In this document: positions 1 to 64,000 of the stretch, one piece after another
Layout of the letters: every line of letters begins with the position of its first letter
How positions within the stretch are numbered: the stretch's first letter is position 1
Origin: an uncultured Chroococcidiopsis sp.
GTDB taxonomy: Bacteria; Cyanobacteriota; Cyanobacteriia; Cyanobacteriales; Chroococcidiopsidaceae
Assembly (NCBI GenBank): GCA_964248365.1
Contig: CAXTYC010000011.1
Location: 69,322 to 133,321 of the forward strand
Direction: 5' to 3'
DNA: 64,000 nt
Notes under the pieces: generated by a model
What the model saw: only the letters and a program-made list of their open reading frames with translations
What the model was told of the DNA's origin: nothing
Database searches by the model: none
Translations under genes and position numbers: made by a program

Positions 1-1063
1 CCGTTGACAAAATAAATTTGCGTTGCGTCTGTTCACTTGTGAGGTACTCAATCAGCCGCCATGCTTCTTCTTTGTGACTTGAAGTTTTAGAAATTCCCCA
101 ACCCCATCCACCTAAGCAGGAACCACCAATGTTTCCAGCCGAGTGCAGCATTGGCTTAATTGCAATCTTACCCTGGACTTTGGAACCTTCTTGATTTGCC
201 AGCCGCCAAACATAGGGCCAGTTGCGTAAGAAAACTGATCCGCCGCTTTGAAATAGGAAGCGGGTTTCTTCTTCCCCGTATGTCGTAACGCCAGGCGGAG
301 AAATGCCGTTATTAATTGTACTACGTAGAAACTCAACTGCTTTTATCGCCTGTGGCTGGTCAAGTCCTACATCTAAGGTTTGAGGATTAACCCAAAAGCC
401 CCCAAATCCTTCGAGTACCTCAACAAACATGGCAGATACACCCTCGTATTGCCTACCTTGCCACAGATAACCCCAAGGAGCTTTCCCCTGTTTGTGCAAC
501 TGCTGGGAAATTTTTACCATCTGCTCAAAGGTTTCGGGCGGTTGAACGTGGGCTTCTTTCAACAAGTCTGTGCGGTAGTAAAGTACCCCAGCATCAGAGG
601 CATGGGGTATGCGATACAGTCTGCCTTGGTAGCGTCCACCCTCAACGTTTCCAGAAACCCATTTTGAGATTTGTTCTTTGCTTACTCGGTCAGTAAGGTC
701 TATTACCCACCCAGCAGCGGCAAACTTAGGAACCCAGACAATATCCATATTGATGACATCGTAGGGTGACTGTCCTAGCAAAAAGGCAGAGGTGTAAAGA
801 TTTTCAATTAAATTGGTATCAAATGGTCCTTCGATAAATTGAACGCGGATGCCTGGGTTTTTGGTTTCAAATTCTCTGACAAATGGTGTCCAATTAGCAA
901 TGTCTTGACCCTGCATCAACATGGTAAGAACGACTGGCTGCTGAGCTAGCACTCTCCAGCCAATCAAAATGATGCTCAAGCTAAGTGCAAGAAAAATACT
1001 AAAACGGCGCAAAGTTCCAAGTTTTTGTAGGAATTGCAGCTTATTTAGTGTGCGGTAAAACAT
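1..1063 (-). CDS. Sugar ABC transporter substrate-binding protein (family 1 extracellular solute-binding protein); 3' end runs off the window
   Basis: Not in the ORF track because it has no stop inside the window. Read by hand from ATG at 1063: MFYRTLNKLQF...hydrophobic segment...SPYDVINMDIVWVPKFAAAGW...DAGVLYYRTDLL...GYLWQGRQYEG...FLRNWPYVW...GGWGWGIS, open to position 1. Confidence 0.9.
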   Translation of the reverse strand, partial: MFYRTLNKLQFLQKLGTLRRFSIFLALSLSIILIGWRVLAQQPVVLTMLMQGQDIANWTPFVREFETKNPGIRVQFIEGPFDTNLIENLYTSAFLLGQSPYDVINMDIVWVPKFAAAGWVIDLTDRVSKEQISKWVSGNVEGGRYQGRLYRIPHASDAGVLYYRTDLLKEAHVQPPETFEQMVKISQQLHKQGKAPWGYLWQGRQYEGVSAMFVEVLEGFGGFWVNPQTLDVGLDQPQAIKAVEFLRSTINNGISPPGVTTYGEEETRFLFQSGGSVFLRNWPYVWRLANQEGSKVQGKIAIKPMLHSAGNIGGSCLGGWGWGISKTSSHKEEAWRLIEYLTSEQTQRKFILST

Positions 1064-1404
1064 TCTCAAAGGGGTAATCATAAGTGGTAATATAACTGCT
1101 AATTGGTAATTGGTAGTTGGTAGAGACTTAGCACTGCTACCTTAGTACAGGTAATTGGTAGTTGAGAAAATAAAGTTATTTAAAAAAAAGTTTCAATTTG
1201 TTAACTTTGAACTTGAATAAGTTGATCCCCGTTAATTTTACTTATACTACACTAGCTTAAACTGGATTTATCTTGAGTTTTGCTAAAGTTAAAATTGTTT
1301 ATTTACCTAGCTAACAAATACTGTTATTTAAGGTACAATTTCAAGGAAAATAAAGTAATTAATTGTCGCTAAAGGTACAATAAATAACACTAAGAGTAGT
1401 AGAA

Positions 1405-1555
1405 TAGACGTATTGCATAAGGAGTCCCGCCCTCCTTTTTGCGTCCGAACGATCGCGGCTTTGCGCGGACACTTTACGTGGGGTCGGGAAACCAGCGCTC
1501 GTTTGTGTCCAAGTCTATTGCGAGAAACGAAAAAAAGAGTTTTGCAAGAGGTCTA
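1405..1555. mobile_element. Small MITE-like element with imperfect terminal inverted repeats
   Basis: TAGACGTATTGCA at 1405 and TGCAAGAGGTCTA ending at 1555 are imperfect inverted repeats around a GC-richer non-coding core in an AT-rich spacer. Confidence 0.5.
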
Positions 1556-1973
1556 ATTAGGAGGAGAAAAAGTTAAGTTTAATTAAATTAAAGATAAGAA
1601 AGTAAGTAAAACTTTGATTGAATCAGTAGTTATTATTGCTCAAGTGGTAAGGGTGTGCGCTGAGCTACTAACAAGCGATCGCACTTGGTAGGTAAACCGA
1701 TTAGCTCGTAGATTGGTAGCATTATAAGTGCGATCGCCCCGCCCAACTTCTTGTATTCTAGTTATAAAGCTAGTGTGCCACTATTTAAGATTGTCTGAAA
1801 ATTCCCTCCAGTCTTAGACAATCATAAAAACAATTGTAAGTAGTGTAGTATTTCTAGAGGTATTTATTATCTATTTCTGTATTTGACCTAGAAGCAGCTT
1901 GGAGAGAAAAAATAATTACGAATTACGTAGGGCGAAGCCCTTCTCGTGCGAGTATTACGAATTACGAATTATT

Positions 1974-3494
1974 ATGACTTACTTTATCGGCGTTGATATT
2001 GGCACTACCAGTACCAAAGCAATTGTATTTTCATCCTCCGGTGCAATCAAAGGTATGGGCAATCGGGGATATAATATTCTCGTACCTCAGCCAACGTGGG
2101 CAGAGCAAGATCCAAAAGCGATATTTGCGGCTATGATTTGCGCCATCCGTGATGCAGTTGATGCGGCTGGTGTATCAAAGGATATTGCAGCGGTTGGTTT
2201 TAGTACAGCCATGCACACCTTAATTGTAATGGATGCCCACAACCATCCCATTACAAACAGCATCATCTGGGCTGATCAGCGTAGTGTTAGCTCGTCTGAA
2301 AAACTCAAACAGGATGGAACTGGGAATGCTATATACCAACGCACAGGAACACCAATTCACCCGATGTCGCCGCTGTGCAAGCTAATCTGGATGCGGGAAT
2401 CACAACCCGATACTTTTCGCCAAGCTGCCAAATTCGTATCGATTAAAGAGTATATTTTATACCAATTGTTTGAGCGTTATGTAGTTGACTACTCGATCGC
2501 TTCTGCTACAGGTTTATTTAATCTACAGCAGCTTAACTGGGATAAAGAAGCATTAACACTAGCAGGAATTACGCCCTCGCAATTAAGTGAACTTGTACCA
2601 ACTACCTATATTTTGCAAGGAATGAAGGCGCAACACGCCGCAGCAATGGGGTTAGCGACTGATACACCGACTGTGATTGGAGCGAATGACGGTGTGTTGG
2701 CGAATTTGGGAGTGGGTGCAATTACACCAGACTCTTTTGCGATCACGATTGGAACTAGTGGAGCAGTGCGCCGTGTTACCCAGCAGCCAATTACTGATCC
2801 GCAAGAGAGAACATTTTGTTATTACTTAGCTGATAATCTCTGGGTAATTGGGGGAGCAATCAATAGCGGTGGAATTATTTTTCGGTGGTTGCGTGATGAA
2901 TTTTGTGCTGAGGAAGTCGAAGCCGCAAAGCAACTTGGGGTAAATGCATATGATGTGATGATTCAAGAAGCTGTTAAAGTACCAGCAGGTGCTTCTGGGT
3001 TAATTTGTTTACCGTTTTTAGCAGGTGAGCGATCGCCTTACCCGAATGCTAAGGCGCGGGGTGTGTTTTTTGGTGTTGGGTTACATCATACACGGGCGCA
3101 CTTTATTCGGGCTGTCTTAGAAGGAATTTTGTTTGCTGTTTACAGCGTAAATGTGGCTGTGCAAGATTTAACCGGAGCAGCGGTCGAACTTCGTGTATCT
3201 GGTGGTTTTGCCCGTTCTGAGCTATGGTTGCAGATGATGGCTGAAGTATTTGGGCAAGAGGTAAGTACGCCCGAAGTTTACGAAGCTAGTGGTTTTGGGG
3301 CTGCTTTGCTAGCAATGTATGCTGTAGGTGCGATCGCCCATTTGTCCGATGTGCATCAACTTATCCGCATCTCAAAACGTTATCAGCCACAGATCCAATC
3401 GAGTATCTACAAAGATCTTTTCTCCCTCTACCAACGTATCTATCAAAATCTGATAGAGGAATTTAACTCGATAGCCGATTATCAGCGCCAATAA
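1974..3494 (+). CDS. gntK: Gluconokinase, FGGY carbohydrate kinase family
   Basis: IGVDIGTTSTKA, FSTAMH, IIWADQRS, TGTPIHPMSP, LPFLAGERSP, GGFARS motifs. Start moved to ATG 1974 because the ORF-track extension reads through AATTACG repeats. Confidence 0.85.
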   Translation: MTYFIGVDIGTTSTKAIVFSSSGAIKGMGNRGYNILVPQPTWAEQDPKAIFAAMICAIRDAVDAAGVSKDIAAVGFSTAMHTLIVMDAHNHPITNSIIWADQRSVSSSEKLKQDGTGNAIYQRTGTPIHPMSPLCKLIWMRESQPDTFRQAAKFVSIKEYILYQLFERYVVDYSIASATGLFNLQQLNWDKEALTLAGITPSQLSELVPTTYILQGMKAQHAAAMGLATDTPTVIGANDGVLANLGVGAITPDSFAITIGTSGAVRRVTQQPITDPQERTFCYYLADNLWVIGGAINSGGIIFRWLRDEFCAEEVEAAKQLGVNAYDVMIQEAVKVPAGASGLICLPFLAGERSPYPNAKARGVFFGVGLHHTRAHFIRAVLEGILFAVYSVNVAVQDLTGAAVELRVSGGFARSELWLQMMAEVFGQEVSTPEVYEASGFGAALLAMYAVGAIAHLSDVHQLIRISKRYQPQIQSSIYKDLFSLYQRIYQNLIEEFNSIADYQRQ

Positions 3495-3632
3495 TTTCTA
3501 AATTTACACACCAGGAGTCAGGAGACAGGAGTCAGGAGAAACCAGGGGAGGTTATCTATGGCTATCTTTCGTGAGTAATTAACTATTCTATATCCAGGCT
3601 CCAGGCTCCTGACGTGGGTCTTCTGTCTCCTT

Positions 3633-3959
3633 TCATACACATCTAACTGCTGTACCACTCACAGCAACCATCAACATACTTCCACCGCCACTGGTAGTGA
3701 TAGTTTCGTAATCAATATCGATACCAATCACAGCATTAGCACCCAAAGACTGCGCTTGTTGAACCATTTCGCGCATGGCGGTATCTTTTGCTTGTCGTAG
3801 GGATTTTTCATATCCTGCCGATCGCCCACCTACAATATCGCGTATACCTGCAAAGAAATCCTTGAAAATATTTGCTCCCAGTATAGCTTCACCACTAACA
3901 ATACCCAGATGATCGACGATCTGCTTGTCTCCCACGTTACCTGTTGTTGTCAAAAGCAT
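3633..3959 (-). CDS. YbjQ/UPF0145 family protein
   Basis: [29 protein letters not shown]...[13 protein letters not shown]...VSGTAV signature. Confidence 0.9.
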
Positions 3960-4187
3960 GGTTTTTTATTTTCATTGGGTCGTAACTTTAATCATGAATG
4001 ATAAATTACTTTTTCATCTGTCTTGGAAAGTTCAAAGGAGAGTTGGGGAACCCCAACTCTATTTTTACCCCGACTTTCCGCTGAATATTTCTAATTGTGT
4101 AACACCAAAAAATTATGCTGACACATTTGGAATTGCTAAAATTCCCACTCATTAGATATGCTTCGCGTCAAAGCGTCTCTACAATCC

Positions 4188-4354
4188 TTAGATCTTGCAC
4201 CTATACCATAGTCCGCCTGCTAATTAATTAGCAGGCTAATAGCCAAAGTCTTCTTAAGAAGACTAACATTGGGTTGCAGTCCATTTCAATGGACTTGAGC
4301 TATTAGCCCAAAAAAGGAGTAAGGGGCTGTTATTGAAACTGGTGCAATATGTGA
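4188..4354. repeat. Dispersed palindromic/MITE-like repeat
   Basis: Ends AGATCTTGCACC ... GGTGCAATATGT are inverted; internal hairpins GCCTGCTAATTAATTAGCAGGC, AGTCTTCTTAAGAAGACT and AGTCCATTTCAATGGACT. Confidence 0.55.
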
Positions 4355-4417
4355 ACAATCCAAACTTGAAATTCTCAAAGCTAAAATATCAATAATAAGC
4401 AATCTGCCTTTGTACTC

Positions 4418-5149
4418 TTAGGTAGTTTTTTGAGTTAATAGTGATGTTTTGGTACGTGCGGCATTTACAAAAGCTTGAAAAATACGTTGCTGTAATGGAT
4501 CATTAATAGATAATTCTGGATGCCATTGTAGCGCGATCGCCCAAGCATGGTGTTTGTGTTCCAAAGCCTCAATCACACCATCAGCCGCCCATGCTGTAAC
4601 ATTCCACTCTGACGGTACAATACTAGCCGCTTGATGATGCCAAGACACTACCTTTACCTCTGTTGTACCAACAATCGCCGCCAAGCGGCTATCTGAGGTA
4701 ATATAAACACCATGCTCAACCGAGTGCAATTGATCTGCTCGATGAACTACAACTTCACCAAATTCATCCGGTAAGTGGGGTACAAGACTACCACCAGTAG
4801 CTACCACTAGCACTTCTAAACCACGACAAATCCCTAAAACTGGGATATTTGTAGCCAAAACCAACTGTGCGAGGGATATTTCAGAGCGATCGCGCTCTCG
4901 ATCTACATTATAAATTGTTGGATGCACTACCTGATTATAGATAGCTGGGTCAATATCACCCCCACCAGAAAAAATCAAACCATCCAACCGTAACAAAATA
5001 GTAGATAAATCAGGTTCTCCTGCTGGAATCAGGATAGGTACACCACCTGCCAAGCGCACCGCCTCTACATACAATCTAGACAGACAAAAACTGCCTTGAA
5101 GCATCTGACTTGAAGTAGTAATACCAATTAGTGGCGACTGGAATCCCAT
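4418..5149 (-). CDS. Gamma-glutamyl-gamma-aminobutyrate hydrolase family protein (peptidase C26, class I glutamine amidotransferase fold)
   Basis: LDGLIFSGGGDIDP, PVLGICRG (catalytic Cys), SWHHQA, LQWHPE. Confidence 0.88.
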   Translation of the reverse strand: MGFQSPLIGITTSSQMLQGSFCLSRLYVEAVRLAGGVPILIPAGEPDLSTILLRLDGLIFSGGGDIDPAIYNQVVHPTIYNVDRERDRSEISLAQLVLATNIPVLGICRGLEVLVVATGGSLVPHLPDEFGEVVVHRADQLHSVEHGVYITSDSRLAAIVGTTEVKVVSWHHQAASIVPSEWNVTAWAADGVIEALEHKHHAWAIALQWHPELSINDPLQQRIFQAFVNAARTKTSLLTQKTT

Positions 5150-5347
5150 GTTTGGTGTTGAATAATCTTTAATTGTTTCCTATTTTCTTTCACCTAACTC
5201 ATAATAGCTATGAGATGCAACTGGGTATTAACATTAATATCCCATTTTAGACTTTACTTTTCTATCAATTATAATGCAATTGCAGAGCGTGATCTAGGGA
5301 ACGTTTAAGATATTGTGTTGGAACAAATATGACAAAAAAGCATATAT

Positions 5348-5519
5348 GAGGTTGAGTCGAGATTTGTGTAAAAAGGTGCATTCTGGGTCTGAGTCGGCTT
5401 GATTTTTCTTAGGTAATGATGATTGAAAACAACCATTAGTAGCAACTTTTCAATTTTTTACACAGGAAGATTTTTTCACCCTAATTGCACGATTTTACAG
5501 TTATTTCGGCTCAACCCCT
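5348..5519. mobile_element. MITE copy 1 (about 170 bp)
   Basis: Ends GAGGTTGAGTCGA ... TCGGCTCAACCCCT are inverted; the body aligns by eye with 6642-6810 (shared GTAATGATGATTGAA.ACAACCATTAGTAG and CCTAATTGCACG.TTTTACAGTT). Confidence 0.7.
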
Positions 5520-5724
5520 CTTTGTTTCAATATAGAGCCGGAGAACGAGTTTTAAGGGCTTTGCTGCTCGCGCTATGAAGTAGCTTCGACTGTACTTATA
5601 AAAGATGCGCGCTACTTGTCTTAAAGATCTCAGCTATTGCCTACTTAGAGCAGATCTTAGGCTGATAAGTAGGTCTGACAGATAATTTGCCAAGTGGTCA
5701 AATAATTTGGCAAGCGACACCTAA

Positions 5725-6450
5725 CTAGGCAATTAGCTCAATCGCTCCAGTATCGAGGTTGTAGTAAGCGCCTACGACCTTCAAATTACCTTTTTTGACG
5801 CGCGGGGCTAGGATAGGCTGAGACTCTTTTAATTCATTAGTAACATACTTAATGTTGGCGCGTACAGCATTATCAACAGCATCACCTGGTTGATTTTTTA
5901 CTGACTCAATACCAGGGTCAATCGCTTGAGTAAATTTGCTCAGGTAACTGGGTAAAGGCTTGCCCGTGCGGATAGAATCAACCACAGCCGTCACGGCTCC
6001 ACAGCGACGATGCCCTAGTACTACCACAAGTGGAGAACCCAAGTTTTCTACAGCGTAGTCAATGCTCTCTAGCCCACCAGTTTCTACAAAGTTACCAGCA
6101 ACACGAATTGTAAACAAATCCCCTAGTCCCTGATCGAACACGACCTCTGGTGGTACGCGAGAATCAGAGCATCCTAGGATAACTGCGAAGGGGTGTTGGT
6201 TTTTGGCTAGTTCGTGTATACGAAGACGACTGCGGTCAGGGTTAAGATCTTTACCTGCGACAAAGCGCTTGTTACCATCCAGCAGCCGCTGTAGCGCTTT
6301 GTCAGGACTGATGCTCAGCCCTGACTCCTTCGCCACAACTAACTGTGGAGAGAGTAACTTAGGAGCCACGCTTGCTACCAAAGCTCCTGCTCCAACAAAC
6401 ATAAGCATACTTCGCCGAGAGATTCCTTCAGTTCTTTGAATTTCTGTCAT
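5725..6450 (-). CDS. Beta-class carbonic anhydrase with twin-arginine (Tat) signal peptide
   Basis: ISRRSML plus hydrophobic stretch; LGCSDSRV, IRVAGN and LGHRRCGAV zinc-ligand motifs. Confidence 0.92.
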   Translation of the reverse strand: MTEIQRTEGISRRSMLMFVGAGALVASVAPKLLSPQLVVAKESGLSISPDKALQRLLDGNKRFVAGKDLNPDRSRLRIHELAKNQHPFAVILGCSDSRVPPEVVFDQGLGDLFTIRVAGNFVETGGLESIDYAVENLGSPLVVVLGHRRCGAVTAVVDSIRTGKPLPSYLSKFTQAIDPGIESVKNQPGDAVDNAVRANIKYVTNELKESQPILAPRVKKGNLKVVGAYYNLDTGAIELIA

Positions 6451-6505
6451 TAGTACAACTTTTTTTACGTAGCAGTGTAGACCGCTTCTAATAATACATG
6501 AACTC

Positions 6506-6641
6506 TAAGGAGGTGGATTAAATAAGATTCAGAATTATGATATTTGTGGCTTAGCAGTATAATTCCTTTGCGGCAAATAATCATCAAACAAAATTTCTAT
6601 CGCTTGCTTGAAATTCTCTGTAATACAGTGCGACTCGTTTT
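6506..6641 (-). pseudogene. 3' remnant of an ISAzo13-like transposase plus element end
   Basis: ITENFKQAIEILFDDYLPQRNYTAKPQ resembles ISAzo13 transposase C-termini (..FDxxLPxWNY..P); truncated on its 5' side by MITE copy 2. Confidence 0.6.
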
Positions 6642-6810
6642 GGGGTTGAGCCGATATCCGTGTAAAAAGGTACAAGATAGTCTGACTTGGCTTGATTTTC
6701 TTTGTAATGATGATTGAAGACAACCATTAGTAGTAACTTTTCAATTCTTTACACAGTAATATTTTTCAATCCTAATTGCACGGTTTTACAGTTGTCTCGG
6801 TTTAACCCCT
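6642..6810. mobile_element. MITE copy 2 (about 170 bp)
   Basis: GGGGTTGAGCCGA ... TCGGTTTAACCCC inverted ends; same orientation and similar sequence as 5348-5519. Confidence 0.7.
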
Positions 6811-6921
6811 ATATTATCTAAATATATACAGAAAACTTCCGTTTATCCCTTCTAAAGCAGGGTAATATACGAAAAAATTATCTAGTGATGTAATCTAATC
6901 AAAGTGTAGTGATAACTTCGA

Positions 6922-7644
6922 GTGATTATGCTTAGAAAAATTGACAGAAATATCTGGGTTGCCGAACAACCATTTAGGTATTTTGGACTGAGTGTTGGCA
7001 CAAGAATGACGGTTATTCGTCTCACAAATAACGAGTTAGTTGTTATCTCTCCGATTCAAGTTGATCAAGAAACGATCCATCAACTTAATGAAATTGGAGA
7101 TGTTAGCCATATCATTGCGCCAAATCTTTATCACTATCTGTTCACGTCTAACTTTAAAGCTCTTTACCCAAAAGCAATCCTCTGGGCTGCACCTGGTTTA
7201 GAGTCCAAAAGACCTGAACTTCCTATCGATCGCATAATACAAGATGGAAGTTTTTTGGATGAAGTTGAATATTTATTGTTTGATGGGTTCAGAACCTTTG
7301 GCTTAAGTGGAGCTTCACCATTCAATGAATGTGTTTTCTTCCACCCTGAAAGTCACACCTTGGTATTAACAGATACAGCTTACCATTTCGATGAAAGCTT
7401 TCCACTGCTCACTCAATTAGTAGCTAGAGCAATTGGGGGGTACAAAAACCTAAGCCCATCATTGCTAGAGCGGAAGGCTACACAAGAAACAGACAAGGTA
7501 AAACAAGCAGTTCAAAAAGTACTTGCTTGGAACTTTGAGCGCGTCATCATGGCGCACGGTAGCATCATAGAGAACAATGCAAAGCAAAGGTTTAGAGAGG
7601 GTTATGAGTGGTTTTTAGGTACATCCCTGAACACCGCAGCCTAA
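6922..7644 (+). CDS. DUF4336 family protein (metallo-beta-lactamase-like)
   Basis: GTRMTVIRL, IIAPNLYHYLF, ECVFFHPESHTLVLTD, WNFERVIMAHG. Confidence 0.8.
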   Translation: MIMLRKIDRNIWVAEQPFRYFGLSVGTRMTVIRLTNNELVVISPIQVDQETIHQLNEIGDVSHIIAPNLYHYLFTSNFKALYPKAILWAAPGLESKRPELPIDRIIQDGSFLDEVEYLLFDGFRTFGLSGASPFNECVFFHPESHTLVLTDTAYHFDESFPLLTQLVARAIGGYKNLSPSLLERKATQETDKVKQAVQKVLAWNFERVIMAHGSIIENNAKQRFREGYEWFLGTSLNTAA

Positions 7645-7716
7645 CACTTGATTGGAGTGGATAGACGATCGCTCGCACGAGCTAAAATGTAAAGATATCT
7701 GTGATTTCCTTGCCTA

Positions 7717-8181
7717 ATGGAAACTACCATGCTTCCTCTAAAAAGCGATCGCCCTTCTCTATACGATACAGATTACCTGCAATGGATTAAGACGACTGTG
7801 GAGAAATTGCACAGTCGAGACTATGGGAATGTGGACTGGGATAATCTGATCGAGGAAATTGAGGACATGGGGAGGAGTGAGCAAAGAAGTTTAGAAAGTA
7901 ACTTGATTGTACTTCTACTTCACTTGCTTAAATGGCAATACCAACCTGAACGCAGAAGTGGCAGTTGGGAAAGCAGTATTATCGAACATCGTAGGCGAAT
8001 AAAGAAAGCTCTCAAAGAGTCTCCTAGCCTAAAACCCTATCTTGAAAGTATATTCTCTGAGTCTTACATAGAAGCAGTTAAACAAGCAAAAGCTGAAACA
8101 GGGCTGCCATTAGAAACCTTTCCTCTAGAGTGTCCGTATGAGTTAGCAGCCCTGTGGGATGATGAGTTTTTACCTCAGTGA
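7717..8181 (+). CDS. DUF29 family protein
   Basis: LYDTDYLQW, DWDNLIEEIEDMGRS, LLHLLKWQYQP, SPSLK, TGLP..FP..CPY. Confidence 0.92.
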   Translation: METTMLPLKSDRPSLYDTDYLQWIKTTVEKLHSRDYGNVDWDNLIEEIEDMGRSEQRSLESNLIVLLLHLLKWQYQPERRSGSWESSIIEHRRRIKKALKESPSLKPYLESIFSESYIEAVKQAKAETGLPLETFPLECPYELAALWDDEFLPQ

Positions 8182-8227
8182 GTTGAACTATTGCGGTTTG
8201 CGCTCTGGTAATTTCTTGATTGCTTCT

Positions 8228-9424
8228 CTAGCCCAAACGCCCCTCTAGTAACCAAGCCCTACGGTTTCGTCTTAGCCACAGTCCTAATAGTAGACCCAGC
8301 ACAACTATGCCTGTAAAGTAAGTCAAGGCAATTAACCGAATTCCTAGAGGCGGAGCCACTGGTGCAACTTCTATTTCTTGTGCCACTTGGAAGGGCTGAA
8401 ATTGGCGTGCAGCATTTGGTTGGGGAGAAACCTGTATTACTATCTTATGGGGTGCGCCATCAAAAAATTGCTGTTGCCATTTGAGTTTACCACTGTTATC
8501 TGGCTGGCTTTGATAGGCAAATGACACCCAGTTATCTTCTAGCTGAGTAGTTGTGACATTCAACAACACATCTGTTATGGGCTGACCTGTTTTTGTATCA
8601 ATCACAGAAACAGCGCCATTTAGAGGTTGTCCTACTGTAGCGTGGGTATCTGCCGATAAATGCAGTTTTAGACCCTCAGACTCACGAATTGCTGGAACTG
8701 CTATTGGGGACTGATGATGAGCGTGAGTATGGTTATCAGCCGAGGCAAATTCAGCATTGAAGTTAACTACAAGTAGGGTAGCGATCGCTAATATTGTTAC
8801 CCCACTTAATAACACTCGCACCCGCACTGGGGCAATCTCTCCTGGTTGTGTTTGCTGCTTACCGCCTATCACTAAACCACCCCCTAACCCAACAACTAGT
8901 AAAATGGCTGCCAAAATGCCAAAGTAGCGGTATTTGAGTGGATTTTCAGATACAGGTAGTGTAAGAGTTTGCTTGATGGGAGTGAAAGCATCCGCCACTA
9001 ACGGCGTGACATTTACAACAAGTTGATATTTACCTCGAATAGGTAGTATCTGCTGGACTTGTAATTTACCTTCGGGAGCGCGAGCCTCCACATTTAGTAG
9101 TTCAGTTCCCTCCACGATTGGAAAATCAGTGTGAAGCAAGGGATTTGGGGGAGGCGTGAGAATTTGTAAGTTAAATTTGGCATTCTCTAACGGCTTACCA
9201 CCAGCATCAACCGCAGACAGCATCAAACGTACTGGAGATTGAGGGTGATTAGAACCTAGCGGCGTAGCGGCTTCAGCTTCAAAGGGCAATATTTGGCTAA
9301 TATTTGGCTCAGTAGTCAACTGCACTGTTGATTGTGGCGACTGGGAAAATCCTACCCACCCATGTAAAACTATACCCACCAAGCAAATAGCGCCGATGAG
9401 CGCAGACAACTTGAATTTTGACAT
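8228..9424 (-). CDS. Hypothetical membrane protein with signal peptide, two similar soluble domains and a His-rich segment; candidate cobalt/cobalamin uptake partner
   Basis: N-terminal hydrophobic leader, three further TM-like stretches, DNHTHAHHQ; directly downstream of the CbtB-like gene. Start ATG 9424 preferred over 9448. Confidence 0.7.
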   Translation of the reverse strand: MSKFKLSALIGAICLVGIVLHGWVGFSQSPQSTVQLTTEPNISQILPFEAEAATPLGSNHPQSPVRLMLSAVDAGGKPLENAKFNLQILTPPPNPLLHTDFPIVEGTELLNVEARAPEGKLQVQQILPIRGKYQLVVNVTPLVADAFTPIKQTLTLPVSENPLKYRYFGILAAILLVVGLGGGLVIGGKQQTQPGEIAPVRVRVLLSGVTILAIATLLVVNFNAEFASADNHTHAHHQSPIAVPAIRESEGLKLHLSADTHATVGQPLNGAVSVIDTKTGQPITDVLLNVTTTQLEDNWVSFAYQSQPDNSGKLKWQQQFFDGAPHKIVIQVSPQPNAARQFQPFQVAQEIEVAPVAPPLGIRLIALTYFTGIVVLGLLLGLWLRRNRRAWLLEGRLG

Positions 9425-9454
9425 TTCTGGACTCCTGCTACTGCACAAGGACGA

Positions 9455-9643
9455 CTAATGACAACTAACCGTTAAGGTGTGATGACGTAGAGAGTGCATC
9501 GAATCGTGAACAGCAGGATAGGTAGTGAAGAAAATAGTCCAGAGAATCAACGCACATAAAGATATGTAAAGCGTTGCTTGCACAGGAAGGGATAAAGTAA
9601 AACGTACCGTCCGTTGCCAGATTGAAATAGAATGAGCTGTCAT
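9455..9643 (-). CDS. cbtB: CbtB-like small cobalt transporter subunit
   Basis: One TM helix followed by YPAVHDSMHSLRHHTLTVSCH (H-D-x-x-H-x-x-R-H...CH); directly behind a cobalamin riboswitch. Confidence 0.8.
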   Translation of the reverse strand: MTAHSISIWQRTVRFTLSLPVQATLYISLCALILWTIFFTTYPAVHDSMHSLRHHTLTVSCH

Positions 9644-9676
9644 CTGTACCTCGCAGATCTATTCTTGAATACTCTC

Positions 9677-10029
9677 AAAGTCGGTGGGCATTCTGGCTCA
9701 CTCAATTTTGGGTTTTAGATTTGCAATGGTAGTTGGTTAAAGGTGAAACGGGAAAGGTTAAAGGTGAAACGGGAAAGGTAAGGTGATTAAAGGGTGGACG
9801 CGCTTGTTTTGAATGAAACTATGAAGCTACAAACGAGAGCGCGACTATTCTATGCTTATCACCCTTGCCCCTTTTCCCTTCTTTATTTACCAATTACCAA
9901 TTACCCATTACCTATTCTCCACTCGCAAATCTAAAATCTAAAATCGAATCACAGTTGCGGGACAGCGTAGGACTTTCACCTAACTTTCCCCGTTTCCTCT
10001 AGCGGCTGTTCCCCACTAGAGGCGACTTT
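9677..10029 (-). promoter_or_regulatory. Cobalamin (B12) riboswitch with a long repeat-derived insertion
   Basis: Minus strand: AAAGTCG...AACGGGGAAAGTTAGGTGAAAGTCCTACGCTGTCCCGCAACTGTGA ... about 250 nt ... GAGCCAGAATGCCCACCGACTTT. The 5' AAAGTCG pairs with the 3' CGACTTT (P1). Confidence 0.85.
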
Positions 10030-10074
10030 ACACAAGGAGATTATCTTATCACTGTTTTTACCCTGGCAAATGAA

Positions 10075-11826
10075 CTATTGCAGGATTTCTTCTAACTGAT
10101 GCTGGTTCCATAGCTTTTGGTAAAGTCCTGGTTGTTGCACAAGGAAGGCATGAGTGCCAGATTGAACAATTTGACCTCTATCCATGACAAAAATTCTGTC
10201 AGCTGTGGCAGCAGCGGACAACTGGTGGGAAATAAAAATCACGGTTTTGCGTTGAGTGCCTGAAGAAAGATTTTTCAGAATATCTGTAGCTGTTTGATTA
10301 TCTACGCTGGAGAGAGCATCATCTAAGATCAGCACGGGAGCATCAACTAACAAAGCCCTAGCCAAAGCTGTACGCTGCCTTTGACCACCTGAGAGGGTGA
10401 TACCACGTTCACCGACAATGGTTTCGTATTGCAGCGGAAAATTGAGAATTTCTGCATGAATTTGAGCTTGCTTGGCGCAGTATTCTACTTCTGATTGTTC
10501 ACTTAAAGGATCGCCATAACGGATATTGTTTTTGATCGTGGTGCTGAAAAGGAAACTGTCTTGAGGGACATAGGCGATCGCACTGCGTAAATCTCGTAAT
10601 TTAATCTGAGTAATATCATATCCATCCAAAAATAGTTGTCCTGGCTCAATATCTAATAGACGCGGCAAAGCATTCGCTAAAGTTGATTTTCCCGAACCAA
10701 TTGGACCGACAATCGCCACTGTCTCCCCTGGCGAAATTTCAAGGTTGACATTTTGCAGCGTTTGTGTATTGGTCTCTGGATAGGTGTAACTGAGATTTCG
10801 CGCTATGATTTGCCCCTTGACTTGTTCGAGGGGCAGACTGATGGCATTATCTGTATCTTTAATTTTGGGTGTAACCGTGAGAATTGACTCGATGCGGTCA
10901 ATACTGACTTCACCTCGTTGGTAGGTAGTAATTGTGAAGCCTAATAAGGCAGTGGGGAAAACCAGCCGTTCTACATATAGAATCAGAGCTAAAAAATTAC
11001 CAACGCTTAAGGTTCCCTGGGCGATTCGCCCTGCTCCTAGCCACAGCAGTAGCAGTAAGCTAATATAAGCGAGTCCTCCTATGAGAGGAAACAGTGTATT
11101 TCGAGTTTTTGCTAGCCCTAAATTTGCCTTCAATAGCTGCTGATTATTTTGACCAAAGGCGCGACGCTCATTTTCTTCTTGGGCGTAAATTTTGATCAGA
11201 GCCATGCCGCTCATATCTTCTTGGATCAATTCGCTGATTTGCGACAGTTCTTCCTGTACCGCCATCTGTTGGTTACGCAAGCGATCGCTAAATAACTGTA
11301 CCAAAATCAGCATGAAGGGGTAGACTGCGATCGAGGCTAAAGTTAATGGCACGTTGATCGCTAACATTACAGGCAGTGTGAGGACGTAGGCAAAGAAGGT
11401 ATTCGCCAAAGAAAGGACACCAAATCCCACCAGGCGGCGGATATTTTCTACATCACTGGTTGCCCGATTAATTAAGTCCCCAGTTGCGTTGACATTAAAA
11501 TAACCTGCTTCCAATTGCAGCAGGTGTTGAAAAATCTTTTGTTTCAAATCAAATTCTACCTGCCGCCCTGCACCAAATAGGGCAATGCGCGATACCATGC
11601 GGATCACCCACATCGCCGAGCTAAGTGCGACAATCAGCACTACATACCACCAAATTAGACTGAAGCTGAACTTAACCTGAAGTTTGTCAATGATATTGCG
11701 AATTAGCAATGGAATGTAGACACCCACAGCATTAACAATCAACAGAGCTAAGATGCCGACTGTAACCTGTCGCCAATGGGGACGTAGGTAGGAAAGGAGT
11801 TTAGAGAATCGGGAACTTTGAGCCAT
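10075..11826 (-). CDS. ABC exporter, fused permease/ATP-binding (MdlA-like)
   Basis: N-terminal TM domain; GPIGSGKS Walker A, LSGGQRQR signature, LILDDALS Walker B. Confidence 0.92.
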   Translation of the reverse strand: MAQSSRFSKLLSYLRPHWRQVTVGILALLIVNAVGVYIPLLIRNIIDKLQVKFSFSLIWWYVVLIVALSSAMWVIRMVSRIALFGAGRQVEFDLKQKIFQHLLQLEAGYFNVNATGDLINRATSDVENIRRLVGFGVLSLANTFFAYVLTLPVMLAINVPLTLASIAVYPFMLILVQLFSDRLRNQQMAVQEELSQISELIQEDMSGMALIKIYAQEENERRAFGQNNQQLLKANLGLAKTRNTLFPLIGGLAYISLLLLLWLGAGRIAQGTLSVGNFLALILYVERLVFPTALLGFTITTYQRGEVSIDRIESILTVTPKIKDTDNAISLPLEQVKGQIIARNLSYTYPETNTQTLQNVNLEISPGETVAIVGPIGSGKSTLANALPRLLDIEPGQLFLDGYDITQIKLRDLRSAIAYVPQDSFLFSTTIKNNIRYGDPLSEQSEVEYCAKQAQIHAEILNFPLQYETIVGERGITLSGGQRQRTALARALLVDAPVLILDDALSSVDNQTATDILKNLSSGTQRKTVIFISHQLSAAATADRIFVMDRGQIVQSGTHAFLVQQPGLYQKLWNQHQLEEILQ

Positions 11827-12185
11827 GAAGCGCGAACAAGCGACTTTCTGATCTTAGAGCGATCGCAGCAATGTCTGTCTTCTAGCCCAGGAGTGGGAAG
11901 TAGGGTAATTTAAGAGGCTAGAGGAACCAGAGGCTAGAGGCACGAGGCAAGAGGAAAAACATCTACTGATAACATAAATCACCGAAACAAACGAAAAATC
12001 TAGCCTCTCGCCTCGGGCAACGTGCAACGGGCAAGGGGCAACGAGCCTCTAGCCCCTTGCCCCTTGCCTTTTGGTGAGAGCCTAATATCAATTTGTTTGA
12101 GAGGTGGGGCAATTGATCATCTCATACTCCACTACCCTAACCATCAGTTAAATTAAAAAAGTTGTCAAACCACAAGGAAAAGAGA

Positions 12186-13184
12186 ATGTCGCCTCTAAAA
12201 CCAACCGTTTTAGTTACTGGCGGAGCAGGATATATTGGCTCCCACGCTGTACTTGCCTTGAAACGCGCTGGCTACGGCGTGATTGTTCTCGATAACCTGG
12301 TGTATGGACATCGGGATTTGGTGGAAAAAGTTTTACAGGTAGAGCTAATTGTCGGTGATACAAATGACCGCGCACTGTTGGATGAGTTGTTTACCAAACA
12401 TAATATTGCCGCCGTCATGCACTTTTCTGCCTATGCTTATGTAGGCGAATCAGTTACTGACCCTGATAAGTATTACCGTAATAACGTTGTTGGCACTCTA
12501 ACTTTACTAGAAGCAATGCTGACAGCGTCGGTCAAGTATTTTGTCTTTTCTTCTACTTGTGCCACCTACGGAGTACCCAAGACAGTTCCAATTCCTGAAG
12601 ATCATCCCCAAAATCCGATTAATCCCTATGGAGCCACTAAATTAATGGTCGAGCGGATTTTAGCAGATTTTGATGCCGCTTATGGGTTCAAGTCTGTATG
12701 TTTTCGCTACTTCAACGCCGCTGGTGCTGATCCGACTGGCTTATTAGGGGAGGATCATAACCCAGAAACCCATTTAATTCCCCTAGTTCTGATGGCGGCT
12801 ATGGGTAAACGTGAATCTGTTTCAATTTTCGGCACTGATTACCCCACTCCAGACGGTACTTGTGTCCGAGATTATATTCATGTTAGCGACTTGGCAGATG
12901 CTCACATCTTGGGTGTGGAATATCTTCTTAAGGGTGGCGATACCACAGTCTTTAACTTAGGCAATGGAAATGGCTTTTCAGTTAAACAAGTAATCGACAC
13001 AGCTAGAAGTGTAACAGGTCGGGATATCAAAGTGGTAGAGGGCGATCGCCGTCCTGGAGATCCTCCAGCACTCGTTGGTAGCAGCGACAAAGCCAGAAAA
13101 ATTTTGGGCTGGAACCCTCAGTATCCAGCCCTAGAAGAAATTCTTAATCATGCTTGGCAGTGGCATCAACGCCGCCATGAATAA
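12186..13184 (+). CDS. galE: UDP-glucose 4-epimerase
   Basis: VLVTGGAGYIGSH, FSSTCATYG, NPYGATK, FRYFNAAGA, DGTCVRDYIHV. Confidence 0.95.
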   Translation: MSPLKPTVLVTGGAGYIGSHAVLALKRAGYGVIVLDNLVYGHRDLVEKVLQVELIVGDTNDRALLDELFTKHNIAAVMHFSAYAYVGESVTDPDKYYRNNVVGTLTLLEAMLTASVKYFVFSSTCATYGVPKTVPIPEDHPQNPINPYGATKLMVERILADFDAAYGFKSVCFRYFNAAGADPTGLLGEDHNPETHLIPLVLMAAMGKRESVSIFGTDYPTPDGTCVRDYIHVSDLADAHILGVEYLLKGGDTTVFNLGNGNGFSVKQVIDTARSVTGRDIKVVEGDRRPGDPPALVGSSDKARKILGWNPQYPALEEILNHAWQWHQRRHE

Positions 13185-13338
13185 AAGCGCGGAGCGGTTA
13201 GCCATTAGCTTTTAGCTGTTAGCGAGTAGCAACACTCATTGACACCCTCTCGTATTAAAGATCTAAAAAGGCTAGCTCCAAAGAAGATCTACTAACAGTG
13301 TTCTCACAACAGCTAACCGCTAATAGCTAATAGCTTTC

Positions 13339-14019
13339 TTAACAAGCCCCATGTTTGGCAACAATCACGTAAATCGTTTTAGCTATTATGTATAAGTCGT
13401 ACAAGGGATGCCAACGCTTTTGATAGCGCAAATCGAGATTAACAATTTCCTCAAAGTCTTTGACGCTAGAACGACCATTTACTTGCCATTCACCCGTCAA
13501 ACCTGGCTTGACATTTAATCTTTGCCAGTGACGCTCGTTGTATTGAGCAACTTCGTCAGCTGTTGGTGGGCGAGTTCCGACTAAACTCATTTCGCCTACC
13601 AGCACGTTCCAAAACTGGGGTAGTTCGTCCAAGCTTGAGCTTCTCAGAAAACGACCTACTCTTGTTACTCGCGGATCTTTTTTATTCTTAAAAATTAGTC
13701 CTGACGCTTCGTTAGTCACTTGCGCCTTTAAAACATCAGCATTGTCAACCATTGAGCGAAATTTCCGCAAGCGGAAGACTTTTCCCTGTAGTCCATAACG
13801 CTCTTGACTATAAAATATAGCTCCTGGGCTATCGAGCTTGATAGCGATCGCCACTGGCACGAATACTATAGCTAGGATTAGCAGCCCCACCAAACTGCCA
13901 ATGATGTCCAAGCATCGCTTGAATAACGAGTAAGCTGATGGGTGGACGGATTGCGGCTCCGAGGATTTGTGTTCGGGAGCCTTGAGAATTGTAGGGAACG
14001 GTGCTTGGTACATCGTCAC
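13339..14019 (-). CDS. Bacterial sugar transferase (polyprenyl glycosylphosphotransferase)
   Basis: KRCLDI, KFRSM, DPRVTRVGRFLR..SLDELPQFWNVL.GEMSLVGTRP, KPGLTG.WQV.GRS. Confidence 0.92.
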   Translation of the reverse strand: MTMYQAPFPTILKAPEHKSSEPQSVHPSAYSLFKRCLDIIGSLVGLLILAIVFVPVAIAIKLDSPGAIFYSQERYGLQGKVFRLRKFRSMVDNADVLKAQVTNEASGLIFKNKKDPRVTRVGRFLRSSSLDELPQFWNVLVGEMSLVGTRPPTADEVAQYNERHWQRLNVKPGLTGEWQVNGRSSVKDFEEIVNLDLRYQKRWHPLYDLYIIAKTIYVIVAKHGAC

Positions 14020-14275
14020 GATTGAACCTACGACTGAAAAACCGTAATTTTACTTATACTGTATCCCGAATATAAACTTACTCTTGACTAAAATAACAGT
14101 GTTTTTGCTTACAATTTGTCGAATCTTTATTAAGATCAACTGCCTACTTAGCCTTTGTAAAGTTTACGTAAAGATGCACTGTTCAGGGTTTATACGTAGA
14201 AAAGTGAGAATCGCCCACTCAAATATACTTATCAAATAGCACAGTTAACTTCACCCATGATTTTTCCATAATCTT

Positions 14276-14815
14276 ATGACACTGCCTAACTGGGTCACAT
14301 TCTCCCGCCTATTGGCATTACCGTTGCTGCTATTTTATTTACAAAATCCTTCCTCGGAAAATCGTTGGTTTAGTTTAGGCATCTTTCTAGTTGCCGCATT
14401 GACCGATTGGTTGGACGGTTACTTAGCTCGAAGATTTAACTGTATAACAGAACTTGGAAAATTTCTAGATCCCTTGGTAGATAAGCTATTAATATTAGCG
14501 CCGATGTTGGCACTGATTGAACAGAGGCAGCTTCCTGCTTGGGGAGTATTTTTAATTTTGGCGCGGGAATTGACGATCGCAGCTTGGCGCGTCACTCCCA
14601 GTTTGACTGGGAGCAAAGCAATTGTAGGAGCTAACAAGTGGGGCAAACTCAAAACTGTGAGTCAAATCGTAGCCCTCTCCCTACTAATTGCTCCCTTACC
14701 AACCACCTGGCATATTCCTTCCTTGATTGCTTTCTGGATTTGTGTCGCCCTGACGTTAATCTCAGGGGCGATTTATTTATTGCCGCCTGAAAGAGAGCTA
14801 GGGGCTAGGGGCTAG
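14276..14815 (+). CDS. pgsA: CDP-diacylglycerol--glycerol-3-phosphate 3-phosphatidyltransferase
   Basis: MTLPNWVTFSR, TDWLDGYLAR...GKFLDPLVDK CDP-alcohol phosphotransferase motif. Confidence 0.93.
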   Translation: MTLPNWVTFSRLLALPLLLFYLQNPSSENRWFSLGIFLVAALTDWLDGYLARRFNCITELGKFLDPLVDKLLILAPMLALIEQRQLPAWGVFLILARELTIAAWRVTPSLTGSKAIVGANKWGKLKTVSQIVALSLLIAPLPTTWHIPSLIAFWICVALTLISGAIYLLPPERELGARG

Positions 14816-14905
14816 GGGCTAAGGGCTTGGGAGAGGGGGAGAGTGGGAGAGTGGGAGAGGGGGAAGATGGGCAAATAAATTTCTAGTTCCTCCAGCCTCT
14901 AGCCC

Positions 14906-15850
14906 CTAGCCCCTAGCCCCTGATTTGAGAATCTCGTCATCCATTGAAAAATCGACTTCAGCTTTGTCTCGGCTCTTGGCAAGGTAGTCGTTTTGGAAGG
15001 AGTCTTTTAGACCTGAGATTAAGTCAAATTCGGGCTGCCAATTTAGATCAGTCATCGCCTTATGCACACAAGCAAAGAAATGCTGTACTCGCAGCGGAAA
15101 TGCCTTGCGCTTGCCAAAATCAAACTTTTTGGGGTCATAGTGGGCAATTTGTAAATCGGCAGCAGATTTACCCACAGCTTCAGCACAAGCACGGGCTAAA
15201 CCATCAAAAGTAACGTAGCGATCGCCTGAAACATTATAAATTTGCCCAACCGCTTGCCCATTGCCTAAAACCTTACACATTGCCTGTGCCAAATCTTGCA
15301 CATGACCCATTTGAGTGATATGTAACCCATTGCCTGGAATGGGAATGGGGCGATCGCGTACAATTCTATCAAAAAACCAGCTTTCCAAGTCGTTATAGTT
15401 ACCAGCACCGTAAATATACGTAGGGCGAATTGAGGTAAACGGCAATCCTAACAGAGTTAGAAAAGCTTCGGTTTCATGTTTACCTCGGTGGCGACTTTTT
15501 GGATCTATAGGATCGCCCTCAACATGGGGCAAATAGTCAGAGCGCATATACACACCAGCCGAACTCATGTAAACAAAGTGCTGCACAGAATCTTTAAAGA
15601 GATCGGCTAGCGGTTGGGTGTCACTTACTTCTCTGCCATTGTTGTCAAATATTGCATCAAAATGTTCTTGGGATAACTTTTCCTTTAACGATTCAGGGTT
15701 GGTGCGATCGCCCCTTATCTGTAACACTCCCTCACAGGGAGCCGTCCGATTACCACGATTAAACAACACCACCTCATGACCTTGTTCCATCAGCATTTTA
15801 GTCAGATGGACACCAATGAAGCGCGTGCCACCCATAATTAAAATTCGCAT
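14906..15850 (-). CDS. NAD-dependent epimerase/dehydratase family protein (CSP41b-like)
   Basis: MRILIMGGTRFIG, DNNGRE, MSSAGVY, RPTYIYG, KRKAFPLRVQHFF. Confidence 0.85.
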   Translation of the reverse strand: MRILIMGGTRFIGVHLTKMLMEQGHEVVLFNRGNRTAPCEGVLQIRGDRTNPESLKEKLSQEHFDAIFDNNGREVSDTQPLADLFKDSVQHFVYMSSAGVYMRSDYLPHVEGDPIDPKSRHRGKHETEAFLTLLGLPFTSIRPTYIYGAGNYNDLESWFFDRIVRDRPIPIPGNGLHITQMGHVQDLAQAMCKVLGNGQAVGQIYNVSGDRYVTFDGLARACAEAVGKSAADLQIAHYDPKKFDFGKRKAFPLRVQHFFACVHKAMTDLNWQPEFDLISGLKDSFQNDYLAKSRDKAEVDFSMDDEILKSGARG

Positions 15851-16122
15851 AATTTCCCCCCTCTTGCTTATCCTCAAACTTTTTCTTAACCAGCTTGGCT
15901 AATTTGAGGGTATCAGGTTACGTCATCAAACACCGAACCAATCCTCAGTTAATAACGTCTTTATTGATGAGCCAGTAAAAACCAGCCTTTATGACTTAAT
16001 AACTACCTGTCTGTTCCACCAGAGCTGTGTATCATCCACAATCACAATTGGAAATTTCTTGCCAGATATGGTCTTAATAATAAATACTTTCAACATACTT
16101 TTAATATCAACTTAAGTGAGCC

Positions 16123-17256
16123 GTGCCTTTGAAGTATGCACTTGTCCATGAGTGGTTAACGCCCCTCGCTAGGGGTGGTTCAGAACTGGTAGTGCAGGAA
16201 ATTCTCAAGTTAATTGATGCCGATGTGTATGCCCTGATTGACTTTGAATCTACCAACCCCCAGAGTTATCTGTTCGGGCGGGAGATTGGCACAACGTTTA
16301 TGCAACACTTCCCGCAATCCCGCCAAGGTGTACAGAAGTATCTGCCTTTTTTACCCCTAGCAATTGAACAGTTGGATTTACGGGCATATGATGTGATTGT
16401 TTCCTCTTCTCACACTGTTGCCAAAGGAGTCCTTACCAGCCCCCAGCAGTTGCACATCTGCTACTGTCATGCGCCGATGCGTTTTGCTTGGGATATGACA
16501 TTTGATTACCTGGATAGTAGCAAGATGGGTCACGGTTTGCCTGGGATTTTGACTAGGTATTTACTCCATCAATTGCGGCAATGGGACACAATAACAGCAA
16601 ATCGAGTCGATCATTTTATTGCCAACTCCCAACATACTGCTCGTCGCATCTGGCGTTGCTACCGTCGAGAAGCAACGGTGATTTATCCGCCAGTTAACAT
16701 TGAGCGATTTCCCTTTCTCACCTCAAAACAAGATTTTTATGTAACAGTTTCGCGCTTAGTTAGCTATAAACAAGTATCTCTAATTGTCCGTGCTTTTAAT
16801 CAACTCAAAAAGCCTTTGGTAGTAATTGGCACAGGACCAGAACTACCCATGATTCGCAAATTGGCGCAACAGCATATACAGGTGCTGGGGGCGCAACCAA
16901 ATGATGTGGTGGAGAAGTATATGGCTGGGGCGAGAGCATTTGTTTATGCAGCGATGGAAGATTTTGGTATTGCCATAGTCGAGGCTCAAGCCTGTGGTAC
17001 ACCAGTAATTGCCTATAGTGCTGGAGGAGCTTTAGAAACAGTGCGAGATTTGCGCCAATACCCAGAGTGTGGTACAGGTATATTTTTTCCGACACAAACT
17101 GTAGAGGCTTTAGTTAGAGCTGTGGAGCAGTTTGAAGAGAAGCTAGCAGGTTTTAATCCTGAGTCTGCGCGATCCCAGGCTGCTCGATTTGCCCCTACAA
17201 TTTTTGAAGAACGTTTTATGGCTTTTTTAGAACGTTCGTGCCAAAAGTTACCTTGA
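16123..17256 (+). CDS. Glycosyltransferase family 4
   Basis: ALVHEWL..GGSE, HICYCHAPMR, EDFGIAIVEAQACGTPVI. Confidence 0.9.
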   Translation: MPLKYALVHEWLTPLARGGSELVVQEILKLIDADVYALIDFESTNPQSYLFGREIGTTFMQHFPQSRQGVQKYLPFLPLAIEQLDLRAYDVIVSSSHTVAKGVLTSPQQLHICYCHAPMRFAWDMTFDYLDSSKMGHGLPGILTRYLLHQLRQWDTITANRVDHFIANSQHTARRIWRCYRREATVIYPPVNIERFPFLTSKQDFYVTVSRLVSYKQVSLIVRAFNQLKKPLVVIGTGPELPMIRKLAQQHIQVLGAQPNDVVEKYMAGARAFVYAAMEDFGIAIVEAQACGTPVIAYSAGGALETVRDLRQYPECGTGIFFPTQTVEALVRAVEQFEEKLAGFNPESARSQAARFAPTIFEERFMAFLERSCQKLP

Positions 17257-17377
17257 CTACCTGTTAGCTTTTGATTCAAGCGTTGGTTTTGCCACTTTTG
17301 GAATCAAATTTGCCTCCTTTTGGTGTCTTCTGGCTTTAAGATTGGGACTATGTGTGTGGTGTGGATTGTTAAGGAGT

Positions 17378-18109
17378 ATGATGACTGCCCAAAGCTCGCT
17401 CCTCTCTAGCAAGCGATCGCAGACTTTCGTAAAACGTGGTCAAGATCCCTTTAGAACCAGAGGCAAACCCAATGGTTTGTCGGCTCTTCTTGACAGAGAG
17501 TTTGTTAAACGACTGTTCGACATTGTATTTTCGCTTTTGGTTTTGATTTTGTTTTCCCCAGTTTACTTGCTATTAGGCTTACTAATTGCTTCCAGTTCGC
17601 CAGGTCCAATTTTCTATATCCAGAAACGAGTTGGTAAAAATTACAAGCCTTTTAATTGTATTAAATTCAGAACAATGGTAGTCAATGCCGACGAAATGTT
17701 GTTGGAATTGATCGCCCAATCACCTGGATTAAAGCAGGAATTCGAGGATAACTTCAAGTTGAAAAAAGACCCTCGAATCACTAAGATTGGATATTTTTTA
17801 CGCTTAACCAGTCTGGATGAATTTCCCCAATTCTGGAACGTTTTGAAAGGTGACATGAGTGTTGTGGGTCCCCGACCTCTAGTGGCTGAAGAATTACCCA
17901 GGTACGGTCGCCATATTGACAAAGTATTGACCATCAAGCCAGGAATCACTGGGTTATGGCAAGTTTCTGGGCGCAATGATATTCCTTACCCTCGGAGGGT
18001 GCAAATAGACCTTTACTATGCCAATTCTCACAATATATGGTTGGATTTGTGGGTAATTTTTAAAACATTTGGTGTAGTGATTATACCTAAAAATAAAGGG
18101 GCTTATTGA
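17378..18109 (+). CDS. Bacterial sugar transferase (HepC/WcaJ-like undecaprenyl-phosphate glycosylphosphotransferase)
   Basis: KRLFDI, KFRTM, DPRITKIG.FLR.TSLDEFPQFWNVLKGDMSVVGPRP; AGGAG RBS before ATG 17378. Confidence 0.9.
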   Translation: MMTAQSSLLSSKRSQTFVKRGQDPFRTRGKPNGLSALLDREFVKRLFDIVFSLLVLILFSPVYLLLGLLIASSSPGPIFYIQKRVGKNYKPFNCIKFRTMVVNADEMLLELIAQSPGLKQEFEDNFKLKKDPRITKIGYFLRLTSLDEFPQFWNVLKGDMSVVGPRPLVAEELPRYGRHIDKVLTIKPGITGLWQVSGRNDIPYPRRVQIDLYYANSHNIWLDLWVIFKTFGVVIIPKNKGAY

Positions 18110-18609
18110 CAAAAAAAGCAAGAAAAATTTTCTTGCTTTCTTCTGGGGGTAGTCATGCCCCCTTTTTGCTAAATAAGCTGTTAGCGGTTAGCTATTAGCT
18201 TTTAGCAACTATTGACGCTTGGTTACAAAGATAACCATTGCTAGAAACTGTGGAGGAGCGTGCCAGCACAGAGGCTAACGGCTAACAGCTTTTTTAGTCA
18301 CCCAACAATATTTTTACTAATACCTTTCCATTTGAATAGGATTAGTACAGATATTTAAATGCCGCTGAAATTAAATTAATACGAATTCCATCAAATCTTT
18401 GCAAAGACTCAACAATTACTTAATAATTTCCCAGAGGTTTTCAGTTAACCTTAATTTAACTTTGTCAATTTTAAGCCAATAAAGTTGCCGCAAAAGCTAA
18501 AAACGGAAAAAAATTAAGTAATTTCTACGTAGGCAAATTAGTGGTTGATTGCTTAAGTTGTAGCAGTTGTTCTGAGAAATTTTTCAGATAGTTTAGGAAT
18601 AGGTAATAT

Positions 18610-19686
18610 ATGACACAAAAAAAGCGAGCTTTAATTACTGGGATTACAGGACAAGACGGCTCTTACCTAAGTGAGTTCTTGCTGTCTCAAGGCTATGAGG
18701 TACATGGTATCATCCGGCGGACTTCAACATTTAACACAGATCGGATCGATCATATTTACGAAGATCCACACAAACAAGGAGTGCGGTTATTTCTGCACTA
18801 TGGTGACTTGACCGATGGTACTACTTTGCGCCGGATTTTAGAAGAAGTAAAGCCAACAGAAATTTACAACCTAGGTTCTCAATCCCACGTCCGAGTGAGC
18901 TTTGACTCACCAGAATACACTGTAGATTCAGTTGGGATGGGAACACTGCGCCTATTGGAAGCAATTCGAGACTACCAGCAACGGACTGGAATTGAAGTGC
19001 GATTCTACCAAGCTGGTTCTTCTGAGATGTATGGTCTAGTTCAGGAAGTACCACAAAAGGAGACAACGCCATTTTATCCGCGTAGTCCTTATGCTTGTGC
19101 AAAAGTTTACGCTCATTGGCAGACAGTAAATTATAGAGAATCCTATGATTTATTTGCGTGTAATGGAATACTTTTTAACCACGAAAGCCCGCGTCGGGGA
19201 GAAACTTTCGTAACCCGCAAAATTACACGAGCAGTCGCCCGCATCGTTGCTGGTAAGCAGAAAAATCTTTACATGGGTAATCTAGATGCCAAGCGGGACT
19301 GGGGGTATGCCAAGGATTACGTCAAAGCCATGTGGATGATGTTACAGCAAGACAAGCCAGATGATTATGTGATTGCTACTGGCGAAACCCACTCAGTTAA
19401 AGAGTTTCTCGATTTAGCTTTTGGTTATGTCAATCTTGATTGGCAGAATTACGTAGAGTTTGACGATCGCTACCTCAGACCTGCTGAAGTAGAATTATTA
19501 ATCGGCGATCCTACCAAGGCACAGCAAAAATTAGGCTGGAAACCTTCAGTCACATTCAAAGAACTAGTAGCCTTAATGGTAGAAGCAGACTTGAATGCGC
19601 TAGGTCATACTTCACCCAATGGCGACGGTCATCAAAATGAAGATATAGCTACAATTCGCCAAGCGTTGGTTGGTTTCTTATCCTAA
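18610..19686 (+). CDS. gmd: GDP-mannose 4,6-dehydratase
   Basis: [53 protein letters not shown]. Confidence 0.97.
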
Positions 19687-19705
19687 TACACCTGCTTTTG
19701 ATGTT

Positions 19706-20650
19706 ATGACCGCCTTAGATTTCAAAAACAAACGCATACTTGTGACTGGCGGCGCTGGGTTTCTTGGTCGTCAAGTAATCGACCAGCTGTGTAAAGCTGG
19801 TGCTGACCAGCACAAGATTACCACAGTGCGATCGCGCGATCTTGATTTACGTGTCCTAGAAAATTGCCACCGCGCAGTTGACCAACAGGATATAGTAATT
19901 CACCTAGCAGCTCACGTTGGTGGTATTGGCTTAAATCAGGTAAAACCAGCAGAGCTATTCTACGACAACCTGATGATGGGCGCTCAACTAATTCACGCCG
20001 CCTACCAAGCCCAAGTAGAAAAATTTGTCTGTGTTGGCACTATCTGCGCTTATCCCAAGTTCACGCCAGTACCATTCAAAGAGGATGATATTTGGAATGG
20101 CTACCCAGAGGAAACCAATGCTCCTTATGGTATCGCCAAAAAAGCTCTGTTAGTCCAACTACAAGCTTATCGGCAGCAGTACGGCTTCAACGGCATTTAC
20201 CTTTTGCCAGTAAACTTATATGGACCAGAAGACAACTTTGATCCTAAAAGTTCTCACGTCATCCCAGCTTTAATTCGTAAAGTACACGAAGCCCAAGTAC
20301 GGGGAGAAAAGCAACTACCCGTTTGGGGCGACGGTAGCCCCACCCGCGAATTCCTCTACTCAGAAGATGCCGCACGGGGTATAGTCATGGGTACTCAATT
20401 CTACAACGAATCTGAACCAGTTAACCTGGGTACGGGTTACGAAATTACTATCCGCGACTTAATTACCCTCATCTGCGAATTGATGGAGTTTGACGGGGAA
20501 ATTGTCTGGGAAACCGACAAACCGAATGGACAACCCCGCCGCTGTTTGGATACCGAACGGGCAAAACAAGCCTTTGGTTTTGTCACCCAAGTGGACTTTC
20601 GGCAAGGGTTGAAAAATACCATCGACTGGTATCGCCAACACGCTAGCTAA
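19706..20650 (+). CDS. fcl: GDP-L-fucose synthase
   Basis: [48 protein letters not shown]; directly after gmd. Confidence 0.93.
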
Positions 20651-20670
20651 GTTCAAACCATACATCTATC

Positions 20671-20692
20671 GTAGGGTGGGCAATGCCCACCT
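20671..20692 (+). repeat. GTAG-type REP-like palindrome
   Basis: GTAGGGTGGGCAATGCCCACCT; related copies at 21427-21464 (interrupted), 21647-21666, 51362-51384 and 52181-52203. Confidence 0.75.
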
Positions 20693-20714
20693 TATTTATT
20701 TTTTGGCGCTAAAT

Positions 20715-21422
20715 CTACTCAAAAGACAAATTAACACTAATGCCATAGTGGTCACTCACAGGTTTACCATTAGCTTTGTAAGCTTGCCATTTGTTGACAT
20801 TGCTCACTCTTTTTGCCCATTCTACACTCAGACAAATATGATCGATGTTATAGCCAATTTCATCGTTAGCGGTTACACAAATTAAGTTGTTTTGCTCTAG
20901 TGCATTGTTGAGCATTTCCCTTCCCTTGGCTGTTCCGTAACACAAAGGTTGACTTAGCGCTTCATTAAAGTCACCCGCAACACAAAAGGGCAAGCAGGAG
21001 TTTAATTTCGCCCAATCTTTACTATGCAGTTCTATTGATTGATAGTGCCGTTCCCATACTTTTGCCTCTCCATCGCTTACACTATCATGCGCCCAAGTGA
21101 TAATGGTTCCATAAACTAGGAAGTTTCCTGATGGTGATTCAATTTCAACACAAATAGCAAGCGTTGGATCGTAAGTTTGCGATCGCTTAATCGGAAACCG
21201 AGACCAAATAGTAGTGTAATTAAAGCCATGCCATTCTGGTTGAGAATAACTGGCAGCTTTAGAATATTCCTTACCTAGATTTATAACATCATTAGTTTCA
21301 GTCAAGATCCAGATATCAGCATTAATTTCTTGAATTTGCTTGAGAATAACAGGATTTTTACTCCAACCATTGGGTTTGGGTTTTTCAAGATTCCAAGTAG
21401 CAATTTTGAGTGAATTCGACAT
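20715..21422 (-). CDS. Endonuclease/exonuclease/phosphatase (EEP) family protein
   Basis: LKIATWNL, ADIWILTE, VAGDFN, IDHI, SDH motifs. Confidence 0.85.
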   Translation of the reverse strand: MSNSLKIATWNLEKPKPNGWSKNPVILKQIQEINADIWILTETNDVINLGKEYSKAASYSQPEWHGFNYTTIWSRFPIKRSQTYDPTLAICVEIESPSGNFLVYGTIITWAHDSVSDGEAKVWERHYQSIELHSKDWAKLNSCLPFCVAGDFNEALSQPLCYGTAKGREMLNNALEQNNLICVTANDEIGYNIDHICLSVEWAKRVSNVNKWQAYKANGKPVSDHYGISVNLSFE

Positions 21423-21584
21423 AGTTAGGTGGGATATGAGGCTATATGTTAGGATGCCCACCTTCATTAGCTCGTCTTGTCACATAGACAACGATTGTAG
21501 ACTTGGCACAAAACCAGCAATTTGTCAAGCGGTAGTATTAGATTGTAGGCTGCACAGCATAACTGCCTGTTTAGTGTTGGTATT

Positions 21585-21614
21585 GCGTTAGCGAAGCGTG
21601 AGCGTAGTTATCGC
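21585..21614 (-). mobile_element. HIP1-splitting very small dispersed repeat (SDR5-like)
   Basis: Reverse complement reads GCGAT-AACTACGCTCACGCTTCGCTAA-CGC, identical to 62529-62558 and 62881-62910. Confidence 0.75.
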
Positions 21615-21711
21615 TCCACAAACAACCACGAAGCTAGCTAATCATCAGGTAGACAATGCCCACCTTCTTTGTAAATACAACAGAACTAACTACTCTACTT
21701 TTACTTATGTA

Positions 21712-22224
21712 TTATGTGGGCGATCGCTGCTCTTGGATCTTATTTTTATGTCGTTTCTTAAACAGCTTGGATAAAAAGCTTTTAAAGATATGTGGGAGGT
21801 GCGCGGGACTTGGTACAAAGACAATACCCAACTGTTGCATTAAACCTAGCGCATCGCCTTGCCCCCAATGCTCCACAATTTTGCCGTCCTCAACGCGATC
21901 AATGTGCATGATTGATAACTTGATTTGCTTACCTGTAGGGGGAAGACCTTGAAAGTCACCAAGATGTGTAGCTGTAAACGTTCCACAAGTGACAACTTTA
22001 TCGCCTTCAACAATCACTTCGTCAAATGTGTGTTGACCATTGGTAAAGGCTAAATAGAATGCCATGCCGAACTGCTTGAAATCATTACAGTCAAGGGGTT
22101 CAGATTCGCCAGCCATGTGAGCAACAAAATTAGTGGCAAGAAGTGCTAATGCTTGGTCAATATTCCGATTGTCGAAAGCTTTGTAGAACTGGAGAACGAT
22201 GGCTTTATTTTGTTCTGTTGACAT
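21712..22224 (-). CDS. SnoaL-like ester cyclase / NTF2-like protein
   Basis: MSTEQNKAIV, EGDKVV, THLGDFQGLPPTGK, DGKIVEHWGQGD.LGLMQQLG. Confidence 0.85.
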   Translation of the reverse strand: MSTEQNKAIVLQFYKAFDNRNIDQALALLATNFVAHMAGESEPLDCNDFKQFGMAFYLAFTNGQHTFDEVIVEGDKVVTCGTFTATHLGDFQGLPPTGKQIKLSIMHIDRVEDGKIVEHWGQGDALGLMQQLGIVFVPSPAHLPHIFKSFLSKLFKKRHKNKIQEQRSPT

Positions 22225-22718
22225 TCGATGCTTCTTTTTTAGCTAAGATTGTAACTTATCAACAGTGGTAGGAATTGAATGCGACGCGCCGATAACGCCT
22301 CATTAACAACTCACACAGAACAATAAGCACTAGCAGATAACCCTTAAAAATGCGCCCCACCAATAACCTAGCCGCATAACTCGTAATTAAATGGATTTTC
22401 GTATAGTAGTTTAATCAAAGGAAAAAAGATGGAATTTTTCGCTATATATCTCAGCAAAATATAGAATTTTTCTGTGTACTATCTAGCACAGTCCAAAAAG
22501 TTGAAATCCGTATATCATTTTATGGAACTACGTCGGAAGAAGCTGCTTGGCTCCTTGTGCAAAGCTATCTGATTCAAGTATCATTGCTCTGTTTTAGAAC
22601 CAGAAACGATAACTACGACGAGCGCAACGCTTACGCATCTCTTACCCTAGATCCTAAAGATGTAGAATATCAGGCTGAAGTTGCCGCTGGGGATGGAATG
22701 GATGCCGAAGGATTTTAA

Positions 22719-23291
22719 ATGGAAAAAGCAGAATTACGCCGAGTTCTGATCAAAACTCGCCTATCCATGACTCAAGAAGAATGGCAAGAAAAGAGCGATC
22801 GCATTTGTTTTCACCTCGAATCTTCACCCCTGTTTACCCAAGCCAAAACCATCCTGGCTTATTTCAGTTTTCGCTTTGAACCTAACCTTAATTCCCTATT
22901 TACCAACAACCATTACCGCTGGGGAGTACCTCGCTGTGTGGGGACTCACTTAATTTGGCATCTGTGGCAACTCGGTGATACTCTTCAAACTGGGGCTTAT
23001 GGGATTTTAGAACCCTTACCAAACGCCCCCACCTTGCAACCAGATGAGGTAGATTTAATTCTTGTGCCTGCTGTTGCCTGCGACTATCTTGGGTATCGCT
23101 TGGGTTATGGTGGCGGTTATTATGATCGCTTGCTCAGCTTACCCCAATGGGCATCAAAGCCTACTATAGGCATTGTATTTGACTTTGCCTACCTCCCCCA
23201 GTTGCCTACTAATTCCTGGGATATCCAAATGCATGGTGTATGTACACAAACAGGCTTGAGAGTTATTCGTAATTCAAGTATACTTTCCTAA
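22719..23291 (+). CDS. 5-formyltetrahydrofolate cyclo-ligase
   Basis: GAYGILEP, DLILVPAVACD..GYRLGYGGGYYDR. Confidence 0.93.
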   Translation: MEKAELRRVLIKTRLSMTQEEWQEKSDRICFHLESSPLFTQAKTILAYFSFRFEPNLNSLFTNNHYRWGVPRCVGTHLIWHLWQLGDTLQTGAYGILEPLPNAPTLQPDEVDLILVPAVACDYLGYRLGYGGGYYDRLLSLPQWASKPTIGIVFDFAYLPQLPTNSWDIQMHGVCTQTGLRVIRNSSILS

Positions 23292-23593
23292 ATTCTTATT
23301 ACGGGAATAATTACTACTATTTTGTTGCTCTGCCTTTTATGAGTTAAAACTTTTAGTTACTGCTTCTTAAACTTTTGGAACCCGCGCAGAGGACTATTGT
23401 CCTCTGCGCTCCAACTAACTTACTTTTACAAGCATTTAGTTAGACAAATACAATTACTATAGTATGGGTAAATAATGAATAAGTCAAGTCTTTTTTTCAA
23501 AACAAATAAAGTTTTTCTAAAAAAGATTGAAGTGGGTATTTAATGAGCGAGTGTTAAGGTATTTTGAGTTATTTGAAAGTTTAGATTTTCAAG

Positions 23594-24451
23594 ATGAGAG
23601 GAGAAATGATTAATTATAAACAGGGAATTGGGGTGCGGTGGAGAAATGTTTGGATGTATGGCTTGTTGGGAGTAGTGGCAATAGTAATGCTATTTCCTCT
23701 ACTTTGGCTGCTAAGTACCGCCTTTAAATCTCCTACTGAAGATATATTCCAATTTCCTCCCCAGCTATTACCCAGCCAACCGACATTTAATAATTTTGTG
23801 CGAGTTTGGCAAACCAATCCGTTTGGGCGTTATCTATTTAACAGTACGCTAATCGCCGTAATAACTGTTGGTTTAAATCTACTATTTTGTGCTTTAGCGG
23901 CTTACCCACTAGCACGGCTAGAGTTTCGGGGAAGAGAAATCATTTTCACGGCAATTGTCACCACAATTATGATTCCGTTTCAAATTGTGATGATTCCGCT
24001 GTATATTTTGACAGTGCAACTGGGGATGAAAAATAGTTATTTGGGAATTATATTTCCAGCGATCGCCTCAGCTTTTGGTATATTTTTATTACGACAAGCA
24101 TTTCAAGGCGTTCCCAAAGAACTAGAAGAAGCTGCCAGAATTGATGGTTGTTCTGAATTGGGTATATGGTGGAACGTGATGATACCAGCAATTCGCCCAG
24201 CCCTCGTTACCTTAGCCATTTTTGTCTTTATCGGTTCGTGGAGTGATTTTCTTTGGCCTTTAATTGTGATTGACAGACCAGAATTTTACACTCTACCTTT
24301 AGGTGTGGCAATGTTAGCTGGTACATTCTCGCTTGACTGGCGATTGATTGCAGCTGGATCGGTAATTTCCATCGCACCAATTTTAGTGTTATTCCTATTT
24401 CTCCAACGTTACATAGTACCAACTGATGCGGGAAGTGGGGTGAAAGGTTGA
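23594..24451 (+). CDS. Carbohydrate ABC transporter permease (MalG/LacG type)
   Basis: Six TM segments; EAA loop PKELEEAARIDGCS; WSDFLWPL. Confidence 0.92.
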   Translation: MRGEMINYKQGIGVRWRNVWMYGLLGVVAIVMLFPLLWLLSTAFKSPTEDIFQFPPQLLPSQPTFNNFVRVWQTNPFGRYLFNSTLIAVITVGLNLLFCALAAYPLARLEFRGREIIFTAIVTTIMIPFQIVMIPLYILTVQLGMKNSYLGIIFPAIASAFGIFLLRQAFQGVPKELEEAARIDGCSELGIWWNVMIPAIRPALVTLAIFVFIGSWSDFLWPLIVIDRPEFYTLPLGVAMLAGTFSLDWRLIAAGSVISIAPILVLFLFLQRYIVPTDAGSGVKG

Positions 24452-24529
24452 AGTATGAAGTATGAAGTTTGAAGGGTGAAGGGTGAAGATTTAAATTTCA
24501 GCCTTTATCCTTTATCATGCCCGCCTTTT

Positions 24530-26980
24530 TTAGCCTAAGCGCCCTGGTTTAGGATAAGCAATGCGCTTATGGTGGAATTGTTGCCAAACTTCGACAAAAA
24601 TATTGGCAATGGAATCGATTTGTTCCCGTGTCAAACCTGAATCTACTAACTGATTTTCTTGCCAACGCGATCGCAAAATTTTATTTACCATAGCTAACGC
24701 TTCTTCACGGCTAGGTTCCTTAGACGTTGGCTTTCCTCCTGCTTGCAGTGTCCGCAGCGCTGCTTCACACGAATCGGCTAACATAACAATCGCAGTTTCG
24801 CGTGATTGGGGTATGGGTCCATCGTAACTAAAATCTGACTTTTGCACTACAATACTGGGATCTTGCTGCGCGATCGCCTGTGCCTGATGATAAAAATAGA
24901 CAATCTGCATTGTTCCCTGATGTTCGGGGATAAACGCCCGAATAGCTGTCGGTAGGCGATACTTGTGCGCCATTACCAACCCTTGTGTAACGTGCTTTTT
25001 GATGATGTCGGCACTTTGCCAGGGATCATTAATTTGATCGTGCTTGTTTACACCTCCCATTTGATTTTCAATAAAAGCTAAAGGATCGTGCAGCTTACCG
25101 ATATCGTGATACAAAGTACCAGTACGCACTAGTTCGACATTACACCCTAGTTCTTTAGCGGCGGCTTCTGCTAGAGTGGCAACAAACAGGGTGTGCTGAA
25201 AGGTTCCTGGGGCTTGAGTTGCGAGTCGTTTTAACAGCGGACGATTAGGGTTGGCTAATTCTGCTAGACGAATTGGGGTGACTAAATCGAATAAATTTTC
25301 CAGATAAGGACTTAGCCCCAACGCTACAATACTCCATGCCAATCCTGAAAGACTGATAAAGGTAGCTCGAACTACAAAAAAATACCAACTCAACCCAAAT
25401 GTGGCACTTAGAATGATACCACCCACTAGACAAAGCAATCCTTCGGTTAAGCCAACAGTTACACCAAGTAGGGAAAGTTCTTCACGCGATCGCATCCTTC
25501 CTGCCATGAAGCTAGCAAGCATTCCCCCCACTGCACTGGTTAATAGATGCTTCCAGCCGACATCCACACCAATAGGTAGCAGCAGTGATAGCATTCCCAC
25601 TACCGCCCCAGCCAAAGGAAAACCGTAGAAGTTACCCAATAACAAACCAACTGCTGGTAGGTTGGTATAAGGCACACCCAATTCTATAAGTAGTGGTGTG
25701 CTGAGAGTCAATAGCAATATTAGTAAGCGATCGCCTTGCCTGAGTTTGGGTGTAAAGCGTCTTGCTGTAAGATCAAAAATGCTCACAGCCCCAGTCACCA
25801 TTATGCCCAACCCAAACAAGCCCCACCAATTAATTCGCCGACGACTTAAACCAAAATGATCGAGTAGTACAAAGTCGGTTTGACTGATACGTTCCCCTCC
25901 AAGGACAATTACTTCACCTTTTTTCACCCTTACGAATACTGGTTGTACCGCCGCCGCCGCTTGTTCTGACTGGCGTTCGGTTTGTGCCTCATCTACCTTC
26001 AAATTCGGTTTGAGGACAGTTAATAAAATATGGGTTGCTAAGGCAACGCTAGCTGGGGGTACGTGCGATCGCACTTGCAAATTCACAGCTTCTTGTAAAA
26101 TCTGAGACGGCAAACCAGGCGCGATACCTTGGGCGAGAATAAGTTCAGCACTGGTGCGAATTCCTGTTTGTGTTTTCTCCCAATCTGTATTTGATAAATT
26201 TAATAAGGAAGATTTGTAAACAGTGGTCAATGTTGCTGTTTCAAGTTGAGAAAGAGTTAAGGCGTGGGCGTATCGCTGACGGAATTGAGAAATAGTATCG
26301 ATCAGGGTAGAAAATTTTTGCCCAGTTGCCTTGAAGCGGTATGCTGACAGTTGAGTTACGGCAGCTGCGATCGCATCATTATTGATCGACTGGGGACTGC
26401 TTGAGGCTGTATTCTTGGCTTGAAAGGGGCTTTTATTATCATTTACTCTGGCTAATACTTGCTGCCATTCCCAGTCTGAACAGCTACGTAGATAAACTTG
26501 GGTGGAAGTAGACAAGATTGAAGTTTCAGCCCAGGGAAAATCGCCTGCAATTTGTCGAAGTTCATTGCCCTGAAGGAGAGATTTTTGCAGGAGTTGCCCA
26601 ATTTGACGATTAACTGCTAGATCGATCATCAGCACTGGCGTAGTGACTTTCCGGGCGGTTTGACGATTTGCAAGTGTAGCTTTGGTATCCTCAACTCGCG
26701 CCGCCCTGGGTGCTTTGATTGTCTCTGGTGCAGTTGTATTTACATTTAGCTGAGGCTGGTTGTAGAAACGATGCCCCAGTACTCCTGTTAGCGACACTAC
26801 AGCCATGACACAAATGACACAGGAACGTTCTATTTGCATCGGGCGTGTTTTTAACAAAACCTTATGCTTACAAGAGTGCAATTTAGTAGCAATCTTTTGC
26901 TCGTTTTGATCTAATTGCTGGTGGGGCAACCATTTTTTCAACTGCACAGTTAGGGATTTAAATAACGTTAGCATCATCAA
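24530..26980 (-). CDS. 7TM-HD (HDIG) phosphohydrolase, PgpH-like
   Basis: Large extracytoplasmic domain, TM bundle, APGTFQHT, LYHDIGK, FIENQ, EHQGT, VMLADSCEAA. Confidence 0.9.
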   Translation of the reverse strand: MMMLTLFKSLTVQLKKWLPHQQLDQNEQKIATKLHSCKHKVLLKTRPMQIERSCVICVMAVVSLTGVLGHRFYNQPQLNVNTTAPETIKAPRAARVEDTKATLANRQTARKVTTPVLMIDLAVNRQIGQLLQKSLLQGNELRQIAGDFPWAETSILSTSTQVYLRSCSDWEWQQVLARVNDNKSPFQAKNTASSSPQSINNDAIAAAVTQLSAYRFKATGQKFSTLIDTISQFRQRYAHALTLSQLETATLTTVYKSSLLNLSNTDWEKTQTGIRTSAELILAQGIAPGLPSQILQEAVNLQVRSHVPPASVALATHILLTVLKPNLKVDEAQTERQSEQAAAAVQPVFVRVKKGEVIVLGGERISQTDFVLLDHFGLSRRRINWWGLFGLGIMVTGAVSIFDLTARRFTPKLRQGDRLLILLLTLSTPLLIELGVPYTNLPAVGLLLGNFYGFPLAGAVVGMLSLLLPIGVDVGWKHLLTSAVGGMLASFMAGRMRSREELSLLGVTVGLTEGLLCLVGGIILSATFGLSWYFFVVRATFISLSGLAWSIVALGLSPYLENLFDLVTPIRLAELANPNRPLLKRLATQAPGTFQHTLFVATLAEAAAKELGCNVELVRTGTLYHDIGKLHDPLAFIENQMGGVNKHDQINDPWQSADIIKKHVTQGLVMAHKYRLPTAIRAFIPEHQGTMQIVYFYHQAQAIAQQDPSIVVQKSDFSYDGPIPQSRETAIVMLADSCEAALRTLQAGGKPTSKEPSREEALAMVNKILRSRWQENQLVDSGLTREQIDSIANIFVEVWQQFHHKRIAYPKPGRLG

Positions 26981-27182
26981 TGCTCACACTTAAGAAGGAG
27001 CAAAAAATCAGATTACTTGCAGTTTGATAATGTTTAATTTGCCCCACCACAACGACTATATAATGCCCATAAATAAATCAACTACAGAAATTTACAATCT
27101 GTTAGCCAGACAAGTTGATATTTAGCGGTTTTGCGTATTTAATCCTTTAGTTAGATCCTATTGGTGAGAAGCACTGATGGAA

Positions 27183-28142
27183 TCACCGCGATCTGATAAC
27201 GAGGGGGGCGGCGATCGCAGCTACCTTCGTCAGATCATTTGGTTGATTCGGCTGCGAATACACTCCAGACCACACTGCAAAGAGTTCATCACACAATCTT
27301 AGCATCTCTTTTTGAGTTGTCATGCTACCATCTGACATCAGATCGGAATCTGGGGATAGCACTTGCCGTAGTGTAGCTGGAATGCCAGCCATTGCGTTAT
27401 ACGCTCCTGATAAAGCTCCAGTTATGGCACAAGTAAATTGCGGTTGAGAGCTTTTTTGTCTTACCCGCCCAACACACAGACGAAAATCTTCTACAGTACT
27501 CAACCAGCAGTAAAATGCTAAAGCCAACGAGCTACTAGGATGATGTTGCTTCAAAGTAGTTGCAACTGTTTCTATTCCTGCATTCTGCTCTAACAATATC
27601 TTGACTTGGGATAGTTTTTTTGATATAACCCTTTCTTCACCGACAAAGCTGATAGTCTGAGAGATTAATTCAGGAGCGTGAAAAGAAGGTTGCAAACAAG
27701 AGGCGATCGCGTACCCAACTGCTAGAGCAATAGCCTGACTTTCTGGATCATCTTGCCCAACTGATGCTAAGGCAAGTTCTATACTACTGCGAAGTTTAAT
27801 TTCATTTTCATGGAAAAAAAGAGCAAGAGGTAGGATTGCAATAATTGAATGTAATAGATTGAAGCTTAAATCCTTACCTACACAATGATGCCAATCTTCT
27901 AAATCAAATCTACCTTTTTGGATTAAGCTTTTCATCCCTGCCACTGCCAAATTAATAATTTGAGCATCGGAGGGGCTAGAGTAACTTTGTAGTTCTAGAC
28001 TTTGATTTACAGTCGTTTGGTGTGTTTTTGGCGTAGCATTTAAAGAGGATAAATACTGCCTGCTGTCACATTTACCCAACGTCGCCCCAATTGCTAGTCC
28101 TAGTATAGTCCCGCGAAATCGACTATTAATTGAATAACGCAT
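27183..28142 (-). CDS. ADP-ribosylglycohydrolase family protein (divergent)
   Basis: RFRGTILGLAIGATLG N-terminus and AITGALSGAYN...GIP C-terminal motif; the usual acidic DD / DxD motifs are not evident. Confidence 0.75.
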   Translation of the reverse strand: MRYSINSRFRGTILGLAIGATLGKCDSRQYLSSLNATPKTHQTTVNQSLELQSYSSPSDAQIINLAVAGMKSLIQKGRFDLEDWHHCVGKDLSFNLLHSIIAILPLALFFHENEIKLRSSIELALASVGQDDPESQAIALAVGYAIASCLQPSFHAPELISQTISFVGEERVISKKLSQVKILLEQNAGIETVATTLKQHHPSSSLALAFYCWLSTVEDFRLCVGRVRQKSSQPQFTCAITGALSGAYNAMAGIPATLRQVLSPDSDLMSDGSMTTQKEMLRLCDELFAVWSGVYSQPNQPNDLTKVAAIAAPLVIRSR

Positions 28143-28301
28143 TAACTCTTTTACGGCGAAAATCAGTTACTAACAAGGTTATATGTAATTGGTAGTTGGT
28201 AGTTGGTTAAAGGGTAAAGGGTAAAGGAGTCAGTAGGCAGTAGTTCTCCCCCTCTCCCACTCTCCCCCTCTTTTCATCTCCCCCTCCTCTTACACTCGCC
28301 C

Positions 28302-28781
28302 CTAGCCCCTAGCCTCTAGTCCCTCTTTTTGTTTAAGATGATAAACTAATGCCTGTAATCCTAGTCGGTAACTGTCTGCCCCAAAGCCGCTTATTTGCCC
28401 GATCGCAAGGGGAGCAATGTAGGAATGATGGCGGAAAGCTTCCCGTTGATATATGTTACTCAGGTGTACTTCGACTGTGGGAATGTTGACGGCGGCGATC
28501 GCATCGCGCAGGGCGATACTTGTATGCGTGTAAGCACCTGCATTAATTAAAATTCCTTGATGCTCTCCTCTAGCAGCATGAATAGCATCTACCAAAACGC
28601 CTTCATGATTGGATTGTATAGCTGAAACTTTTGCTTGCAGCTTTTTAGCTTCAGCGGATATTAGGTTGTTAATTGCTGTCAATGTCACCGCACCATAAAT
28701 TCCTGGTTCCCGCTGTCCCAGCAAGTTCAAATTTGGTCCATGTATTACCAGGACACTTACCAATGATGATTCTTCAGACAC
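28302..28781 (-). CDS. aroQ: Type II 3-dehydroquinate dehydratase
   Basis: HGPNLNLLGQREPGIYG, QSNHEG, INAGAYTHTS, VEVHLSN, FRHHS. Confidence 0.96.
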   Translation of the reverse strand: MSEESSLVSVLVIHGPNLNLLGQREPGIYGAVTLTAINNLISAEAKKLQAKVSAIQSNHEGVLVDAIHAARGEHQGILINAGAYTHTSIALRDAIAAVNIPTVEVHLSNIYQREAFRHHSYIAPLAIGQISGFGADSYRLGLQALVYHLKQKEGLEARG

Positions 28782-28790
28782 GATCTTGAA

Positions 28791-28931
28791 TTAACGATGA
28801 CGGCGTGTTCTCTCGTCTACAGGAATCGGAATCGGTTCTGGTTCCGGCTGGGCTTCTGGTCCCAACAAGGCTTCGATTAGCTTACGCGCCCATTCCTTTA
28901 GCTTCTCTAGTACCTTCTCTATGTAATCCAT
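28791..28931 (-). CDS. Small hypothetical protein
   Basis: MDYIEKVLEKLKEWARKLIEALLGPEAQPEPEPIPIPV; AGGAG upstream; co-oriented with aroQ. Confidence 0.65.
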   Translation of the reverse strand: MDYIEKVLEKLKEWARKLIEALLGPEAQPEPEPIPIPVDERTRRHR

Positions 28932-29279
28932 TGAACCGATTACTCCTGCAAAACTATCTAAATTTTTGATGACAAATGAAAAAAGTATTTGCCCCAATTT
29001 GAGTAACCTACACAGTCTTTGGTTTTCTTAGGTTTTTTACCTAGGCTATGAGGTTTTATACTTAATTATATCCAGTTTGATACAGATTCTTAGAATAACA
29101 CGTTCAATCTTTAAAAAGTGACGTTGGTAGCGGTAGTTTGCTTCATATGAGTTTTACTGCCCAAAGGGAGTCAAATGGGTAAGAATGATAATTTATATTT
29201 GTATTTGTTAATTTTAACCTTATCACAATTAGAGACAGTAAATTCATCCTACTAAAGATAGGGAGTAGGGGCGCGCCCC

Positions 29280-30557
29280 TCACCCCTGATCAATAATTCG
29301 TCGTCGCAGATGATCGAGAGCTGTACAGGCGCTAACGTGGCGGATCAAAGCTCGGTCTCGTGTTTTGCCGAAATGATGTTCAAAACTTTGCACTTGACTG
29401 TTGGGCGCTGCTAAACCGATATATACCAAGCCCACTGGTTTGGTAGGGGTTCCGCCATCTGGACCTGCAATACCAGTGATACTAAGACCCCAGTCTGTGG
29501 AAAGGAGCGATCGCACTCCAGATGCCATTTGCTCTGCTACAGTAGCACTGACTGCACCGAGAACAGTTAAATCTTGCTCGTCAACTTTGAGCAGTGAGAT
29601 TTTTACCGAGTTGTCATAAGAAATTACCCCGCCCCAAAAGTATTTAGATGCTCCTGCTACGTTGGTGAGCATTTGCCCCAAACCGCCGCCTGTGCAGGAT
29701 TCTGCTATACTTAAGGTTTGACCTGCGCTCAGCAATAGCCGCCCCACTACAGAGGCTAAAGTATCATCATCTGCGCCGTAATAGTTACTTCCCCCAATTT
29801 GTTGGAGTTGTTGCTCTACGGGTGAAATCAATTCCCGTGCTGCTGCATCTGTTCGTGCTTTAGCTGAGATTCGTAACTTTACTTCTCCTTTACTAGCATA
29901 AGGAGCAACCGTTGGGTTGGGTAAGTTGAGATAATCTGACACTTTTTCAGCTAAAGCAGATTCGGCAATTCCCCAAAACTTTAAAGTCCGGCTATAAATG
30001 ATTTCTTTGCCAAAGCCAAGGCTTTTTAAATAAGGTACGGCTGTTTCTTGCCACATCCGGTGCATTTCAGATGGCACACCTGGAAAGGTTATAATTACCA
30101 AACTTGTTTGGGGTTGCCATATTATACCAGGTGCTGTGCCAGCTTCGTTGGGTAAAACGGATGCTCCAACGGGAATCAACGCTTGCTTGCGGTTGCTAGG
30201 TGTCATTTCCCGACCGCGCTGGGCATATTTACGGGCAATGTCTTCGACAATTTCGGGTCGTTCTACCAGCGAAACGCCAAAAAAATCAGCAATGGTTTCG
30301 TGTGTCAGATCGTCGGGTGTGGGACCTAAACCCCCAGTAAAGATGAGTACTTGTGTAGAGTTCTCCCCAGAAGGCTCGTTGCGCTCGATCGCAATTTTAA
30401 TCGCTTGCGCGAGCCGCGACGGATTATCCCCTACTACCGTTTGATAGTAATGTGGAATACCCAAACTAGCCAGTTGCTGGGCTAAGTATTGGGCATTTGT
30501 ATTGAGGATATCGCCCAGAAGTAATTCAGTTCCAACGCAAATAATTTCAGCACTCAT
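29280..30557 (-). CDS. cinA: Competence/damage-inducible protein A (MoCF-binding domain plus NMN deamidase)
   Basis: VGTELLLG, TGGLGPTPDDLT, PGVPSEM, AESCTGG, SITGIAGP.GG...KPVGLV. Confidence 0.94.
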   Translation of the reverse strand: MSAEIICVGTELLLGDILNTNAQYLAQQLASLGIPHYYQTVVGDNPSRLAQAIKIAIERNEPSGENSTQVLIFTGGLGPTPDDLTHETIADFFGVSLVERPEIVEDIARKYAQRGREMTPSNRKQALIPVGASVLPNEAGTAPGIIWQPQTSLVIITFPGVPSEMHRMWQETAVPYLKSLGFGKEIIYSRTLKFWGIAESALAEKVSDYLNLPNPTVAPYASKGEVKLRISAKARTDAAARELISPVEQQLQQIGGSNYYGADDDTLASVVGRLLLSAGQTLSIAESCTGGGLGQMLTNVAGASKYFWGGVISYDNSVKISLLKVDEQDLTVLGAVSATVAEQMASGVRSLLSTDWGLSITGIAGPDGGTPTKPVGLVYIGLAAPNSQVQSFEHHFGKTRDRALIRHVSACTALDHLRRRIIDQG

Positions 30558-30701
30558 GTTTAAGAGAGGGGGCAGGGGGCTAGGGGCTAGGGGCTAGGGT
30601 AAGAGGAAAAGAGGTAACAGTTGAAGGCAGCAAGGCAGCAAGGATAAAATTTTACACTTCATGCTTCCCTAGTCCCTAATCCCTAGCCTCTAGTCCCTAG
30701 T

Positions 30702-31985
30702 TCAAGCTAGGGCTGGTACGGGAATTGTTAGATGAGGGTAGAGTGGGAAGTGATCGCACAAAGAAGCTACCCGTCGCCGACAATCTTGCGCGACTGTCTC
30801 ATCTTGGGGGTTGAGCAAGCGATCGGCAATAATGTTGGCTATTTCTGTAAACTCGGTTGTTCCCATTCCCCGCGTAGTCATTGCTGGCGAACCTAAACGC
30901 AAACCACTGGTAACAAATGGTGATTCTGGATCGAAGGGAACAGTATTTTTATTAGCAGTAATATTCACTTTGCTAACTAGCTGATCGGCAAGCTTACCTG
31001 TCATACCGATACAGCGCAGGTCAACCAACATTAAATGATTGTCTGTGCCGTTGGAAACGAGCTTAAAGCCTCTTTTTTGCAATTGATTTGCTAAAGCATT
31101 GGCATTTTCAACCACTCCTGCCGAATAAACTTTAAATTCTGGCTTTAAAGCTTCACCAAAAGCTACTGCTTTGGCTGCGATCGCGTGTTCGAGTGGTCCT
31201 CCTTGAGAACCTGGGAAAACCGACTTATCCAGCTTCTTACCCAATTCGGCATCACGGGTGAGAATTAATCCTCCTCTGGGTCCACGCAAGGTTTTGTGAG
31301 TTGTGGTAGTCACTACGTCACAATAGGGAATAGGGCTAGGGTGAATACCAGTAGCGACTAATCCAGCAATGTGGGCAATGTCAGCTAACAGATATGCCCC
31401 AATTTCATCGGCTATACTTCTGAATTTTGCAAAGTCAATGACGCGGGGATAGGCAGAATAACCGCAAATCAGCAGCTTCGGACGGTGTTGCCGTGCCAAT
31501 TCCCGAATAGAGTCGTAGTCTAGCTGTTCTGTTTCTGGATTAACGCCGTAGTGGCAAACCTTGAACCATTTTCCAGAAACGTTGACTGGTGAACCGTGAG
31601 TCAGGTGTCCGCCATGAGACAGATCCATGCCCATTATTGTATCTCCAGGCTCTAACAGCGTCAGGAAGACGGCAAAGTTTGCCTGAGCGCCTGCATGGGG
31701 TTGCACGTTGGCATGGGCAGCACCAAAGAGTTGTTTGGCGCGGTCGATAGCAACTTGCTCAATTTTGTCTATGTACTCACAACCGCCGTAGTAACGCTTA
31801 CCAGGTAAGCCTTCGGCATATTTATTAGTTAGGACTGAGCCTTGGGCGGCTAGGACAGCAGCAGATGTAAAGTTTTCACTAGCAATTAACTCTAGGTGAT
31901 CGCGTTGGCGCTGAAGTTCGGAGTTAATTAAATTCGCCACGACCGGATCAGAGGAAGCAAGCAAATCTAAGTTAGTCAGGGACAC
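30702..31985 (-). CDS. glyA: Serine hydroxymethyltransferase
   Basis: [47 protein letters not shown]; probable GTG start at 31985. Confidence 0.97.
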
Positions 31986-32322
31986 TTTAGTTAACCTTGA
32001 AAAAATTGCGTCAAATGTTGGTTTGTGGAATGCGATCGCACAAAGCCCGTCGCATATACCCACTTTCATCGAAATGAATACCCAATCATAGATACTTTAA
32101 CTTAACCTGAAAGCTGGTTTTATGAATTGGTAATGGGTAGTTCGTGAAAGGGTAAAGGGTAAAGGGTAAAGGTAATTGTCCCCTTGTCCCCTCAGCTCCC
32201 CTTTGCCCCCCCTGCTCTCACGCGCGCCCCTGCTGTTAAACTGTGTATTACCTACAACCTTCTGTGTGAATACCTAGCATAAAATTGATTTAAGGGAATT
32301 GGGGTTGTGCTGGAGGGATTGG

Positions 32323-32520
32323 ATGTTAGTGATTTTAATGGAAGATCAAATCTTTGCTCTGGGGCAAGTTTGCTCTAGCTGTTTACTTGCCTCTAGTAGC
32401 GGTCAGCCTCGCTGGAATCAAGGTCAACTGCGCTGTGGTCACGCAATTCGTAAACTTAGCGCCAAGCAACCAGATCAGTATGAATGTTTGATGGGCTTTC
32501 GCATTGCCAATATTGAATAG
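32323..32520 (+). CDS. Small Cys-containing hypothetical protein
   Basis: VCSSCLLA..SGQPRW..GQLRCG...YECLMGFR; GGAGG upstream. Confidence 0.65.
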   Translation: MLVILMEDQIFALGQVCSSCLLASSSGQPRWNQGQLRCGHAIRKLSAKQPDQYECLMGFRIANIE

Positions 32521-32631
32521 TTCTGTCTGGCTACAGCCAATCCCCCATCTGCGCTATCCTGAGCTTAGTGGCGTAATTGATTTATGCGTCCCTTTCTTAA
32601 CGCTCAATAACTTGGCTAAGGAGAATAAATA

Positions 32632-33105
32632 ATGAGTTGGCGGGGGTCTACATCAGTAAAAGACAGAATTTTTGCTTGCCTACCTTATCTACTACCTTTA
32701 GTTGAGGGATTAGCTTTTGGTAGGTTCTTATTTTTACAATTTCCAGCTTTACAAGTACTTTTTGTGCCACTTGCGCCAGTCTTAGCACTTTACAGCATAC
32801 CTTTTGCTGGACTGATTATCTTCTTTGCCTTGTTTTTATTGGTAGTTAGAAACGAAAGTATTAGCCACTTCATTCGTTTCAACACCATGCAAGCAATTCT
32901 CATAGACATTGTTCTATTTCTGTGTAACTTAATTTTGCTAATTTTGTCACCTATTCCTGGTGCTGGTTTTGCCTTGCAAACGTTAGCTAACACTATTTTT
33001 CTGGGTGTATTAGCAGCAGTTATTTATTCGGTTGTCCAGTCTCTGCGAGGTCGCTATGCCGAGATTCCAGCCCTTTCGGACGCAGTTTATATGCAAGTTC
33101 GTTAA
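32632..33105 (+). CDS. Tic20/Ycf60 family membrane protein
   Basis: DRIFACLPYLLP, VVRN..ISHFIRFNTMQAILIDI, G.YAEIP.LSDAV. Confidence 0.9.
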   Translation: MSWRGSTSVKDRIFACLPYLLPLVEGLAFGRFLFLQFPALQVLFVPLAPVLALYSIPFAGLIIFFALFLLVVRNESISHFIRFNTMQAILIDIVLFLCNLILLILSPIPGAGFALQTLANTIFLGVLAAVIYSVVQSLRGRYAEIPALSDAVYMQVR

Positions 33106-33120
33106 CATTATTAACTTTAA

Positions 33121-33909
33121 TTAACTTGCTTTAGCTAGTCTAACTCCAACGGTGTTTTCTAGGCGACCAATGCCTTCAATTTCCACGCGGACGCGATCGC
33201 CCCTATGCAATTGTCCAACACCTTGAGGCGTTCCAGTTAACACTACATCTCCAGGGATCAATGTCATCACCTGACTGATATAAGATACAAGATGGGTTGG
33301 TGAGAACACCATTTGATCGATCAGGGCAGATTGCACAGGCTGCGGATCGTTATTTAAAAATGTCTGTAGCTGTGCAGCTGGATTTACTTCTCGGACAATC
33401 CAAGGTCCTAAGGGGCAGAATGTATCAAAACCCTTAGCGCGTGTCCATTGACCATCCCGCCGCTGTAAATCCCGCGCTGTCACATCATTAGCAATGGTGT
33501 AGCCCCAAATTTTGGTTTGGGCTTGTTCGGGCGTACAGCCATCAGCGCGATCGCCAATTACCAATGCTAACTCACCCTCGTATTCTACCTGCTGCGACTG
33601 GGAAGGATACATAATCTCCACATTGGTAGCAATTACAGATGATGGCGGTTTGAGAAATATTAGCGGCTCTTGAGGTAGTGGTGTTCCCATTTCAGCAGCA
33701 TGAGCGGCATAATTTTTTCCTACTGCCACAATTTTAGAGGGAGCGCAGGGGGCAAGAATTTGATAACTGTCGGGTGGTAAAACTGATTGTGTGAGTTGCC
33801 CTTGTAACCAAGGGGGAGCATCGAATACCTGAACTTCCCCGCTAAGTTGCAGTATTCCGTAGTGAGTTCGTCCCTCTTGAGTTTGAACTCTGATGTAGCG
33901 TTGCGCCAT
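33121..33909 (-). CDS. Fumarylacetoacetate hydrolase family protein
   Basis: KIVAVGKNYAAHA, FLKP, YEGELA, NDVTARDLQ, KGFDTFCPLGP, PGDVVLTGTP. Confidence 0.92.
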   Translation of the reverse strand: MAQRYIRVQTQEGRTHYGILQLSGEVQVFDAPPWLQGQLTQSVLPPDSYQILAPCAPSKIVAVGKNYAAHAAEMGTPLPQEPLIFLKPPSSVIATNVEIMYPSQSQQVEYEGELALVIGDRADGCTPEQAQTKIWGYTIANDVTARDLQRRDGQWTRAKGFDTFCPLGPWIVREVNPAAQLQTFLNNDPQPVQSALIDQMVFSPTHLVSYISQVMTLIPGDVVLTGTPQGVGQLHRGDRVRVEIEGIGRLENTVGVRLAKAS

Positions 33910-34117
33910 AAAGTTCTACTAGATACCTGATTGTTTACTGTACCTGCTGCGTGTCAATTTTTGTCTTAATACTTTTACAAACCTTTGAGAGGGGTGAAGG
34001 GTGAGGGAAGTATGAAGGATGAAGAATGAAGGATAAAGTATGAAAGTTTTCAGCCTTTAACCTTTAACCTTTAACCTTTTCCCCTAGCCCCTAGTCCCTA
34101 GTCCCTAGTCCCTTACT

Positions 34118-35974
34118 TTGATGTTGATTGATTTTAGGAATACTAATACTGTTTGTGCTTCGATCTTGGCTCAAACGTGGCAACGGTTAGGACTGACCAC
34201 AGCCGTCATTTGTCCAGGATCACGTTCTACGCCACTGGCTTTAGCCTTTGCTGCTGCAAAAGGTATAGAAGCTATTCCCGTTTTAGATGAGCGCTCTGCT
34301 TCATTTTTTGCTTTGGGTATCGCCCGACAATCAAAACGCCCTGTAGTACTAGTTGCTACCTCTGGGACAGCAGGGGCTAATTTCTACCCAGCTGTAATCG
34401 AGGCACAGGAAAGTAGAGTACCGCTATTAGTTTTAACAGCTGACCGCCCCCCAGAACTACGAAATTGTCATTCTGGGCAGACAATTGATCAGTTGAAATT
34501 ATTTGGTACATACCCCAATTGGCAAGCGGAATTAGCGCTACCCGCTTTATCCATAGCTACACTGAGATACTTGCGGCAAACAGCTATTCATGCTTGGGAG
34601 CGATCGCTTTATCCTGTAGCTGGTTCAGTTCATCTCAATCTTCCCTTTCGCGATCCCCTCGCCCCACTTCCAGATGGAACTGCTGCTGAGTCTTTAGCTA
34701 ACTCTTTTGATTGGGAAGATTTCTTCAGTGGAATAGAAAACATCTTTCCTCTTACACCTGTACGGGCGAGTTTATCAGATATACCTGTTAATAAACAGAT
34801 ATTACAGTCAAACCCGCCCCTACTATCCCATGATTTTCAAGCCCAGTGGCTACAATGTGAACGCGGGATAATTATTGCTGGTGTTGCTCAACCATACTCG
34901 CCACGAGAATATTGTCATGCGATCGCAACTCTTGCCAAAACTTTGAAATTCCCCGTACTGGCTGAAGCACTTTCCCCAGTTAGAAATTATGCCTTCCTCA
35001 ATCCCTATATAATTTCTACCTATGACTCGATCCTACGTAATCAACAGCTAGCAAACCAATTAAAGCCTGAAGTTGTGATTCAGGTGGGAGAACTGCCTAC
35101 CAGTAAAGAACTACGTAGCTGGCTCGATTTTACACAAGCAAAGCGATGGGTGATTGATCCTTGCGACGACAACCTAGATCCGCTGCATGGGAAAACAACT
35201 CACCTGCGGATGACTATAGAACAATTAGCGAAAGGAAGTGAGGAGGAGAGTGGGAGAGGGGGAGAGGGGGAGAGGGGGAGAAATTTTAATCTAAAATCTA
35301 AAATCCAAAATTACTCTTATCTTGAGTTGTGGTGTGCAGCGGAAGCCAAAGTAAGGAAAGCTGTTGATTTTGCGATCGCAAATATGAATCAATTGTTTGA
35401 AGGTAAAGCCGCCTGGTTACTTTCCCAAACATTGCCCTACCAAACTCCATTGTTTATTGCCAATAGTATGCCTGTACGGGATGTAGAGTTTTTCTGGACA
35501 CCGAGTAATTCTGCCATCCAACCATTTTTCAATCGAGGTGCAAATGGAATTGATGGAACTCTTTCGACAGCTTTAGGTATAGCCCATCGAAATCAAAGCA
35601 GTGTAATGTTAACAGGCGATTTAGCTTTATTACACGATACTAATGGCTTTTTAATCAATAATAAATTTGCAGGTCATCTTACAATAGTTTTAATTAATAA
35701 CAATGGTGGGGGTATTTTTGAGAACTTGCCAATTTCTAAATTTGAGCCACCTTTTGAAGAGTTTTTTGCTACACCACAAAATGTTAATTTTGCTCAACTT
35801 TGTCAAACTTACGGTGTGGAACATGAGTTAATTACATCTTGGGAACAGATGCAGCAGAGATTAAATCCCCTGCCCACAAAGGGTATTCGAGTTTTGGAAG
35901 TACGAACGAATAGAAAGCTAGATGCTCGGTGGCGGCAGGAAAATTTGGGTAAGTTTTCGAGTGCGATCGCCTAG
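34118..35974 (+). CDS. menD: SEPHCHC synthase
   Basis: CPGSRSTPL, DERSASFFALG, TSGTA, TADRP, NSMPVRD, NRGANGIDG, NNNGGGIF; carries two repeat-derived in-frame inserts. Confidence 0.95.
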   Translation: MMLIDFRNTNTVCASILAQTWQRLGLTTAVICPGSRSTPLALAFAAAKGIEAIPVLDERSASFFALGIARQSKRPVVLVATSGTAGANFYPAVIEAQESRVPLLVLTADRPPELRNCHSGQTIDQLKLFGTYPNWQAELALPALSIATLRYLRQTAIHAWERSLYPVAGSVHLNLPFRDPLAPLPDGTAAESLANSFDWEDFFSGIENIFPLTPVRASLSDIPVNKQILQSNPPLLSHDFQAQWLQCERGIIIAGVAQPYSPREYCHAIATLAKTLKFPVLAEALSPVRNYAFLNPYIISTYDSILRNQQLANQLKPEVVIQVGELPTSKELRSWLDFTQAKRWVIDPCDDNLDPLHGKTTHLRMTIEQLAKGSEEESGRGGEGERGRNFNLKSKIQNYSYLELWCAAEAKVRKAVDFAIANMNQLFEGKAAWLLSQTLPYQTPLFIANSMPVRDVEFFWTPSNSAIQPFFNRGANGIDGTLSTALGIAHRNQSSVMLTGDLALLHDTNGFLINNKFAGHLTIVLINNNGGGIFENLPISKFEPPFEEFFATPQNVNFAQLCQTYGVEHELITSWEQMQQRLNPLPTKGIRVLEVRTNRKLDARWRQENLGKFSSAIA

Positions 35975-36122
35975 CTGTTAGCTGGCGCGCTGTTAGTTGT
36001 TCCTCTTTGTTTCTAGCTTTCCCTGATCTTTTGATACTCATTAGTTAATCAGTTGCTAATAGCTAATAGCTAATCGCTAATAGCTAATCGCTATTAGCTA
36101 ATTGTTCATTGATTTTGCCATT

Positions 36123-36638
36123 ATGGGAAAAAAAATCGTTGCCACCATAACAGCATCAGTACTAATAGCAACTGCTGCACCAATCAACGCTCAAACAGAC
36201 AAAGGTTCAAGATATTATTTCAGTGACTTTTTTAAAGATAATCCGTCTGACTGTAAAATTTTCTATCCTGTACCAATTGGTGAAGTGCCAGGTCATAGAG
36301 TGCCTGATGATGTTTGTATACCGCCACCTATCACTATTATTCCTGAGTATGGTAGAGACTATGCAAGTTTGATGGGTAGAGGTATTCGATCTGGGATTAG
36401 AGGTGACTATAATACTGCTCTAATCAACTTCCGACGCGCTCAATCAATAGAGATTTCTAAAAACTATCTCGGCTACACAAATCGTGAAGCACTTAGAGGT
36501 ATAAATGGGGCAATGGATGGGAAGAGATATCAACAAAATCCTCACCCTAATAAAAGACTAACCCCGCAATTTTTCTGGTATTACTGGACTGGTACTGGTA
36601 AGCGTGGTAATTGGGGAAGAAATTTTAATAAATACTGA
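36123..36638 (+). CDS. Hypothetical secreted protein
   Basis: MGKKIVATITASVLIATAAPINA signal-like N-terminus; GDYNTALINFRRA resembles a single TPR-like helix pair. Confidence 0.6.
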   Translation: MGKKIVATITASVLIATAAPINAQTDKGSRYYFSDFFKDNPSDCKIFYPVPIGEVPGHRVPDDVCIPPPITIIPEYGRDYASLMGRGIRSGIRGDYNTALINFRRAQSIEISKNYLGYTNREALRGINGAMDGKRYQQNPHPNKRLTPQFFWYYWTGTGKRGNWGRNFNKY

Positions 36639-36689
36639 TATCTATTATCAATTATCAATGAACAATTGATAATTGATAGATGTATCTGT

Positions 36690-38843
36690 CTATTCGCTAA
36701 TCATTTCGTATTCTTGAATAAATTGGCTGATGGCAATTTTCTGATTTTCTGTTAATTTACTTTCTTGTGCAATCCTAACACGATCAATAATTTGAGCAGG
36801 GTCAAGGAAAGTCTCAAGCTGCTTAATATCAAGCTTGTAGTGTTCGGTTAAAACCGCATCAGATGCAGAATAACTAAATGTCTTTTGGAGGAACTTCTCT
36901 AAGAAAATAATTAGCCCTTCATCATTGCTAGTAACTTCCGCAACGTACTGTTTGACTTCATTATCGCCCTTCCAATCTCGCCAACAATACAGAATAATCG
37001 GTAGCTTTGGCGCTTGCAGTAGAGAGCCTTGCCCTGCAGATGCCTGCACTTTCTCTAAGGCGAGTTCCTCTAGCTGCTTAAGGTGTTGTGAACCGATCAG
37101 GCATTCCGGCAGGAGGCTAGATTGATCTGCTCCATACTTACCTTGTTGCTGACCAAAGGTGACTAATGCCTGCATAATTGTGGAGAGGGCGTTACCGCTG
37201 GAAATCGCCTGTTTCAACACCTCAAACCGTAATCGCTCATCCCCGCAACGTAAAAGCTGCCAAATAATGCGGGAAATTATAACATCATTGCCAAAATCAA
37301 ATATAGTGCGCGGTTCGTCTGAGGGAAGCAAAAGCTGATCGCCCACATCAAACAAAGCTTGTACAATCGAGGAAATGTCATCTGGGGCAATCTCTGTTGC
37401 GGTGTAATCTTCAAGCCTTTCCAGAATTGCCCGAACTTGAGAAGTGCCGTCAGGAAGTTTTTGCTGGGCGATCGCTACCAAAGTTTGCCCAAATGCCTTA
37501 GCATCTTTCGTCAAGGCAAGAATAGCTTTCATCTGTGTATTAGACAATTCCTCTTCTGGTAACGCTAGACGAAAATAGATGGAAAATACTTCTGGGCTGC
37601 ATATACGCAGTTGTTTGCGCCAAGTTGACTCATCTTGTACGCCATAGTCGCTATTACCCCAAACTGCTTGTAACTTAGGGAAAAGCTGCATTAGCAAGCG
37701 TTTGACTGGCTGTTTATCTTGCTCTGGAAGTTGAGCTATCCATGAATTATGAATCCGCTTGAGTTCGTCCAGTGTATAACCTAGATAACCTTTGTCATCT
37801 GCCAAAGGAGTGAAAGCCTGATAATTTTTGCGGATGATGTTATATATTGTTGGGCAAAAGACTCTTAGCGACTCAAGGGCAATAAAATCGACTGTGTTGA
37901 CTTCCCCTTTGACTGCGGGGTATGTCACACTCAAGTTGTTAGTCAGGTGAACAATGTCACGCGCATTGGTAATAAAGTGGTCTATGCCTTGATAGTAGAG
38001 GTTACGCCAGCGTGTGCGATCAAATAGCTGGTGTGGAGTATCAGCAAGTACGGCACTAAGCTTTGCAAACAGAAGTTTACGCAGTAAGGTTTGATCTGGA
38101 ATTGGTAGCTCAAACTGAACTTGAACAATCTTCTCTAGGTATGCTTCTCCATCTATTCCCTGAGTGTCTGCCAGTGCTTTAACCACAACTGAGCGATCGC
38201 ACACTAAAAGATATACAACATCAGTAAAATTGGGAATTGATGTGATAGTGCGAAACAGTTGCCCGATTTCCTGACTAGTCAGCTTGTCAATATCATCAAT
38301 AGTGACAACTATGCGCGGATGCTGATGAAGCAGTTTGTCTTCAACTTCTTCTTTTAAGTCGGAAGTCTCCTTTTGCTGGTTGTCAAATACTGTTGCTACT
38401 GCTTCGCCAGTTTGAGTGTAAGGCAGAGGAATTTTAGAAACAACCTTAGCAAAATCTGCTACTCGATCTCTCAAGCCTTTTGGCACAGATTTCCATTCGC
38501 TCAAAACAGACTCTAATTGATCGAAGAAGCGCCTTGCGATGTCTTCGTGTCCAGCAAACAACCAGGGATTAAAGGGAACGATGATTGGTTGCTCAGATTC
38601 TTGCTTTTGCTTCAGGTAGTGAACTATAAAGTTCAACATTGTTGACTTGCCCGAACCCCAAGCACCGTAAATTGCAATCACGAACCCACCTGGAAATTTC
38701 ATTTGGCAAATACTGTCTGCAAGATGCTGGGCAAAGGGCGCATATCCTAATATATCTGTTGTCGGCTCGGTTAAAGGTTTGTATGCCGATAGGTGATTAA
38801 GGTTCTCAGATACTGCCGTCGAATTATTCTCCTTTGCCGCCAT
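36690..38843 (-). CDS. KAP-family P-loop NTPase
   Basis: D.LG...FA, IAIYGAWGSGKS Walker A, FNPW, IVVTIDDIDKL Walker B, YLEKIVQV.F.LP. Confidence 0.9.
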   Translation of the reverse strand: MAAKENNSTAVSENLNHLSAYKPLTEPTTDILGYAPFAQHLADSICQMKFPGGFVIAIYGAWGSGKSTMLNFIVHYLKQKQESEQPIIVPFNPWLFAGHEDIARRFFDQLESVLSEWKSVPKGLRDRVADFAKVVSKIPLPYTQTGEAVATVFDNQQKETSDLKEEVEDKLLHQHPRIVVTIDDIDKLTSQEIGQLFRTITSIPNFTDVVYLLVCDRSVVVKALADTQGIDGEAYLEKIVQVQFELPIPDQTLLRKLLFAKLSAVLADTPHQLFDRTRWRNLYYQGIDHFITNARDIVHLTNNLSVTYPAVKGEVNTVDFIALESLRVFCPTIYNIIRKNYQAFTPLADDKGYLGYTLDELKRIHNSWIAQLPEQDKQPVKRLLMQLFPKLQAVWGNSDYGVQDESTWRKQLRICSPEVFSIYFRLALPEEELSNTQMKAILALTKDAKAFGQTLVAIAQQKLPDGTSQVRAILERLEDYTATEIAPDDISSIVQALFDVGDQLLLPSDEPRTIFDFGNDVIISRIIWQLLRCGDERLRFEVLKQAISSGNALSTIMQALVTFGQQQGKYGADQSSLLPECLIGSQHLKQLEELALEKVQASAGQGSLLQAPKLPIILYCWRDWKGDNEVKQYVAEVTSNDEGLIIFLEKFLQKTFSYSASDAVLTEHYKLDIKQLETFLDPAQIIDRVRIAQESKLTENQKIAISQFIQEYEMISE

Positions 38844-38966
38844 CGATCTCTCCTGACTGATATTGCCATTGTGCGATCGCGCGATCGCCTTCTTTTGAGA
38901 TCCTAGCTAGTCGTTGGAATTGTGTGCGTTAAGTTAAAATTTTCAAGCTGAAGTAGCCCACTCGTT

Positions 38967-39800
38967 ATGCAAATTAACTGGCAAACTGCCAAAACCTACG
39001 AAGACATCCTTTACCACAAAACCGACGGCATTGCCAAAATCACTATCAACCGTCCCCATAAACGCAACGCCTTCCGTCCCAAAACAGTCTTTGAACTGTA
39101 CGATGCTTTCTGTGATGCCAGGGAAGACACTAACATCGGCGTTGTCCTTTTCACTGGTGCAGGGCCTCACACCGATGGTAAATATGCCTTTTGTGCTGGA
39201 GGCGATCAAAGTGTGCGCGGCAAAGCTGGATATGTTGATGATGACGGCGTTCCCCGCTTAAACGTGCTGGATTTGCAACGCCTGATTCGTTCCATGCCCA
39301 AAGTTGTAATTGCTCTAGTAGCTGGATATGCGATCGGTGGGGGACACGTCCTACACCTAGTTTGTGACCTGACGATCGCAGCTGATAATGCTATCTTTGG
39401 TCAAACTGGTCCCAAAGTTGGGAGCTTTGACGGCGGCTTTGGTGCTAGTTATCTTGCTCGAATTGTCGGTCAGAAAAAGGCGCGGGAAATCTGGTTTCTC
39501 TGTCGTCAATACGATGCGACACAGGCGCTAGAAATGGGTTTAGTTAATTGCGTTGTCACCGTCGAACAACTAGAACAAGAAGGTATAGAGTGGGCAAGTG
39601 AAATTTTACAAAAAAGTCCACTTGCTATTCGATGTCTAAAAGCTGCTTTCAACGCTGATTGTGACGGTCAAGCTGGTTTACAAGAACTAGCAGGAAATGC
39701 CACTCTACTTTACTACATGACTGAAGAAGGTGCTGAAGGTAAACAAGCATTTCTGGAAAAGCGTCAACCAGATTTTCGCCAATACCCTTGGCTACCGTAG
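38967..39800 (+). CDS. menB: 1,4-dihydroxy-2-naphthoyl-CoA synthase
   Basis: [51 protein letters not shown]. Confidence 0.97.
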
Positions 39801-40009
39801 ACTCGTTGTGAAATTATAGATGTCTCGTAAGGGGAGCTTCGGGTGCAGGGGGGAGTTAAATCAAAAGTCGCACCGTTTGCGTATAATAGTGCGACTTTGG
39901 GTTGTGAATAATGTGAAGTTATTTAAATAACTTTTCCATCTGCTCGGAACGAGTTCTGAAGTCTGTAACGATTAACAAGATATCAGACTAAGTTCACCAA
40001 GCTGTAGAA

Positions 40010-40333
40010 CTAAGCCACTAATGGCTCTGCTTTTCTGGGTTCCAAGGTATAACCAACTACTGTTTGCTCAGACGATTCTATTTTAGAAATATCTAGGGCA
40101 GAAGCTACCGAAGAAGATGCCAACACGGTCGGCGAACCCGACAAAAACATCATTTCTTCTAGACCTTCTATACCTTCCCAAGCAGAAGCAAAGGCTGGGA
40201 TCGCCAATTGACAGGCTTTCCAATTACCTTGAACTGGCGCTCCAAGTGTCTGGCAGCATCCACCGCGTCTTCCCTCTGGCTGGTAATACCGACAATAACG
40301 GCAAGCAGAAGTTGGAAGGTTTAAGCTTTTCAT
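40010..40333 (-). CDS. Hypothetical protein with Cys-rich N-terminus
   Basis: SACRYCRYY.PEGRRGG.CQ.LG.PV...WKAC.LA.P.F; plausible small metal-binding protein. Confidence 0.7.
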   Translation of the reverse strand: MKSLNLPTSACRYCRYYQPEGRRGGCCQTLGAPVQGNWKACQLAIPAFASAWEGIEGLEEMMFLSGSPTVLASSSVASALDISKIESSEQTVVGYTLEPRKAEPLVA

Positions 40334-40807
40334 AGAAGTGCTATTTCGGGATCGCTCTACAGCTTTTATTCTGCCTCAACGGATAAATGTGGCTAATAGC
40401 TGCAAGTGATGACGTAGTATGGCTTTTAGCGATCCCAAAGCATAAATTAATTTTATATTTTATTTATACTCTTGTTATAAATTGCAATTTTTGCGTAATT
40501 GGCTTGGAACAAAACTAGCTGGGGATCAATCTAAATATGGAATATTCCTGTAGAAACCATATTGACTTAAACAAATAATAATGTTTACTCAGGATAGGCA
40601 AATCTTTAGATGAGCGAAAACAGTAATTATACTGAAAAAATCTCTTTTTATCTAAACAAGGATGTATTTGTAGATAGCAAATAAACTTTTTACCAGTTAC
40701 TCAATACCTGTTACCAAGCATCGATTGAGTTCTGTATCTTCTTTAATTCCTACAAATAATCTTCGATTTGGGATAACAGCAATAACTGGTAACTGAACGT
40801 AACTGGG

Positions 40808-41362
40808 TTACCATTCTTTGGCGGCACAGATTGAACAGATTGCCCAGCGTTGGAGTTCTCCTTGTGGTGTAGGGCAGTGGCATTGGGGACACAGTGGTAA
40901 ATGATGCGATCGCGCTTGCATCGCCCTAGCCCAATCCCCAAAAACATCATTTGGGTTCTGAGAATTATATTTCTCACTGCTATGGGAATTCGGAACATTT
41001 ACAACCCAACTCGGATGATTACGCCCTAAGCCTATGGTAGCCCCACTACCATGATCTGACGATCTGTTGTGACGATGCCACCCTGCCGTAGAAAAGCGAA
41101 TATCTTGCATTGGACTGGATAAGTGCGCGTTCAACTTTTCTAAAATGCGCTGCCTTCCAAAGGAAAGTTCCTGCGCCCAAACAGCGCTAGAAGTCGCTAC
41201 CCACAAAACTTGTCTTTGAATTGACACCGGACGAGTATGAGTTGCAACGGTTGCGCCTACAACTTCAGACCAATACTTTAATACAAGTTGAAATGGCTGC
41301 TCTTGCCATCGGCTTTGCTCTTGTATGCAATTCAAAATGTGTTCGAGGGATTTGAAAGACAT
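40808..41362 (-). CDS. DUF721 (DciA-like) protein with C-terminal zinc finger
   Basis: W.EVVG..VA.HTRP, L.VATSSAVWAQEL, DIRF; CPQC...CSIC. Confidence 0.85.
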   Translation of the reverse strand: MSFKSLEHILNCIQEQSRWQEQPFQLVLKYWSEVVGATVATHTRPVSIQRQVLWVATSSAVWAQELSFGRQRILEKLNAHLSSPMQDIRFSTAGWHRHNRSSDHGSGATIGLGRNHPSWVVNVPNSHSSEKYNSQNPNDVFGDWARAMQARSHHLPLCPQCHCPTPQGELQRWAICSICAAKEW

Positions 41363-41533
41363 AGTAGGGGCGAGGGGACAGTTACCAGTTACCAGTTACC
41401 AATTACCACCATAAGAGTTAGATCCCTTAGGGAAAAAGGTGCGATACGATAATTTTAGTACGGGCTTAAGTTGTGTTGCCGATGCAAGTCAAATCGCCCG
41501 ATTCGGGTTGGGGAAATCAAATGGAGAGCCGTC

Positions 41534-42238
41534 ATGGGACTAATTGACCGCATCCTGCGAGTGATTCGCGCTAATCTCAACGCTTTAATTGGACAAGCGG
41601 AAGATCCAGAGAAAATTCTGGAACAAACAGTCATGAATATGCAGGAGGATTTAGTGCAATTGCGGCAAGCTGTGGCGCAGGCGATCGCTACCCAAAAACG
41701 CACCGAAAGGCAGGCGGCGCAAGCTCAGTCCAATGCCCAGGAGTGGTATCGTCGCGCCCAACTCGCCCTGCAACAAGGTAACGAAGTATTGGCACGGGAA
41801 GCACTCACTCGGCGTTCATCCTATCTTGAAACTGACAGGGCATTGACTAATCAAATAGAGCAGCAAAATACTGTGGTAGGAAGACTGAAAAAGGATATGC
41901 AGACCTTGGAAAGCAAAATATCCGAAGTAAGAACCAAGAAAGATATGTATATTGCTAGGGCGCGTTCTGCTGGGGCAACTCAAAGGCTAAATGAAATGCT
42001 CAGTGGAGTTAATACTAACAGTTCCTTAAATGCTTTTGAGCAGATGGAAGAAAAGGTTTTACAACTAGAAGCACACAATGAGGCGATAACTTCGTTAAGC
42101 TTCGCTAACGCACAACTAGGAACCGACGATCTACAAAAGCAATTCACTGCCTTGGAAGCTAGCAATGATATTGATGCCGAACTAGCGGCAATGAAAGCAA
42201 AACTTCCTCCAGGTAAAGAATCCCCAAATAATTCGTAA
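41534..42238 (+). CDS. pspA: PspA/IM30 family protein (PspA paralogue)
   Basis: MGLIDRI.RVIRANLN...AEDPEKILEQ, FEQMEEKV, ELAAMK; contains a 21-nt in-frame HIP1-splitting insert at 42088-42108. Confidence 0.88.
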   Translation: MGLIDRILRVIRANLNALIGQAEDPEKILEQTVMNMQEDLVQLRQAVAQAIATQKRTERQAAQAQSNAQEWYRRAQLALQQGNEVLAREALTRRSSYLETDRALTNQIEQQNTVVGRLKKDMQTLESKISEVRTKKDMYIARARSAGATQRLNEMLSGVNTNSSLNAFEQMEEKVLQLEAHNEAITSLSFANAQLGTDDLQKQFTALEASNDIDAELAAMKAKLPPGKESPNNS

Positions 42239-42449
42239 TTCGTAATTCGTAATTTGTCATTAATGATTCTCCCCTCTGCTCCCCTGCCCCCCTGCCCCTG
42301 GAGCCTCTCTAATCCTGCCTTTGGGCTTATGTTAAGAATAGAGGCAGGGGCAAATTGATGAAAGCTCAAGAGCAAATGCAGTAGGGCATATTTTAGCCGG
42401 CAGGACAACAAAAACTTATCTTGTAGAACCCAAAAGGAAAAGCACAGTT

Positions 42450-43238
42450 ATGGGATTATTTGATCGCATTGGCAGAGTTGTCAAAGCCAACCTAAACGAT
42501 TTAGTTAGTAAGGCAGAAGATCCAGAGAAAATTTTAGAGCAGGCGATCTTGGAAATGCAGGAAGACCTGGTACAGTTGCGTCAAGGAGTTGCCCAAGCGA
42601 TCGCAGCTCAAAAACGCTCCGAGCAACAGTACAATCAAAACCAAAATGAGGCAAATAAGTGGCAACGTAATGCTCAACTAGCTTTGCAAAAAGGTGATGA
42701 AAATTTAGCTCGACAAGCGCTGGAGCGAAAAAAGACTTTTGCTGAAACTGCCAATACCCTCAAAGCAACTCTGGATCAGCAAGTAACACAAATTGATACA
42801 CTCAAGCGTAATCTAGTCGCCTTAGAAAGTAAAATTTCCGAGGCAAAGACTAAAAAGGATATGCTCAAGGCACGCAGTTCTGCTGCCAAGGCTCAAGAAC
42901 AACTGCAAAGCACAGTAGGACGCTTAGGAACCAGCAGTGCAATGGCAGCCTTTGAGCGGATGGAAGAAAAAGTTTTGATGCAAGAAGCGCGGGCGCAAGC
43001 AGCAGGCGAACTGGTTGGTTCTGATTTAGAAAGCCAATTTGCACAGCTAGAAGCTGGTAGCGATGTTGATGATGAATTAGCCGCCCTCAAAGCCCAAATG
43101 TCCCTTGGACCTGCAACCCCTCAAAACCAACCCTCTCTACCACAAGCTAGCAATCAATCAAGTGGCTCTAAGTCTAATTCTAATCAAGTAGTTGATGCGG
43201 AATTAGAACAGCTAAGAAAGCAGTTAGATCAACTGTAA
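42450..43238 (+). CDS. vipp1: Vipp1/IM30
   Basis: PspA core plus linker and the C-terminal helix VVDAELEQLRKQLDQL typical of Vipp1. Confidence 0.9.
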   Translation: MGLFDRIGRVVKANLNDLVSKAEDPEKILEQAILEMQEDLVQLRQGVAQAIAAQKRSEQQYNQNQNEANKWQRNAQLALQKGDENLARQALERKKTFAETANTLKATLDQQVTQIDTLKRNLVALESKISEAKTKKDMLKARSSAAKAQEQLQSTVGRLGTSSAMAAFERMEEKVLMQEARAQAAGELVGSDLESQFAQLEAGSDVDDELAALKAQMSLGPATPQNQPSLPQASNQSSGSKSNSNQVVDAELEQLRKQLDQL

Positions 43239-43375
43239 AGCGCATAGCTAATAGCTAATAGCTATTAGCTATTAGCTAGTAGTAAGACTCATTGACTAAT
43301 AAGTATTAAAGACACAAGGGAAGTTAGAAATCTCGCTACACAAATCAGCGCGCGTCTCTAACAGCTATTTTACAG

Positions 43376-44038
43376 TTACATTGCTTTTTGGTGGGATCGC
43401 AATTTCCGTTGCAACATTAAACCAGTACCAAAAGCCCCAAATACTAACACACCTAAAGTAGAAGTGGGACTGGGAACGGCTGCTGCCTTGTTCGGACTTA
43501 GAGGTTCTCCCTCTACAATTACAGTTGCATCAAAAGATTCATCAGTCCAATTGCCATCACCATTGGGATTGATGCCAGGACTATTGAGCGTAAATGAATT
43601 AATGCGCATACTTATACTGTCAATTTTATGCCCAGCTAAGTCAGGATTACCACCAAATAAATTACCGCTGGCTCCTAAAGCACCTCCTGAGTTCCCCGAA
43701 GCACTTGAACCCATTGTCAACTGCATTGCGTCGGGTTTTCCATCAGTCAAGAAGCTAACGAACTGATTAAAGTTAGTATCTGTATCGGCGGTGACAGTAA
43801 AAGTGCGCCCAACGTCGGCAGGAGTAACTCTCAGACCGTTAAATAGAGGTGCATTTGATGGGTATCTGTCTGATTCTGAACCGATGGTTAACGTTAATTG
43901 ATAGTCCTTAAATATACCAGAATCTCCTCCAGAATTGGAAAATTCTTGTGTACCTAGTACTGCTGCTTGCGTTGCTCCTCCTGAGCTTAGGGTGAGCAGT
44001 ACTGAACCAAATACAACGGCTAATAGATTTTTCTTCAT
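43376..44038 (-). CDS. Secreted protein with PEP-CTERM-like sorting tail
   Basis: Signal peptide MKKNLLAVVFGSVLLTL...AA; C-terminal VPSPTSTLGVLVFGAFGTGLMLQRKLR (VPxP, TM, basic cluster). Confidence 0.75.
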   Translation of the reverse strand: MKKNLLAVVFGSVLLTLSSGGATQAAVLGTQEFSNSGGDSGIFKDYQLTLTIGSESDRYPSNAPLFNGLRVTPADVGRTFTVTADTDTNFNQFVSFLTDGKPDAMQLTMGSSASGNSGGALGASGNLFGGNPDLAGHKIDSISMRINSFTLNSPGINPNGDGNWTDESFDATVIVEGEPLSPNKAAAVPSPTSTLGVLVFGAFGTGLMLQRKLRSHQKAM

Positions 44039-44397
44039 ATGTACTAAAATTTCCAACCTCACACACTCTTATTATCTATATACACATAGCCATTAGCTGT
44101 TTACGGAAAACTAGAATAAAAATATAAAAAATTAGGATGGCAAGTTGGTAGGGACTGTTTCACTGGTAGTTGGTAGTTGGTAGTTGGTAACTGATAACTG
44201 ATAACTGGTAACTGGTAACTGTCAATGGTAATGCAAACGATATTTACGCTCCACGACTGGCTTGCTATGAGAAAATACTTCTGTTGCAAACTTCTGTTTA
44301 TAGATATAAATTTCTAAGCTAAAGCTTGTGCGATAACTACGCTCACAAGGGCGCTTACGCAGCTTAATTTAACCTAGGTGAATATAAAGAGTGAACT

Positions 44398-44781
44398 ATG
44401 AGATGTGTAACTCCAATCACAGATAGCCAGTTTGAAACCCACGTACTCAAAGCCAATCAACCTGTATTGGTTTACTTTTGGGCTTCTTGGTGTGGTCCTT
44501 GTCGATTGATGTCGCCATTGATAGATCAGGTGGCTGAAAATTACAGCGATCGCCTCAAGGTAGTTAAAATGGAAGTCGATCCTAACCCCGCCACTGTCAA
44601 GTTGTACAAAGTCGAAGGTGTCCCAGCATTAAGGCTGTTTCAAGGCACACAAGTACTAGCCTCATCCGAAGGAGCGATCGGCAAACAACAGTTAGCCAGC
44701 TTCCTAGATACTCATTTAGAGGGGCTAGGGGCAGAGGGGCAAGGGGCGCAAGGGGCAGAGGGGCAGAGGGGAAATTACTAA
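44398..44781 (+). CDS. Thioredoxin family protein
   Basis: VLVYFWASWCGPC, VEGVP; the last ~19 residues come from repeat DNA. Confidence 0.92.
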   Translation: MRCVTPITDSQFETHVLKANQPVLVYFWASWCGPCRLMSPLIDQVAENYSDRLKVVKMEVDPNPATVKLYKVEGVPALRLFQGTQVLASSEGAIGKQQLASFLDTHLEGLGAEGQGAQGAEGQRGNY

Positions 44782-44876
44782 TTTCGAATGTCGAATTTCC
44801 TTTACCCTTTATCCTTTTCCCTTTCCCCTTGCCCTTCCCCAGCCCCTAGCCCCTAGCCCCTAGTCCCTTCAATAGT

Positions 44877-46139
44877 ATGCAGTTTGCTAATCGTTTAGAG
44901 TTCTTACAATCTAATGTGTTTGCCGACATGGATCGAGCTAAGGCTGATGCAATAGCAGCAGGGCAGAACTTGATTGATCTGTCGTTGGGTTCGTCTGACT
45001 TATCAGCCGCACCGCACGTAATCGAAGCGATCGCCACTTCGCTGCACGATCCTAGTACTCACGGTTATTTGCTGTATCACGGTACATCAGCTTTTCGCTG
45101 CGCCGCTGCATCTTGGTATACGCAAAAATTCGGCATCCCTATCGCTCCTCAAACTGAAGTACTATCTCTAATTGGTTCTCAAGAAGGTACAGCCCATTTA
45201 CCTTTAGCCGTACTAAATCCAGGGGATTTCGCCTTATTGCTCGATCCTGGCTATCCTTCCCATGCAGGCGGTGTTTATTTAGCGGGGGGGCAAATTTACC
45301 CAATGCCACTACGGGAAGAAAACGGCTTTTTGCCCGTTCTAGAAGAAATTCCAACCCCAGTTTTAGCACAGTCGCGCATGATGGTGTTGAGTTATCCTCA
45401 TAATCCCACAGCAGCGATCGCGCCTTTATCTTTCTTCCAACAAGCCGTTACCTTTTGCCAAAAACACAATTTGGTTTTAGTTCACGACTTCCCCTATGTT
45501 GACTTGGTATTTGAGGAGACAAGGGAAGACAGAGCTGAGGAAGCTGAGGGAGAGTCGGGAGCTGGGGGAGAAATTCTAATCGAAAATCCAAAATCTAAAA
45601 TCCAAAATGCCCTTGCTCCTTCAATTTTGCAAGCCGATCCCGATAAAAGCGTTTCAATTGAGTTTTTTACCCTTTCCAAGTCTTATAACATGGGGGGTTT
45701 CCGTGTTGGCTATGCGATTGGTAATGCAGATCTAATTCGTGCTTTGCGACAGGTGAAAGCTGCGGTTGATTTTAACCAGTACCGAGGGATTTTAAATGGT
45801 GCGATCGCTGCCCTAACTGGTTCGCAAACAGGTATCACAACTATGGTTGATACATTCAGAACAAGACGAGACGCATTTATTAACGCTTTGCATCGCATCG
45901 GCTGGCAGGTTCCTACCCCAAAAGCGACAATGTATGTCTGGGCAAAATTACCTGCACCCTGGGCTGAAGATTCTGTTCGATTTTGTACCGATTTAGTGAA
46001 AACAACAGGAGTTGCCGCTTCCCCTGGATCTGGGTTTGGTAAATCCGGTGAAGGATACGTCCGTTTTGCATTAGTGCATAATCCAGAGACTTTGTCAATC
46101 GCCGTTGACCGAATTTCACAATTTTTACATTCCACCTAA
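44877..46139 (+). CDS. Class I/II PLP-dependent aminotransferase (LL-diaminopimelate aminotransferase-like)
   Basis: LIGSQEG, DPGYP, SYPHNPT, HDFPY, TLSKSYNMGGFRVG, PGSGFG..GEGYVR; repeat-derived insert at about 45514-45608. Confidence 0.88.
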   Translation: MQFANRLEFLQSNVFADMDRAKADAIAAGQNLIDLSLGSSDLSAAPHVIEAIATSLHDPSTHGYLLYHGTSAFRCAAASWYTQKFGIPIAPQTEVLSLIGSQEGTAHLPLAVLNPGDFALLLDPGYPSHAGGVYLAGGQIYPMPLREENGFLPVLEEIPTPVLAQSRMMVLSYPHNPTAAIAPLSFFQQAVTFCQKHNLVLVHDFPYVDLVFEETREDRAEEAEGESGAGGEILIENPKSKIQNALAPSILQADPDKSVSIEFFTLSKSYNMGGFRVGYAIGNADLIRALRQVKAAVDFNQYRGILNGAIAALTGSQTGITTMVDTFRTRRDAFINALHRIGWQVPTPKATMYVWAKLPAPWAEDSVRFCTDLVKTTGVAASPGSGFGKSGEGYVRFALVHNPETLSIAVDRISQFLHST

Positions 46140-46507
46140 ACCCAAAGGTAAAAATTACACAACTAGGAGCAATTATCAATGAACAATGAACAATTGATAA
46201 TTGCTCCCCTGCTCCCTTGCCCCCCTGCTCCCCTGCCCCCTGCTGTCACCAGATGAGAATTTAACCGGAGACGAGATGTAGCTCTTTTGAAATTAATCTA
46301 GACAATCATTTCTATGAAGTTATACTAACGAATAGCCGTAACAAGCAAGCTCAGTTGCAAAATTATTTTATCCCTTTGGGTTTAGTTCAACCTCGTTAAC
46401 AATAATCAGTAGCAAATAACACTTCAAGTGTCTTTTAGATCTGACAACGTTAACTAGTAGTACGAGTAGTAGTTATTTAATTTATTCAACTAAGCGTAGG
46501 TGCCGTT

Positions 46508-46888
46508 TTGTCGGCTAACCCAATCTCTAGAAGAATATTACTTGTTGAAGATAATTATCTAAATCGGCAGATGCTGGAAGATTATCTAGTTTTCTGTGGA
46601 TACCAGGTTCTTAGCTTAGAATCTGGAAGCGGCTTTTTTCAGGCTTTAGCTGATTTCCAGCCTGATTTAGTTTTGCTAGATCTCAAGTTACCTGATATCG
46701 ATGGCTACACTTTACTCGAACAAATTAGACTTATACCACAGTACCGAGTCATTCCTGTGATTGTCGTCTCCGCATTTGCTTTTAAAGCAGATCAACAACG
46801 GGCTTTAAGCTTAGGAGCAAAGCGTTATTTAGTTAAGCCAGTAAGTCTGAAGGATTTAAGACAAGCTATTGAAGAAGAGTTGCTGTAA
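46508..46888 (+). CDS. Single-domain response regulator (DivK/CheY-like)
   Basis: ILLVEDN, PDLVLLDLKLPDIDG, IVVSA, LVKP. Confidence 0.92.
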   Translation: MSANPISRRILLVEDNYLNRQMLEDYLVFCGYQVLSLESGSGFFQALADFQPDLVLLDLKLPDIDGYTLLEQIRLIPQYRVIPVIVVSAFAFKADQQRALSLGAKRYLVKPVSLKDLRQAIEEELL

Positions 46889-46894
46889 TTGTAG

Positions 46895-47092
46895 TTAACT
46901 TGGCTCGTTTGATTGATCCTGTTGTTGTTGAATCACAAATTCTTCTACTGTCTGGCTGAGATTTTGCAAATCTCGACCAATAACTGTAATCCGATTTTCT
47001 AGTTGCGCCAGTAATAGAACTGCTGTTTGTAGTTGGTTGAGTGTTTCGTCAATGCCGTTGCGGTACTGAATTTCAAACTCTTGTATGTTCAT
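46895..47092 (-). CDS. Small coiled-coil hypothetical protein
   Basis: ATG-started 65-aa ORF with heptad pattern, convergent on the response regulator. Confidence 0.55.
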   Translation of the reverse strand: MNIQEFEIQYRNGIDETLNQLQTAVLLLAQLENRITVIGRDLQNLSQTVEEFVIQQQQDQSNEPS

Positions 47093-47485
47093 AAGCTTAA
47101 GCTACTGCGTCAGACAGCTTTCAGAAAAATATTTATTGGGCTTCTATAACTAATGTAAACTTTGCTAACGCCTAATCATTCTTATCTGGTATAGTTTCAT
47201 CCTTTAAAGCAAAAATTTCACTCTTGCTTTACACAGGATGTATAATTAAGCACTCGTAAGAACAAAAGACCAAGTAATTATACTAAAATAGAAGAGTAAG
47301 CATTCGATGCCGAAGCGCAGCTTAAATCATAAGCTCTGTAAAATGAGTTTTACACAAGTAGAGGCGCGAATCCTTAGCGAAGCAATGTGGGTAAATAGTA
47401 ATGTCGCTTGGCATCGAGATAGGCACAATCTGTGCCAAGGCAAAAGTATTTAAATAAAAGCACACCCGATTAATAGTGTTTTGGT

Positions 47486-49405
47486 ATGACAGATACACAG
47501 GCGCGGTTAGAGGCATTTTCATCCCAGACGACACCAGCGACCAAAATACTACCACTGGTGAAAGATCCCCTACGCCTAGAAAGCCGCTTAAAAGAAATTC
47601 CCCCAGAACCGGGAGTTTATTTCATGCGTGATGCCAACGATCGCATTATATATATTGGCAAATCTCGCCGACTGCGATCGCGTGTCCGTTCCTATTTCCG
47701 TGACTCTCAAAAACTCTCAGAACGCATCGCCCTGATGGTGCGCTCGGTAGCAGAAATTGAGTTCATCGTTACAGATACCGAAGCAGAAGCCCTAGCCCTA
47801 GAAGCAAATTTGATCAAGCAGCACCAGCCTTACTTCAATGTGCTGCTCAAAGACGACAAAAAATATCCCTACGTTTGTATTACCTGGTCAGAAGACTATC
47901 CCCGCATCTTCATCACTCGTAATCGGCGCTTGGGCAAAAAAGAAGACAAATTTTATGGACCTTATACCGATAGCGGACTGCTGCGAAGTATTTTACGGAT
48001 AGCTAAGCGGATCTTTGCCCTGCGACAAAGACCTCAACCGCTATTCAAAGACCGCCCTTGTCTCAACTATGATTTAGGGCGTTGTCCAGGTGTATGCCAA
48101 AAAATGATTTCCCCAGAAGAGTACCGCAAGACAGTACAAAAAGTAGCAATGGTATTCCAAGGGCGAACCCAGGAATTAATTGACATCCTGACAGAGCAGA
48201 TGCAAGCTAGCGCTGAGGCTTTGAACTTTGAGTCAGCAGCCAGAATACGCGATCAAATTGCTGGTTTGAAGTCGTTGACAGCACAGCAGAAGGTGTCTTT
48301 ACCCGATGATACAGTATCACGGGATGCGATCGCCTTGGCAGCAGATCAGCAACACGCTTGTGTTCAACTATTTCAAATTCGGGCAGGACAACTGGTGGGA
48401 AGATTGGGATTTGTGGCTGATAACCATGCCGAACCAGGAGCAATTTTACAACGAGTATTAGAGGAACATTATCAAACAGCTGAATCTGTAGAAATTCCCA
48501 GCGAGATTTTGGTACAGCATGAGTTACCAGACGGGGAGATGTTGGCGGCGGCTTTGAGTCAGCGTAAGGGGCGCAAAGTGACAATTTTAGCTCCCCAGCG
48601 GATGGCGAAAGCCGAACTGATTGAGATGGTGGAACGCAATGCAGAATACGAACTGACGCGAACGCAACGCTTGAATGATCGTAATACACAAGCGATGGAG
48701 GATTTAGCCGCAATTCTCGACTTGCCAGAATTACCACACCGAATTGAAGGCTATGACATATCTCACATCCAAGGGTCGAATGCTGTGGCTTCCCAGGTAG
48801 TTTTCATTGATGGCTTACCTGCTAAACAGCACTATCGCCACTACAAGATTAAGAATCCCACCGTTACTAGTGGTCACTCAGATGACTTTGCGAGTCTAGC
48901 TGAAGTAATTCGCCGTCGCTTTCGTAAATATGGAGAAGATCCGCAATTGCAACGAGAGGGAAATTCTGATTTCCCAGATATAGTAATGATTGACGGTGGA
49001 AAGGGTCAACTATCTTCTGTCGTTGAAGTTTTGCAAGAGATGAATTTAATGGATGACTTACGGGTAGTTAGCCTTGCTAAGCAGCGTGAGGAAATATTCT
49101 TGCCTGGAGAGTCGCAGCCATTAGATACACAGGCAGAACAACCAGGTGTACAATTACTCAGGCGACTTAGAGATGAGGCACATCGATTTGCTGTGAGTTT
49201 CCATCGACAACAGCGTAGTGATAAATTGAGGCGATCGCGCTTAGACGAAATTCCAGGTTTGGGCTACCACCGCCAAAAACAATTACTTGCTCATTTTCGC
49301 TCGATTGATTACATTCGCCAAGCCAGTACTGAGCAACTAGCTGAAGTTTCAGGAATTGGTTCCCATTTGGCTGAGGAAATCTACAACTATTTTCATCCTG
49401 CTTGA
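47486..49405 (+). CDS. uvrC: Excinuclease ABC subunit C
   Basis: PGVY...IIYIGKS GIY-YIG domain, [32 protein letters not shown]-terminal HhH. Confidence 0.97.
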
Positions 49406-49450
49406 GGTATATTTCCATGTAATTTCACTCACATAACCCGCTAAAAATTG

Positions 49451-49485
49451 CCAATGCTGATTAGCAGAAGAATCAGCATTTTTTG
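49451..49485 (+). terminator. Probable intrinsic terminator after uvrC
   Basis: AATGCTGATT-agcagaag-AATCAGCATT followed by a T run. Confidence 0.55.
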
Positions 49486-50143
49486 TAAATATTTTTTAAG
49501 AATTATCAGTGCTTAGAGACAATCTAACTTCGGACAGAATCGTAATCTTAAGTAAATATTAAAACTTGATAGGATAACGGCTCAAAGAAAGTCAATTATT
49601 CTTTGGACTAAGCACTTGTATAACGCTTAGCTCTCAAACTTAACACTCGCTAGGTAGCATTTAAAGGCACGGCAATTCTGTTTTACCCACTACAAATAAA
49701 AGAAATCACTATGGGGATCACGGCAATCACAAGTAAGAGCAACAGGAAAATTACAGATTTTCTACCGAAAGTTCTATTGCAGCTAAGTCGAAATATTGAG
49801 AAGATTAATCAAGAGCATCAAAAAGGTTAAACTATGATTTCCTAAGTGTAAACAAGAGTTACGTCTCGATAGTTGGCGATCGTAACTGCATATTCTGTTC
49901 AATTTTCCCTTTAAATTTTCTTTTTTCTTTAGAATTGATAAACACAAAAGGTTTGTAAAATGCAAATCAAACAAAATATCCGGTGTCCCAATTGCGGTAA
50001 TGAAGCTGAACGGTATTATCTTTTAAACAGTCAGCTAACTAGGACACAATGCCCCACCTGCGACTACCTAATGGTAATGTGTTCTCGCACAGGCAAAGTC
50101 GTAGAGGCATATGCTCCGGGTGTCTATTTTCAAACTCCTAAGA

Positions 50144-51298
<1,155 letters not shown>

Positions 51299-51361
51299 AG
51301 AAAGATAACTATAAGAGATTAAGCGCACATATATGACGTTAGCTTAATTTCGCTCTTAATG

Positions 51362-51384
51362 AAGGTGGGCAATGCCCACCCTAC
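51362..51384 (-). repeat. GTAG-type REP-like palindrome
   Basis: AAGGTGGGCAATGCCCACCCTAC, identical to 52181-52203. Confidence 0.8.
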
Positions 51385-51405
51385 TGAAAGAATGCAGGCT
51401 TGCCA

Positions 51406-51855
51406 TTAGGGTATCTCTGGCATATCCCTTCCAGTGCAAAGGGCTTCAATGGCATCAACTCCAGAGTTACCAACATGAATCAGCGTATCGTCGTAGCCTG
51501 CAAATACCCTACCATCCGAATCCATTACTAAAGTCATGTGATAGCTGAAAGCCTCCCCAATTACACACACCGGAGCGCCTACCCGCTCACTGTAGTCTTC
51601 AACTCTTTCTGGATAGATATGTGAGGCAGCAACCGATGGATTGATGCAAAATTCGTCCTTTTCTTCCTTAAGGCGGTGATGTGGGTGTACGACGAGCAAA
51701 CCCCCAAACTGCCTTAGAAAGTCCATTACAACTACATGAATAGGATACCCTTCTGACTTCAAGCTCTTCTCGTATTCGCTTGTATCCACATAGCGGTCTT
51801 CGCTCCATCCTGCTTGCTTAAGTAAAGCAATGGTCGCTGCTGAAAATGTTGCCAT
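51406..51855 (-). CDS. SUKH-3 family immunity protein
   Basis: LL.QAGW...R, FL.QFGGL, VIGE, LVMDSDGRVF, G....AIEAL..G pattern. Confidence 0.8.
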   Translation of the reverse strand: MATFSAATIALLKQAGWSEDRYVDTSEYEKSLKSEGYPIHVVVMDFLRQFGGLLVVHPHHRLKEEKDEFCINPSVAASHIYPERVEDYSERVGAPVCVIGEAFSYHMTLVMDSDGRVFAGYDDTLIHVGNSGVDAIEALCTGRDMPEIP

Positions 51856-51926
51856 TAGTAGTTCTTCCTTGACTGACTACTGGGCGTAGTTGTCGCAACA
51901 TCTACTAGAGAACGCCAGTTTGAGAT

Positions 51927-52118
51927 TTACTTGTTCAGCAATTTATGCACACACTTCATCCAATCATCCCAGGCGGCTGGGTCAGCCGTTGATCCATCCT
52001 CAAGTAATATCAAATCACTAAGTAACCCTCCAACATCATCAGAATTAGTGCGCTCATAAAAACCTTCTAGAAATAGAACCATTGCTTTAAATGCCTGTTT
52101 TTCTGTTAATTTCTCCAT
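51927..52118 (-). CDS. Small acidic putative immunity protein
   Basis: LT..QAF.AM..FLE.FY......D...LL.....TADPAAW.DW pattern; position in an immunity array. Confidence 0.65.
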   Translation of the reverse strand: MEKLTEKQAFKAMVLFLEGFYERTNSDDVGGLLSDLILLEDGSTADPAAWDDWMKCVHKLLNK

Positions 52119-52180
52119 CTTTACTTCCCCTTATTTCCATCTTTAGTTTTTACTGTCGAGATGGGTCGTTGAGTGAAAAA

Positions 52181-52203
52181 AAGGTGGGCAATGCCCACCC
52201 TAC
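52181..52203 (-). repeat. GTAG-type REP-like palindrome
   Basis: AAGGTGGGCAATGCCCACCCTAC, identical to 51362-51384. Confidence 0.8.
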
Positions 52204-52222
52204 GAAAACTTAGCTGTGTTCT

Positions 52223-52741
52223 CTATTTGTTGAGAGCGGTATAATTGGAATACCAAGAAATATAAGATTCAACTACTTTTTTGTATGTTCCTGGTTTCAA
52301 CCTAACTTCCTTAGCAGACTTAGTTGTATAATCTCGCCAAATAAATCTTTCTCCTTCATCATCTTCTAAAAGAAAAGCCATTTCTCCATCAAAAGCTTCA
52401 GAAAAATCTAGACCTATAAAAAATCTTCTGTATTTTTCTTCTAATTCAGATAGCTCTGATAAAGAATAGCTATTGTCACCGTAAAGAGCAGAGTCTAGAA
52501 ATTCTACAACTTGTGTAGCACTCATTGCCATTAAAGCTACGTCCTTCCGTTTTCCACAATACTTTAAGGAGCTATAGAAAGCTTGTACAGGAATACCTAG
52601 CATTACTGTAATAGAAAAATTTCCTATTCTATCTCCTCCAGCCCACATGGCTATATGCCCAAATACATATTTTGGAGGATCGCTTTCTCGCCTATCTAAA
52701 ATACACTCTATGCCAAACTCTTCTTTATCTCCAAACATCAT
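52223..52741 (-). CDS. Putative cognate immunity protein (Imm42-like)
   Basis: MMFGDKEEFGIE...FGHIAMWAGG.RIG...EAFDG pattern; start overlaps the toxin stop (ATGA). Confidence 0.7.
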   Translation of the reverse strand: MMFGDKEEFGIECILDRRESDPPKYVFGHIAMWAGGDRIGNFSITVMLGIPVQAFYSSLKYCGKRKDVALMAMSATQVVEFLDSALYGDNSYSLSELSELEEKYRRFFIGLDFSEAFDGEMAFLLEDDEGERFIWRDYTTKSAKEVRLKPGTYKKVVESYISWYSNYTALNK

Positions 52742-54279
52742 TTCTGACTACCTCTTGCCCTATCGCTATCTATACTCTCAAATCTCTTTCGGATGTAATT
52801 AGGAACTTTTAAACCACGTTCAGAGTTTTCGCGTCCGTTCCAATGCACTTTGCCATTTTGACCTTTATATCGATAGAATTCCCCTTGAGCATTTCTGCCC
52901 CACCATGATTCCCCATCTTTTGTAGGAATTGCGTTTTTATAGACTTCTTCTGCGTCATCAGGCAATTTCGTAGTTTTAGAGCCACCACCTCGAAAATTAG
53001 GAGATGATGGATCGTGCTGCCCTGGATTTTCATATTCTGGTTTAGAACCATGATATGCTCCTTCTTTTCTTTGACGTTTTTGTTCATTACGTTCAACCCT
53101 GCTTGAGGTTTTACCCGCTCTCGATGTCTCACCCTGTGTTGACTTACTCGATGAAGAATCTGGGGAGTTGTTGTTAGCAGGATTGGATGCATCTGGTGTG
53201 CTAGGTGGGTCGCTATTAGCTTGAGGTGGTAATGCTGGACTAGGTTCAGGACTGGGTGAGGGTTCTGGCGATGGCGACGGTGGAGAAGTAGGTAAAGGCT
53301 CTGGTGATGGAAAAATTGATGGAGGAGGTGGGGGTGAGGGTGGACTACCAGGAAGAGTCAAAGGTCCTGGCACTACTCTAGTCTTACTCTCATCTTCAAG
53401 AGTATTTGGATCGTCTTTGGGTTGCCCTGGAATAATAATTGGGTTATCGTTAATTTTCTCCCCAGGATTTACCCCAACTCCTGGTGGCATCGACTTAGTT
53501 ACTTCTTGAAAGTCAGGCTGATTTAATAGCTCTAAGGCTTGCTCCTGCTTTTGTGGGGGCCACTGTTCCCAAGGTAATGGGGGTGGATTGCCGTAAATGT
53601 CTGGTTGCTGGTATAAAGGAGTTAAACTGATAAATTTAAAACTATAATCATCTGACCCATAGTAACGGGTATTTGTGTACTCAAAAAAACAACGCAATCC
53701 ATACTTATCTATTACTCCATAACACATTCTTGGGTAATTCCCATCCATACCCAGCTGACGCAATACGTCAACCGCATGAATTGGACCAGTTACTAAATCA
53801 TTTGACCCTCCAGGTTCATGAAAACCATAATGAGTCGTAAAAGTTGTGTGAGGATACCAAGTGTGATTTCGATTTGTTGTCCAAACCTCAAAGGTAATGT
53901 CGTAAAAAATATTGTCGCCTTGCCCTCCTTGAAAGGGAACACAAACTACATCATTTGGATAAGTCAAACAATATTTTTGTCTGGCTTTTTCGTGAAGAAG
54001 TTGCTTGTGAGTTTCATCAAAATAATGTACAGTAGCAGCACCAGTTGAGCCAGCACCAATTAGAAGTACCGCCGCACATTTAGGATCTCTAAAACAAGCG
54101 CCTAATGAAGATAATGCAGGTACAGGTGCAATAGGTGTTGGTGTAGATGGTGGGGGTGTAATTAGTTGTGCATAAGCAGGTTTAGGAAAACTCCCCTTGA
54201 GGAGAAAAAGTAGAAGGAACGTCCAAAGTCCTAATAATTTAGATATATACTTACGTGTCAAGACAGGTTTTTGCATCAA
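52738..54279 (-). CDS. Putative secreted polymorphic toxin (signal peptide, unrecognised N-terminal domain, Pro/Ser linker, nuclease-like C-terminal tip)
   Basis: Signal ending AYA-Q; PSP repeats; basic ~110-aa tip with PGQHDP...LPDDAEEVY..AIP...WWG....GEFYRY...NG.VHWNG; translationally coupled to an immunity-like gene. Confidence 0.75.
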   Translation of the reverse strand: MMQKPVLTRKYISKLLGLWTFLLLFLLKGSFPKPAYAQLITPPPSTPTPIAPVPALSSLGACFRDPKCAAVLLIGAGSTGAATVHYFDETHKQLLHEKARQKYCLTYPNDVVCVPFQGGQGDNIFYDITFEVWTTNRNHTWYPHTTFTTHYGFHEPGGSNDLVTGPIHAVDVLRQLGMDGNYPRMCYGVIDKYGLRCFFEYTNTRYYGSDDYSFKFISLTPLYQQPDIYGNPPPLPWEQWPPQKQEQALELLNQPDFQEVTKSMPPGVGVNPGEKINDNPIIIPGQPKDDPNTLEDESKTRVVPGPLTLPGSPPSPPPPPSIFPSPEPLPTSPPSPSPEPSPSPEPSPALPPQANSDPPSTPDASNPANNNSPDSSSSKSTQGETSRAGKTSSRVERNEQKRQRKEGAYHGSKPEYENPGQHDPSSPNFRGGGSKTTKLPDDAEEVYKNAIPTKDGESWWGRNAQGEFYRYKGQNGKVHWNGRENSERGLKVPNYIRKRFESIDSDRARGSQK

Positions 54280-54643
54280 TCCTTACAGTTTAGCTAAGTG
54301 AATTCTCTATCTAATGTGTCTGAACAATTAGGAAATTAGGTAATAAGACTGTGAGGATTTGGTAGCAAGCTGCAAAGTTTAAATAAAGTCTGCGTAGTTT
54401 CACTTAATACAGTGAAACCTGAATCTCAAAATCAAGGATCGGGGCTTTGATTGATATCTACTAGACTTTTGGCGTGAATACTATAGATAAGCAGTCTTTT
54501 TTGCCAAACAAACTGCAATGTGTATTTAGAATTAGCTCTAAGACGTAATATTAATCCTGTAGCTGCTCGATAGGCAGGCAAGCAATTGAGTAGCGATCGC
54601 TTACTCTATCACGCTACAATCCCAATTTTGAGCCGAAAGAAGA

Positions 54644-55525
54644 ATGTTACTAACCTCTCCCTACCTACCTTTGGCAATGCAATTTACCTCGCCAGGACCA
54701 ATTCTGATTAATATTGGACCACTAACTATCCGCTGGTATGGTTTACTAATTGCGATGGCAGTGTTAATTGGAGTCAATCTTTCCCAGTACCTAGCCTCAC
54801 GCCGTCATGTTAATCCTGAGTTACTTGGCGATTTAATAATTTGGCTTGTAATTGCGGCAATCCCATCTGCTCGACTGTATTATGTTTTATTTGAGTGGTC
54901 ACAATATGCCCAAAATTGGGGCAAAATTTTTGCAATTTGGGAAGGAGGAATAGCAATTCATGGAGCGATTTTAGGCGGAATTGTGGCAGCTCTAATATTT
55001 GCCAAAATTCACAAAATTTCTTTTTGGCAACTAACAGATTTAGTGGCTCCTTCACTAATTTTAGGACAAGCGATCGGTCGGTGGGGGAATTTCTTCAACT
55101 CAGAAGCGTTTGGAAGTCCTACCAATTTACCTTGGAAGCTGTTTATTCCTTTAGAACGTCGTCCCCCAGGATACGAAAATTTTGATTATTTTCATCCCAC
55201 CTTTCTATATGAATCTCTGTGGAATTTAATGGTGTTTGGTTTATTGCTGACTTTGTTTTTTAGAGGTTTGCGAGGAAAGCCACGCCTGAAGATAGGTACA
55301 CTATTTTTAGTCTACCTGGTAGCATACAGCCTGGGGCGTTTCTGGATTGAAGGCTTACGAACTGATAGCTTGATGCTCGGACCACTACGGATGGCTCAAG
55401 TGGTAAGTTTAGTAGGGATGAGCTTGGGATTAGCTGGTTTAGCTTGGCAATACATTTACAAACGCCCCCTGCCAGATGTTGTACCGCCTGTACAGGAGGA
55501 AAGAGTAGAAGTTTCCAGACGATGA
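54644..55525 (+). CDS. lgt: Prolipoprotein diacylglyceryl transferase
   Basis: [45 protein letters not shown]. Confidence 0.96.
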
Positions 55526-55533
55526 ACTAGGGC

Positions 55534-55561
55534 AAAAAAAGCCCTAACTAATAGGGCTTTA
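55534..55561 (+). terminator. Hairpin after lgt
   Basis: AAAGCCCTA-actaa-TAGGGCTTT with flanking A/T runs. Confidence 0.45.
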
Positions 55562-55673
55562 ATACGATGCAGCATCTACCATTAATTAACTTCACCCAGA
55601 AATTGATTTCCTACGGAAGGAAAGCGAGAAAATTTTTGACTTTTGGAAAAACAGCAAGCCATAGCGATCGCCC

Positions 55674-56474
55674 ATGTCTGAATTAACTACCGAACCCTCT
55701 TCTCCTTCTGGGATAGCACCAGCAGTATACATTGTGGGAGCAGGACCGGGCGATCCTGATTTATTAACAGTCAAAGCACAGAAACTGTTGATGCAAGCAG
55801 ATGTAATTTTATATGCCGACTCCTTAGTACCCAGACAGATTTTACAGCTATGCCGCCCAGATGCTGAAATTATCCACACTGCTAATAAAACCTTAGAAGA
55901 GATTCTGCCACTGATGGTAGAATCGGTGCGATCGCACAAGTCCGTTATTCGCCTGCAATCTGGCGATCCTAGTCTTTATAGCGCAATTCACGAACAAATG
56001 CAAGCCCTTGCCTCCGCCGATATCCCTTTTGAAGTCATCCCAGGGATCAGCGCCTTTCAAGCTGCCGCAGCTAAACTCAAAGTAGAATTAACCGTCCCTG
56101 GACTTGTTCAAACAATCATCCTGTGCCGCATCAGTGGACGCACCGCAGTACCAGCAACAGAGGAACTAGCCACACTCGCGGCACATCAAGCCAGCCTGTG
56201 CCTTTACCTAAGTGCGCGTCATATAGAAAACGCCCAAAACCAACTACTACAACACTACCCACCCGAAACACCCGTAGCAATTTGCTTTCGACTCGGTTGG
56301 CACGACGAAAAAATCTTGCTAACAACCCTTGACAAAATGGCAGAGATAAGCAGAGAAGAAAAGCTGATTCGGACAACCCTATATGTAATCAGTCCTGCAC
56401 TAAAAGAAAGTGAGGCGAGATCTCGCCTATACCATCCTGAACACAGCCATCTTTTTAGAGGGGCTAGGGGCTAG
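55674..56474 (+). CDS. cobM: Precorrin-4 C11-methyltransferase
   Basis: VGAGPGDPDLLTVK, YADSLV, RLQSGDPSLY, ELTVPGLVQTII, RSRLY...HSH.FR. Confidence 0.94.
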   Translation: MSELTTEPSSPSGIAPAVYIVGAGPGDPDLLTVKAQKLLMQADVILYADSLVPRQILQLCRPDAEIIHTANKTLEEILPLMVESVRSHKSVIRLQSGDPSLYSAIHEQMQALASADIPFEVIPGISAFQAAAAKLKVELTVPGLVQTIILCRISGRTAVPATEELATLAAHQASLCLYLSARHIENAQNQLLQHYPPETPVAICFRLGWHDEKILLTTLDKMAEISREEKLIRTTLYVISPALKESEARSRLYHPEHSHLFRGARG

Positions 56475-56653
56475 AGGAACCAGAGCGATTTTAGATTTTA
56501 GATTTTGGATTTTGGATTATTGAGTTCCGACTTCCGACTTCCCTAGTCCCTAGTCCCCAACCTCTAGCCCCTTCCTTTGCGCTCTTTGTGTCTTTGCGGT
56601 TCGTTTATGTTGATAAACTTAGCAATGTAGAAATAAACGCCGGAGAACATACC

Positions 56654-57133
56654 TTGCTAGACGAACAAGCCAAAAAAACCATGCTGCGGAAGATTCCGCA
56701 TGGACTCTATGTGTGCGGCGTTAAAGATGGAGAGGAAGTTAACGGCTTCACTGTTAGCTGGTTGATGCAAGCTTCCTTTAAGCCACCTCTAGTAGTCAAT
56801 TGTGTCAAACAAGATTCCAAATCCCATGAGATGATCAAAAACAGTGGGGTATTTGCAATTAGCTTTCTAGACGCAGATCAAAAACATATTGCCCAGAAAT
56901 TCTTTCAACCGCAGCGCCGTGTTGGTAATAAGTTCGACGATGTAGAATCTTATTTAGGTGAAACTGGGTGTCCCATCCTGAGTGACTCTCTTGGTTATAT
57001 TGAGTGTCAAGTTGTCAGTGCAGTCGAAAAAGGCGATCACACAGTCTATGTGGGAGAAGTAATTGCATCTGGCGTTCACCGCGAAGGTAATCAACTGCTA
57101 CTCGAAAGTACAGGTTGGCAGTATGGCGGTTAA
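56654..57133 (+). CDS. Flavin reductase family protein
   Basis: LRKIPHGLYV, NGFT.SW..QASF.PP, GDHTVYVGEV, GWQYGG; probable TTG start after GGAG. Confidence 0.88.
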   Translation: MLDEQAKKTMLRKIPHGLYVCGVKDGEEVNGFTVSWLMQASFKPPLVVNCVKQDSKSHEMIKNSGVFAISFLDADQKHIAQKFFQPQRRVGNKFDDVESYLGETGCPILSDSLGYIECQVVSAVEKGDHTVYVGEVIASGVHREGNQLLLESTGWQYGG

Positions 57134-57141
57134 TGATATTT

Positions 57142-57328
57142 GTAGGGGCGGGTTTTTTAAAAAAGTTTAGTGTAACCAAAGTTATATCTGATTAACCTGT
57201 CCGTAAATTGTAGGGGCGGGTTTTTCTGTAGGGGCGGATTTTTCCAGGTTGACTGTTTTCCCATCAGTATATCTATTGAACTCGCCCCTACTATGTTACC
57301 ACTGGTAAATCTAGTAAACCCGCGCGTA
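57142..57328. repeat. Cluster of GTAGGGGCGGGTTT REP-like palindromic arms
   Basis: GTAGGGGCGG(G/A)TTT at 57142, 57210 and 57228; inverted arms AACTCGCCCCTAC at 57279 and AAACCCGCGCGTA at about 57316. Confidence 0.7.
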
Positions 57329-57510
57329 GGGAGGTGCAAGTAAGCCGTCGATAAAAATAATTAATAATTAGTAATTCATAATTCATCCTTTTTTAGTTAC
57401 AAATTGCTAAATAAATTTAGCAAAAACCAAAAATACTTAGTCTTTATCTCAATAAGAGCGCATTCATGCTGGTGGTAATTATGAATTATCAATTATTAAT
57501 TATGAATTAG

Positions 57511-57715
57511 TGTCACATTTACTGGTACTTCAGAGCCAGTTTGTACTGAATCAAAAGCGTTGGCAGTATGAAGCCAGAGCAAACAAACGCTATGAGCGGT
57601 TATTTTTGTTTTGCAGATTAACCAAGTACTGGGTGTAGACAAAAATCGCGTCTACATTCAATTTAATAATGCTAAGGGTTATATGTGGCGCTGGAATGGC
57701 TCAACCTTTGGTTAA
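57511..57715 (+). pseudogene. 5'-truncated, frameshifted MIF/phenylpyruvate tautomerase family gene
   Basis: Read across frameshifts: TFTGTSEPVC / IKSVGSMKPEQTNAMSGYFC / QINQVLGVDKNRVYIQFNNAKGYMWRWNGSTFG*. No N-terminal MP start is present. Confidence 0.75.
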
Positions 57716-57785
57716 ATTAATTGGCACTCAAGTTATAATCTTTGATACTATAGGTAAGCTCACAACTGCTGTGGGCTGATTAACT

Positions 57786-57858
57786 GGGCTCTTAGTTCAG
57801 TGGATAGAACAACCGATTTCTAATCGGTAAGTCAGAGGTTCGAGTCCTCTAGGGCCCG
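57786..57858 (+). tRNA. trnR-UCU: tRNA-Arg (anticodon TCT)
   Basis: Acceptor GGGCTCT/AGGGCCC, D arm GTTC-AGTGGATA-GAAC, anticodon arm ACCGA-TTTCTAA-TCGGT, T arm AGAGG-TTCGAGT-CCTCT; no encoded CCA. Confidence 0.93.
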
Positions 57859-58115
57859 TTGTTTCGACTACGGTTGAATATTTCTCTTGATGACCGAACT
57901 AGGGGCTGGAGGCTGGGGGCTAGGGGCTGGGGGAGCTGGGGGAGAATTCCTAATCCGTCTTGAAAAGTTTGGCGCACGCCAAACCGACACCGCCACGCCA
58001 ATTGCTTCAAGTCGGGGAACCCGCGAGGGCGCACACAGCTTAACTTTTCGCAAAATCCAAAATCTATAGTCCCCAAAATTCCCTAGCCCCTAGTCCCCAG
58101 CCTCTAGCCCCTCGA

Positions 58116-59723
58116 TTACTCCCACTCAATGGTTCCTGGTGGCTTCGAGGTGATGTCGTAAACCACTCGATTCACACCCTTGACTTCATTGACAATGCGG
58201 TTAGAAATTGCTTCCAATACATCGTAAGGAACACGCGACCAATCAGCGGTCATGCCATCTTCGCTGGAAACAAAACGCAAAACAATCGGATAAGCGTAGG
58301 TGCGCTGGTCGCCCATCACGCCCACACTGCGAATCGGTAACAAAACGGCAAAGGCTTGCCAAAAATCGTTGTATATGCCGCGACGATTAATTTCTTGGCG
58401 CACAATGTAATCAGCATCGCGCAAAATATCTAACCGTTCGGAAGTGACTTCACCCAGGATACGAATTGCTAGTCCAGGTCCTGGGAATGGCTGTCGCTTG
58501 ACAATTTCTTCGGGTAAGCCTATTGCCCGTCCGAGTTTACGCACTTCATCTTTGAAGAGTTTACGCAGAGGTTCGACTAGCTTGAATCTCAAATCTTTAG
58601 GTAAGCCACCTACATTATGATGGCTTTTGATTTTCACTGCTACGCGCTCACCAGTTTTAGGATCGACATTGGTATCGGCTGATTCGATCACATCTGGGTA
58701 GAGAGTACCTTGAGCTAGGTAATCAAAAGGACCAAGGCGTTTGCTCGTTTCTTCAAATGTGCGAATGAATTCGTGTCCGATGCGGCGGCGCTTTTCTTCA
58801 GGATCGGTTACACCAGCAATTTCTGCCAAAAAGCGATCGCGGGCATTTACATATTCTACCGAAATGTGAAACTGCTCTTGAAACAGCTTGACTAACCTTT
58901 CCGGCTCGTTTTTCCGCATGAAGCCTTGATCGATAAATACACAAGTGAGTTGATCGCCGATCGCTTGATGCAATAGAAAAGCCAGGGTAGATGAATCTAC
59001 TCCACCAGAAAGCGCCAACAGCACTCGCTTATCACCTACTTTGGCGCGAATTTCTCGAATTGATTGCTCAACAAAAGCCGCCGTTGTCCAAGTTGGTTCG
59101 CAATCGCAAATATGATAGACAAAATTGCGAATCAGCGCCAAACCGCCTACTGAATGCACTACTTCGGGATGGAATTGTACACCGTATAACTTCTTTTCGT
59201 GGTGAGCGATCGCAGCTACGCGAGTATTATCTGTATGTGCCAGCACTTCAAACCCATCTGGCAATTGCTTACACGAGTCACCATGACTCATCCACATGGT
59301 TGTACCATCTTCTACATTGGTCAGCAAGTCTGTGGGGTCATCAATCAACAACGATGCCTTACCATACTCTCCTCGCTCAGCCCTTTCCACTTGCCCACCT
59401 AACTGATTTACCATCAGCTGCATTCCATAGCAAACACCCAAGACGGGGATACCCAGATCCCAGATTTGCGAGTCACATTGCGGAGCGCCATTATCATAAA
59501 CCGAACTCGGACCACCTGAGAGGATGATTCCCTTGGGATTTAGCTGCCGCAAAGCGCTGGCTGTTGTACGATAGGAAAGGACTTCCGAATAAACCTGTGT
59601 CTCACGAATTCGACGGGCAATCAATTCTGAATACTGAGAACCGAAGTCAAGAATCACAATCATTTGGCGATTGAGTTGCCCCAAAGACTCACTTTGAGGC
59701 GGTGTTTCTGTTTGTATAGTCAC
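58116..59723 (-). CDS. guaA: GMP synthase (glutamine-hydrolysing)
   Basis: [54 protein letters not shown]. Confidence 0.98.
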
Positions 59724-59859
59724 CGCTTTAATTCCTAAAGTAGAGAGTGTGGGTGTAGAGCTAAAACTTCCTTTTAAGAAGGAGGAATATAAATCCCTGT
59801 CTTGGGACGGATACTAAAAGTGTACTTATTTGTTTTTGTTAATGGTTATTCTTATTAAG

Positions 59860-60978
59860 TTAACATAACTGTTCTAGCAAAGTAGAAGCAGTTTTGCTCT
59901 TGACAATAATTTGGCGATCGCGGTCGAATAAAATCGAGCCAACACAAATCCTGCGTTCGCTGTGATTAAAAATGTACTCTTGAGAACGCTTGTCAATTTC
60001 GTCGGCGATTGCTCCATAGACTAAATTAGCCCAATCACTACTGTTATTAGCATCCAAATCCCGCAAGTATTTCAGAACAGCGTTGGCAGTTGGACTGGCA
60101 AAAACAGCCTGTAACACTGATGTGGGTAAACCAAGGTTAGCACAATGAGCCGTGAGGATTTCCAACCGAGCATCTGCAAGATAGTGGTGGGTATGAAAAA
60201 TTCCGCCAGCAAGTTTAATTAGCTTGCCATGATAGCCAAATAATAAAATTTCCTTTAAACCCTGTAATCCAGCTTCTACCAATAATGGTCCTATCCAATT
60301 GGCAGTTTTAACGATTTGTTGGGGATTGATACCCAGTTTTTGTGCCAAATCTAAACCATTCTCCCCAACACAAAACACCAAACTATCAAAATATCTTGCC
60401 TTGCTTTGTAATTGTTCACGGCAAGCATCAAGTTGCCCTGGGGCGCTTAAAGGTTGGGAAATCCCAGTCGTTCCCAATAACGATAGTCCATCGACGACAC
60501 CAAAAGCAGCATTTGAGGTGCGCTCTGCCAAGCGTCGCCCGAATGGTAGGATAATCGTTACCTGAATTTTTTCGTCAGGTTCAAGTAATCGCTCTAAGTT
60601 AGTTCTCAACAATTTTTGGGCGTAAGCATAAATAGCAGGTTGATCCCCCACATCAACCATTCTCCCAATTCCTTCCCCACCTTTAATTACAACTGCCTCT
60701 TGTGACTCCTCTGCCCATTCGACTAACGCCCAAACCGGAGTATTACGAGTTAGATCAAGGTTATCACCAGGATCGCTCAAGGCGATCGCCAAGGCACTAC
60801 CTGCTTTGATCAGTGCTGTTTGCTCAATGGCAATTTCGACTGTTGCGGCTGGTTCAATTAAATCAATTATCACCGAAGGCAGACATTGCTTTTGACGTAA
60901 CGAATGCAAGGCGGCAAGGGCTGCCCCGCAGGCAAACACTGGCAATGTATAGCCAGAACGTGGTTGAGATTTGGGCAT
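59860..60978 (-). CDS. cbiD: Cobalt-precorrin-5B C1-methyltransferase
   Basis: RSGYTLP, SDPGDNLDLT, GGEGIG, RTSN.AFG...GLSLLGTTG, GYHGKLIKLAGGIFHTH. Confidence 0.93.
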   Translation of the reverse strand: MPKSQPRSGYTLPVFACGAALAALHSLRQKQCLPSVIIDLIEPAATVEIAIEQTALIKAGSALAIALSDPGDNLDLTRNTPVWALVEWAEESQEAVVIKGGEGIGRMVDVGDQPAIYAYAQKLLRTNLERLLEPDEKIQVTIILPFGRRLAERTSNAAFGVVDGLSLLGTTGISQPLSAPGQLDACREQLQSKARYFDSLVFCVGENGLDLAQKLGINPQQIVKTANWIGPLLVEAGLQGLKEILLFGYHGKLIKLAGGIFHTHHYLADARLEILTAHCANLGLPTSVLQAVFASPTANAVLKYLRDLDANNSSDWANLVYGAIADEIDKRSQEYIFNHSERRICVGSILFDRDRQIIVKSKTASTLLEQLC

Positions 60979-61430
60979 AGCAACACTAATATCAATTATC
61001 AATTATCAATTATCAGTTATTCAGTTACCAATTATTAGTTACCAGTTATGAGTGAAGCGTGGTAAGGTTAAAGGTTTCAGGGAACTAAATTTATTTAGGT
61101 CGAAAGTAGAAAAATTTGATTCAATCTACGTAGTACAAAGAATGGGGCGCTTAAAAATATCGGCAGGTTTGAAAGCGCAACTGTTGCGCTATTTGACTGC
61201 AACAGTTAATCAATACCTGTTACCTTTCTCTGGCAATATCTCGTTTGGTAACTGGTAACTGATAACTGATAACTGATAACTGGTAACTGTTAAATCTAAG
61301 CGGTTGTGAGGTATAGTAGTCAAGCTTGAAGGTTATATAATAGTATGCCTTATTTTCTTTCCTTCCCTAGAGGAATACTTAAAAATAATATTAAACTACA
61401 ATAAATTTACTCTTAGGGAGACTTACAGTT

Positions 61431-61665
61431 ATGACTATGGCAAGTGTCTCTGAATTTTTAGCAGCTGTAAAACAAGATGAAGTCTTAAGAAAAAGACTTA
61501 AAACAGCACAAAGTGAGCAAAGCTGTATCGATCTTGCAAAAACAAAGTGGCTACTTCTTCACCGCCGAAGAATTACAGGCTACACTGGGCAAAATGTCCG
61601 ACGAGGAGGTGGCAGAAATATTCAATCCGAGTATCGCACCTCGATAGCACATCGATCCGCGCTAA
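61431..61665 (+). pseudogene. Nif11-like leader domain protein, frameshifted
   Basis: MTMASVSEFLAAVKQDEVLRKRLK...CIDLAK; after a frameshift in the A-run near 61540 the other frame gives QSGYFFTAEELQATLGKMSDEEVAEIFNPSIAPR*HIDPR*. Confidence 0.75.
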
Positions 61666-61768
61666 TTAGAGCAGGGGGAGCTTTCATAGTGTTCTAAAAA
61701 CAACTGTAAGCAACAAAGCAGCATTATTCAGTTGTATCAGCATCCATAACTCAAACGAACAAATATTT

Positions 61769-61952
61769 ATGGCATCTCTGGCTAGAAAAGTTGCAATTGT
61801 AACAAAAGCATCACGCCTCATTGGACGAGCGCTCGCCTCATTGCAGACATCCGCCTTGAAGAGACGAGCGATCGCAAGGATAAATTAGATATCCTTGCCA
61901 ATAATGCCCCAGTCGCCAGCTATAAACCGATAGCCTCGCAACCGAAGAAGAT
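61769..61952 (+). pseudogene. Degraded short-chain dehydrogenase (SDR) fragment
   Basis: MASLARKVAIVTKASRLIGRALA (decayed TGxxxGIG), then LDILANNA and YKPIA..TEED pieces in other frames. Confidence 0.65.
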
Positions 61953-62150
61953 AGTGGGTGAACAAGGGCGTTGGATTACCGAACAAAACATCGAAGCTGG
62001 CAGTGGTGTAGTGTAATACTTCGGGCTTTTTGGAGATATGCCATTCATATAAAAGAGGTCGTGGTGAACTCAAAATTTACTATACTAATTGCTGGTATCT
62101 CTGGCTCATTGGACAACCTCATTGCATCGGCAATATTAAACAAAGGTGAA

Positions 62151-62198
62151 GTCAACTACCCACCGCTAATTCGGAGTAGCGAATATAGCGGGGGCTTG
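62151..62198 (+). mobile_element. IS200/IS605-superfamily (IscB/omegaRNA-type) end hairpin, no ORF retained
   Basis: GTCAACTACCCACCGCTA...TAGCGGGGGCTTG matches the GTCAACTACCC-hairpin-GGGCTTG pattern at IscB-type element starts. Confidence 0.6.
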
Positions 62199-62267
62199 TG
62201 AAGAACTAAAAGCCAATTAGTTCCAACAGGACTAAACAAGTTGTCTAGATAAGGAATGTGGCGCAAA

Positions 62268-62528
62268 GGGCGATTCGTTCGCTGTGAAAGGGGAAACCCT
62301 ATAAAGAGCGGGGGATACGTTAGGGTAACACCCTAAAAATCTCGCGCCTGACCTGCTGATGAAGGTGAAATCCCTTCCCCTTGCTGGGTGATGTGACTCC
62401 CAATCTGTCCACACTGAGTAGACTCGGTTTCTACAGGGTGAAGCGGGAAACAAGGACGCAATCAGAGCCGAATCAGATAGGCGCAAGGCGCGTTAAAGGG
62501 GAGTTGGTATTTAAGGGTAGCAGGAGAT
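62268..62528 (+). mobile_element. 5' fragment (domain I) of a group II intron
   Basis: GGGCGATTCGTT start (variant of GTGCG), GC-rich with several GNRA-capped stems (AAGG-TGAAAT-CCCTT, GGGGAAACCC), CCTGACC, GGGTGAAGCGG; no domain V or RT ORF follows. Confidence 0.55.
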
Positions 62529-62558
62529 GCGATAACTACGCTCACGCTTCGCTAACGC
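62529..62558 (+). mobile_element. HIP1-splitting very small dispersed repeat (SDR5-like)
   Basis: GCGAT-AACTACGCTCACGCTTCGCTAA-CGC; identical copy at 62881-62910. Confidence 0.75.
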
Positions 62559-62571
62559 ATCGATAGTAGAA

Positions 62572-63170
62572 GTTTACGCAATCCGCGCCAATGCAATACT
62601 GTCTACTTTAGAAGTACAAGATACCAAGACCGAACCAATTTTATCTGAAGATTTTTTAGATGATTTGATGCGGCAGTCAATGACAATTGATCTGTCAGAC
62701 ATGATGGAAGAGTGCTTTAAACTCGATGAACTGGATGCGGAGATTCAAAAGAGTGCTAAAAGGTCAGTTGTCGCCCCAGTGGATAAGAAAAAAGCATTAG
62801 CGATCGCTAATTCAAAAATTGATGCAAAGCGGATGGTGACAGAATTAGCGGAAACAGAGCAAGTATCCCACTGGGCAGATGCGATAACTACGCTCACGCT
62901 TCGCTAACGCACATTGGATGCAACAGCGATCTGGGAGTGAGGCAGTTTCTCTACTCCATGCAACAGGCTTTAGGTCTGCCCTTGGTAGAAATTTGGTTAG
63001 GGCTGTTATTGTTCCCTGTACATCACTACGACTGGGAGAAGTGTGGGGATTTTTACAGTGATGCCCAGTCCATTCTCTTGAAGCAAAGACAGCGCCCAAA
63101 CGAGGTGTCACTAGTCATACGGGCAAGACTCCCACACATCGAGATCGGACTGGTGCCTAATCTCCCTTAA
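62572..63170 (+). pseudogene. Disrupted hypothetical gene
   Basis: Frame ...ILSEDFLDDLMRQSM...HWADAI is broken by the 22-nt insert at 62886-62907. Removing it gives ADAIAHWMQQRSGSEAVSLL; a further shift gives QQALGLPLVEIWLGLL...GDFY. Confidence 0.55.
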
Positions 63171-63572
63171 CTCTTCTTGCCAAGCAGGATAATCTGATCA
63201 AAACGGGCGCACCTACGTTAAATGAATTAGCGAAGCCTCCCAACTTCACAAAAAGTTGGAAACAGCCTAAACAATCTGTTAACTAACAACTGGGGCTTTA
63301 GTATAATTCGCTACTCAACAAGCCAATCTTATGTAACAGTTTTTCTTTAGTTACCTTTTTTTGGTACATAAGAAGCGAGGCCTCCCGTAGTGCTATGAGA
63401 ACGCTGCTCCCGCTAATTTGTTATTTTACATTATGTAACTCAATCAAACTTGCGATTGCTTCTCTCAGCTTTTCCTACCAGTTAGGGAGCGTACAAGATG
63501 TAGAAGCCGCACTAAAGATGATGATTTTCAAATATTTGTAACACAATCTAGAAAACTGCTGGGCTAATTAAT

Positions 63573-63946
63573 TTAACTTGTAATTAAATTCTCTAATTCG
63601 TTTAATAACAATTCAATCCGCGCAAGTTTCTGCGAATCTTTCCAATCTTTTACTTTTTTGATTTGTTTAGTGGTTTGTTGCATTCTTTCTAGTAAGGAAT
63701 TTGAGTTAGGCTCTGTAGCTTCAGAAAATTTTGTTTTAATCTGAGCAATTAATTTACGAGTTTCTGGTACTGTTAAATCCTGATCTAGTACTTGTTCAGT
63801 AGCTGCAATCCGTTCTTTTGTTACCTGCTGCTCAGACAAATTTAATGTTTTTGCTGAGAGAGAAGAAAGTGCTAAAGCATGTACACCCTTCAATCCCTGT
63901 TGACGAATAGCTGTTTTCAAATCTGAAGGTAGTGATAGCATTGGAA
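63573..63946 (-). CDS. 3' exon of a ParB-like partition protein gene interrupted by a group II intron
   Basis: (F)PMLSLPSDLKTAIRQQGLKGVHALAL...LTVPETRKLIAQI resembles the post-HTH region of ParB; it abuts an intron 3' end. Confidence 0.6.
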
Positions 63947-64000
63947 GTCAGAGTCGGAGGGAGAATCGCTTCTCCCACCTCTGTTTCAGAACCGGACTTG
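63947..64000 (-). mobile_element. 3' end (domain V 3' strand and domain VI) of a group II intron, continuing beyond the window
   Basis: Minus strand: CAAGTCCGGTTC (DV 3' strand) TGAAACAGAGGT GGGAGAA-GCGA-TTCTCCC TCCGACTCTG-AC, a DVI hairpin ending in AY. Confidence 0.8.

What the first reader, a model, noticed from the sequence alone, without database searches (positions are those of the whole stretch)
52223..54279. Putative Sec-exported polymorphic toxin with an unrecognised N-terminal module, inserted between rlmN and lgt
Seen: a 513-aa ORF with a signal peptide (..PAYA-Q), a Cys-flanked hydrophobic Gly/Ala segment (CFRDPKCAAVLLIGAGSTGAA), an aromatic-rich domain (PFQGGQG..YDITF..), a long PSP/Ser linker and a basic ~110-aa tip (QHDP...VHWNG), with its stop overlapping the start of an Imm42-like gene. 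Known: this toxin-tip plus coupled immunity layout defines polymorphic toxin systems. Inference: I recognise no RHS, filamentous haemagglutinin, PAAR, WXG/LXG, MafB or Hint domain and see no secretion genes nearby, so this may be an undescribed cyanobacterial trafficking class. The signal/globular/Pro-rich layout loosely recalls filamentous-phage adhesion proteins, which is speculation.
Basis: partly seen in the sequence, partly recalled or inferred. Interest (0 to 1): 0.8.

Follow-up and report, generated by a model that had tools for sequence, protein, structure and literature searches.

The report
Cyanobacterial secreted toxin with swappable tip
A cyanobacterial gene encodes a signal-peptide protein whose conserved front end carries different toxin tips in different strains; here the tip is likely an RNase and the next gene is its predicted Imm42 antidote, so the pair is probably a weapon against rival bacteria, built on a front-end module absent from Pfam and NCBIfam.

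Summary
A 513-aa ORF (52738..54279, minus strand) has a Sec-type signal peptide, a Pro/Ser linker and a basic C-terminal tip of about 109 aa. Its stop overlaps (ATGA) the start of an Imm42 gene (Pfam E 3.6e-17).

The N-terminal 310 residues match nothing in Pfam, NCBIfam or PDB, by sequence or fold. They do define a family: 138 representative clusters, found mainly in Chroococcidiopsidaceae and a few other cyanobacteria. Its members end in different toxin tips (Tox-PL-2, Ntox33, YwqJ-deaminase, Tox-REase-5, RNAse_A_bac, CdiA_C), each followed by a different gene.

The window's tip recurs at the ends of PAAR/RHS, DUF4157 and PT-HINT proteins. It is almost always followed by an Imm42-like gene: 23 of 72 by Pfam, 67 of 72 by an iterated profile. 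A complex model puts Imm42 on the tip's conserved face.

The general class, a Sec-dependent polymorphic toxin with a lineage-specific constant N-domain, was described in 2012 (MafB-N, Microscilla-N, APD1/2). This is therefore a new variant of a known kind.

Three details stand out:
- The middle sub-domain of the N-module is also variable.
- An orphan SUKH-3 gene and a conserved 63-aa gene trail the cassette.
- The window's tip has Gln where relatives have a nearly invariant His.

The parts
52738..54279 (-). Polymorphic toxin gene: 513 aa from TTG, probably 512 aa from the ATG at 54276.
   Evidence: ORF; sequence. It is the only copy in its own genome.
54169..54279 (-). Sec-type signal peptide, residues 1-37, ending ..PAYA|Q.
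   Evidence: Read from the sequence. The layout is conserved in homologues. This DNA segment is 86% identical to a Tolypothrix MAG homologue, although the N-modules are only about 37% identical as protein.
53941..54168 (-). Conserved N-segment of the module, residues 38-113: C-x5-C, a short Gly/Ala stretch, a helix, and YC..YP.D.VC.
   Evidence: C68 and C113 are invariant. phmmer with this segment hits 75 of 149 session proteins. The model shows a helix at model residues 52-69.
53605..53940 (-). Variable, beta-rich middle sub-domain, residues 114-225.
   Evidence: Only 5 of 149 session proteins match it. Middle regions fall into 12 clusters among 18 family members. The model has six long strands.
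53344..53604 (-). Conserved pre-linker segment, residues 226-312: PLPW..W, MP..G..PG, IIIPG..DDPNT..DE.
   Evidence: W237, W240, M264, D289, P291 and T293 are invariant. 60 of 149 session proteins match it.
53068..53343 (-). Pro/Ser-rich linker, residues 313-404, and the likely recombination junction.
   Evidence: Sequence. Bases 53186-53280 are 84% identical to the linker of the Chroococcidiopsis FACHB-1243 paralogue, which carries another tip.
52741..53067 (-). Toxin tip, residues 405-513, with the core motif Y-x-N-P-G-[H>Q]-H-D ... R ... H-W-x-G.
   Evidence: Alignments. Also found on PAAR/RHS and DUF4157 proteins. Model pLDDT 79.5. Best fold match is CdiA-CT 5t87_E, Z 5.5.
53017..53019 (-). 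Codon CAG for Gln421, where relatives have His.
   Evidence: His in 10 of 10 word-search homologues and in 78 of 81 aligned tips; the window is the only Gln. That set is partly biased by a search pattern containing GHHD.
52223..52741 (-). Imm42 immunity gene, 172 aa; its start overlaps the toxin stop (ATGA).
   Evidence: PF15593, E 3.6e-17. Pairing with this tip family is conserved. Complex model scores 0.82 against a best control of 0.01.
52181..52201 (-). Terminator-like hairpin plus T-run directly after Imm42; a copy of a dispersed palindrome.
51927..52118 (-). Conserved 63-aa gene of unknown family.
   Evidence: 99 homologous clusters at E<=1e-3; no Pfam match.
51406..51855 (-). Orphan SUKH-3 immunity gene with no cognate toxin in the cassette.
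   Evidence: PF14433, E 1.1e-26. It is 75% identical to the SUKH-3 gene that trails the Tolypothrix MAG cassette, which has another tip.

Best explanation
This is a toxin-immunity cassette of the polymorphic-toxin kind: a signal-peptide protein with a family-conserved N-terminal module and an exchangeable C-terminal tip, followed by an Imm42 gene that is predicted to neutralise that tip.

Shown by the calls:
- The N-module is shared by a cyanobacterial family whose members end in many different toxin domains.
- The window's tip also ends PAAR/RHS, DUF4157 and PT-HINT proteins of other bacteria.
- The tip is almost always followed by an Imm42-like gene.

Inferred mechanism:
- The precursor is exported through Sec and its signal peptide is cut after AYA.
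- The N-module folds outside the cytoplasm, probably with two disulfides (C62-C68 and C104-C113).
- The variable beta-rich middle sub-domain would bind a receptor on related cyanobacteria.
- The conserved pre-linker segment and the Pro-rich linker would help entry, and also serve as the homology handle for swapping tips.
- The 109-aa tip would act in the target's cytoplasm, most likely as a small metal-independent RNase (the Imm42-partnered 'Ntox18' type, with a BECR-like fold).
- Cytoplasmic Imm42, which has no signal peptide, would protect the producer and its kin by covering the conserved H-H-D / R / H face.
- The trailing SUKH-3 gene and the 63-aa gene would be orphan immunity genes left by earlier tip exchanges.

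How the protein crosses the outer membrane is unknown. I favour release as a soluble, bacteriocin-like protein, because it has no anchor and no conserved partner gene.
For: Architecture and family:
- No Pfam or NCBIfam family matches residues 1-400.
- A profile of 9 N-modules finds 138 representative clusters at E<=1e-3, 84 at <=1e-10 and 42 at <=1e-30, among 1.84 billion proteins.
- Named loci come from Aliterella atlantica, Chroococcidiopsis sp. FACHB-1243, a Chroococcidiopsidaceae MAG and a Tolypothrix carrinoi MAG.
- The family was found in 3 of 27 other genomes of the window's family. In a phylum sample it was found in 1 of 400 other genomes, and that match is partial.

Tip polymorphism on the same N-module:
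- Ntox33 (E 2e-21) with DUF4279 downstream.
- Tox-PL-2 (E 8.6e-36) with two unnamed paralogues and SUKH-3 downstream.
- Of 101 representatives scanned, 14 carry a Pfam domain at the tip: Tox-PL-2 x6, Tox-REase-5 x3, YwqJ-deaminase x2, RNAse_A_bac, CdiA_C and DUF6972. None has a Pfam hit on the N-module.

The tip is a travelling toxin domain:
- It has 64-79% identical copies at the C-termini of PAAR-like/RHS, prePAAR/PAAR/RHS and DUF4157 proteins, and of a Salmonella RHS fragment after the DPxGL motif.
- PT-HINT remnants lie upstream of 2 of 73 tip relatives.
- A 37% identical copy lies in an ESPR-signal protein on an Acinetobacter plasmid.

Coupling to immunity:
- Of 80 metagenome loci with a tip relative, 72 have a downstream ORF.
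- 23 of those 72 match Imm42 at E<=1e-3, and 17 of 72 exceed Pfam's cut-off.
- A profile iterated from the window's Imm42 recruits 67 of 72.
- Zhang et al. 2012 list Ntox18, a predicted two-His RNase, as the toxin partner of Imm42 (tables and a section 29 passage).
- A Salmonella study lists a 102-aa 'CdiA RNase'-type effector with an Imm42 immunity gene (passages).

Complex model: score 0.82 in the median run, best of 3 controls 0.01. This mark was reached by 116 of 157 solved complexes and 2 of 215 mismatched pairs; the counts hold only roughly here because my own alignments were used. The runs agree in at least 95% of contacts and the partner's pLDDT is at least 79. Interface residues include tip positions 17-19 (P419, G420, Q421), 68 (R470), 77 (H479) and 79-80.

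Fold of the tip: the top three of 48,161 chains are all toxin chains of toxin-immunity complexes. They are 5t87_E CdiA-CT (Z 5.5, rmsd 2.7, 62 aligned), 9v8i_B YxiD (Z 4.4) and 8hhj_B MafB2-CT (Z 3.6). Colicin D, RelE and BrnT follow at Z 2.4-2.5.

Mosaic evolution:
- The closest relative has rlmN and lgt about 305 bp apart, against 3.5 kb here.
- GC falls to 0.35 over the Imm42 gene, against 0.46-0.48 in rlmN.
- The signal-peptide DNA, the linker DNA and the SUKH-3 gene are far more conserved between loci than the rest of the toxin gene.
Against: - Nothing here shows toxicity, export, RNA cleavage or binding. No RNA data set was available.
- The window's tip has Gln421 where 10 of 10 homologues and 78 of 81 aligned tips have His, so this copy may be weakened or inactive.
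- The tip's fold matches are weak (best Z 5.5; Foldseek finds nothing at E<=1e-3). No sequence model names the tip.
- Its identity with 'Ntox18' rests only on the published Imm42 association. The paper's alignment file was not held.
- No route across the outer membrane is evident: no accessory or secretion gene is conserved next to the family.
- The receptor-binding role of the middle sub-domain is an analogy only. The N-module model is of moderate confidence (pLDDT 77.4, pTM 0.59).
- The iterated Imm42 profile was run on a small, selected set and could drift.
- The insertion is inferred from a single relative. The other five genomes of the genus have rlmN and lgt at separate loci.
Confidence: 0.8

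Rival explanations
1. Same cassette, but delivery is contact-dependent. The constant N-module would hold the toxin on the producer's surface, as proposed for MafB-N and Microscilla-N, and the toxin would be handed over only to touching neighbours in the dense, sheath-enclosed aggregates of these cyanobacteria.
For: Zhang et al. 2012 propose surface anchoring for lineage-specific N-domains that follow a signal peptide (section 37 passages). The same tip rides on contact-dependent systems elsewhere (PAAR/RHS; an ESPR-signal protein). A variable receptor-binding region is also typical of surface-held CdiA (recalled).
Against: No lipobox, transmembrane anchor, beta-barrel or conserved partner gene such as MafA is seen (sequence). 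The Gly/Ala hydrophobic stretch is short here and is replaced by a long Ala/Thr/Val/Gly-rich spacer in homologues.
Confidence: 0.3
2. The toxin gene is a decaying or disarmed copy. The His-to-Gln change at residue 421 has abolished or weakened catalysis, and the locus persists mainly for its immunity genes (Imm42, SUKH-3, perhaps the 63-aa gene), which protect against toxins of other strains.
For: The window is the only Gln among 81 aligned tips, and 10 of 10 independent homologues have His. Decay does occur in both families: 4 of 77 tip relatives carry in-frame stops, and the Aliterella N-module homologue has two stops in its signal peptide. Orphan immunity genes are present.
Against: The 513-codon frame is intact, with its signal peptide, all four Cys and every other conserved tip residue. 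The overlap with Imm42 is kept. It is not known which His is catalytic, and Gln can sometimes replace a substrate-binding His.
Confidence: 0.2
3. Not a weapon: a secreted scavenging nuclease with an intracellular inhibitor, as in barnase-barstar, or a surface protein of some other function.
For: A secreted RNase with a cytoplasmic inhibitor is a known non-conflict arrangement (recalled). No killing has been shown.
Against: The same N-module carries peptidase, deaminase, restriction-endonuclease-fold and RNase tips with different downstream genes. That pattern fits diversifying conflict, not nutrition. The tip is shared with T6SS-type RHS effectors.
Confidence: 0.05
4. A phage-derived adhesion or host-recognition protein (filamentous-phage g3p-like).
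For: Only the loose layout of signal peptide, globular domain and Pro-rich linker. Pf3 G3P appears at rank 2 in the viral fold search, but with E 0.07, TM 0.12 and rmsd 25 A.
Against: No significant viral fold match (best E 0.034). tblastn of the N-module against 50,697 phage records and 72,556 plasmids finds nothing. There are no phage genes around the cassette.
Confidence: 0.02

Closest known systems
MafB toxins of Neisseria, and the Microscilla-N and APD1/APD2 proteins: Sec-dependent polymorphic toxins with a lineage-specific constant N-domain (Zhang et al. 2012, section 37 passages).
   Same: A signal peptide, then a constant domain confined to one lineage, then a polymorphic C-terminal toxin with an immunity gene directly downstream. 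No dedicated secretion machine is encoded nearby.
   Different: There is no sequence match to MafB-N/DUF1020 or to any other Pfam domain, and no MafA-like partner gene. The N-module has its own variable middle sub-domain and a Pro/Ser (or TSP3-type) linker. The lineage is cyanobacterial.
RHS/PAAR (T6SS), DUF4157 and CdiA-type toxins that carry the same tip with Imm42; probably the 'Ntox18'-Imm42 pair of Zhang et al. 2012.
   Same: The tip is 60-79% identical. An Imm42-like gene lies downstream. The published partner of Imm42 is a predicted two-His RNase.
   Different: The delivery part is entirely different. The window's tip has Gln at the first His of the H-H-D motif. Identity of this tip with Ntox18 could not be checked, because no model or alignment was at hand.
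Colicins and S-type pyocins.
   Same: A modular soluble toxin with a receptor-binding module that varies, a translocation module, a small nuclease tip, and a tightly coupled immunity gene. This is what the cassette may work like.
   Different: Colicins and pyocins lack signal peptides and are released by lysis (recalled). The Pyocin_S family finds nothing in this genome at E<=1. The window protein is not a member.
CdiA-CT of Cupriavidus taiwanensis (PDB 5T87; Pfam CdiA_C, PF18451).
   Same: It is the best structural match of the tip model (Z 5.5, rmsd 2.7 A, 62 of 69 residues). It is a small alpha+beta toxin solved with its immunity protein.
   Different: No sequence match to PF18451 in the window's tip or in 73 relatives. 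A Z of 5.5 is below the level at which a shared fold is safe to claim.

Membership tests
Polymorphic toxin system | A constant N-terminal part joined to alternative, unrelated C-terminal toxin domains among homologues. | tested here: met
   at least seven different Pfam tip families, plus unnamed tips, on one N-module.
Polymorphic toxin system | A cognate immunity gene directly downstream that changes together with the tip. | tested here: met
   Imm42 here. DUF4279 follows Ntox33. Two unnamed paralogues follow Tox-PL-2. Tip-Imm42 coupling holds in 23 of 72 loci by Pfam and 67 of 72 by an iterated profile.
Polymorphic toxin system | The tip is shared with toxins of other delivery systems. | tested here: met
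   PAAR/RHS and DUF4157 proteins; PT-HINT remnants; an ESPR-signal protein.
Polymorphic toxin system | The tip is toxic and is neutralised by the immunity protein. | not testable with these tools
   Only a complex model: 0.82 against a best control of 0.01.
Imm42 (PF15593) | Match above Pfam's gathering score over the whole domain. | tested here: met
   63.8 bits against a cut-off of 27.2; residues 1-161 on profile positions 1-160 of 162.
SUKH-3 (PF14433) | Match above Pfam's gathering score. | tested here: met
   94.2 bits against a cut-off of 23.
Ntox18 (Zhang et al. 2012) | Sequence match to the family's alignment; conserved H, S, H. | not testable with these tools
   No hit to any Pfam or NCBIfam model, and the paper's supplement was not held. 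Consistent features are the Imm42 partner, RHS/HINT contexts and conserved His residues.
BECR-fold RNases (RelE, colicin D/E5, BrnT and others) | Shared fold with a solved member. | tested here: inconclusive
   Colicin D, RelE and BrnT reach only Z 2.4-2.5. Foldseek gives weak HigB/RelE rows at E 0.3-1.3.
CdiA_C (PF18451 / PDB 5T87) | Sequence match to PF18451. | tested here: not met
   No hit in the window's tip at E<=10, nor in 73 relatives at E<=0.05.
CdiA_C (PF18451 / PDB 5T87) | Structural match to PDB 5T87 chain E. | tested here: inconclusive
   5t87_E is the best of 48,161 chains, but only at Z 5.5, rmsd 2.7 A, 62 residues aligned.
Known delivery domains (RHS, PAAR, filamentous haemagglutinin/TPS, LXG/WXG, MafB-N/DUF1020, PT-HINT, DUF4157) | Pfam match in the N-terminal 400 residues. 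| tested here: not met
   hmmscan of the whole protein at E<=1, and of residues 37-330 at E<=10, gives no such family. None appears in 101 family representatives.
Pyocin_S / colicin translocation domain (PF06958) | Sequence match. | tested here: not met
   No match in the window's own genome at E<=1. The only leads were E 1.1 in homologue P0002 and atlas scores of 0.77-0.79.
Sec (SPase I) secreted protein | Basic n-region, hydrophobic h-region and an AxA-type cleavage site. | tested here: met
   Read from the sequence and conserved across the family. No signal-peptide predictor was available, and export itself is untested.

The most novel reading that the evidence does not exclude
A self-contained, cyanobacteria-specific protein-toxin delivery platform. 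It would need only Sec and no dedicated secretion genes. It carries two independently exchangeable cassettes: a receptor-binding middle sub-domain and a toxin tip. With it, desiccation-tolerant Chroococcidiopsis-type and some filamentous cyanobacteria would wage strain-level warfare. The conserved pre-linker segment would be a new translocation domain that carries nucleases, deaminases and peptidases across the cyanobacterial envelope.
Probability: 0.3. Interest if true: 0.7.

Novelty: new variant of a known kind. Interest (0 to 1): 0.5.

Why it matters
Protein-toxin warfare between cyanobacteria is hardly studied. Four full-text searches found no paper describing this module or a cyanobacterial system of this type.

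The family offers a compact test case of about 500 aa, with no accessory genes, for how a Sec-exported toxin reaches the cytoplasm of a neighbouring cyanobacterium. It also gives two uncatalogued domains that could be added to the domain databases: the N-module, and the Imm42-partnered tip. Annotation pipelines currently leave both as 'hypothetical'.

The tip family is widespread, occurring on RHS, DUF4157 and CdiA-like carriers and including enterobacterial T6SS effectors. A biochemical assignment would therefore carry well beyond cyanobacteria.

Tried and rejected
- Tectonin: PDB sequence searches gave only a tectonin beta-propeller hairpin (WGxNxxGxIYRY; E 0.063 with the protein, 1.7e-5 with the tip profile). 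This is a 20-residue hairpin repeat, not a fold-level relation.
- VirE2: a weak hit (E 0.03-0.044, 13 bits against a cut-off of 27), taken as chance on the basic, low-complexity stretch.
- Pyocin_S/cloacin: leads were E 1.1 in P0002 and atlas scores of 0.77-0.79, a range that shuffled proteins often reach. The family finds nothing in this genome at E<=1.
- Phage adhesin idea: no significant viral fold match and no tblastn match in phages or plasmids.
- N-module fold: Foldseek finds nothing at E<=1e-3 and the best VIA Z is 3.4. This does not prove the fold is new.
- Atlas search with the tip: only unnamed and RHS-associated clusters (0.95, 0.92), plus an Ntox50 lead at 0.83.
- Paralogues: none in the window's own genome.
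- Earlier findings of this scan: none by sequence.
- Expression: no RNA holder was listed.
- Read laying: contigs of run X1 are identical to the window where they lie, but none covers the Gln421 codon, so that base could not be checked independently. No contig of runs X2-X4 was laid on the tip or the Imm42 gene. The loose ends near 53266-53273 fall in the low-complexity linker and do not by themselves show another tip. The short pieces near 52177-52212 may come from other copies of the dispersed palindrome.
- G014:C300: the 73% DNA match to the 63-aa ORF is not an open gene there.
- Insertion scars: the alignment of the lgt-side junction with the relative shows no direct repeats.
- Orphan cassettes: nine representative proteins begin exactly at the conserved Met264 (MP.GG...DDPNT). 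I could not tell orphan cassettes from gene-calling artefacts on short contigs.
- One literature hit for 'Imm42' (PMC9765294) was a false match to 'Imm4225'.
Full report
**What is there.** The minus strand between lgt (54644..55525, plus strand) and rlmN (50144..51328, minus strand) holds four ORFs:
- a 513-aa ORF (52738..54279);
- a 172-aa ORF whose ATG overlaps the first ORF's TGA as ATGA (52223..52741);
- a 63-aa ORF (51927..52118);
- a 149-aa ORF (51406..51855).

Pfam names the second Imm42 (E 3.6e-17) and the fourth SUKH-3 (E 1.1e-26). It gives nothing meaningful for the first (only a sub-threshold VirE2 hit, E 0.044) and nothing for the third. NCBIfam gives nothing for any of the four. 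The long ORF is listed from TTG, but its second codon is ATG and homologues start at the equivalent Met.

Its sequence reads as a Sec-type signal peptide ending PAYA|Q, followed by five parts:
- a Cys-containing conserved segment;
- a beta-rich region;
- a second conserved segment;
- a Pro/Ser linker (about residues 313-404);
- a basic tip (about residues 405-513).

GC falls to about 0.35 over the Imm42 gene, against 0.46-0.48 in rlmN. A hairpin with a T-run follows Imm42 directly. A Pfam scan of 40 other ORFs of the window shows housekeeping genes and no secretion system near the cassette.

**The tip is a travelling toxin domain coupled to Imm42.** Word-based searches found ten proteins that end in a 54-79% identical copy of the tip. 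One is a Salmonella RHS fragment in which the tip follows the DPxGL motif. Others are a PAAR-like/RHS protein, a prePAAR/PAAR/RHS protein and two DUF4157 proteins.

A pattern scan of metagenomes returned 80 loci with tip relatives, and 72 of them have an ORF directly downstream. Of these 72, 23 match Imm42 at E<=1e-3 and 17 exceed Pfam's cut-off. A profile iterated from the window's Imm42 recruits 67 of 72. That set is small and selected, so some drift is possible.

None of 73 tip relatives, nor the window's tip, matches any Pfam toxin family. Two of the 73 show PT-HINT remnants upstream.

Zhang et al. 2012 (PMC3482391; I read table passages and one passage of section 29) list Ntox18 as the toxin partner of Imm42. 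They describe Ntox18 as a predicted metal-independent two-His RNase found with HINT, RHS and filamentous-haemagglutinin carriers. That fits this tip, but I could not check it, because the paper's alignment file is not held. A Salmonella SPI-6 survey (PMC10469887, passages) lists a 102-aa 'CdiA RNase' effector next to an Imm42 gene.

**Structure of the tip and its complex.** The tip model has pLDDT 79.5 and pTM 0.69. It shows a long N-terminal loop, a short helix, a three-stranded sheet and a C-terminal helix. Foldseek finds nothing at E<=1e-3.

In the exhaustive aligner, the three best of 48,161 chains are all toxin chains of toxin-immunity complexes:
- CdiA-CT of Cupriavidus taiwanensis, 5t87_E (Z 5.5, rmsd 2.7 A, 62 aligned);
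- YxiD (Z 4.4);
- MafB2-CT (Z 3.6).

Colicin D, RelE and BrnT follow at Z 2.4-2.5. These values are too low to prove a shared fold, so I take them as a hint of a small BECR-like RNase fold.

The complex model of Imm42 with the tip scored 0.82 (median of three runs), against 0.01 for the best of three controls. The mark was reached by 116 of 157 solved complexes and 2 of 215 mismatched pairs; these counts hold only roughly, because my own alignments were used. The runs agree in at least 95% of contacts and the partner's pLDDT is at least 79. The interface includes P419-G420-Q421, R470, H479 and N481-G482, which are the most conserved residues of the family. This supports, but does not show, neutralisation by covering the active face.

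**An oddity in this copy.** Across 81 aligned tips the core is Y416, N418, P419, G420, H421, H422, D423, P440, R470, H479, W480 and G482, each present in 70-79 of the 81. At position 421 there is His in 78, a gap in 2, and Gln only in the window.

One of the two scan patterns contained GHHD, so that count is biased. However, the ten homologues found by word search all have His as well. The change is a single base (CAY to CAG). Public contigs identical to the window do not cover this codon. The tip may therefore be weakened, or the first His may be dispensable.

**The N-terminal module defines a cyanobacterial family with exchangeable tips.** The first search gave two relatives:
- P0002, 54% identical, with a different middle region;
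- P0008, 34% identical, which ends in a weak deaminase-like tip (OTT_1508_deam, E 7e-4, below Pfam's cut-off).

Whole-genome searches found the module in 3 of 27 other genomes of the window's family. In a sample of the phylum, 1 of 400 other genomes matched, and only over the N-terminal part. A scan of species genomes named the carriers: Aliterella atlantica CENA595 (two genes), Chroococcidiopsis sp. FACHB-1243 (same genus as the window), a Chroococcidiopsidaceae MAG and a Tolypothrix carrinoi MAG.

A profile of nine N-modules against 1.84 billion representatives found 138 proteins at E<=1e-3, 84 at <=1e-10 and 42 at <=1e-30.

Tips on this module include:
- Ntox33 (E 2e-21), followed by a DUF4279 gene;
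- Tox-PL-2 (E 8.6e-36), followed by two unnamed paralogues and a SUKH-3 gene;
- a weak C39-like peptidase (E 0.009).

Among 101 representatives of at least 185 aa, the tips are Tox-PL-2 in 6, Tox-REase-5 in 3, YwqJ-deaminase in 2, and RNAse_A_bac, CdiA_C and DUF6972 in one each. The other 87 have no Pfam toxin domain, and none has a Pfam hit on the N-module.

The upstream neighbours of the named loci differ from locus to locus, so there is no conserved partner gene.

**Anatomy of the module.** The alignment shows invariant C68 and C113, with C62 and C104 nearly so. This suggests two disulfides, as expected outside the cytoplasm. The second conserved block holds invariant W237, W240, M264, D289, P291 and T293.

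Searching the session's 149 other proteins with each segment gave very different counts:
- N-segment (residues 37-113): 75 hits;
- pre-linker segment (residues 226-312): 60 hits;
- middle part (residues 114-235): only 5 hits.

Middle regions of 18 members that could be delimited fall into 12 clusters. The module therefore carries a second variable cassette.

The model of residues 38-312 (pLDDT 77.4, pTM 0.59) shows a helix-containing N-segment, a six-stranded beta-rich middle and a small helical pre-linker part. It has no match in the PDB (Foldseek none at E<=1e-3; best Z 3.4) or among viral models (best E 0.034). Leads to pyocin/colicin translocation domains did not hold up.

In some members the linker consists of TSP3-type calcium-binding repeats instead of Pro/Ser. 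That also points to an extracytoplasmic location.

**Evolution of the locus.** The closest relative in the genus (rlmN 86% and lgt 82% identical in DNA) has the two genes about 305 bp apart, in the same divergent arrangement. The window has 3.5 kb between them. The other five genomes of the genus have the two genes at separate loci. No insertion scar was seen.

Conservation between loci is mosaic. Compared with the Tolypothrix MAG gene, the signal-peptide DNA is 86% identical and the SUKH-3 gene is 80% identical in DNA (75% in protein), although the N-modules are only about 37% identical as protein. A 95-bp piece of linker DNA is 84% identical to the paralogue in Chroococcidiopsis FACHB-1243, which carries Ntox33.

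This is what recombinational exchange of a tip-plus-immunity cassette would leave, with a junction in the linker and older immunity genes stranded downstream. The 63-aa gene is real and widely conserved, with 99 clusters across several phyla. Its role is open.

**Comparison with what is known.** Zhang et al. 2012 describe polymorphic toxins exported by the Sec pathway ('T2SS'). They also describe lineage-specific constant domains that follow the signal peptide: MafB-N in Neisseria, Microscilla-N, and APD1/2 in Amoebophilus. They propose that these domains anchor or cluster the toxins (Table 1 and section 37 passages).

The window's protein belongs to that class by architecture. It is not a member of any of those domain families. 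It differs in having a variable middle sub-domain, no partner gene and a cyanobacterial range. In function it may resemble colicins or pyocins, but it fails their sequence test.

Four full-text searches found no paper on this module. Subscription journals and the supplement of the 2012 paper were not searchable.

**Verdict.** The tip is probably the uncatalogued Imm42 partner, a likely RNase. The N-module is a new domain family within a known class. The export route beyond Sec, the role of the middle sub-domain and the activity of this Gln421 copy remain inferred.

Noticed in passing
window 51927..52118 (-): The 63-aa ORF between Imm42 and SUKH-3 is a real, strongly conserved small protein. 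It has 99 homologous clusters at 49-94% identity, in cyanobacteria and also in records named Clostridium sporogenes, Paenibacillus, Ktedonobacteraceae and Chitinophagales. It has no Pfam family. It may be an orphan immunity or antitoxin-like gene.
   Followed up: partly
window 20675-20691, 51364-51380, 52183-52199: The palindrome GGTGGGCAATGCCCACC occurs three times in the window (0.01 expected by chance) and many times in all seven genomes of the genus. It flanks both ends of the unit formed by the 63-aa gene and SUKH-3. The copy after Imm42 has a T-run and looks like a terminator.
   Followed up: partly
window ~51205-51270, inside the listed 5' end of rlmN: A second dispersed repeat of 30-60 bp, with dozens of copies in the genus genomes, lies inside the N-terminal extension of the listed 394-aa rlmN ORF. 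That extension does not align with the relatives' rlmN, so the true start is probably further downstream.
   Followed up: no
L011 5000-5110 (Aliterella atlantica CENA595): The family member here has two in-frame stop codons inside its signal-peptide region (MSKF**IWTF...). It may be a broken copy.
   Followed up: no
L032 4338-5117 and L035 4287-5117: In two metagenome loci, the immunity gene after a tip relative is an Imm42 domain fused to a BRCT domain.
   Followed up: no
L017 1063-1752 (-) (genome G178): A 229-aa protein has the family's signal peptide, Cys motifs and a middle domain, but lacks the pre-linker segment, linker and tip. It is either a short form or a remnant.
   Followed up: no
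proteins P0097, P0098, P0100, P0104, P0108, P0110, P0113, P0124: Several representative proteins start exactly at the family's invariant Met264 (MP.GG..PGD...DDPNT) and continue through the linker into a tip. They may be orphan tip cassettes, or gene-calling artefacts on short contigs.
   Followed up: no
window 36690..38843 (-): A 717-aa KAP-family P-loop NTPase lies among housekeeping genes. It is unrelated to the finding.
   Followed up: no
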